A DNA stretch of 64,000 nucleotides from Phallusia mammillata (Eukaryota), in contig OZ281497.1 in the NCBI GenBank assembly GCA_965637545.1, positions 28,830,001 to 28,894,000 on the forward strand. Reading direction: 5' to 3'. The notes below the pieces were generated by a model. It worked only from the letters and a program-made list of their open reading frames with translations. It was not told the DNA's origin and made no database searches. The translations under genes and the position numbers were made by a program. This document shows positions 1 through 64,000 of this stretch, one piece after another; position 1 is the stretch's first letter; each line of letters opens with the position of its first letter.

Positions 1-136
1 ACAAAATATTTCAATACCGAGTACGAGTATTGATACCACATACCACTGAAATCGTTACCGTTGGTACCCGTCCCATCACTATTGGAAAGCACTGCCTTAA
101 GTAAATAGAACCAGCATTTTTTATGATTTTGTTCAG

Positions 137-3100
137 ATCTAAGCCATGCAGACAGTTTGGAGGTGGTTGCAATCCGAACCACTATATTGGTTTTGCTTCT
201 AATCCTCTCATTGGTTGGAAATGCTCTCGTTGTCCTCTCTGTTGCACAAGCAAGCAAGTCTCGTTTTAACCCATTCAATGCCTTTTTACTCAGCATGGCA
301 ATATATGGATTGCTTGAATGTGCACTTACTATGTCGCTGGCAATTGGTAAGTTGCTGAAATATGGTTTGGATATAGTTTGCTGGTAGTTTGTTATTTATT
401 AGCATATTGGATTCAGTGCATACACATATTAAAGTAGGTTGACCAGTACTAATACCTAAGCATGTTGCCAATGGTAGGCCACAATTTGGGATTAAGTATG
501 TAATTTGACATTAGATGTTAAACCATTGACACAGTTGCTGCTTTTCATGCAGGTTTCTCAGTTGAACGTAGATGGATGTTTGGTGAATTCCTCATTGGCT
601 TCAACGCTTCATTCATACAACTTCAGAACGTTGGTGTGATGCTTACTATAGCTTTCATGTCGATTGACAGGTCAGGCTTACTGCTGTTCGTGTGCGTTTT
701 CGACTTTAGTCAACCACATCACTGTGTATTTGGCTGACTAGTTAAACTGTAAAGGATGTGGTTGATCGCAACTGTATGATAAACATAAAGCCAAATATGG
801 CTCCAGAATTCAAAACTTTTTCACATTTTGCCAGATCGCAGAAAACTAGCATCAGGCACATTAATCAGTTTAAAAATATGTAATAATTAGACTCGCTTGC
901 CAGTACTTTTGAAATCCAAGTGTCTGTGCGGGTCGCACAAAATTTAATGAAGGGCCGCAGGTTGCCCACCCCTGCCTTAGGAACTTTTGTTTTAAATCTT
1001 GTATAATATCGTTTGTCCAATATTTCCAGGTACCTTGCAACCACACACACTTCAGATTACCACAGTTTGGCTAGCGTACACAAAGCTAACTACACTGTCC
1101 TCTATACATGGATTCATGCATTCCTATTTGCTGTTCCTCTGCTGTTCCAAAGTCAAATGATTGGAATCAGTGCTCGTGATTTTGTGGAGAGATGTTTATG
1201 TGGATTACAGGAGGGAACTACAGTTGCTTATACGTGAGTCAACTTTTTTTAATTAACATATTTAATCCATTGGTTCAAATAAAATATAGTCACAGGTAAA
1301 TGATAGTGTTTCGATGCCATGTTCTACGCATGCTATGTTGCTACACTTCTGTTTTGCGTAACTTACTGTTTGATTCTTCTGTACTGCTACCAAACAAAAG
1401 TTAAAATTAGACTTATGTATTTGGTATAGACTGGGGTTACACACAAGGTTTGGTAATCTGAGGGCATTTAATAAAGTTTTCAAAATTTCCTTTTTTAATA
1501 TTCCAGTTTTGATCATATTCTTTTATATTATCTAAGAAGCATTTCTCTTTCAGAGCCAGTATGATCATTTTATGTTTGTTTATTCCGATTCTACTTGTCA
1601 TTATGTTTCTGTCTATGGTGGCCAACAAAGCTATGAAGGAGAGAAATAAGTTGTCCTCAACAAATTCTTCGCAGTATGCCAACTACTTACTACAGGTATA
1701 TATAATGAACAACAGTAGAACTTTTAACACTGTATCTCTTATCAACAAACAGTATAAGGAAGTTGTATTGAGCTTATAGGAAGCAATTGAAATGAACAAT
1801 GGTTTTCATTGTCCCCAGGGGGGGGCACGGGTGTAGCCCACTAAAATCCTTTTCCTTTTTAACTGTATTTCCTGATTTAATTGACTATTTCCCATACTAT
1901 TTGTCTATATTGAGGTTTTTTATGATTACAGATTCTTGTTTATGCTATTCGACCTGTTTAAAGTTGAAATTAGTACCGAATTCCAACATGAGATTGTCAT
2001 TTACATTTTTTAAGGTGGCCACCGGTCCTACAGGGTGACTTAATGTCGGCCATGAGGTCGAAAAGTTACTTTTAGGGGGCAACGGTCCACGAAAGGTTAA
2101 GAACCACTGGCCTAGGGCCTATTCTGGTAAATTGCACCCAGTTTGCGTTGTTAATTACCTGCGGGTTTAGACAATCAAAAATGATAAAAATCACTGATTT
2201 CAACAATACTTTTGCAGGAGTCTGCAGTCCTTAAAGAGGCAAGATGTGGTCGTTATGTCACGATGCTCTTCATATTATACCTGATCTTCAAAATGCCTTA
2301 TCAGACGATCGACATATTAACCCAGCTCAGCGTTAGTTTTGCATACGAGCCTGCCAGCAACACTACTGTGGATTATAATACTGAAGGAGCCAAGTTTTAC
2401 TATCAGACCGTCTTGTCGTGGATGATGTTTTGCTTTTCTGCGCTCTACCCTGTCCTCACCTTCATATATTTTAATGAGCACTGGAGAAGATTGAGGAACT
2501 GTGTGCTGTGTGGTTCTGCTACTGTTTCCATCGCTAATAGTAAGTTCAGTTTTGTATTTGGATCAGCTGTAGGTAGAGGTTAGTGGTGTATATGTGTTAT
2601 TTGGCTGTTAAAATCCATACCAATTCACTTGCATAGCTCAGTTGGTAGACTACCAATTTGCAGTTAGCACACAATATATATATATTACAAACTCCTAATT
2701 TGATCTAACAGTTGTGGTTGTTCAAATATATTTATGGAAAAACTATATTTGTTTTTTTATCTTTTGTGTAAAGTAAGTTAAGGGTTATATATATGGTCCA
2801 CTAACTGAATTGGTCCACTAACTGAATAATTTACTGGCAATGAAAGCCTTGCATTTAATGCCAGCAATGCAGTTTAAAATTGGAACAAAAATAACCAACA
2901 CCTTGAAAAATATCTGTAGGTTGTGGTGTCTGCATTTCATGCAACTGGCAATAAACCAAACAGCCTGTGGTTTTCATGTAACCGTCAGTAACTTAAACAT
3001 TCCTAAAGTACATTGTTTTTCATTTGTTTGCAACTTGATACCGTTACCTCACACAGTGGCATGTTGATTACGTTGTGTTTGGGTGTCACATGTCATGAGT

Positions 3101-6100
3101 GGATGATAAACTGCCTTTTGAAGGGGCTGGAAGGTGTGAAATTTACCTGTTGACCTGCGTCTCACCTGCGTCATTTGTTAATTCCACTTCACTGTTGCAA
3201 AACCGGATACATTTGTTGTTTTAACTCATTATTGCTACAAATCTTTAGGTATGTTTTGATACAATGCTGGTCTGTTTGTTTATTCAAACTTTAGACCCCG
3301 TGTTTTTCAATGTTACTTATTTAGGGCCAATTGAGGCATTGTGTTTGTGTTTTGTCATTTCTGTTTTTCCAATTCAATGTTGGGTAACTTATTCAAACTG
3401 TATTTTTGAAGTTTTTTACTTTCCTTAGTTTAAGGAGACCATTTTGGAATTGTAAGGCATAATTGTACATAAATATTACTAAATTGGAGCAACATGATTT
3501 CAGTTGCCCAGGTTTAGATATTAAATACATAGTATATACAATACTGAAAACGACTGTATTTGTGACAAACAATGAAATATATATCTTGCAATTGCAATTA
3601 ATGTTCCAGCATCGAAAATATAAAAATTGTCAAGACACCAAGAAAAATGTTACATTGTTTGTTTAATTCAAAATAATCACTGGAAGTTTTAACTGTTTAT
3701 TAGTTGCTTTCTGGAAACCATATCTTTTCGCGATTTAATTTGTAAAAGTAACAGTTTGCTAATTTTCCATTGGGCACATACTCTTTCCACTGTGCCTGCT
3801 TATACAAACTTGATTTATTAGCGTTGTTTGATTAAGCAAATAATGTGGTTTACAATTGTGAAATCGATGTGACATAAAACCAAGGATAAAGTCCATGACA
3901 GGAACAAACAACTTTAAACTTGAATCAAACATGTTTCAACTTCTTATCTGTTCAGTCTTTTGTTGCTCAATTGTTTAATGTCTGATAAAGTAAGGATGTA
4001 GAACATATATATGGTTACAATGCCATTTTTACAATAATTACTCTGATATATTTCTATGTATATATATATATATATACTTAAGTCTTAAAATAAGAACGTG
4101 CATGCTGGGGGTACAAAGCTATCAAGCTCATATTGTTTTTGAGTAATTAGGATATAATTAAAACAATACTTGATCGCGTTAACCACATACAATTTGTAAC
4201 ATGAAGTGCAATTTGTTAACGCTAGTTGAATTGTTCTGAGTGCCATGTTCGCTTGTTTCAAGTTATCAACTATGGCACTTTTACAAACGAACAAACATGT
4301 TCAGAGGAAGCCACTTGAATGTCGTTGACGCAAAATTGGTTTAAGGCCCGATGCTTGTTACAAGTATTAGTTGTCAAGTAGCTATTGTTGAACAATGAAT
4401 ACTAGCAGAGTCATCGCTCGTGCAAACTGCTTATGTAATTGCTTTTACCAACTCAAAGATCACAATACTTTATCATTGTTTCCAATGAAGCTGTTTCATT
4501 TGTGTTCCTATTTGTCATACAAATGAAACTTTTTTTGTAACATATGTTATGTACACTTGTTGAATCATATTACTATGTTAAGTTTAGAAACTTCTATAAC
4601 TTTCAAATAAAACTGCTTTTGAGTGAAAATGTAGATGTGTTATTTAATATTGTCTCTTTTAATGGTAAGTTGATATCTGTAGCTAACTCAAATTATCAAC
4701 AGTTGCTTTGAAAGTTTGACAAAAAATGTCCATTTTATGCTACAATAATACTTGATCTTCGTAAAAGCTTTTTTGAATGTTGTTTTGAATGCACACTGCT
4801 AAACAGTTGGAGAAATATGTTCTTATTTTTTTGATTACATATATATATTAACAAATTAAGTAGCTGAGCTTTGTATAAGAAAGGGCCAATTTTTTTAGTC
4901 ACTTTGTTGTAGAAAAGCCTTTTGGTCAATATTTTCTTCATTCTCCCCTTCTGAAGAGTGACTCTTAATTAACTCTGCTCAGCCCCTAATCATAATGGCT
5001 CAACCACAAAAGACTGCCGACATGTAATTGTCTTCTTTGTAATGTAGGCCGGGGCAATGGAGCCACAAACCTTCGACAAATCAGACAAAAGCAACGGAGA
5101 CATCTCAAACAACAGCGACGTCTTGCTAACAGAAGCACCGACAATAGCAGGTGAACAATGACACCATATGATTAAAATTGTGTGTGTGTGTCATGTATGA
5201 CTAGTAAGTATTGCTTGTTGAAACATATGACATTTTGTGGTACTGTGTGCACAACATGCTGTGTGCAAATCTTTGAATCAAGAACAGCATTAGGAAATTC
5301 AACCTTCAAAAAACATTTTTTAATTTTTAATTACGGGCCCTTTCAGGCTGTTTCATAAACTTATTTTTTTCCTACTTCAACCTTTTTTACTCTTTCTCTT
5401 TTGACCGAAAAAATGTTTAAACTTCTTTAACCCACAGGCCCTCAAAGAACCTAATTGTTGGGTTATTGCTTAACTGTAAAAACACCATCCTGTGTTACCA
5501 AAACAATCAAGGTTTTGCAATCGTGCTTTAAACCTTGTTTCTGCTAGCGTTATGAAGTGCTCAGAAGTACAATAGTCTAATTATACAATTCAATTGTCAG
5601 TGTGTTTAGGAAAAGAAGCTGTATTTAGAAACTCGAACTTTTATTTAAAGTGTTTTTATTTTTCAGAACTCCCAAACATACCAAACACAGTGATGGCAAT
5701 GGTCATAAGAAGGCTCCCTCTAGTGTTTCATCAAACATTACAAGCGAAAAAGTGACCGTTAATGGCAGCACATCACAAGGAGGTGAAGGCGTTCTCTTCC
5801 GTGTCCCTGTGCTCTATGCTGCCACCGATGGCCTGCATCTCGTCGCTTCCCACAAAACACTTGGGGGCACCAAAGTGGAGCAACGAAAAAGGTGCAAAAA
5901 ATTTTATTGTACGGCTTTCGTCACAAAGTTAGACTTTATGTTTGGCATTCAAAGATGTTTAAATAAATTTGTAAAAGATGGTTACTGTTTGACTGTACTT
6001 AATTTGAAACTAATTACTTATGGGATATTAAAACATTCGACTAATTTGTCTCATGGAAAGTAATAAGCTAGTTTGTTTGGTGAAATAAATCATTACCACA

Positions 6101-7281
6101 ATGGCAACAAAATATTAACCTAATGGTTTAATTAAAAGTTTATTGTTTTCTTCCTTACGCATGCATATGTATATATATGTATATCACTTTTTGTTTCTCA
6201 CTTCAGAAAGAAAACAGGTTCTGATGAGGTGACAACCTGCAGCAGTGGTTCAGTTCCAGCTTTGAATCAAGCCCTCGATCAAACTGGCTCTACCAAGAAA
6301 AGTTTGGAACAAAGTGGAAAAGATTCACCCGGAGTTGATCAACAAGATGATGACCTTCGACCTTCGTCTGTCATTGACAAGCGAGTTGATGTCACCAGCT
6401 CACGAGACGGACTTAATGATTTGCACGATGAGGCTGTGTACATCACGTCAGACATGGATTTAGATGATGACACAGAGTCAGAACTAAATGAATCTGCCAA
6501 CAGTAGAACGCTAATATGGCCACATCATCGAAATTCATCTCCTTTAAAGTCTTCGTCAACTGCAACAGTCATTTCAGCTGCTTCACATGGTTCAAATCGC
6601 AAAACAGTGGTGAATGATACACGACAGTCTCAGCAACATCTCGATTCACTGGTCAGTGTGAGACAGAGTTTTCATTCAGATGAAGAAGATGGAAAAGATC
6701 TAAATGACTCTTCCTCCATCACACATCCACATACTCCCACTCCTCCTCCGGATGAGGAGCCAGCTTTGTTTGTTAAGTCAACATCTCACGGTGTTCAAGA
6801 TTCTGATAGTGATGACACAATAGTCGATAAAACGACTTCCAGAAAACTAACTGTGATGTCTCGAAGGTACAAATCGGTTGCCACGGCCGTTACTAAGCAA
6901 CTACGTCCTTTATCCCAAGGAGGAGGGGACTTCCTTCTGCGATCCAGGGATGCTGGAGATGAGGGGATTTCTAATCATGGATATGAGAGTCCATCAAAGT
7001 TGCAAAGCAAGAGCTCAGAGACTTTAAACAGGGACCATTTTACTAATGCTCACAGCAACAAAGTTCATCCAAATCGCGCAGCTGGTTACCGAAGCGCTTT
7101 CCGCTCTGCAGATGTCCTCCCTTCCTCATCATTGGACCGCTCAGTTTCGTGGGAACAAAAGAATGCAAGTGATTTAATTTTTATTGATCTTGATAAACCT
7201 GCAAGTCCATTGCCAAACACACCTCGATCAACTAACAATCAACCATCGATTGAAACTTTAAATTCACCAAAACAAAGATAG
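137..7281 (+). CDS. Class A (rhodopsin-like) orphan GPCR, 5'-incomplete, with a long Ser/Asp-rich C-terminal tail; weakly GPR161/GPR101-like
   Basis: Phase-consistent GT-AG exons 137-346, 553-670, 1030-1233, 1554-1695, 2218-2539, 5048-5150, 5667-5891, 6207-7281 (stop TAG 7279-7281). Motifs: TM1 LVGNALV, ECL1 RRWMFGE, TM3 IDR|Y split by an intron, TM4 LYTWIHAF, TM5 CLFIP, TM6 FKMPY, TM7 SALYPVL. The first exon in view starts in phase 1, so the start codon is upstream of the window. The GPR161 resemblance is from memory, not from a search. Confidence 0.88.
1797..2109. mobile_element. Degenerate hAT-type MITE remnant in GPCR intron
   Basis: Right end GGTTAAGAACCACTG (2095-2109) resembles the TIRs of other hAT MITEs in the window. 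The left end CAATGGTTTTCA is degenerate and no TSD is seen. Confidence 0.35.
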
Positions 7282-9869
7282 CGAAAAAAAAAATTTTTGT
7301 TTTTTAAAAGTGCTTTAAATTGGTGCCGATGTTTTGTAGTTTTTTATATCAGCATTGAACTTATGCATTTTGAACTTTCACTTTTAAGCCAATAATCTAT
7401 CTATACATATTTTTTGTGCCTTAATTTTGCACCATGATTAGCCATAAAGCTTAAATGCCTTAACCAAACTATTTGGCCTGTTTTTTCTGCCTTGCAACGT
7501 TAGTTTTGCAAATTGCACAAGATATAATTGCACAATCATTGCGTTTCAAGGTTAATTCTTTGCTTCAAAAACTGCATAAATTGTTTCTTTCCTTATTCCT
7601 TAACTGGATTTTGTCTGTGACATTTTTAATGGTTTGGTTTTCCTTGTTATTGTGTCCATATTGTCACCCATGGATATTTTTTCCATTTTATCCGGCATAA
7701 TCAAACACTTAACAACACTCCCACTTATTTTTTATCTAAAACTTTATTCATTTGAAAAAGAAACTTTTGGACCAAAACTACAAGCAAATGATAACATCTT
7801 GGTAAGAGCATTAGTTTCATGGAAAAATTTCCTGAACATATTAGGATTTCATATTTTTGTCCTTAAACTAATGCACCAAACAGCCCAGTAATTGAATTAA
7901 ATAAGCATACAATTTAAGTTTTGCATTTTAAAATGAACTCCACTTTGACATGAAAGTTAAATTTATCATTATAATCCCCCTTTTAATGTGGTTTATATTT
8001 TTCTAAAACCCCTAAACCAAAAGTGCAATATCTTTTCATATTTTGCCTATTTCGCTTTGCCTATTGTCATCCCATTGTTATTTGCACGCTATCACCATTG
8101 TCTGGTTCGAATGGCGCGCTCGCTTATATTTCCCGCTTTTTATCGGTGCTGGTTGGTTCGGGTGTGTGTGAAAAGGTGTGGTCTAAATGCGTGGGCCGAG
8201 AAACGCTTTGTCACTACTTTAAACCACTTCTGTCATAACTTCTTGTCAATTTTAACGGATTTTATGACAATATATTGTCTGTGTGTGGAATGAGGCGTCA
8301 CTGTGCTTGTTTACAGTACATGCATTTGATTGCAGGCGCTTTTAGCCACAGTGATATTATTATGTAAAGCTCGCTATCTTTTCTATTGGTCATAAAAACA
8401 GCGATTGTTGAAAAGTTAGCAGTTGAATGTATTTCATATATACAAGTGTGGCTAAATGACATTACACACATGAATTTGACTTTCTATGTTGAGAATGTAC
8501 ATGTGAAATAATCCGTTTTCGCGTTTTGAAAACATTTTTGGACGCAACCCTGGGTGGTTTTAGCTGGCGTCAGCTTCTATGTGAGGAATCGTATCATTTT
8601 CACTTCCCCATCCATAAAACTTACTCAGCATAACTTGACACGTTTGAACGCACATGTTCGCGTGTCGTCAGTGTGTTAAAGGTCATCACGCTATGCTCTG
8701 TTGACTGCAAACGACGTTAAAAACCTGAGCGTTTGTCAATTGAAAGCGGAGGTTTAAGTTCTAACTGTTCATCCTACCACCGCTTCGACAAATATATCTG
8801 TGCTGGAGTAACAAATGATAACAATAGCCGCATGTGTAGTTGCTCCTGTCCTAAGTAACTAGTGCCTTGCAATCGTTTTCACTCAAACAAGTGTTTACAA
8901 AAAAATACTGAAAAAAGTAACGATGTAGGTAGCACAAAAAAACTTAGACGTGTGATTAATGTGTGTTTTAATGATTCATCTGTTTTTGATTTAAAGAGCA
9001 CAACCACTGTAATTGCTAGTGTGTTGTAACTTTAAAAATACTGTATTACACAGATTTAAACCCCCAAAGTATAGTATCATCTTGTTATTGTTTGATAACT
9101 CTCAACAGATATTTTGGGAGGTTTATCGTTTTGCGCAAAAGCCATGATTTTCAAAAAATATAATTTGTTAGTTGTCACTTTGTCAAGTTTCCATTAATTT
9201 CACTCACCAACACTAGATTACACAACTAGCCATGCTGTACCTGCTATTCCACTGTTTTCGTCAATGCTATGTACACTTAACGTTATGTAAGTTAGTACAC
9301 AAATGGAATTTCGTACAATTGTTTCGCAACGTTTTGTTCAATCTTGTGTTAAATTACGATTTTTTTCTTCATTTCGATCTTTCATTGACAAACTCTTCAA
9401 TATTTTATGCGTTCCGCTGACGTCGACTTCAGTGTACCGCTGTTAACCATGTTCAAGATTGTTCCTGTCTCTTTTTGTGTTGTCTGTTTGCCTGTCTATC
9501 CTTCTGTCCGCTGCCTGCAGCTTCTTTCACAGTTTACAGCCATTTTCTACTCGCACTGTTTTATTGCACGATTTTCAATTTTGAACATTTTCTAGAATAA
9601 ATAACGTTCAAATATGTTGTCGTTTGTTCTAAATTTAAAGTTTTTTGCAACACATGACCAGAAAGCCGCGTTGAAAGTAATACATATTTGCAAACACAAA
9701 CATCAGGTTTAAATCGTTGGATCTCAACCTATTTGTAACAAGACTTTATGACAGAAACATTCCCGAAGATAATTTGACCAATCAAGTTTCAAATTTTCAC
9801 CAAGAAACACGAAATGATCACAAATTTTAACATAAAAAAGCGAATTTTGCCGTTAAAAAAGGGACAGGC

Positions 9870-10395
9870 CATAGCCTTAGGTTTTTTTTCAAAAATCGGG
9901 GTGAAATTTTCGATTCCGGTTTAAACCGGTTTGGAGGTTCGGTAGGAGGCAGAAACCGACTAAAACCAATTTGTAGCTGGAATATTACGGCGAAATCCCG
10001 CTCAAAACCGGATTTTTCTCCAATTTTTGACCCCCGCAAAATCTGAAAAACGGAAAAGCTATAGCCTTACGGTTTTTTCAAAAATCAGGTTATAATAATC
10101 GGTTTTCGATTCCGGTTTAAACCGGTTTGGACGTTCGGTAGGAGGCAGAAACCGGCAAAAACCACTTTGAAACTTGAATATTCCGGCGAAAACCCGCCCA
10201 AAACCGGATGTTTTCCAATTTTTTGACCCCCAAAATCTGAAAAACGGAAAGGCTATCCGCTTAGGTTTTTTTTCAAAAATCGGGTTATAATAATCGGTTT
10301 TCGATGTCGGTTTGAACCAATTTGGAGGTTCGGTAGGAGGCAGAAACCGGCTAAAACCAGCTTGAAACTTGCATATTCCGGCGAAAATATTCCGG
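9870..10395. repeat. Tandem repeat, ~195-bp unit, about 2.7 copies
   Basis: The anchor CGGTAGGAGGCAGAAACCG recurs at 9940, 10136 and 10331 (spacing 196 and 195). Units share TTTTCAAAAATC and GACCCCC..AAAATCTGAAAAACGGAAA, and two units contain the palindrome CCGGTTTAAACCGG. Confidence 0.9.
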
Positions 10396-10524
10396 AGGTT
10401 GGTCAGGAGGTAGAATGCGATTAAAATCAGTTTTTAACTTTAATATTTCGATAAATTCGCACCCAAATTGAAACTTTCGTCCATTTTGGAGGTCCATAAA
10501 ACCGACGAAACAAATAGGCTTCAC

Positions 10525-11324
10525 CCTTGGTTTCTTTAATTGTTGAACTCCTTCTCTTATTCCCCACTTCATGGAAGGTTTGGTTCCGTCATCTATTCTA
10601 CATCGGAGAATTAGAAACTTTACATGGAACTTGTTTGAGCGATTTTATTGTCTTTATATTACTTAACCTTGGCGACAGGACATTGTCTGTTGGTTTCCAG
10701 AACAATGTGTTGTTTGATACACCTTCACATAAAGATGTTGTTCAGTCGTTTTTAGACAATGAAAAAAGGGTCATTGGCATTTTCAATGTTTATTCAGGAC
10801 CGCGAGGACTGTCACGCATCACTTACGTTGGACTGCGTTGTTTTCCTTCCCGTATGGGCTGTAGAAACAAGATCAGTTTACACACAGAAAAAAAGGTGTT
10901 GAGGTAGACAATCTTTTGTTTTAGGAAAGCAACTTTTGACGCGTTTGGTTAAACAAAAAAAGTTGCAAAAATGTTTGTTATTCAGACCAGTGCTCTTCCG
11001 CCCTGATTGGCGACCCATAAGTAAAAAAGTGCTGCTTCATCTTTATATATAAAGTGACTCAAGCTAGCAGAGTTAAATTGGCAAAGAAGCATAATTGTAT
11101 AGGTTTAGCTTTCACGTCGTGGTATACTTCTTGTCAAGGTTAAAATACCACACGAATGAAGAAGTAACGTTTTTATGAAGTCACCTATAACGTTCACGTT
11201 CATAAGGGCGTATTGACAACATTATTTTACTATTGTGCACTCCATGTTTCGGGCAACAACCATAATCCCCCAAAAGTATTTCCTTTGGTCACAATGGTGG
11301 ATGGGAAGGCCGAGGTTTTAATCT
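10525..11324 (-). CDS. Putative small multi-exon gene (partial model, unknown product; possibly C4orf45/SPMIP2/DUF4562-like)
   Basis: Four GT-AG exons (11231-11324, 10827-10858, 10668-10722, 10525-10597) join in one open frame: IKTSAFPSTIVTKGNTFGGLWLLPETWSAQYPYGKENNAVQRVSNNTLFWKPTDNVLSPRIDDGTKPSMKWGIREGVQQLKKPR. Start and final exons could not be defined. The family resemblance is recalled and unverified. Confidence 0.45.
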
Positions 11325-11720
11325 CTGTAATAGTACAAAATAGCAAAAATATGCATAAAGGCATTACTGAAAGCGCTGCACTAGCCTTCTATGACCCATT
11401 TACAATGCCTCTGTGGCTGTGGGAACGTGTGTATCTGGGCGAAATATTCCGAATAAAAGTCAATCTTTCGAAAGACAGTGTACTGGCAAGACAATTGTTG
11501 TTTGTGCTGTTCCTCTTATTACAAGCAACTCAGACATGACGTACATTACTAAACACAGGATGTTATATTTTGTGGACACTATTCCGTTTAAAAGGTAGCA
11601 TGAAAAGGACTGTATTTCCTTCCAACGTCTAGAATTGCAATAACACAAACAAAGACAGAAGAGGAATTTTGCTGAAGCAGTCCTAAATAAATTTTCTGTT
11701 GACTACCATTTCATCAAAAG

Positions 11721-12046
11721 CAGTGATTTTCTTGCGGTGTTCCGCGAAAAACTAGTTATCCGTGACAGATCGTCAGGTGTTCCGCAAGAAATTTGTCAGT
11801 TTGACTAGCGTTGCATAAAACATCGGTCAAAAATCACTGGTTTTTCACAATGGGCGTACACAGCTTTTCTTTCATGAAAGTAATTGTTCACTTTCACCAG
11901 TTTGAATGCCTTACCGGGATTTGCTTTATTTGATATGTAATATTTAGACTCGTTGTGTAAAAATGAGATTGTGATTGTTTTGGTGTTCTGCAAGATTGTT
12001 TTAATGTATAAAGTGTTCCGTGGATCAAAAAGGTTAAGAAACACTG
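11721..12046. mobile_element. hAT-type MITE (326 bp) upstream of the NLR
   Basis: Ends CAGTGATTTTC and GGTTAAGAAACACTG. Flanks ATCAAAAG (11713-11720) and ATCTAAAG (12047-12054) form a 7/8 TSD. The internal motif GTGTTCCG occurs three times. Confidence 0.6.
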
Positions 12047-12326
12047 ATCTAAAGAGATTCAGTTTTTAACCCTAACTCGTAAAGATTTTTTAATTCGTGG
12101 TTACAGACATTAAGTTATAGAATTACCCCACCGTAGGCGTTTGGAACCGAATATTCACTCAACTAGCTGGTTAAGGGTGTTACAAAAAGATATATGAACC
12201 ACCGGTTTCAATAATTAATATCTTTGTTTCTTCACAGCCAATAGCGTTAACGAAACAGCAGTAGTAACTGACTGTAAAGCAGTTTTCGTGTTTCGTTGTT
12301 AAGCCATCCTCTGTACACAACAACAT

Positions 12327-15300
12327 ATGGCTGAACAAGGCGGCAGCGATGAAGATCAAATTCCACGTGTAAGCGTTGAGTGAATGACTTGGTAAATGCC
12401 AACGAATTTTACAATGTTGTTTTTGGAACAGACACCAAACGAAACAAGCCTGGACTCTATTGTAAACGTATTCACAGGAGACATTCACATACACGAGGCC
12501 GGCGCAGTAGAACAAGTTGGACAATTTGCACATTCGGGTAATTTAGAGCTTGTTTAAAGTGACATTGCGTTGCTTCCAATTCCAACACTATTTGTTGAAA
12601 TGATAACACACAGATGCCACATGGTGAATTTTGTGGTCCTAAATCATAATCTACATAATTCACGTAAAGATAACTCTGTGAAAATCGTGAGCGCTAATAT
12701 TTGTCTAACACAGCGGTTCCCAAACTTTTTCATTTTTTTTTCAAAACGGTCCCTTTGCCATTATTTTGAGGGCTCGCGGTCCTTGAGCCTAAATATGTAT
12801 TTCATAAATACGAAAGTTGATTTCAGGATTTTAGCTAGTTATGCAAAATTGCGCATAAAAGTCATCCAAACACAGCTTGTGACATCACAGACAAGACAAA
12901 TGCACTACAATTGTGCACGAACAATTACATTTTTGATAGTTGTCATTCAATAAAGACCATTGTTTAGCAATGGAGACAGTCGATTCTCAATTCTACTTTG
13001 ATTTAAACTTATTTAGTGGCACAAACTGACGCCAAATAAGATTATAGAATTACTTCAACCGCTTCGCGGTCCCCCCAAAATTGCTTCACGGACCCCTAAA
13101 GGACCGCGGACCCCAGTTTGGGAACCGCTGGTCTAACAGAAGTCTAACAAAAACTGAACAAAATCAAAAATTGAATGAAAAAAATTACTCCTTGTGCAAA
13201 ATCCCCATTCAAATTGTCTATTAAGTCATGATCCACTAACTGTGCCCTCCACTACTTTGCGCTTCTTAACATTTCAACGTTGCGTAGCTATTTTCGGCTT
13301 GCTGATTGTTTCAGTGCAAAGTTTACGTTATGTCCTCTTTTCACCGAGCAAATAAACTTAAAACACCATTTATTTTTAGATGCTGAGCGCCTGAAGCGAC
13401 AACTGCTAGATCATGCCGATTCGTGCGGGGATTTCCCACATCCGATACCCCTGGAGTGCGTCCCTCAAGTGGCTGAACTTGAACTAAGCAGCAAAATCTC
13501 CGCCAGTGAACGAGAAAGCGAAGGAGAACGAGCCAATATTAGAGACGGAGATATCCGTTTGGGAGATATTTTCGTCAGAGCAAAGGAAAAAACTGTTGCA
13601 GCGAGTCGGTGTAGATGCAGAAGCAACGTTGCTAGGAAACAGTTTGAAGAGAAACATGGAAACGTGGTGGGAGTGGTCGGCCAAGCGGGAATCGGAAAAA
13701 CTTTCCTAACCAAGATCTTCCTAGCGCAAGTGTTGCTGGGCTGCATCGTCCCTGTCGTTTCCTTTGTCTTTTACATTCCCGTGAGGAGGATCAACTTCTC
13801 GGATGAGACAAATCTTCTTCAGATGCTGGTGACTCCGTGTCTTCCGTCATGGAGGCACATCCGCTCTTCTGATGAGGATATTCTCATGTACATGAATGAC
13901 GACCCCAACGTTTTGATTATTTTCGATGGTTTGGACGAAGTTCCAGCAGTTTCTTTATCAGGCAGCGTCCACAATGTTTGCCTCTATGACAAAGCTCCAG
14001 CGCTTGTTTTCATCAAAAACATTCTGGGAGGAAACCTTCTCCCGCGGGCCAAGAAGCTAGTCACATGCCGTACGAGGCAATTTCTCGAGCTCGAAAGCGA
14101 GTTTCTTCCGATTTTGGTTGTTGAGATTCTTGGTTTTAGCTGCGAGACTCGAGACCGACTTTGTAGGGAAATATGCGGAAATGAAAAGTCTGCATTTGTG
14201 TTGGAAGTTTTAAACAGGAACCCAAGTCTAACTGCACAATGTCACGTCCCTGTAAACTGTGTGCTAATATTCGCTTACATGTTGGAAAACTTTGAGCGTG
14301 TTAGACTAAGCCCGATGCTTCCTATGTCGGATGTTTTAACGTCAACGTTTATGGATTTTTCGAGGTCTGCACACGCAAATAAGTCCCATTCAAATTTAAC
14401 TGAGGCGGATTTCAGGAATTTGAGCAAGTTTGCGTGGCAAATGATACGCGAGAAAAAGTTTTTGTTCGTCAAAACTGACTTTCAAGCCTTCAACCTTGAC
14501 GGGAAAAAGCTAGAAGCTTTTCTCACAACAACTATAACCAGGCAAACAAATATCAACATTCGTATCTTCGAGGGAGAAAAAAAGAGCTACTTTTCACATC
14601 TTATCTGGCAGGAATTTCTCTCTGCCGTTTACCTTATGGCAGTTTGCAGTCCAACCGACTTCGAGTTATGCCTTCCAGAGCTAAGCAAGGGCAGATGGGA
14701 AGTAGTGGCTAAATTTGTATTCGGTCTTTGCAACCAAATCACGTTTGAAATGCTCCAACCGATTTTCGACACGTCAGCAACCGACATTGCCACCAAGCGG
14801 TTAATGTTGGTCAACTTTCTCGAAAATCACATGCATCACTTTTCGACCCTTGATCCTTCACCCCAGTTTCTTCGCGTGTGCTCGTGGGCGTGTGAAGCGA
14901 ACCATGACGATATCGTCGCCGTGGTAACCGAATACATGCCTCTGGAGATTAAACTCAACGGGTCAATTCTCCCAACTGACGTCGTAGCGTTGTGTTACGT
15001 AATGAGAGCGTCATCGCGTGTTCGACCCCGCCAACCCGCTTTCCGGGCACTGCGGAGCTGTAGGTTTGTGGCTGATAGCTTCGAAAGACTGACTCAAGAA
15101 ATTGCGCATTCCATCAAGGTGATTTGATTCATTTTTATCCCGAATGTACAAACAATCCACACAATACCTCATAGACCACCAGACTGCTAAATTTCTTTTT
15201 GTAAGTTTTTTTTTCAAGTTTAGTCGCTGATGTAAATCACTGCGATCGTTTAAGTTTTGTATTTTGCAATTTGAAACTGAACCGGGGTGAGCGGGATTAG

Positions 15301-16632
15301 AACCACAACCTTTGCGACCACATTCACATCATCAGCGTTTTGTGATTCTTTTGTTGTATTTTGATTTTTTTCTCAGGTCACTTATTTCAATCTTTATCGC
15401 ATCGGAAACGACAAGGCTCGTCAACTTGCCAATTGCATCCACAACATTAGTGAGCTGAACATTTCACAATGCCTCATCACAGAAGAGGGTATGAGGTATC
15501 TGGCACAAGCCCTGGGGCGTATGGATCATCAGGTATAAGTGTGAGGGTCAAGTTTGACATTTTACTTTCGTTAATATGCTGCGTCACAATAATAGACATT
15601 AAATCTATTTAGATTACAAAAAAAGCAGGAAAAATGACTGAAAGCAACAGTAAAAACCCGGTCCATAAATATAGATTCACTTATTTATGATTTGTTACCA
15701 GATATTAATTCAAAAAGTTTTTGGGGATGACAGCCTTCTAACTTTATTTAATAGACAAAGGTCGAATGTAGCCAAAGCTTTTATTCACTTAGCCGGTGAA
15801 GTTAATTAAGTTCAATTGCAGATACAAAGTCACACCAAAACATTGGATGAATAATGTTCGACCACCAATTCAATAAGAAAAGCGGTTTTGTGTAAGCTAG
15901 AAAGTTGACGTCAGCTTTATTTTTACACAGATTGAACACATCAACCTGGGCAACAATTACATCGGACTCGAAGGATGCCGTCATCTGGCGCAATGTCTCG
16001 AAAAAGTCCAAGAGCTCAACCTGAGGCAATGTCAATTGAATGATGAATGTGTGGCGGTCTTGGTGGATGGAACTCGGGCGTCTACAATGCCGGTGAGTAT
16101 TCAATTTTGAAAAAAAGTTAACTTACTTGGCAAAGCGGTAGGGTATAAATCTTGTCAATGTCAACCTATTAGAGGTGGGAAATATTGAAGAAGAATCCAA
16201 TTGCGTGAAAATAGAGAAAAGGATAAGTGGGTTGAATAACTGAGTCAGAAAAGGCGCCAGAAAGGAAAACAAAAAAGACTGAGATTTCGAATACCAGGTC
16301 AAGGTCAACAAGCAAATTCCACGGTGGTTTGGTGCACCCAGAGTAACCAACTTTTAGGGGAGGTGGTGGTTATCAGTCGAGGGGTGCTAGAAGCTAAGAA
16401 CCCATGATTTAGAATTAAGACTTAAAGTATTTGTTCAACGCAGCTAAAGCTATTGGATCTTTCTCTCAACGACATTACTGATATGGGCGCTCGTCTCTTG
16501 ATTCCAGTACTTCACAAAATTATCAACATCAACTTGGCCATGTGCAATATATCCGATGCCGTAGCGTTGGAAATAAGAGAAAAGCGGAGACAAGTTGGTC
16601 TGGATGAAGAATGTGGACTCGTTACTTTATAA
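12327..16632 (+). CDS. NLR (NACHT + ribonuclease-inhibitor-type LRRs), 797 aa, short N-terminus without a death fold
   Basis: Exons 12327-12368, 12432-12537, 13380-15118, 15377-15532, 15931-16092, 16444-16632 (stop TAA 16630-16632), all phase-consistent, with an in-frame TAA at 12300-12302 upstream of the ATG. Walker A GQAGIGKT, Walker B IIFDGLDE, sensor-1 LVTCR, winged-helix FSHLIWQEF, HD2 WEVVAKFVFGL, and three LRR exons of about two repeats each. The NACHT and LRR exons are very secure; the two small 5' exons are inferred from splice-phase fit. Confidence 0.9.
12711..13130. mobile_element. hAT (Charlie-like) MITE, 420 bp, in NLR intron 2
   Basis: Perfect 16-bp TIRs CAGCGGTTCCCAAACT / AGTTTGGGAACCGCTG and a perfect 8-bp TSD GTCTAACA (12703-12710, 13131-13138). 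No transposase ORF. Confidence 0.95.
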
Positions 16633-18302
16633 ATTTCCCCGCTTTGTGAGATTTGTTAAGTAGAACGTTTTTGTTCCTACTACAATCGTTTTTGGAGTTT
16701 CATATCAATTTATCAAGGTGTTCATGTTTTGATTTGCAGATATTTATTTGTTAAAACGAAGGAAAAACCTAAGCGAGAGATTTTAAACAAAATTTTATTT
16801 CGATTTTATGCGTTCATTTTATGTTTTTTTGCAGTTTTTGATTCGTATTTTTGTACTTTTCTATTGTTGTGTTTAATACTTGTTGGTTGGCCAATAAACT
16901 GGCCCCAAGACATGGTCAATTGCAAACGACGATAGAAAACAAATTTTAAAAAAAAATACTGACGATAACCAGGTTTTACTTTTGTTACGGTTTGAGTTCA
17001 GTCATTGAATTAAAATATTACTGATAAAGTAAACATAATACAGTTACATAAAACATCAATAAAAAACACACAAAATAATTGAACCACTCAAAAACGTTTT
17101 TGCTCCTTGCCAGGATATTTTATGGAAATCAAATCATTTACTTGCAACGAACTTGTGGGGTTAAGAGTTTAAAGAACGATGTCGAGTAGTTTTCGCAGAA
17201 ACACAGCAGTTTCAAGTTCCATCCGATTTGGCATCAAACGAATCTTTAGACCGTTTTGAAGCGCAATAAAAATGCATGTTACAAATGCCAACCTAACTTA
17301 AAATATACGACGTTTTTTTGCAAACAACATGATTGCGCAGTAAATTTATAAACGCAATTGTAAAAGTTACAAACTGTACAAAACACAGTCATAAAAAAAC
17401 AAACAGAAACTGTAGGCAAAATTGAATACAGCAAAACAACAACAAAAACGGTGGCACAGACGCAACTTGCTACAGATGTGTGTCTGTTAGGTTTATTCTT
17501 GTGTTATTAACCGGTGTGTCCGTTTGTTCATCTTCATCAAACTAAAAAATAACAAAAAACAAAGTCAGTTTAAATCAAACATGTAATGTACAACAAATAT
17601 TGCTCTTCTAGTGTTGAAAGCAAGCAATTGTTAATCTAATATACCTGGCAACAGTTTATTTAAATATTGTTGTGTTCTTTTACGAACTGCAGCATACGAG
17701 GCAGGCAATGGTGCTTGTGATTCGACTTTTTGTGGGCTTACCACCGAGTCTGTGTAGCTCAGTTGGCAAAGCGCCAGCCTAATGTGATATGTGATATTTT
17801 GGCTAATGTGATAAACTGATAATATTTGACAGACTAGGTTGATCGATACCAAACTTTAATATAAGCCTGGTGCAATATGGTGTTCCTTTTCTATTATTAG
17901 ACACATTTAAACGTTTCACGTTGGAGTCAAACCGTCTTGGTAATAGAGTCCTAATTTGGAATTTAAAATGGTGCCAGTAAATAATTTTCGTAAAGAATAA
18001 CATAAAAAATTTACCCGAGAACTTACAGATAACAGATAAACAAAACAGCAGTGAAATACTTACATGTATATTGCTCCAGTCAGCAATCGGAAAGCGTAGG
18101 AAATAAAATAACGACGATAACAATAATTAGCGTCACATTGTAATTCAACAAAAGCTGATTATAAGTCGCGTGTAAAAACTTGGTAAGGTAAGACCCCTAA
18201 AAGTCCAAGCAAATTTTACTTCTTTTTTTACGATGTATATAAAGTAATATTTGGAGGCAACGAAATTTGGATGGAGCAAATTGCAATTATGTTTTCAAGG
18301 AC

Positions 18303-21300
18303 TTATATCACTGTGTAAGGTCCATCTTTCTCATAGTAGTAGGTTATCGGCATTCCTCGCTCTTTCCTTCTACGGATGTAAACCCTATGTTCAGGTCTAC
18401 GTTGCGTCATCGGTAAATACGCCATTTTAGCTGACGTCACTGCCATGTCGTCATCGCAAGAAACTTCGTCATCACTTACATTGTAATTTACAGGGTCGGT
18501 GGGGTATCGGTCGCTTTGCGGTAAGCGAACTCTATCGACCCTGTAATCTGCGAAATTGACCCGTTTTCGACTTACGTTGCTGACCAATCCGCTGTCGCCA
18601 CGTCCATTCCCGCGCTTTTCAAATCCGTGCGGTTGACCAATGTAAGCGATGCTGTCGTCGTACACGCGCTCCCATTGGTCGTCGCACTCGATCACGTGTT
18701 TTTCATTGCCGAACATTGATTGGTCGAAACTGATGTCCTGAGGAACGATCACATGACCGTCCACCGATCCGCGGCGGTGAAGCGGAACGAGACCACGTGA
18801 CCTACTGGATCCGCTCTGATGAACACAATGAACATTATATTGTCTTTAGTTTAGAAAACATTTTGTTTTCTTTGGCCGAAAGTCGTTCATTTAATTAACA
18901 TAAAATTTGCCGGTTAACGGTTTTTTGACAAAACGTTCACATAAACAACTTACATTTAAGCTGTAATTATGACGTCGATACGGAGGTAAGGTCGTACCCA
19001 AAATGTCACCACTAGGAGGCACTCTGCGACCAGAAGGTGGCGCCTTGAGCGGGGTTCTTTGCCTCTCTGGTGCTCTCATGCGGCGCAGCACGATAAGTAA
19101 AATAGCAAACAACATCACCACGACAACCGCCACCATGGCAACGATAAACCAAATGTTCTTGTAAATAGGAAGTTGGGCGGCGTTGAGGTCAGGGCGCCCA
19201 CTACCGGAATTATCGTCCGACGGAGTCGTCTCTAAACTTGGGACGAGGACTCCTAAAAGTAAGTTATTCGGTTTAAATGCGATGTTTGACAAAATATAAA
19301 TTCAAAACACTGGTTCCGTGATTGGAGAGAGCAAATAGTTCAGACTGGACTGCGTAATTAAAGAGCCTGGTTAAAAACACTATGATTTAGCATGTGTAAA
19401 GTAAGTGCATTTTATTTGAAACGTTTTAATTAAATGTAGGTTATGCGTTTCTCAGTAAATGTTGTGAAACATCTGTTCTCGAATATATAGGTTGCATCAT
19501 TTTAACTGGCCATATTTCAGTAAGTTATGGAGTAGAATGGCAAAGCTGTCGGCGTAGGCAAAAATTCTCACCTGTACCGATGCCTCCCTTCGTTGTATCG
19601 TATAAAAGTGTCGGGGTTTGTGCCGAACCGGTGTCAGTATAAACTTTCACTTTGAAGCGATGCACTGCAAGGCAAAACAGAAATTAAACTTTTATGTAAG
19701 ACAAGGTTCTACGGCCTAAATATATTTCATTTTTGCCACAAAGTTAAAGTTAAATTAAAAAAAATTCAAAAATGTGAACAATATGGCACATACATGTTTG
19801 GCAAGCCAACGCTTCAAATCATATACACAAAACTTAGGGTTTTCATAAAAACTACCCCCACCTTTTAATCCGGTTCTCCTGAGGTAAAAGCCAGATTCGA
19901 ACCCGGAATAAATAATTTCGTCTCCATCTGTCACCTCGTACCGTTCGAGGGCACTGTTGAGCACAAACGACATCGGCCAGCGGAGGGCGATAAAGCTGAT
20001 GTTGCTAACGGCAACAAACGGAGCAACGTATGATGGGTCTGAGAAATAACATGTTTTGTTAAAGCTAACTGGATTCGAAAATAGTGGTACATGATGCATC
20101 TACACTGTTCTTGTGAATTTGTGCTGTTCACAAAAAACTGGGATATTGTGAACCCATCACAACTGGTGAAGGTTGGTTAGTGAAACTAGAAGAGGTAACC
20201 CTTAAAACTGTAAATCACAGTACGCCAGGCCCATTGAAGGCGCCAAACCAGATCAGCAGGTCACCAAGCATTCACCACCATATGACAAGGCGTTGGCTAG
20301 AAAAATCTTGCCTGCGGTGGGATTCAAACCCACGATAGGAGTCTTTCCCTTAAAACCAGTGGTGGGATTAAAATTTTTTGTCAGCCGGTTCTATCACAAA
20401 AGTCATATTTTTCAGCCGGTTCCGTTACACAAAGTCCATTGACAGTTACCAGTAGTGCTAACCGGTTCGCTGATCTCATAAAATATTGTGAGCCGGTCCT
20501 GTAGAACTGGTGCGAACCGGCTGAATCCCACCACTTCTTAAAACTACACACTCTTTTAGGAAAGGATGGGGTTCGACAGAAAGAAATTACGGGAAATAAT
20601 TCTTTTGGTTATAAATAGACAAATTTGTGGTACTCAAATTTTGAGTTTGCAAACCTACCACAGTCTTTCAGCTAAAAGTCTCATCGCAAACGTATTAGTA
20701 TTGTAAAACAAACCTTTTCAAATGAAAAATAAAACATATGGCCCGCAAAGGTTATAAAACTACGTCTTTTTTCCAATAATCTGTCTATACACCAACGGAA
20801 TATATTTTACGTTAATTTGTTTTCTATGGAACACGAGACAGAGCAACAAACAGCATTACATTTCACAGATTACGAAAAAAAACGATATTAACCAGTGGCC
20901 GTATATAAACCTTTCTCTCACCCAGTTTAGCAGTAACAGCCGTTTCCCAATCCGATTCCACATTCCCGTAATCATTATATGACCGAACTTTAAAGTCGTA
21001 TCGAGTGTAAGAAACGAGACTTCGAACGATTTTATTGTGACGTAGGCCCGAGTAGTCGATCTGGGATGACCCAACAGCGCACTCTTGTGGAAAGGGTTGT
21101 AGAGGTGGAGGGCAACTTTTTCGGTAATAAAGTTCGTACCTGAAAATATGTTGCAAAAAGTATTGTACATGAATTTCAAAATTGAAAAGGACTCGGTATA
21201 ACATACAGTATTTTACTCGTTAAAAAAACAAGATTTTTATTAGCAGTGTTTTTCACTTTTCCTTAATTTTCCTTTTGTTATTGTTGAAATTATCGGAATT

Positions 21301-24300
21301 TCGAGGCATTATCAAAGGCACTTCAGTCAAGAAAACACGAAAGGTAAAATGGATCCAAACAGACTTGATCAGAAACCGAAGTTTCAACTGAGGCAAAAAT
21401 CAAACCCAGGACCCAGATCTTACCTTGTAATATTTCCGTTCGGGTGTTGTGGAGCGCTCCACCTAACGGTGAGATTTCCACTTCTTATGTCAACAACAAT
21501 CGGCGCATCCTGACCGCTGGGTGGCGCAGGGAGAGTAGTGACGTAGGCGGGAGGGCCGCGTGTGCACAACGACTCAAACGTGCACATTTCTATGGTGAAC
21601 TGGTATGAGGTGTACGGCTTGAGGGCGACGATGGTTTGATCAGCACCAACCCCTCTGCTCACCTGTGATTGGTGGAAGTAGTCACGTGGTTTATTAAATA
21701 CTCAAAGTCGAAATCAGGAGCAAAAAAATTCTGCAATATTTTGTTGCCACTTTTGTCTTGTCAATAGAATGATGTCAGGTAAAGATATCGTCAAAGTGTG
21801 TTAAGGTTTACCACAGGCCTTAACTAGTACAACAAAATTAAACCTTAAAATTTAGGAATATTCACACAGTAAGTAACTTAATCGAAAACAAAACTGCCAG
21901 AGAGCTTAAAAATACATTTTAATGTAGACCATCATAATATGGGGAATTTCTCTGTTGCTGGCGGTTAAAAAGGTAACAGAACTGTTGTCATAATCACTGA
22001 AAGTTTTGTTTGTCAAATTACTATTGCTACTAAAAGTTAAGTGTAATCGCTGTAGCCACAATTTCCCACCATTTTTGCCGCTTCGTCACTTTCATTGACT
22101 TTCATGAACACGTGATAAAACCGGATGAGCCCGTTTGCCACTTCCGGTTCAGCGGCGATCATACGCACGGATCGTGACGTCACTTCCTGAAATTGCGGCG
22201 CGGGTACGCCCTCTGGTGATGACTCTCCGGACCGAAACGGAGACGACCATTTACTAGGGGCTTTCCCTGCAGTGTTCATCGAAACCACCTTGTATTGATA
22301 TTGAGTGTAGGGAAGTAGGTCATAATCTGCATGAAAGTAGTAATTGTTTTAAGATACAGCTGCAGGGTTTTTCAAAGGTTTTTATATACCACCCTTAACA
22401 GCTTGGTAAATTAAAAGCACCCTTAACTAATTACGAACTACTGTTACGTGTTTAAATATAAGGTCAAAACAGATTTATAATATCTATTTATTTGATTCTA
22501 AGCACTTGTTCTGTTCAAAAATGCAATTTTAAATATATAACATGCAATTTGATAGATTCAATTTTTGCAGATGTTCAACAATCTGCAACGAAAACAATTA
22601 TTTGTACCTGAATACGAATGTTCAGTTGTGTTGATAATCAGTTTCGGTTCAAGCGATTCCCCTCCCCGCCTCGTCTCAATTAAACGACGGCGGAAAATCT
22701 GGTAACCGGTTATTTCACCATGTCGGTCGTTAGGTGGCGCCCACGTGAGTTCAAGAGTCACCTGGCAACAAAAAGAAACAACTGACATGAAGGAATGCTT
22801 GAAAACACTATTATTACAAATAAGAAAAAAACCCACAACGCCTGGCAAACAAGGAGCAGATAGGAAGATTGACAGGATGCGTTTACAAAATAACAATATT
22901 TTTTACACTTTTTACAGTACGGTGTAACGGCAGCGCGTTAAGCCTCCATCCACCAATTGTGCCCTTTATTGTTTTGCACTTCATAACGTTTTAGCGTTGC
23001 GCTATTTCAGACTTGGTGATTGTTTCAGTGCAATTACGTTGCTATGTGTTATTTTACTAAGCGAAATAAACACAACGCAATAATACTAACACACAAAACC
23101 TAAATCTAACACAATAAAAAACATAAAGCTTCTAAAATTTCACACAAAATGAAACATATTGAGCGGGCAGCTATAACTACACAAGGAACAGTTTAATTAA
23201 CCAAAACAGACAAAAGTAACAAACCTACTAATTAATATGAACTTCAAATGACAATGAAATGTGTACAGACAATCGGTCGTGCATTTGGTAAATGGCGGGA
23301 GATTTAAAATAGTCACCTGATCACGTTGAGGTAACGTGACTGTAGGAGGCATCTGATTGGCTGGTGGTGCTTCCATGGTTCGTTGTAGAGCTCGTCTGCT
23401 CATCACACATCCCTGTTGTGTACAGGCTTGCATCCAAAACATGTATTCCTTGAAAAACTTTAAACCGCGAACTTCGAAGGAGAATGTTGTGCCGGGAAAA
23501 TCAAACGACTGTAGAAGAACAAGAAACAGATTGGAATTTCAACAAAACAATTTGTGTTTTTTTATCGGTCATTATAATGTAAAAATACAAAGTAGTGAAT
23601 AAAAACGAAAAACAACCACATAAAATTATTAAAAAGTAGTTACTGGAAACAAATAAACAAACAAGAAAGAATGTCAAGTCACCTACACCTAATATCCAAC
23701 TAAAGATGATTGGGATATCTTTGTGTGATATATTGTGTTTATCCCAATAACATTGTAACAAATACCAACAGTGGTTCCCAACCTTTTTCGACAAATTCCT
23801 CCCTTAATAATTTGAAACTTTTTCATTCCTCCCTGATATACTACAAACCATTAAAAGATCCTTTATTATTGGGTCTTTTATCAAATTTTCTATTTACAAA
23901 CCACATTAAAGTTAATTCCTTCCCTTAAGCTAGGAGGGAATCCTATCCGGGTTGGGAATCACTGCTCTGAAGTGACCCTCTACAGTCTACACAACGCAAC
24001 TTTGATCAACAAAAAATTGCTGCAAGGTAAAAAAATGGACATGGCATAATACGAGTCATTGAAGTAAAATGCACTCGACTGGTGTTGGTAAACAAAATTT
24101 TAGAAGAAAGTTTAACTTAAAATCAACTTACCCTCTGACTTCTGGTGGTAACTTCTCTCACGTAAAGGGAATAATTCGCAATCACCCCGTTGGGGTTCGC
24201 GGGACTTTCCCATTCTACTCGGACCGACGACGATGAAGTTGGGGTGAGGGTGGGTCGGGAAAGTCCCGAGGGTGAAGAGGGGTCAGTGGTTTCCGAAATG

Positions 24301-36300: not shown

Positions 36301-39300
36301 CAATTTTACAATTTGATCTTTGAATGATTTAGCATTTACTATGTAGTATACTGGGGAGAAATGAAAAAGGTTTGAATTGTTGACGAAGGAATTTGTAAAA
36401 AAAAGCTTGCGAAACACAGGATCTAGAGGAATCAGCTTTCTACTCAGTTTTTCACAGTAAACTTTCACCTTGCAAGTAAACCAATTTCATAAAACGGCCT
36501 GTCATGCCTATTAACATGGGCGTTTTTAGTTCTATAAGCAATTTCTACAAAACAACATTTTTATTCAAACCTGTCACAAGCAGCAAACATTGATCTTCCC
36601 AGGGGGCAAAGGGTTCCCTCCCCACAGTTCGGAGGGACTGTTACGTCATTGAGTGACGTAGTAGCTACGTCAGCGCACACTTCTTTCGCTGGTTTGTATC
36701 CAACACCGTTGCAACATGATTCGTCGGTTGCAATGAGGTTTGTGGAACAACACGTGGATGAATCTGATTGGCTGACGTGGTGAACCTGACATTAGTTTCT
36801 AATTTAGTGAGATTTGTTTGGCTGATCTTTGCTTGAATCATAGAGAAATAATAGCAAGATGTAAAATCCGGATGTAAATCAAAATATTTTTTTCTTTATT
36901 AAAGGGGCAATTTAAAAGTGTCTGCTCTATAAAACGTTTAATTTTGTTGTTTTCAAAAGTACAAAAAAAACTTCTTTTGAGTCTGGTGCTCAGCGTTTCA
37001 AATGTTATTAACCCTGATCAAGGCAATCTAAATAGAAACGATGATGCGCAAATAGCATTGCCAGAAAATATATAAAACTGCTATTGTGTAAATATCCACA
37101 CACCCCCAACAATAAATAAATTTAAACAAAAAATTCACATGGGAATTTTTTAAACATTTTTTCACCGTTTTCATCTAAACAATTTAAGTTTCCGCTCTGT
37201 ACAACTTTTTTATCTTTTTGTTCTTAAAAATATAGAAAAAAAAATTTTCTTTCTAGTTTGGTGCTCAGCAATTTTAAATGTTATTATCCTAGATTACGGC
37301 AATTTAAACGACTGTTCATTAATATGAATGCCTGAAAATATATACTATTTGCTATGGTGCTTGGCAGCAACAGTTTACAAAAAAACTTTTGGTTATCCAC
37401 TGACCCCCAACATAAAATTATTTCACACAAAATAACTTTTTCAAACATTTTTATACCGATAAAAATTTAAATCTATTGTTACTGTTTTTGATTAGGAGAT
37501 AGTTTAAGATAGTTAGTTTTTTCCTGCAGTCAGTTTAAAACACAAACATAAATATTTTAGTTTGTATTTTACCACAGCATCATTGGAGCTTCGATCTTCG
37601 CAGCAGATCGTTGAATTACGAGGAACATACTGAACACCACAACAATAGTGGGAGGGCGAGGATTCGAACCCGGATCCTTTGGAACTAATTCCACAACAAA
37701 CTTGTTTACTCGATATCATCTAAAACAATAGTAAATCTTCAGTTCAATTCTACAAACACTATTCCTTGGTCCACACGACCCTCTTTACGTATGATATTAC
37801 ATATATGTGTAGCGTTTTCCCCACTTATAAGTATTTATCTTTTTTAGAGCCAAAACGTACAAACAAAGACAAAACATAAGCTTATGCTTAGGACGAATGA
37901 TTAATTTCCAATGCCATCTGCCCTTTTTGATCTCGTAATCGTGAGTATTCATTGAAAACGATTACAGCTTCGAAGGAGTTGGCTTTAAACTATTCCTACC
38001 TTTCCACCGCAGCATTGCAGCTCAAAGGCGTCGTGCAATTCACCGTTGCAGCAAACTTGCAAACCACTATCGAAATAGGGGACTCCCCCACAGCATGAAT
38101 CTCCGGCACCGACCGAAACTCGATCCTCGACCGGATCTTTACAGCACACCTCATCCGATGTTACCTGTCGTAAAAATAAATGTCATAAACGAAGCAGAGA
38201 GCAAATTCGGGGCACAAACAGTTTACAAAAGGCGCAATTCTGTTTAAGCTTGATTATAAGTTATAAGTTATTAAATTTAAAATAAACAAAGCAACTGACC
38301 CTTAAATATCTCCCGCTGCAGCACTGTCGGTTGTTCATCCATGCGTGAAATTTCCCGCCACAGCACACATCACTCGAGCGCCCTCTAATGGCGATATAAT
38401 TGCTGTCACAACATTCCTTCCTTCCATCAGCCTCGTACAAAGTGTTACCACAACAAACCTATAACAAGGATTCCAACGCTTTTCAGATACTCGCTTAAGT
38501 CAGCACAACTTGCAAAAACAATTAACAGTGAACAAATTTTAATACCAAACAAGGACCTATACACAAATGTCATTGAATATAGTGTACATAAACGCTATGA
38601 AAACGAACAGTTTAACATGAATAAATTGTTGGTTAAAATGATAAGCAATGGAAGTGACTCGTTTGCCCTTTGATTTTCAACTTCACCTGTTTAGTTGGGT
38701 TGAAACATTTCTCTCCACAAACTTTCTCATCTCTTCGACATTTTACGTAAACACATTCCGGTTCAGGTTGCTTGGGTCTAAAATGAGAACACTTTTCAAC
38801 AAGAGATAAATTAACTACGCATATGTCAAGAGATTTTTGTATTTAAATTTTTCAAATTAAATTGCTCACACTAAAACCTAATGCCTTACTAAGATCTCAA
38901 CAAAAAATAGAAATATTTTTTCAAAGTTACACTTTAGGCATTTACCTTGTTTGCAAATTACTTTGCGTTTCATTCCTTGCGATAGCATGAACACAATGTA
39001 ATACGATGTTAAACAAAAAAGTCAATGATTATAATACACCAATAGTTTACAGTACTTAATAGTTTATGTTTCGAACACACTTTATTAAACAGTAATTTCA
39101 CTTCAAAATCCTACATTTCAGAACAAGGAACGAGAGATCTTCGTTTCAGTTGATAACTGCGAAGAATTCCGTTCGGCAAAGTTGGAGCTTTCCAAGTTAT
39201 TTCAACATTTCGACTGTTGATTGCCTGCAAAGTAAAGTATAATAAAAATATTTTTTTAGTTTGAAACAGTATGCAGAAGGAAACAAAAAAGTTTCCGACA

Positions 39301-42300
39301 ATAACAATAGAACTAATGTGGCGTATTCAAACAAGTTTAATTATTTCATATCATGATGTTTTTTAAAAAGCCAAAAACAGTTAGATTTGCCTTTATGACA
39401 CAAACGTGGCCGAGTGTAAGGTCCGGCTTGAATCGAGCCTTCCGAAGAGTGCCGGCCGACTTTCAGATTAATTGACACAGGTTGGGTATAATTGTATTCA
39501 AATTAAAAAGCAAATAAACTGTCGAACACATTAAGTGAGAAATTATCGCCAAAAACCGTTGTTTAAGCACTGCTTATGCTAACGCAACTTTGGAAATCGC
39601 AAAAGTATCCACAACTTTTTCATGTTATCTGTTGCATCAGCAGCTTACTTTCAAACTCGGTGGTTGGATTCCTGTCGGGGTCGTTTCCAAGGTGGTTGCC
39701 AGGGACGCGTTGCTGGCTGCGCATGCGTAAACTGTACATGCCTCCAGCTAAAAAAAACAAATGAGAAATATTATTTTATAGTAAAACCTTGTGTAGAAAA
39801 TGTATTGTCCGGAGACTTGAAAAAAAGACAAGCATTATTTTTAAACGTTTTCGTCAAGTGATACCTGTTATATAAGCCTTTTTAGTGTCACAAAATAATT
39901 GTTTTGATGTTACTTCGATTCAAACATATTTTCCTACCTTTATGTTATACACCGTGTACGGCTTTAAATCATCAATGACGTGGGACGACGGCTCCGTAAG
40001 ATTGGTGACGATTTTGACGTCATCAATTATGACGTTGTATGATGTAATTTGACCGTTCGGTTGTTTCGGTGGAAGCCAACTCACTCGGAGTTGAGTTGAG
40101 CTGAGTGAGTAAACTACTGGTGCACTCAAGCCCAAGGGCGCTGGTGAAACATAAACTATAGTGTCAAAGCATTGATAAGTTGGAGTTACAAACTGCAATA
40201 ACAAAATTAAGCAATTTTAACTCTAGTTACTGAGTTAAAGTTTAAAAACTTGTATGTAGAAAATACATTGTGTTGCAAACGGAACTAATCAAGAGTAATT
40301 TGGGCACAATCGAAAAATCAAACATATTTATGACTGTCAAAATTCATTTGAGAAAAAATTGATACATTTGGTTATTTTTCTGGACAACGACCCTTAACCC
40401 ATGTTACTCTCGAAACTTGATCATTTTTGCTTCGGTTTTGTAAAGTTTTTTTTTTAACCAGCCTTAATGTTTTATTAAGGCATTTTGTATTGTATTTGTA
40501 ACTTTTTTACCAAGTTTGATACGCTTTTTTTGCATCTGTAATACAGATTTTAGATGGTAATGCTTTAACAACATTATGCAACACCTTGTAACTTTTTAAT
40601 TTATGACATAATTTGGACGCCTAAACATTCGTGGTACCTCCGTCATCAGTTGTCGCTTCTTGGGTGTCAGAGGTCACATTGTGGGCTCCATTGTCCACCA
40701 CAAGGTCAAACGTATACGTGGTGCCCGGATGAAGATCACCAAGTCTGTATGACGTCACAGTTGGAGAAAATCTCAGGGTTTCTGAAATGTTGTATTTGCT
40801 CGTGTTGTAACGGATGAAAAAGTTGTGAACTTCACCCTGAAAAAAGATTTGAGCTTTTAAACAAAGCGAGCTAAGCTTGAGATAATGAAGTTTCTGATAC
40901 AGTTAATAATATCAAACAACAAAAAATACTTAAAAATAAAATAAAAACATTTCAATTCCAAGTAAGTATGGATGTACTAAGCAACGGACTGCGTAATTCC
41001 AGCTTTGAGTTTCAATTACAAGGTAAATGTTTTGCAAATGTTATTACACAGGCGTTTATGGTTGTCAACTGATTTAAAAGTTCAGCTTTAACAAAATCTT
41101 ATTTGAAGAAAGACGTTATTAAATTAAAGTTCAGTAGCAACAACAGACAGTTTAGGTTCAGTAATGCAACTTAGAGGTATTTTACCACCAATCATCAAAA
41201 CACCCACCTGTAATTCCTGTAGACTTGGTTCTTCCCACCACAAATATACGGCAGTGTGGTTATGAACAGCTACATTTAATGTGCCAGGTGACCTTGGATA
41301 CCCAGCTAAGGTCGTCACGGTGCTGATGTCACTAGCAAGTGAACCTTAAAAACAACGTAGTGTCTGGACTATACGTCAAGGATTTGGCTAACAACTAAAC
41401 TACATCAGCCGGAAAATTTTGCATTTATGAACAGGGGAAGGCTTGTATAATCGCCTCATTCGGAAATAAGTTACAAAATATTGCAAACATACTGATTACT
41501 TTAAATCAAGAATATTGCACAACTAAAAAAGCAATAATGGTGAGAATAAGAGCCCGCATTTATCGTTACTTACCTTCAGTGTTAAATACAGCCAGTCTAT
41601 ATTGGCAAGTTGTGTATTTCTCCAGGGATCTATCTTCATACATAAGATCTGTTCCTCTGTATATTGTTTGACTGACGTTGATATAAGGAGGTTGGACTGG
41701 AAGTAATGGTTGAGATAAGACGGTTCGGCTCAGCTCGTAGAAAATATCTGGACAACAATAGTGTAGGTTATCAAATAGTCAAGGTAGCCAACTCTCTCCA
41801 TGTTAAGCCTCTGTTCAGCATCAGTTTACGTTATTGTTTCTTGTAAAAAACATTTCTCAAACAACTGTTTATAAAACATGGAGACGCACAAGGCAATGCT
41901 ATGATTACAACGTGTTTGCACAATCAATTCGCCTGCAAAAGTTCATTGCCAATTCGAGCTACAAAATTTACTGGGTTGATTATTATTTGTGGACAAACTG
42001 GAGAAGTGTGTCGTTCCTTATCTGAAATTATGCATAAAGCTTTTACCAATTCCACAATTGTTTTCAATACTCTTATACGGTTAACAGACATGTTAAATCA
42101 AGTATAAATCTCACGGTAAAAAGATTGTTTTTTTTGCGACTTAGCGCAAATTCTGTTTAAATCTGAATTGATTGGTTCCACTACTTATTTATTTTATTCA
42201 AACGTTTCAATCACGTTTGAATTTATCACTTTCTTTCTGTTCATGATATACTGAAAAATCCGATGTACCTGGTCCATTAGGATACTTGGGTGGTTTCCAC

Positions 42301-45300
42301 TGCACACTAACGTGTCGTTCTGTGATTGGTGTAAGTATGGGTGGGTCCAAATCACGTGGTACAGCGGAAAGGGTCTTCACATGGGTGGTGGGGCTTTCGG
42401 TGCATCCCCCAGTCGTGCAGGCAGTAATAGAAACCTAGAAATCAAAATTGTAAAATAAAAAGCAGAAATTCTGATATTTACAATCGGGTTATAAATCTGT
42501 GTCTATTGTTCTTTGCATATGTTTTGTTCCTGGCTTTATTTAAACACTTGAGAACATTACAAACATATTGTTAGCATCGGTGTTCTTACGTATTATAAGT
42601 TACGTATTATTTGAATGTATTGTATGGCTTGTTTTATTTCAGCAATCATTCGTCTTCATTCAGTGAAAAACCCTAAAAATGTCATCCATTACTGATAAAC
42701 CTGCATGTTGGTATTGTAAGCATACATATTTTTGTTTATTAATAACTTTAATGCAAAATTTTCAGTATACAGTATGATTTGAAAACATTCAATTACCTCA
42801 TAATCCGTGTGTGGAATCAGCCCTGTGACGTTAAGTGACGTATCAGTGACGTTTTCCACTGTGACACGTGGATCGGGAAATGAAATTTCGTAGCGTGTGA
42901 TTGGCCCGTTTGCCTGCACAGGCTCCGCCCAGATCACGTGCACAGTTTCCGGATCCAGCACGCCCACTTGTGGTGGATGAATGCCAGCTGGTCCTGTGGA
43001 AAATTTGTCAAAAGATAAAGAAAATAAATATAGATTTTAGTTGACGATTACTCGGTGTAATGAAACATTTTTTGTTGTCATTAAGCTGGTAATTTGCCTT
43101 GAAGCAACTGTTTTTTCCCAATTAGGCAAATGGTGCAATTTAGTTGCACACAGAGAGAATTGAAACGAGATATCTTTAACAGTTACTTTAAATAATCAAA
43201 TCAGCCGAATTATTTTCAAGATAAATTGGAAAGTATTGAATAAATTGGCTTATTCTAAAAACATTTACTGGATGTTTATTTACTCTGAATCCTGATATAT
43301 GAAGAATCAACAATGCCCATATATTTGTAGTCATAACCGACCTGCAGAGGAAACAATTTATTTTGCATTCTGGAACCAGATCAATGCAAATTTTCAATAT
43401 TTGGAGATTTGTTAACACCAACAATCTAGTCAGTTCAATGCCGTCAATCCAACCACTGTCCTGTTTTTTTTCGTTTAAGCGAATTCGCTTACGTCCGGGT
43501 CTTGTTCTCACACTGGTCCATGTACTGGCCGTGCTCCCCCCAGCCAGAGTTGAACTGATGACTCGGTATTTGTAAGACGAGTAGGGGCGGAGTTCGGGAG
43601 ACTCGTCTAAGAAGCGGAGTGCCTGAGAGGGCACGAAAGCCCCCAACATTTTTGCCTCACTGCAAATAAAACCGAAATAAGTGGTAACAACTTTAAGAGG
43701 CCGTAAATCTGCTCCAAAACTGGTCTGTTATGAAACCTTGGTAATTTTTCAGCAATGAATACGAGCATTTAATATGTGAAGTTTCAGATGATGTATTATA
43801 GTATCCATGAGTTAAAGGTTAATATTTTTATTGATTTGACGATTTAGTTGAAAACAGACAGTTGCAGTAAGTTTGACAAATTTCTTGTATTGTGTGTTAA
43901 TAAGATTTCTGTGTTTTGGAACAAAATGGTACAGCGCGGCAACGATTTTCCTCATACTATTTGAATTTTCGACGTTTTAGAAAAATATATTTTGGAAGAA
44001 CAAATAACCTTAAATTCTGTGTTCACGTTAATAAAATGACCACAAACCATTAAAAAAAATGTTCAAATTTAAATTTTTCAGCGACGCAAAAACATTAAAA
44101 CAAAAAAGCACATAATGTAATGAATTGTATCTACCTGTCATCAGTGTTGTTCGACTTCCGTTCAAGTCTGTAGTTATCCAAGACACCGTTTGATGCAACT
44201 GGACGCCGCCAACGAACAAACACAGACGCTGGGGAGTCAGAACGAAGAATCGGAGGGTCCAGGCCCTAAAACGTTGGAACTTATCAAACTCTGGCATGTT
44301 TTTTTGGGGGGAAAGTTTCTGCTTAATGAAGGTTGTGATATTTTTTCTAATAATATTTAAGCTGTAATCGTTCAAAGGTTAAGAGGGAAGAAAAGTTGAT
44401 ATACAAAGTTAGAAACAAACTGCTGGGATCGTTGATTGATCGTGCCAAAAATATACTTTTCCTGTTTTTGTTTATAATTATAGAAAGTACTTTTCATGTA
44501 AAGTAGATTAAAAGCTTAGCAATAATATAGTAGATTATAAGTTAGCAATAATCTATATTTGTGTCTCAATTAACCTATCACGTTTATTTAATTTATATTA
44601 CAACATTAACGCCTTTCCACAGAACTTTTGCTTGATTACTTGATCAACAATTACCCAATAATAAATATGAAATGTGCTACATACTGACCTCTGGTGGTGC
44701 CGCATGGGTGATGACATTCTTTGAGTTGGGGCTTGAAGTGCATCCAGCCAATGTACAAGCCTCGATTCTGTGAATAAATTACCTTTTTTGTAGGGCTTTG
44801 CCAGAAAATTTTACAAATATTGTGGCAGCATGAAGATATTAAACTTTATTCTACAAACTAGTACTTTGCATCTACTTTACATTTTATACAGAAAAATATT
44901 CTTTACATACACTCTCTAGCAGTTTTTCTTGTTTCAATCAAGCATGTTTGAATGTGGGATGAGTTTGACATGTTTTTTGGAGCAAATCAAATTACCTGTA
45001 CACGTATGTGGTGAAAGGTGTTAGACCGTCAGCATCAAACGATGTGAGGTTACCGGGAACTTCGTCACGCATCACTTCGTTCTCGTACACCCGATACGCA
45101 TCGATGACTCCGTTCGGCTCCGCTGGTTTCTCCCACGTGACGCGGAGTTGCCAAGCATCGATTTGGTAAACAATCGGTGGATCCATTCCACTAACACAAG
45201 TTGAAATATGGTGAAATATACATGGTTTTGTTCATATATTGTAAAATTTACAATTTGTTGCATTGTAAACGCAAATGTACCCCTGTGGAACGTGTAGACG

Positions 45301-48300
45301 GGGTAATAACAATGTGTTTACCCAACTAAATTTTTCTTTGTAATTTTATTTTCTTCATGTATTTTTTTTTTTTATAAAAATTTGTTTGATAAAAAGGAAA
45401 CAGTATACGTTAGATTTCAGGTAACGTGCGCACACGAAAAAAAACAAATGTAGGACAACTTGAAGAAAATCCAAGTCACAAAATTTTGGCCCATATACGC
45501 AACTGAGAAACTGACATATTTTGTGCATACCTTGGTTTATCTTGCTTTGTGTAGGTGGACACCCAACCACTCTCTGTCGAACCGTAGGAGTTTGATCCAA
45601 TAACTTGAAACTCGTATTGCTTGTAGGGGAGTAAATCTGGAAAATGGAGTTTTGCATAATAGCAATAATTTCAATACAATACGTAACTCTAAGTACCGAG
45701 TTTCAGACATACAGGTATGATACATCAATAATGTTTTTTTAATTTAAACACCAAATCATGCTTATTTGGCGATTTTGTACATGTCTAAAATACAGCGGGC
45801 GACTAAGTCACAAAAAACATATTAAGTCACATAAACTGCAACAATAAAATGCTATAATATTACAAACTTTTCTATTCTCTCACCTTTTAATTCGTAACTC
45901 ATTTGTCGAGTGACGTCACTAAACAGATTCTTTTCATTTTCAGGCGGGGAAACCCCCCGATACTGGAGTTGGAAGGAAGAGTTTCCGGGTGCGTTATTCC
46001 GGGCTGGGTCCCGCCATGTTACCAGGATGGAATGGGGTGACTGTGGGGTTAAAACGGGTGCCCTTAAACCATCTGGAGCACCAGGAGGCATCGTTACTGA
46101 TCGCATGTTACTTATGACGTAACCTGCACCGTTAGATGCGTTCACCTGTGAATTGATAAAAGAAAAGTTAAGTTTATTGTGCATTTGGTAAAAGTGCTTT
46201 GTATGCCATTCAAGTTGAGCAAAGTTATTCTGTACTAAACAAACAGAAACCATGCAAATATTGCAGTTGTTTGATGGGATCGCCATTTTGCTAGCAGTGC
46301 ATTGAAATGGTTTGAATAGGAAGGTTTTAACTCCGTTAAAGTCCACAATGGATTCTGTTTGTTATAATAATGTTTCGCCAGTGCTACAACGATACTTATG
46401 TCGGAACTGACATGAACGTAAAAGCATATGAGCCAACATGAACGTATGTAGTAAACTTTCAAATGCGTATACCCCAAAAATATGTTATTCTTAACAAATC
46501 GGAGTGTCGCAAACTGGCTACACCAGCCCAGAGGGTCAATGTTTTCTCACCAGCTGATCTGATGAGACTCTATAGATCAAAACGGTGTGCAATGTCTGCT
46601 CCTATATCTCCATTTATTGTTTAGTATCTTTTAGTACAGATTTAGATGCTGACAAAAGTCAAACAAAATTCCCCTTACCTTTACAATATATTCAGAATGG
46701 GGGATTAACCCACTCACGCGCTTCCACTCATCCATGTCCGATGACGTCATCATGACACGTGACTCCCGGGTTGTTGAATAATCCTGAGCGTCAGGGTCAC
46801 GATAGAAGAGACCGACACATATCACGCTGTATTGCATCCTTCCATTCTGCCGGTCCGGATTATTCCAGCGCGCTTCAAGTGACCTTGCGTCGAGGACGGT
46901 GACCTCTAACTTGACCCGACCTTGCGGGGGACTTTCTTTGGTGCGTTTCGCTTCTTCCGGACCGAAGGAGCATCCCTTTTTCGTGCAAACTCTCATCCTG
47001 AATGTGTGTCTGCTCCAGGGGCTGAGACCGGTCAGTGTGGTGCTCTGTGGTACTGTAGAGTTGCGGATTAAAACGTCGTTCTGGTACAAGCTGTAGAGAG
47101 TGATCTCGCCGTTTGGCAAGGTCGGTTTGCGCCACGAAACACGGAACGAGTGTGGCGATATGGCAGCAACATCTGGTGGTGGAACATTTTCCGGCACACT
47201 CTCCTGTGTCTGACACGGGGTGGCGCTACTAAGCTTGCAACCTCCTTCCGTGCAAGCAGACAGTATGACGTAGTACTGGGTTCCGGCGATCAGATTTTCT
47301 AAAGTGTATTCCAGCATAGGCATCGTGTTGTTGTAAACTTCCAACCCAACACCTGTAGTGGTTTCATTGCGCAAATACAACACGTAGCGGTCTAGAATCC
47401 CGTTCATCATGGCCGGTTTTAGCCACCTCACTTCCACTGTGTGTGGGCCACGGACCGTGACCATCGGTTGGTCCACGTGACTCGGCGGAAGTTGACCGGA
47501 ATAGAGCGTGACCTCATCGCTTACGTTACAACCTGCACTTGTACAGGCTTCAAGCTGAAACCTCTGCTCAGTGAAAGTCGGCAAACCGTGGATAGTGAAT
47601 GAGGTATTAAGTCCTGTGTATATTAAACTTCCGTTGTGGGTTAAGGCGTACTGTGTGATGCGACCATTCGGCGCGTCTGGTTCCATCCAGCGGATTACCA
47701 TTACATGAGCGTTGACGCCAGAAGTGGGCGCTCTTACCCCATCTGGTATTTCTTCTCGTGTTTGCAGCACTACACTTCCAGCACTAGTTGTGCATCCCTG
47801 CACTGTACAAGCCTGTATGTTGACACTGTAGTTTGTATATGGTGTGAGGCCGTGTATGCTTCCATAGTGTTTGTCACCTTTGAAAGTTCTGTTGATTGAT
47901 TTGTTGGAAAGGTTGTTTAGGGAATCTGAAAGAATACAAATTGTTTGGCTGACACGCTATAGCTCTCTTTGCAAAAAAATGCTGCTTTAAGCTACATTGT
48001 TATCAATTGCAAAAACTCAAAACGTTTCGCTTCAAGGAGTGCTTTGACTTTTGTGGTTGTGAAACAGCAGTGTTTTGTTACCATCGAGCTCTATTTGGGT
48101 GGAGGTTTAACGTATTTGTCCGGAATGAAAAATACTATTCGCAGCTTTTGCTTTGTGTTTGTAAATACAGTATTATGCTATGAAACAACTCTTCAGCAAA
48201 ATCTTTATGTTTTGTCCAAGGTGCCAAAAGCAGAATAGTAGAGAAACACTGTTGTTAGGAATAAAACCATTGACTAAAATGCAGGTTGCTAAAACAGTTG

Positions 48301-51300
48301 GACTTGTGGTCATGTTTCGAGCCAACCAATTGTAAAGAAAATTATTCATATATTCGCATAATTCTGTAACAGGATTAAAGGCTTGGCAAATTGACTATGC
48401 GTTTAACCGGATTTTGTTTTTACCTCCAACAGCTGTCGCAAACAGAGTGTAGTTGAGGACAACCCCATTCGCACGCAGCGGTCTCCTCCAGTTCACGCGG
48501 ATTTCCGTTCCGCTGACGCTTCGTTCATTGTACGGAGCAGGAAGAGTGTGGGGAATCCCCTCTCCAGATCTTGTGACGATCCATGAACTCTGAGCTTCTC
48601 CACCCGCATTTGAACTTGACACCTGAACCAAGGTTGTTTTTTTAGCCAACTTCAACTTACTACCGACAGCAAAAATCGCAATGAAGCCGGGTAGATGTTT
48701 ACAAAAATATATGTACTGTTGGTCGTCTAATATCAAAACTTCTCCTGGGTATTTGCTTGTTAAAGCTGGCCCCAATAAACTTGCTTCGCTGAGAAAGACA
48801 TAACATTTCTACATTGTTGGCTAAGAAGACGTACGCGTCCATCGATAAACTTTTGTTTTTAGATTAGTGGACAGCGTAAATGAAGAAAAAACTGTATTTG
48901 CGGCCTTTACATATGAAAAATCCCGAGTCTTAGTCAGTATAAATACCTTGTATAAGTATCTTGTGAAAGCCTGTTCTGGAACAATGACATCATCAAACAC
49001 GTGACCATTGCCTGTGTATACGATCTCTATGGGCGCTTCCACGCACTGATTTCTGTGCCCGAATGGAGTCGGGATTTGTTGAACAACAAGCGACAAACTG
49101 TCGCTTTCATCTATGCCCGAACCTTCACCACTATGTGACGCACTTTCCCTGCTCTCTGTCGCCCCTGCCGGACAACCGTCCAAGTCCACGTTTACAGACG
49201 TATCCACATCACGTGACAAGCTGATGTTCCGCCTGTTGATTGACAGGTGAGAGATGCAACCGCCAAACGAGCGGGAATCGTCGTCCAGCAACGTCACAAG
49301 GCTGTTCAACCTTGAACTCGTGACCCCGCCGAGGTAGAGGTCACGAGAGAGGTCGAAGGTCATTTCGTTCCTTGCGTGGAAAAAAGTGGTTTGGTTGACT
49401 CCAACTTGCCCGTCGACTTCTGTAGATAACTGTCCCCTGGTGTTGCGGAACACTGCGGTGTGCCATTCTCCGTCACAAAGAGTGATTGTTGTATGGCTGT
49501 TGACGTCATACTGAACCTCTACGATGTCATCAGGTGAAGTTGACACAATGTATCTGAAATGTACAGAAAGGTTGATACTGTTTTACATTGCGCTCTTGGT
49601 GAAATTTATAATTTAGAGCAGTAAAATTTCTTCATAAGTTCTAATGAGGAATCAACGGTTCTCCGATTATAAAGTATTGGCCAAAAGTCAGACAATAAAA
49701 AGGTCGCCTTTACGTCCTTTATTGCCAGTACAATTTTCAATGTACAGAATTATGTAGGCCAATATTCCAAAAATATTGTCATTTGCTTAGTTCAAATGGT
49801 CATGCTACCCACCTCAGTTTGCCTTGTTGCAAAGTCGCCATCATAAAATCCACACCCGGTCTCCCAGCAGCGTAAAATAAAATCCCAGAAGAGAAAAATG
49901 TTCGAAACCGAATCTCAACTGACCACGTGGAAGGGTCAAGAACTCCCAAGGTCGTAGAGAGTTTCAAGTGACCTCTACCAAGAAAATGGACAGCTGGACG
50001 CGTCAAGGACACAGGACAACCCTGCCAGGAGTTGTACGCGCGATGCCATTGGTCAGCTTCGTCCCACGTGACATTGCTCCATTCGCCCAGCGATCCGTTT
50101 CGCTGCACTCGTATGTCCTTGATGCAGCCGATGTGACCTTGACGCACGACCACGTGGTTTTCAAGGTCATCGGGGCGCCCTAGCTCGAAATCGTCCGGGA
50201 TTCCGCCAACGTAAACCCCGTCGTTTACCCCAATCACGGTGGTTTCCCTGGGGCTGGTCGCGTACCCCGTGTTGACCTCGTCGACCTCTATGTATCCGTT
50301 ACGGTTGAATCGGTTTACCTCGATCCGGTGCCACTCTCCATCGTTGTACTTCCTCCCTGCGTCGTTGCTAGTGGTAACGGCTGTGGGGTTGTCCTGGGGG
50401 TCAAAGAGGAACCAGGGGCGTCCCCCGCGGAGCTGGAGCACCACGTACTCTTGACGAACTCCTCCGGAGGAAAGAGGAGATGCTGCGAAGAAGAGAAGAC
50501 TCTCCTCCTCGAATGTCCGGAAGCTTAACTGAATTCCGCTGTATGACGCATCGCGGGGAAGCACCGAAGTAGTGAACCGGACGTGGGACTTTCCCGGGAA
50601 GCGAACCCCGCGGGACATTTCGATCGGGGGGTGAGAGAAAGCGACCGGGGACCTGAGGAGGGTAAACTCCGGGCGGGGTCCGTTTACGTGATCAGGGTCC
50701 TTCCATTTCAGTTGGATCGAGGTTTCACTTCTTTTGCCCGGAATAGGAGGCTGTTGGCCTTCGGGTGCTGGACATAAAATAGAAGGGTTAAGTGAGAAAT
50801 GTAATGTAACATAAAATTTCCTGCTTATATTGTGTTTCTAAGCTCATGTGGGTTGGGCTATTTCATTTCAAAAAAGAATATGTTACATTTACTTTATTGT
50901 TGTTGGGATCCTGCATCGGGCTATTTTTTTCCTCTGTTAGATGTTTAAGACGGAAAACAAATCCAAAACTGACCTGCTGGTAGAGTGGTTGCGTTTGCTT
51001 CTGAGCTCAACACACACGACACAGAGTTGCAGAGATTCATCTTTATAACGTGAGAGGAGAAGGGTTCGAATCCCGTCGCTACGAAGTGTTGGATGTTCAG
51101 ACCGCATGAGTAGATTACCTAAGAATCATATGGTGGTATTATCAAAAGAAACAGAATGTTTCAAGTATAAAAGTTATAGGAACAAGGAGTGCAAAATGTA
51201 AGGCCAGACACAGATGCCAACAGTAACTTGATTGAAAGCAAAATTGTTAAAAAGTATCTATTTAGGAAATATATCGCATGTGTTTAGGAAATATATAGAG

Positions 51301-54300
51301 AACTTTCGATTTTTGAACAATCGCATTTGTCATCATCAATAATTGATTACATTGACCGATAGCAGATGGCAGATGGTATTGTAAAACCAGGCAGTAAATA
51401 AAAAATACAGAAAAGGCTAGATAATAAAATGAGAAACGAAAAAAAAAAAAAAAAAAGAAATGAAAAGGAAACAAAACTGCAATCACGCAAAAATATTGAA
51501 GCGCCATGAACAAATACGTTTAGTTTTGCTGTTAAATCGCAAGCTTGAAAACTGCTTATATAATTTTGCGCTATTCTTAACATCTACTGACCACATCTTC
51601 CAATGGTGGAGCAAACTGGTTTCCACTCGTGTTATTTCTCGTCAGGATCACCTGATACATAACCACGTGACCGCGCGCTTCTGTGATTGGATGAGGTGCG
51701 TCCCACGTGATGTTCATTTCGAACGACGAGATTGGTTCAAGTGAGGGGGAAGGCATAAAAACGGGAACTAAACGAAAAGAGCACGACACAAAGTTACCAG
51801 AAATTCGGTGACATTACAATTTTTTTGTGAATTTCCACCAAACCAGTTTGTGATTTTTAGTCCAAAGATATTGAGATAATTTTATACAGAGCAAATCAGA
51901 AATCAATGTGAATCATAGATTTACGGTTGTCAACGCAGTTTCGCTACATTTGTTTAAAAGTAAAATGTTGGGTCGTGTTTAAGCATTTGGTGTGTCAATG
52001 ACAAAGAACGACTGGAATTGTTTGTACACACGTACCACTGAAATGTTTGAATCATATCCTAAACTGTACGCTGCACACTAGTCCACGAATAACGCATTTT
52101 AACTACACTAAACAGTGTGAAAACAGACTCACATCCTTCAAGAGTTCGTGCAGTTGCCCACGGACTCTGAGTGGATCCAAGATTGTTGGATGAAGAAACG
52201 AGAAACTCGTACTCGGTAAACGGTTCCAACCCTTCCTGGGTAAAGTTGGTTCCCGGTGGACCCAGGGGGCTGTATGATGAGGCGGGAACTGGACGGGGGT
52301 TGTACGCCCCATGACTCCTGAACACGACCCTCTGTAGGGGGCGGTTAACCCCGTCGGAACCGGGTTTCCCCCTCATCATGACTTCGTATTGATGGATAAT
52401 ACCTGAGGAAAAGTTAGTAAATTACCTTTTGGAATAAAAAAGTTTGTTGGCTAAATATTTGTTGGCTCGATGCTTCCACATTAAAATATTTGTTATTACA
52501 TCAACTTAACAATACATTTTCATAATATAAGTAAAAATTACCTACATTCAGTCAGTTTAATTAATAAGTAGGTTTCTATGTACTATGTTTTTAATAAACA
52601 TGCAACAACACTCAATTTTTGAAACAAAATAGTTTGGTCTAATCAGTAATTCCTATTTAAAACAATCCAATATAAGTACTTACCTCATCTTAAACCGAAA
52701 CAAATACAGAAATGGACACAATTAAGCGAGAAAAGAAATGTTGCCTAAAACTTCTGTACATTAAGTTGGTAAGTTTTGAGAGTGAACTTTCTTGGTTTAA
52801 AAACATAAAAGTAAAGTTGATAGTAACCTCTGTTCAAACAATAAAATAAAATAATTCGAACCATTTGCTTTATCCGGCGGCGACCACGTGACTTGTAGTG
52901 ACGTATTTGAGATTGGGGTAATTTCGGGGACTCGCTGGTCTTGGGGTTTGTCTTCTGGGGTGATGACCACTACTGGTAGACTGTCCCCGCAACCACCACT
53001 TGTACAGGCGCGCAAAGTGAAAGTGTAATTTGTGAAAGGTCTGAGGTCTTCGATTCTCGTTGACGTCATTAATCCACGGTAATGTACTTCTACAACGTCA
53101 TCTACTTCTGTCGTCACAGACTGGAAATTAAAAATCATACGTTGCCTGAAGTTTATCACTGTAGCAAAAATGTAAACATATAACGGAAACGTAATAAAAA
53201 TTAACAGACTAATAAATAAAAAGAAAACTATAGTTTTCTTACATCATAAAAACACAAACAAACAGTTATACCGTGTCCAAAATATAAACAATGATGGTGC
53301 TTGTGAATGACTTATTAGCCTTTTCTAATTTTAATCTATTTAATTGCCCTTTGTAAACACTGAAGATGCTTTTTAGCGAAATTTACTTGTTTTTTATAAG
53401 ATTGTGAACTGATTTTAACCTAGAAATAAAAATTTCCCAACTTGTGACAAAATTTGAAAAAAAAATAAAATGTACATCAAAACATGCAAAAATGTTGTAT
53501 AACCTTATTCAAATCAAACAGAATCAAGAATTACCTGTAGTACATAAGTTTCAATTGGTCCATGCGCCACATGAGGTTCGGCCCAGTCAAAGTTAGCCCT
53601 TCTGGCTCTCACGTTAGACACAGTGAGTGGAGGGACGCCGGTGGGAATTCCTGCCAAGGTTCGAACCCTCAACTCCGGGCTTTCCACGGATCCACCGATG
53701 TTGCTCGTCTCAATGTAGTAATCATATGTTGTGTATGGAAGTAGCCCGGTGTCGTTGTACTCGTACGAATCGGAAAATGGACTAAACATTAAAGCATTTT
53801 GTTTAAAAACCTGTGTCATAATAGGGTAACCAATCTGTGGGTTACTGAACAAGCTTAGTGTAGTCAATTGAGAGAACGTTGAAAAAACAAAAAGTATAAT
53901 GAAAAACAAAACTGCCAGAGAGGCAGTATATAGTGCAGTTCGCATAATCCAAGCTTTATGACATATTTCTTGTTAATAAAAACTACAACACATGTTAAAT
54001 TTTACGATTGACAAACAATCCTGTCAGTTTGTCCCTAACCTTGATTCGTTGAAAGTGTATGTAAGCTCGGAATTTCGAAAGAGTTTGTAAACTAAGCTGT
54101 CTCCGTTCGGATGATCGGGAGGATTCCACGTCATCAATATCCATCGTGACGTCACGTTGCTCTGGGCAACAAAAACAAGTCTGTTACTTACATTTCGTTT
54201 ACTTTTAGTCTTTTGCTTGTTGACAACACTAGCAACGAGAGGTTGATCAAACTTAAAAAAATGTATAATTGGTTGGTAAGTTTTAAAAATAAAACTTTGA

Positions 54301-57300
54301 AGTTGGTTGAAAAACATCAAGGTAAAAGTTGATAGCAACCTCTGTTGGAGCTGCCTGCTGTTCAGGGTGGGAGTAACAGCCCATCGGATTAGTCGAACTA
54401 AGATGGCTTGATCCGGGGCGACAGGAGTCACATTGTTGACCCACTACGTTTCCTTTGCAATCACACTGACCTGTAAATATTTTGCAGAAATGTTAAAATC
54501 CACACAAATATACGATTAAGCAAGTTAGTTCAAAACATTCGCAGAGTGCTGCTTTTAAAACAGAGCATTACTTTGTCAAAGAAATATGACACAGTATTAA
54601 AAGTATTAGAAAACGCCTACAATACAAAACTTGGAATATTTAACGGCTGCGACGTATACCTGTGATGACGTTGCATTCTCCATTTTCACTTCCGGCTACG
54701 TCACATCCGCAAATCTCGCACGAACCGAACAATGGATGAAAGTTCCAGAATGTTGGTGCGCACGCGTCACATCTTCGACCGGTCAATCCTAGATAAAAAG
54801 AAGTGCATTAGATGGAACCGACCAGTGCATGTGGTCACTGTTAGATTTATTTCTACTTTTGATAATTTACAGGTTTGAAGTTGTTCTAGCATCAAATTAT
54901 TGCATGTACCAGAGGTTCTCAACCGTTTTTTACGAATTCCTCACTTTATCCATTCAAAACATTTTCATTCCTTTCCAAATACTATGTAGTACATGGTAAA
55001 CTATACGAATGTCATTTATCAACTTCACAGCTTAAGTGCCTGTATGCAAACCACATGCAAAATTTAAAATTAATTCCTCCCCGGTTGGGAATCACTGGAA
55101 TATACCGTTTGTTTGATGAAAATGTAAGATACACATTATACTCATATTAAAGACATATAATTGTACATACAATGACGAAAAGTTTGCTGCATTGTTCAAA
55201 TCATCAATTTGCTTTCAAAAACATTATGTCAAAATTATAGAAAACAAAAAAATGTCACACAGAAATCTCAAATATAATGTACAACTTATTAGAATGGTTT
55301 TAAAAGACCAGCTATAAATTCTCACCAGCTCCAGTCTCTTCGTCTTTGCACGGACACATTCCAGTGACGTTGTTGCAAACCTGACTTGTGCTCCCCACTG
55401 GGTGGCAGTCGCAGACCAAACAACCTGACTCGTTTTTGGCAGGAAGATAAAAACCTGAAGGTTCCAAAATTTGAAGATTTGTGAAACTTTACTGATGATT
55501 GATGTAGGATTTAAAGCAAAATTATTCAAATTGTCTCCAAGTTAATCAAGACTGTACGAGAGAGTATAACTTTGCAATATCTAAGTTGCGACGGCTATTT
55601 ACAAAACACAAAAAAAATATGAATGATTAAAACTTGGCAACAGATAACGTATAAATAGGTGCGCAGGTGCTTATTTAACGTTGGTAAAAATAATCTGTAT
55701 TATGAACCTATTTTCAGTACCTGGTGAACATTGATTGCAGCTTCTCCCCTCTCTGCTCGGTAAACACGCACATTGTCCACTGTTTGCGTCACACACAAGT
55801 TCATGAGGTGAAAGTTGATCACCAAGTGCGGTTCCTATGTCAAGATCAAATCAATGAAAAAACAATTATCAGCAAGTTTTAATGTGTAAACAATTACGTG
55901 TATGTATGTGACACGTTTGTATCTGAGTAGATTTTTTTGAAAAAAAAGCGAAGGAGAAATTCAAAAAAAAATAGATCAAATCACAATTTTTCCTTAAATA
56001 CCAGTAAAACAAGCATTAATTACCACAAGTTACTACAACTATTTGCATTAAACATGACCGGATGCATGCAAAGCATATACTTTAAGTGTCGAGATTCACT
56101 AGATTAAAGGGACCAAAATTGTACTTCGTCAGAATAAAAACATTTTGTATAAATTTTAACTTTTTTACTTGAATAAAATTAGAATAATAGAACACAACCA
56201 TTAGGATCACAACCACCAGGTACACACGTTCACTTTAGTGGGCTCACCGACAACATTAATAATCTGCGGAATTTTGCGATGTGAGCTCATAAAACGCATA
56301 CAACAGGTAATTTTTGGGCTGTAAACATGGTGCAAACAACTGAATCAAACCTTTAGGATCACAACCGCATGGTTCACATCCAGTAGGTAACGACGATCTC
56401 AGTCCGAAAGTGTTTCCTCTGCAGAGATTACAAACTCTTCCTCGGACGTTTTCCTTACAAGCGCATTGCCCGTCCACTTTACCACACAACAACGATCCAC
56501 CAACCGTTCCACGTTCATCACAATTGCAAGATTCGCAACCCTAAAATGTCGCGATGTATGAAGAGTTACAGAAAGTTGAATTACAAATTACAAAAAAAAA
56601 AAAAAAATTGCGGTAACTTGGAGTGGGAAGGTTAAAATGAGCACAATTTTAGGTATATTTTGTGTTTTTTGTAATCGTTCATCGAGTTTTTTGTTTTTTC
56701 TCTGAAAAAATTGTTTAAAAAAATTTACTGGTTGAATACACGTGGACGTGTCAACAAATGTATAAACAACGAATCAAAACGATTCACTCACCAATCTGTT
56801 GGATGCATTCAAGTTGTAATACTCGTCGACACATTCGTTACAGGTCCGACCTTTCGTGTTGGCTTTGCAAACGCATTGGCCAGTGTCCTTGTCACAAATA
56901 GTCCCAGGTTCCGTTCCCGCCTCGTCACACCCACATTCGTAACAACCAATCAGCGACAAGTTCCAAAACCCGTCCTCGCATTGGTCACAATACATTCCTT
57001 GGTGACAAACAAAAACGTTTTTTAGTACGAAAAAATTCAATAATGTAATGTATTGGGTTTTAATTTCATCATACAAAACTACGTTTTTGTGTCAAATGCC
57101 GTTTGTTTGTCTCATTTAATAAGTTATATAATTTGCCCCCTAAAATGGTGTCATAAAAACCCTATACAAACTGAATGAAAACTATTCAAAGGAAAATTTG
57201 CTCACTTAATTTATTTCAATAGTAAAATTTAAACAAACAATCTTTTTCTTAACGCTTTGGCATAAAATGATAAACTATCAAACAACATTGCTAACTACAT

Positions 57301-60300
57301 ATAATTTATTAAAGATGCAAGCATTACTTTCTTCAAATTATTGATGCAAATGACAATCTCCTTTAACGATTGAATACATTCAACACGACTAACCTTTAAG
57401 TTTGATTTACAGAATCAAATGTCAACTACCTTGTACGTTGGGTTTACACTCGCACTGTCCACTCATCCAGTTACAGAACTGATTCTGTGCTCCAACCCGA
57501 TTACAGTTACAAGGTTCACATCCCAGTGGATTCAAATCTGTCAGGTTCTTGAAGCCGTAATCACAACTGGAACATTGACGACCCCGCACATTTTCGCGGC
57601 AATCACATCTGCCTGTTCTCTGTGTTAAAAGAAAACAAAAAAAAATGAAGTATCGTGTCACTATGATGTCCCTAGATAAAAAACATAAATGTCATCTGGC
57701 TTGTGTTTTGTGAAAGAGTGAGATTTGTGCAGCTGTTCTAGCGTTTGTTTTTGAAGAACGATTAGTGAAATAAAGTGGAAAAAGCAGTTGAAACACAATA
57801 AAGCCACAAGATAACTTTCGACCGATTAAGTTAAATACCAATATAATGTTTCCGAAATATTTACTACTTCTAAAAAACTAAACTAATAACTTCCCACAAC
57901 CTTGACCATATTTTTTTCTGTTAACAGGGCAATTTGTAGACAGCAAGCTGATAAAAGAAGGAAAAGAGAAAAAGTTTCAGAAACATTGTTTTCAAAATAT
58001 TTGCATTCTTTCATCAACAAAGTAAACGCAGAAATGTTTTAACGATAAAGGCCTAGCTGACCTGATGACAGGTGATGCTCCGGTTGACTGTACCAGATAG
58101 AAAACAATCGCATTCTTCACAACCGGCTTCATTTTCTTTCTTTAAGTTGTAATAACCGTCCACGCATACGTTACATCTGCGTGAAGTCGTCTTGCTCTTG
58201 CACTCACACTGACCGTCGATCTGCGGACGAACCAAACAAACAAACATTTCAAACACTACATATTATTAAGTGTTTTGGGTACTGCTTAAGTACCCTGTGT
58301 CTGTTATGATATACCCTACGGTTTACCGTGCTCCCTGGTTAATGAGCACTCTTTAAGACTGTTAAAGAGGCGGCTCTCAACCTTTTTCTATTGCCAATGC
58401 CATGGCAGAATGCGTGAATAAAATTTAACCTTTTGCGATAATTTTACCCTGGGTTGGTGACCACACTATGCAACTATTTTGACTGACTCTTGTGTACCCT
58501 CATGTAACCATGCACTGTGTCAGTTGTTGAGGAGTCCTGGTCAGAAAGTTATACTTTTAACTTTTAAGTGTCAGCTATGATGTTTGTGCTTTTGGCGGGT
58601 TCAAGTCAGGTATTGGTTTGCAGTTTTTGACCCCAATTAAAAACAAAAACGTTTCATGCAAGCAAGTATTAAAGCTCATCAGTCACCACGACGGCAATTT
58701 CCTGCGGTAAAAATATTTTGCTGAACAAAGTGCTTCTTAGAGAACCGATAACAGTAAATGACATTCCAAGTGAGTTAACTAATGCTCATACTCGCAATGC
58801 CTTCAAACCTTTTCGCAGTCTCTTGTCTCGTTTGCGGTTCCAGCTCTGCTACAAGCGCACGGAGTGCACACGTTGATTGCATCTAGTTCCCTGTCAGACT
58901 TGCGGAAGTAACGTTCACTGCACTGCTGACAGTAGCGACCTGAAAAGAGGTTTCATTGTGATTTTTTTAAGTAATTAACCAGAGAAACTGATTGAAGCCA
59001 CGAAGACGATCGGAAGGAAGCAACTTCAAACCTCACAGCAAGTAGGCTCATACCATTTCGAAGTTTGTTATGACACGTTTAGTTTGATACTGTGACACTG
59101 AGCCGACTTCACTGTGGTTCCCAAGCAGTTGCTTGACCATTGTGAGCCAGTTCATCTGTGCTGTATGCCCACAGACTAGGTGATGCATGGTTTTTTTAAC
59201 CCTGTTGCTCCCAACAAACTGGAGTGCCGTTGAATGGCTACACTAGCCAATGCGGCCGATCTCTCGTCACCGGCTGCACTGATGAGACCTCATAGGTCGA
59301 AACAGTGTGCACTGTCTGCAGCTTATCATTTATTGGCTCTATGCTTTTACATCTAGTTTGTATTTTGTAGTAAAAACAGACACCTTATTTAAACATTCAA
59401 AATGAGACTTAACTCCCACCGAGCTGAAATACAATATAGTACAAAAATTTAACCAGTCGCCAATTACAATTTTGAACTGACGATATCAATAGTTGACAAA
59501 CGATATCAATAGTAGTCAAAGTTAAGGTCAGCAGCAAAATGTAATTTAGGCATAGCAGCTGTAAAGTCAGTGTGAGCATACCACATATATATCCTCCCAT
59601 ACCTGTTGTAAAATGTTGGCAATCATCGCACACGCCGCCTCCACCTCTGCTGTAATCTCCAGGAAAAGGATCCAAGTCTTGTTGATAATGGCAACTGTCG
59701 GCATGTTTGTTACACTCGCACTTCTGACAGTTGTACGGAGATGAGTTGTCACCCATATGATAAGGTTTGTTGTTGTACAAAGGCTTGCAGCGTTCACACT
59801 GGACAAACAAAACGCATAAGGTCTTGGTATAAAATAAATGTGCAAATTTGGATAGTTTACACACTGCATACATTTAAAATTAGGGCTGAGCACAAAACTA
59901 CACGCCCGAAACTGAACAGTTTAAACAAATCCCACGAAAGCCCGAAAAAGCCGAAAGTTGTTGTAATAGGACCACAAAACAAGCCAATGTCAAGTCAGGA
60001 CGGAATCAAGTCGAACAGTTCGACCGGGCTTACGATTCTGTGTATCGAACAAGTTTATGCTTAGTGTGATTCGTCACGTGGCAACTTCTTGCTGTAAGAT
60101 TCGGCAGGAAAGAAAGGTGAAACAAACCTTGCAAACAAACTACGTTATAGATAAATTACTAAACTTCAGTTATGAAAAGGTTTTGTAATCTACTCTAATC
60201 GACGACCTAAACCAAATCACATGGCAGGCTACTTTTAGGTCGCGGCACAAGAATTAAAACGTTGCATGTTTAAACTTATTTTAAATGACAGTGGTTTGAA

Positions 60301-61670
60301 AACGCCTATGTTAAGATGCAAAACCAGCTTACCATATTTCCATCTGTGTTGCTTTCCTCCAAACACTGACACTTGTACGGTTTTACTTGGGTGTCGCAAG
60401 ACTCAGCGTGTCCGTGACAGTTGCATCTGTTAACGGGAAATTATTCGTTAGAGAAGTGGAGGAAGAGACAAGGTGTCTAAACAAGGACAGTTTAACGAGC
60501 AACAAAAAATTATATGTTCGTGCAGAACATGACGTTTTTTTGCACATCTTATGTCAAGCTTTATTATTGTTGAGAATATATGTCGAAAACGAGTGAAACG
60601 CATCTAACCAGTGGATGCCGCTAGTCTCTAGTAATGTAAAATCTTACTTTCCGACAACTTGGATTCCCTTCAAACCGTAGTACTGATGTCTCAGATGTAC
60701 TGACTCTGCTTGTGTGAAATATTGGAACTGGAAACGAACTTGAACCTGTAAACACATGAAATAATCTTATGTAATACACGCTTGCTAATAAAGTGATATG
60801 TTTTACACCGTTTCAAATTACAACATTACAAGTTATATATTTTGCATTCCCTTCTCTTTTGATGCATTACTTCCGTGCGAAGCCGAACTGAATGAGATGA
60901 GTAAATAGTGATTTGATATGTTTGCGATTGTAGGGGTGCAAAATCTTTGTTAAATTAATTTGATTTTTATTCCAACGTAATTGTAACAGTAACAGAATTT
61001 AACGTTGTTGTGTTTGCAGTTGTATTCATTTTAGATTAGACCTTTTTCCAGGTCAAGACTTCGATTTTATGATGTTTGCTGTTTCAATAAACTGTTTCTG
61101 TGAGTTGTATTAATATCACAGCAAATTTTTATCAACTATATTATGTGTCGTAAATAGCTTTGGTCAAACGATTGAAAAACTTTCAATTAGTTAAGCAAGT
61201 GGTGATCAACATATTGCCTTGGAGACAATCAGTATCAGTAAAAAACGAGAAAAAGATTCATAACTACTTTTCTTGTTCTTTTTAATATTTTGTGGTATTT
61301 TATGATCACTTTCGCCCACCTTGGAAGCTTTCACAAAATTCATGAGCTCAGGCGTGCCATAGAAATCATGCTGACCAGGTCTCGGGTTTGGTTCCTTCTG
61401 AAGGAGACTGAATGTGATTGTGTTGTTTCTGTATGGAATCTCCTCAATTCTGAAAGTGAAAATGAGACATGCTGTATTTGTAATCGCGAAACACAACACG
61501 AATGCTTTTAAACACGATTTAATATTTATGAGTGTCGTACGAACGAACTTGGGTCAAAAAAGAAGTTTTACCGTCGGAATAAGAGATTTTTATAGTATTC
61601 TAAAAGCGCTAAAAATTGCAAAAAATAGACTTAGGTTTTGCCTAATGTTGCTGGTCACGTTGTTTTTTGT

Positions 61671-61703
<33 letters not shown>

Positions 61704-64000
61704 TGGTTCTCAAACCTGCCAGCATGCGCAGCATTACTAAACCAAATTTTCATTCCGCGACACACTTGTCAAACAACACAAAAAGTGCTAAAGGAAATTT
61801 AATTAGCAACTTTACTGTACCGGGTAAGGTTTCTTTTTCATTACCAATAATTAAATGCGAGCTTTGAAACGTTTTGGTAAACGCCTGCATTTCGCTATCA
61901 AGTTTTAAAGCAGCAGAGTATGTTTGCACTTTGGAAACAGCTAATGTTCTACAACATACTTTAAAATCTCTCGCAGCACACAGCTGGAGAATCACTGCCG
62001 TGGCTGTTGTTTTAAATTGTGTTGCGTATGGACCTCCATAATTAAGTTTTTAGGTTGGGGTGACTTCACGCAAAACCTTTCTATACAGTTGCCGTTAAAC
62101 ATATACAGTTAAAGTTGCCGGTAAAAAGAAACTATGGATAGTACTGACACAACAAAGCCCGGTATATTTGTGTTATAAATGTACGGTTAAAAACGTCGAC
62201 AGAAAACGTTGGCCCGCGGGCGTCTTTACCTGATAAAAATTAGCCCCTACTAAAAATTTTGGACACCTCTGCCATAGAGAATCCGCTGCCTGCCGGTTGA
62301 AAACCACCAGCTGAAAACATAACTTACGGTGGGAATTGTTGACAGCCAACTGACGTGGGAAGATAGAGAGGTGCGTTGGCGGGAACAGAGAACCTCAAAC
62401 TGCAATCGTCAGCAAAATATCCCCATGCTTCCATCTCGCCATCGGCGGTGGTGTTTGAAATTCGACTGATTGTCACCATTTTTGGCTGAGGGCTGTAGAA
62501 CTGCATTGTCACGTAGAAGACCTTAAAATATTAGGAAAAATAGCGTTACAGCACGAAAAAACATGAAATCCCAGAGTATAAAATAAAAGGTTAGCAATCA
62601 CTGGTGAAGTAGGCTACTTTTGAAACATTCTCACGCGAGATAATCTTAGGAAACAAAACAAAATTCATCCTGCATGTTGTAGTAGGAATATTTTTGCAAC
62701 GAACAAATTTATTTTTAGTGGTTAACTCCACAGTCTCTTTTGCTAAAGTATTTTAAGTTTCATTATCATATTTAGCTTGGACAGCGAGTGCTCGAGAAAA
62801 TTGCGATGGGATCGATATATGACAAAAAGTTTGAGAACCACTGGTCTATTTGGAAAGCAAAACATTTGCCACAAGATCAGTTAAATACAATTTCAATCAA
62901 ACCTGGTATTCGCCGTTCTCCAAGTCAATGGTGATAGTGAGGCCTCCAGGCATGTAGAGTTCAGTGGATGAAACCCACGTGGTGGTAGGATCGTCATCTG
63001 TGATGTAATCAAGAGGATGAGCGTCAAGAGAGAGGCGGAGCTGACGTACGGAGTTGTCAGTGTCCTCTACGCCGTTCGGGATACAGAATCTGTGAGAAGG
63101 AAGTTTGAGCATTAATTTATGGAAGGAAACGCATATGTGATTTAACGCGAATTCCACCGTATGCATTCATACTTTGCGTGTTATTGAGAAAAAAATACCA
63201 TCTGAACCCTTCATTTCGTCTTTTGCATACAATTGTGCGTACCAAAAGTAACAGAGGAGAGTTTAAAGCGGCGTCGCAAACTCCCAAAGAAGAGGGTTTT
63301 TAACCGGAGAAAATTTAACTTGCTTGGGCGGCCCAAATGAAGAGATTAAATTTGTAAAAGAAATTAGGGTGTTAAAGAAACTCAAGAGGAATTTTACCAT
63401 TTATCATTTAAGTCTGTAAGGAGTGAAGGGCGAAAGGTTATGTTCTGTAATGCGACGTTTCACGATTGCAAATCGTCGCAAGATATTACACCCGACTTTA
63501 CTAACATGATGAAAAAAGGTCTAAAACTAGAATGTTTTGACTACTAGGCGATTGTCATCCTCAAAACGCATACTGTTTAATTCTATCTGCTCTGTTGTGC
63601 ACAGTTTTTCTTCTAAGCATTTTAAGTAACCTATCGTTCAAACATTAGACCACCTTTTCATAAAATAGGTCACAATAAGCAATTTAATATCGCGGTTATG
63701 GGCAATAATAATACAGGGTTTCGCTCGATGCGTCACACAAAAATAATGGGCATGATTTTCACAAGCAAGAATGCAGCTTAAGCAGTTTTGCAAAACTGCA
63801 GTAAACTAAATCCCTGCTGTTAAACACATGTAAGTAATTACTGCGAAAACTCAACTAATCCAAATGCCCCTGCACATTCTTAGTCACCCACCTTTCCTCT
63901 ACTGGGTGAACGCGGGGAAACCCCGAGGGGCAGAGGCACCGAGAAACGATATTGATTTCGGGGAATACCCCGGTAGCGACCTCCTTAATCTCGCGGTTTG
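18303..64000 (-). CDS. USH2A: Usherin (USH2A ortholog), long transmembrane isoform, 5'-incomplete
   Basis: Domain order matches vertebrate usherin: LN domain ([27 protein letters not shown]), 10 laminin-EGF modules, FN3 repeats, two LamG domains, FN3 array, Cys-rich CC-repeat region, FN3 array, TM ([23 protein letters not shown]), tail ending YTVI*. 73 phase-consistent GT-AG exons in transcript order: 63892-64000+, 62903-63089, 62328-62521, 61320-61449, 60648-60745, 60333-60426, 59603-59798, 58809-58939, 58062-58220, 57430-57619, 56792-56997, 56351-56540, 55721-55834, 55326-55454, 54660-54788, 54340-54470, 54040-54161, 53535-53781, 52862-53120, 52133-52402, 51595-51767, 50974-51118, 49813-50767, 48947-49553, 48424-48622, 46679-47925, 45884-46145, 45531-45636, 44996-45190, 44689-44767, 44135-44265, 43493-43659, 42797-42993, 42269-42434, 41574-41747, 41208-41344, 40638-40836, 39938-40140, 39649-39747, 39115-39224, 38687-38777, 38300-38458, 38000-38164, 37573-37719, 36571-36785, 35922-36064, 35302-35493, 34790-34908, 34180-34340, 33479-33638, 32681-32814, 32415-32478, 31595-31958, 30658-31115, 30111-30283, 29525-29819, 28859-29182, 27662-27963, 27004-27235, 26467-26587, 25871-26021, 25540-25678, 24775-24875, 24132-24390, 23317-23508, 22608-22761, 22070-22326, 21424-21662, 20922-21139, 19862-20038, 19572-19664, 18954-19252, 18303-18815. 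Confidence 0.97.
20210..20346 (-). mobile_element. tRNA-derived SINE-like repeat (family copy 1)
   Basis: The minus strand has a B-box-like GGTTTGAATCCCACC followed by a body shared with 32205-32329 and 33905-34050. Flanked by CCCTTAAAAC(T) at 20199-20209 and 20347-20356. Confidence 0.65.
20357..20536. mobile_element. hAT MITE, 180 bp
   Basis: TIRs CAGTGGTGGGATT / AATCCCACCACTT (12/13 match) and a perfect 8-bp TSD CTTAAAAC (20349-20356, 20537-20544). Confidence 0.92.
23769..23964. mobile_element. hAT-type MITE, ~196 bp (same family as 54910-55097)
   Basis: TIRs CAGTGGTTCCCAACC / GGTTGGGAATCACTG with internal similarity to 54910-55097. The TSD is not preserved. Confidence 0.7.
25006..25055 (-). 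ncRNA. Type I minimal hammerhead ribozyme, sense to the usherin pre-mRNA
   Basis: Minus strand: GCUGCA-CUGAUGA-GACCU-UAU-AGGUC-GAAA-CAGUGUGCACUG-UC-UGCAGC. Full catalytic core, 6-bp stem I, 5-bp stem II, palindromic stem III; GUC cleavage falls between 25012 and 25011. Confidence 0.88.
25118..25166 (+). ncRNA. Type I hammerhead ribozyme copy with a stem I mismatch
   Basis: CUGGA-CUGAUGA-GACCU-UAU-AGGUC-GAAA-CAGUGUGCACUG-UC-UGCAG: core intact, with a G-G mismatch in stem I. Confidence 0.7.
27540..27615 (-). repeat. tRNA-related SINE head fragment
   Basis: The minus strand contains GTCCGGGGTTCGAATCCCACCACAGGC (perfect B-box), similar to the head at about 20310-20335. No full cloverleaf. Confidence 0.5.
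32205..32329 (-). mobile_element. SINE-like repeat (family copy 2) with a 12-bp TSD
   Basis: The first ~75 bp are nearly identical to 20216-20292. Flanked by TGGTTTCAGAGT at 32193-32204 and 32330-32341. Confidence 0.75.
33905..34050 (-). repeat. Diverged SINE-like repeat (family copy 3)
   Basis: Shares GAAGGCG..CCAAGCATTC..CATATGGCAAGGC, TAGAAAAATCT and TTCAGG.CTGATCCCAGT with copies 1 and 2. Confidence 0.6.
36960..37490. repeat. Degenerate tandem duplication (~275-bp unit) in an usherin intron
   Basis: TGGTGCTCAGC..AAATGTTATTA..GGCAAT..GAAAATATATA..CCCCCAACA..AAACATTTTT occurs twice, starting near 36984 and 37260. Confidence 0.7.
46501..46632 (+). repeat. Decayed copy of the hammerhead-bearing repeat
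   Basis: GGAGTG..GGCTACAC.AGCC..TCACCAGCTG..CTGATGAGAC...ATAG.TCAAAAC.GTGTGCA.TGTCTGC..CATTTATTG aligns with 59221-59352. The GAAA core has become AAAA and the stems are mismatched. Confidence 0.75.
54910..55097. mobile_element. hAT-type MITE, 188 bp
   Basis: TIRs CAGAGGTTCTCAACC / GGTTGGGAATCACTG. Flanks GCATGTAC / GAATATAC form a 6/8 TSD. Homologous to 23769-23964. Confidence 0.72.
59221..59352 (+). mobile_element. Penelope/retrozyme-type repeat 3' end (5' boundary undefined)
   Basis: Nearly identical over about 100 bp to the 25-kb element, including the tail CTTATCATTTATTGGCTCTATGCTTTTACAT. No ORF recognised. Confidence 0.7.
59273..59322 (+). ncRNA. Type I minimal hammerhead ribozyme (antisense to usherin)
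   Basis: GCUGCA-CUGAUGA-GACCU-CAU-AGGUC-GAAA-CAGUGUGCACUG-UC-UGCAGC. All stems pair perfectly; predicted cleavage after C59316. Confidence 0.9.
61670..61702. repeat. Poly-T run
   Basis: A homopolymer of more than 30 T in an usherin intron. Confidence 0.9.

Follow-up and report, generated by a model that had tools for sequence, protein, structure and literature searches.

The window, a 64,000-nucleotide stretch of the genome of the ascidian Phallusia mammillata, contains an open reading frame for a NACHT-LRR protein of 797 amino acids, predicted by sequence-based splicing to be assembled from six exons that join in phase across GT-AG introns and close on one terminal stop codon (Table 1). The original prediction had placed here an NLR of an invertebrate chordate whose N-terminus is encoded by two small exons behind an in-frame stop; the host, the exons, the stop and the peptide as written are all borne out. 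The in-phase join of the second exon to the pre-NACHT exon is likewise upheld, with a predicted phase 1 on both sides of a GT-AG intron. Upstream of the start codon, the AG at 12302-12303, which lies behind a pyrimidine-rich run, could act as a 5′UTR or trans-splice acceptor.

Table 1 Features of the focal gene model, in window coordinates
Feature	Position	Strand	Description
In-frame TAA stop	12300..12302	+	27 nt 5′ of start codon
Exon 1	12327..12368	+	From ATG at 12327, 14 codons, MAEQGGSDEDQIPR, acidic leader; donor GTAAGC
Intron 1	12369..12431	+	63 nt, GT..AG
Exon 2	12432..12537	+	TPNETSLDSIVNVFTGDIHIHEAGAVEQVGQFAHS; 35 codons plus 1 base, phase 1 end; AG acceptor, donor GTAATT
Motif core GDIHIHEAGAV	12477..12509	+	Fits family pattern GDxxIHxxGxV; aligns with paralog GDTNIHTTGPV
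Intron 2	12538..13379	+	842 nt, GT..AG; MITE-like repeat of ~420 bp at 12711-13131
Exon 3	13380..15118	+	AG acceptor, phase 1 entry; pre-NACHT segment, NACHT ATPase, winged helix, HD2
Exon 4	15377..15532	+	RI-type LRR, phase 0 to 0; LRR call by inspection only, Pfam none
Exon 5	15931..16092	+	RI-type LRR; LRR_6 5e-4, under cut-off in single-exon scan
Exon 6	16444..16632	+	Final LRR and TAA stop; LRR_6 4e-4, under cut-off in single-exon scan

The encoded protein is an NLR (NACHT-LRR, STAND ATPase) by virtue of its NACHT domain with a Walker A sequence (GQAGIGKT, residue 150), its winged helix and helical domain, and its C-terminal LRRs; Pfam identified NACHT (1.5e-22), NOD2_WH (1.2e-5) and NLRC4_HD2 (2.9e-5) in exon 3, and no enzyme domain follows the final LRR exon. 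That this NLR lacks a death fold, as originally proposed, withstood further searching. The first 114 residues have no Pfam match at E<=10, and the genome-wide death-fold search, made with the Death, CARD and PYRIN profiles, gave 8, 5 and 0 matches respectively, none of them within the 7-Mb NLR cluster that spans C4 23.8-30.6 Mb. The focal gene stands outside the death-fold NLR classes (NLRC, NLRP and NLRD, with N-terminal CARD, PYD, DD or DED). Ascidian genes of the type ‘NLRC without CARD’, composed of NACHT-LRR or NACHT only, have been surveyed with no N-terminal effector domain listed (PMC11508797). The genes described here belong to the same family and share the lack of such a domain; however, where the survey takes the N-terminus as absent, the P. 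mammillata expansion has a conserved, selected short motif.

By alignment, exon 2 of the focal gene is the counterpart of a motif-bearing exon in its paralogs. The consensus of the paralog motif is [FI]GDT(N/I)(I/T)HTTGPV[YF]NAPV, and the focal GDIHIHEAGAV aligns to [FI]GDTNIHTTGPV[YF]NAPV. Searched for as a DNA pattern, the motif was found at 73 genomic sites and at none in the control; at the protein level it occurs at 78 sites, all of which fall within the NLR clusters of C4, C3 and C2, with no copy outside NLR clusters in that genome search. For 51 of the 73 DNA-pattern sites, a listed NACHT exon follows at a distance of 200-1500 bp and, among 20 other sites that were fetched, 14 matched NACHT clearly and L045 gave a short fragment only, the inspection leaving out C4:26063181, C4:26603754 and the stray site C5:10536969. 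At least 70 paralogs carry the motif ahead of NACHT.

The focal gene belongs to this motif family, carrying GDxxIHxxGxV in the exon before the NACHT exon and joined to it in phase 1. This looser pattern returned 38 genomic hits against 2 in a reversed control; 36 of them correspond to motifs of paralogs and one to the focal exon (C4:28842477-28842508, window 12477-12508, the DNA pattern covering the Val codon only to its second base). Scored with an HMM built from the paralog motif core, the focal peptide reached 7.0 bits, a value that composition-preserving shuffles attained in 6 of 5000 and 2 of 2000 cases. MAFFT placed the focal core in register with the paralogs, both glycines being invariant across 37 sequences. 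The original prediction had made its case depend on conservation of the motif among paralogs; the stretch GDIHIH..G.V is indeed conserved, with GDxxIHxxGxV common to the focal gene and its paralogs. From these alignments, the focal GDIHIHEAGAV appears to be a diverged copy of a lineage-specific family motif.

Among the paralogs, identity is higher in the motif core (0.76) than in the NACHT domain (0.66) or the 30-residue flank (0.37), and pN/pS is 0.32 for the core against 0.57 for the flank. Constraint is therefore stronger on the core than on the flank, with the qualification that paralog NACHT domains are 55-100% identical, so that recent duplication explains part of the motif conservation. 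The motif-bearing N-terminus is transcribed in one paralog, L041, two exons of which are 100% identical to the cDNA-derived UniProt entry A0A6F9DMZ7 (P0018). AlphaFold2 run on the 37-row motif alignment returned a pTM of 0.15 and zero secondary structure, which suggests a motif without a globular fold, and the disordered motif segment is joined to the NACHT domain by a low-complexity tether.

The motif region of P0018, compared with database proteins of 383-1218 amino acids, matched only P0018 itself; the corresponding region of the Clavelina protein P0004, compared with database proteins of 555-1765 amino acids, returned only NLR paralogs. Proteins in the ESM Atlas resembling this region yielded nothing usable, and the surroundings of the Clavelina NLR at L053 were uninformative. 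By eye, the N-termini of L004, P0025 and the Clavelina NLRs P0001, P0004 and P0007 resemble the motif. A motif common to ascidians at large is nevertheless ruled out, since against the motif HMM these N-termini of other NLR lineages scored no better than shuffles. A reading of APQFGD as a TRAF-binding site was also ruled out because the Q is not conserved.

The original prediction implied a partner elsewhere in the genome with a matching motif. That expectation may hold in part: a motif of the family type is predicted to be joined to a kinase in L035, a candidate partner lying inside the NLR cluster, whereas the focal variant has no cognate genome-wide. A six-frame genome search with the 49-residue focal peptide matched its own gene only; with no second genomic copy of the variant, the focal protein is without an exact cognate. 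In its predicted form L035 has eight exons, the kinase being preceded by 5′ exons of NLR type and by an exon bearing the motif (FGEKFAHTTGPVYNAPV); seven exons were joined computationally, all GT-AG and in phase, to give 489 amino acids, and the last 56 amino acids were appended by hand. The locus occupies C4:24763400-24770500 on the minus strand and, in its own numbering, places the motif exon at 4817-5078, a linker exon at 4606-4754 and the first kinase exon at 4209-4399. The kinase appears intact and maintained by selection, with the motifs VAK, HGD, DFG and SPE preserved and a pN/pS of 0.29 against the paralog L034. The first kinase exon of L035 has GTT where L034 has ATG, so an upstream start is needed. 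Alternatively, L035 could be an NLR remnant adjoining a kinase gene that begins at a Met in the linker exon. L035 is the single candidate for a motif carrier without a NACHT domain.

Taken together, the candidate motif would be a lineage-specific signalling element at the N-terminus of these NLRs, for which homotypic or amyloid-like action is plausible. Our preferred explanation, held tentatively, is that the 49-residue focal N-terminus is a diverged form of this motif and replaces CARD, PYD or DD as a homotypic adaptor. The motif would be disordered in the resting monomer; on ligand binding, the NACHT domains would oligomerize and the clustered motifs associate, strand against strand, and the cluster would then recruit a protein bearing the same motif, for which the L035 kinase is the one candidate. 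In being short (about 20-40 amino acids), conserved and N-terminal to NACHT, with disordered flanks and in the place of an effector domain, the motif seems to resemble the amyloid motifs associated with fungal and bacterial NLRs. Co-folding four copies of exon 2 returned ‘no answer’ at a score of 0.02, which weighs on neither side. As a conserved, selected and disordered sequence that takes the place of an effector domain in more than 70 NLRs, the motif offers a concrete handle on an ascidian NLR signalling route, namely a defined peptide and a defined candidate partner in the kinase gene L035. Should it act by templating, NLR signalling through short motifs would extend beyond fungi, bacteria and amphioxus to a second chordate lineage, by means of an unrelated sequence.

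A possible, if somewhat unlikely, alternative is that the motif forms a linear docking site for a folded domain of a downstream factor, such as the cluster kinases, a protease or a ubiquitin ligase, with no homotypic or amyloid-like assembly. A core that is short, disordered and strongly conserved would suit such a role, as would the confinement of motif copies to the NLR clusters, where the sole carrier without NACHT is a candidate, and the presence of eight kinase paralogs beside NLRs at C4 24.69-24.83 Mb, two of which were inspected. However, a docking motif would seldom be as long as seventeen nearly invariant residues, the analysis found no candidate domain that might read it, and the occurrence of the motif on the kinase gene L035 itself is better suited to the pairing of like with like. 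If the motif does serve for docking, it would point to the first downstream link of this receptor family.

It is unlikely that the motif has decayed at the focal N-terminus into a remnant without function, or that the 5′ end is mis-modelled and the true start lies elsewhere, any signalling then proceeding through the NACHT-LRR portion alone or through hetero-oligomers with paralogs. Contigs from four putative RNA runs, compared with window positions 10200-16100, covered the intronic repeat at 12711-13136 only and so gave no coverage of the focal exon junctions, and a further 5′ exon might be spliced to the AG that lies shortly before the ATG. Furthermore, the focal NACHT domain is an outlier, with 35-39% identity to all paralogs, the peptide retains just 6 of 11 core positions, and it has no cognate copy. 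Against this, the retained residues are the invariant set of the family, each of the six exons has an open frame and canonical splice sites, and L004, the nearest paralog, shares the short N-terminus of one exon and the phase 1 junction into the NACHT exon. The upstream neighbor is a separate gene that ends near 7.3 kb, and the region is without any death-fold exon.

In mammalian NLRP1, a disordered N-terminal region works as a protease sensor. A comparable role in cis for the motif, as an autoinhibitory or regulatory peptide packing on NACHT or LRR at rest or as a protease tripwire, would agree with its disordered N-terminal setting and low-complexity tether, but we consider it quite improbable: tripwires evolve fast, whereas the motif core is the best-conserved part of the N-terminus, and the motif is kept both on L035, which has no NACHT domain, and on L043, despite the deletion of its ATPase core.

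The original prediction likened the peptide to a RHIM and to BASS3-type motifs; of these readings, the RHIM fails and the BASS3 likeness is unsupported. The focal peptide (at E<=10) and the 37 paralog motif segments, including the cDNA-derived P0018, gave no match to the Pfam RHIM profile (PF12721), whose best genome-wide score, 16.5 bits, stays below the cut-off of 20 and comes from a site away from the NLR clusters. RHIM, PP and BASS3 motifs share a central G-phi-Q-phi-G signature with an (I/V)-Q-(I/V/L)-G core (bioRxiv 10.1101/2020.01.06.895854); the focal G-A-V-E-Q-V-G has one residue too many for it, and the paralogs read G-P-V-Y-N-A-P in this position. The likeness to BASS3 depends on this same absent signature. 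The supposed core (AVEQVG) is exactly the stretch that the paralogs do not share, PVYNAPV standing in its place and VEQVG not being conserved among them. Tunicates also appear to lack RHIMs by published profile searches (PMC4262963). The motif is not a RHIM, and despite the near fit of AGAVEQVG and a position equivalent to that of the RHIM in amphioxus RHIM-NACHT proteins such as Branchiostoma floridae BF82280 (Kajava et al. 2014, PMC4262963), the nucleation of RHIM filaments by a RHIM, BASS3 or PP-type peptide is extremely improbable. The likeness to the amphioxus proteins is one of arrangement, both being invertebrate-chordate NLRs with a short non-globular motif where a death fold normally sits; the amphioxus motif, however, is a profile-detectable RHIM, whereas that of the ascidian is not recognized by the model and has no phi-Q-phi-G core. 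The observation made in the original prediction is confirmed in part, and its interpretation partly supported.

Fungal NLR/effector pairs coupled by amyloid motifs include NWD2/HET-S, PNT1/HELLP and the sigma pairs, with BASS pairs as their bacterial equivalents. The ascidian arrangement resembles these in having a short motif with disordered flanks N-terminal to a NACHT or NB-ARC domain and, in candidate form, a matching motif on a putative executor encoded nearby, L035 lying within the NLR cluster. It differs in that the fungal and bacterial effector motif is C-terminal, on a pore-former or a different kind of enzyme, whereas that of the candidate L035 is N-terminal and precedes a kinase; moreover, the ascidian motif matches none of the Pfam HET-s, PP or RHIM families. 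With the mammalian RIPK1/RIPK3 RHIM it would share the coupling of a kinase to a sensor or adaptor through a common short motif, but L035 is not clearly a RIPK, and the motif that precedes its kinase differs from a RHIM. The best solved relatives of the kinase are TYK2, SNF1-type kinases, FERONIA and RIPK2, at near 1e-14 to 1e-17. RIPK1 homologues are reported to be absent from tunicates (PMC12119088). It may be speculated, though we think it unlikely in this full form, that ascidians, without RHIM and RIPK1, evolved a templating motif of their own, that homotypic assembly of an amyloid-like kind couples their greatly expanded NLRs to a kinase bearing the motif, and that the focal gene is an old, diverged member still entering the same filament. 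Were this so, animals would have a third independent solution beside death folds and RHIM, one that parallels in metazoans the NWD2/HET-S pair of fungi and the BASS pairs of bacteria.

Among 1.84 billion representatives, relatives of the L035 kinase included none above 45% identity and none with the motif, and some carried Kelch repeats or other domains. Other NLRs in the P. mammillata genome appear to carry enzymes in cis, either a kinase or a kinase together with an RNase, which makes a separately recruited effector less necessary.

Taken together, our findings are best accounted for by a lineage-specific N-terminal adaptor motif that substitutes for the death fold in Phallusia mammillata NLRs. 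Translation of the 1.5 kb upstream of paralogous NACHT exons revealed an almost invariant ..DKAEAPQ-FGDTNIHTTGPVYNAPV-ELHQHNYY.. segment. Across the 240 Mb genome searched, in which the window is G000:C4:28830001-28894000, a degenerate DNA pattern for HTTGPV[YF]NAPV returned 73 sites against none in a reversed control, 51 of them with a listed NACHT exon 200-1500 bp further downstream. Of 20 of the remaining sites that were examined, 14 gave a clear NACHT match and one locus, L045, just a short fragment. At the protein level the genome yielded 78 sites, 78/78 within NLR clusters on contigs C4, C3 and C2 and none outside them. Furthermore, in pairs with 55-70% NACHT identity (mean 0.66), identity was 0.76 in the 17-residue core and 0.37 in the following 30 residues, and pooled pN/pS was 0.32 in the core versus 0.57 in the flank; with pairs that are non-independent and paralogs that stem from a fairly young expansion (NACHT identities of 55-100%), this evidence for conservation is supportive rather than strong.

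The cDNA-derived protein UniProt A0A6F9DMZ7 ('COS1.5', Phallusia mammillata; P0018), identical (100%) over all 696 residues to two exons of the paralog locus L041, shows that the N-terminus of one paralog is transcribed with the family motif and without a death fold; the match also identifies the genome as that of P. mammillata. Two further NLR paralogs, L017 and L018 (G000:C4:26419156-26423643 and 26450688-26455175), carry a His run (FGDTHHHHYHFNLV) in place of the motif core, a naturally occurring deletion variant of the family motif. A second short conserved element, (E)N(K/Q)VINIV(G/R)N, closes the exon preceding the motif exon in paralogs such as L008, L014 and L034, and lies about 10 residues from FGDT once spliced.

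One of the motif sites that lack a NACHT exon, L035 (G000:C4:24763400-24770500, minus strand), is a candidate for a partner of the NLRs that carries the motif. Downstream of its motif exon (..PHFGEKFAHTTGPVYNAPVEIHHHH..NEKCED) lie protein-kinase exons (Pfam Pkinase 8.5e-27), giving a model of about 545 residues that joins NLR-type 5' exons, the motif exon (FGEKFAHTTGPVYNAPV) and an intact Ser/Thr kinase with VAK, HGD, DFG and SPE retained. Seven of the eight exons were spliced by script (GT-AG, in phase, 489 residues) and the terminal exon (56 residues) was read by hand. In its 5' region and motif exon L035 is homologous to the L034 NLR gene, but it is missing 2.75 kb in which the NACHT exon lies; its kinase shares 65% identity with the L034 paralog (pS 0.63), and a pN/pS of 0.29 indicates that it has been maintained as coding sequence. 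The first kinase exon opens with cag|ATG in L034 and has GTT at that codon in L035, so an upstream start is required in L035. These features fit a motif-kinase protein, but translation could also begin at a Met within the linker exon and would then yield a kinase that lacks the motif; the fusion is about as likely as not. The best solved relatives of the kinase are TYK2, SNF1-type kinases, FERONIA and RIPK2 (about 1e-14 to 1e-17); it is not clearly a RIPK, and searches for kinase relatives found no motif-bearing kinase in other species.

Because the motif is also found on this kinase gene and exceeds the usual length of a docking site, we tentatively favor a like-with-like association of motifs, which proximity would induce and which would in turn recruit a motif-bearing partner; an amyloid nature of such assemblies is hypothetical. 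The same two features count against a docking motif read by a folded domain, which we consider somewhat unlikely. A role as a cis-regulatory peptide appears quite improbable.

Eight kinase paralogs are interleaved with NLRs on the same strand at G000:C4:24.69-24.83 Mb. They begin 1.3-1.7 kb past NACHT exons, a distance into which LRR exons would not fit (L034 inspected), and the arrangement may be that of two genes in an operon or of a fused NACHT-kinase gene. At L043 (G000:C4:24795900-24803000, plus strand), the motif exon precedes a NACHT exon that has lost its ATPase core, the pre-NACHT segment being joined directly to the HD2 end. An LRR exon follows, and then kinase exons that by eye have an IRE1/RNase L-like look; these match Pfam Pkinase only (1e-15), and the supposed KEN-like exon has no Pfam match. 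L052 (G000:C4:23864700-23871800) has an orphan motif exon at 3107-3319 without a downstream NACHT. A CUE-domain exon (Pfam CUE 2.5e-14) comes after it, but the two are mismatched in splice phase and the CUE exon probably belongs to a neighboring gene.

For the focal gene itself, the original prediction had read two small exons at 12327-12537 spliced in phase to the pre-NACHT segment; the sequence bears this out, with the start codon, splice sites and phases tabulated below, and we have added three LRR exons.

Features of the focal gene and its surroundings (window positions)
Feature	Position	Strand	Remarks
Start codon ATG	12327	+	in-frame TAA 27 nt before
Exon 1	12327-12368	+	donor GTAAGC; 63-nt intron next
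Exon 2	12432-12537	+	donor GTAATT; phase 1 at its end
Exon 3 (long)	AG acceptor at 13379, after 842-nt intron	+	entry phase 1
LRR exons	15377-15532, 15931-16092, 16444-16632	+	added to the original model
MITE-like repeat, ~420 bp	12711-13131		in intron 2; terminal inverted repeats CAGCGGTTCCCAAAC / GTTTGGGAACCGCTG
7TM/GPCR-like exons (by eye)	157-2583		upstream, separate gene
Ser-rich ORF of the same upstream neighbor, 350 aa	6229-7281		upstream, separate gene
FN3-like ORFs (by eye)	18300-23000	-	downstream

The six-exon model has GT-AG at every junction and an ORF of 2394 nt (797 residues) whose sole stop is terminal. Walker A (GQAGIGKT) lies at residue 150, and exon 3 matches Pfam NACHT (1.5e-22), NOD2_WH and NLRC4_HD2. 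The nearest paralog, L004, has one 48-residue N-terminal exon ending AAA G|GTAAGT and likewise continues into the NACHT exon in phase 1, which lends comparative, indirect support to the predicted focal junctions, as does the transcribed N-terminus seen in P0018. In contigs from four putative RNA runs, coverage of window:10200-16100 was confined to the MITE-like repeat, whose high summed depth marks it as multi-copy and possibly transcribed.

On sequence grounds, we take the focal peptide to be a diverged member of the family. GDIHIHEAGAV matches the paralogous GDTNIHTTGPV at 6/11 positions, and a score of 7.0 bits against the family-core HMM was reached by only 6/5000 and 2/2000 composition-preserving shuffles. 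In a MAFFT alignment of 37 sequences (A1) the peptide is in register, with both Gly present in 37/37. The pattern GDxxIHxxGxV occurs 38 times genome-wide against 2 in a control: 36 paralog motifs, the focal exon and one stray (GDTAIHRYGMV, G000:C5:10536969-10537000), the sole match outside NLR clusters and, given about two matches expected by chance, probably fortuitous. The focal SIVNVF, directly before TGD, may by eye be a counterpart of the second conserved element. The focal gene is an outlier, with 33-39% identity to every scored paralog; that its N-terminus is decayed or mis-modelled we regard as unlikely. An ascidian-wide motif is not claimed, since the N-termini of L004, of another NLR protein (P0025) and of three Clavelina NLRs scored no better against the HMM than shuffles. 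AlphaFold2 run on A1 (target, the P0018 segment) gave pTM 0.15 and a mean pLDDT of 63 without any secondary structure, predicting no hidden globular domain in the motif segment.

The proposed lack of a death-fold domain holds for the focal NLR, Pfam returning zero matches (E<=10) over residues 1-114, and also for the NLR cluster in which it lies. The focal NACHT exon drew 301 first-look candidates, 75 of which were scored (all E<=7.5e-82), the majority of these on C4 at 23.8-30.6 Mb. Pfam Death, CARD and PYRIN gave 8, 5 and 0 matches genome-wide and none inside that cluster, consistent with a published survey in which the N-terminal domain was missing from ascidian NLRs (PMC11508797).

By contrast, the proposal that the peptide is a RHIM found support in none of the available sequence tests, and a true RHIM is scarcely credible: Pfam RHIM matched neither the peptide (E<=10) nor any of the 37 motif segments (0/37), and its best genome-wide score, 16.5 bits, fell short of the cut-off of 20 and came from outside the NLR clusters. 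The suggested likeness to BASS3 fares no better, since RHIM, PP and BASS3 share the signature G-phi-Q-phi-G (bioRxiv 10.1101/2020.01.06.895854) and the focal peptide reads G-A-V-E-Q-V-G. In the paralogs the aligned residues are G-P-V-Y-N-A-P, so that the RHIM-looking stretch is an unconserved one. Of the peptide expected to be kept in paralogs, they share the GDxxIHxxGxV positions of the core (A1 and HMM) and not the AVEQVG part, for which they have PVYNAPV. Kajava et al. (PMC4262963) described RHIM-NACHT proteins in amphioxus and found RHIMs apparently missing from tunicates. The amphioxus proteins likewise place a short motif where the death fold of an animal NLR would be, and our observation is therefore not new in kind; the P. 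mammillata motif, however, belongs to a different sequence family.
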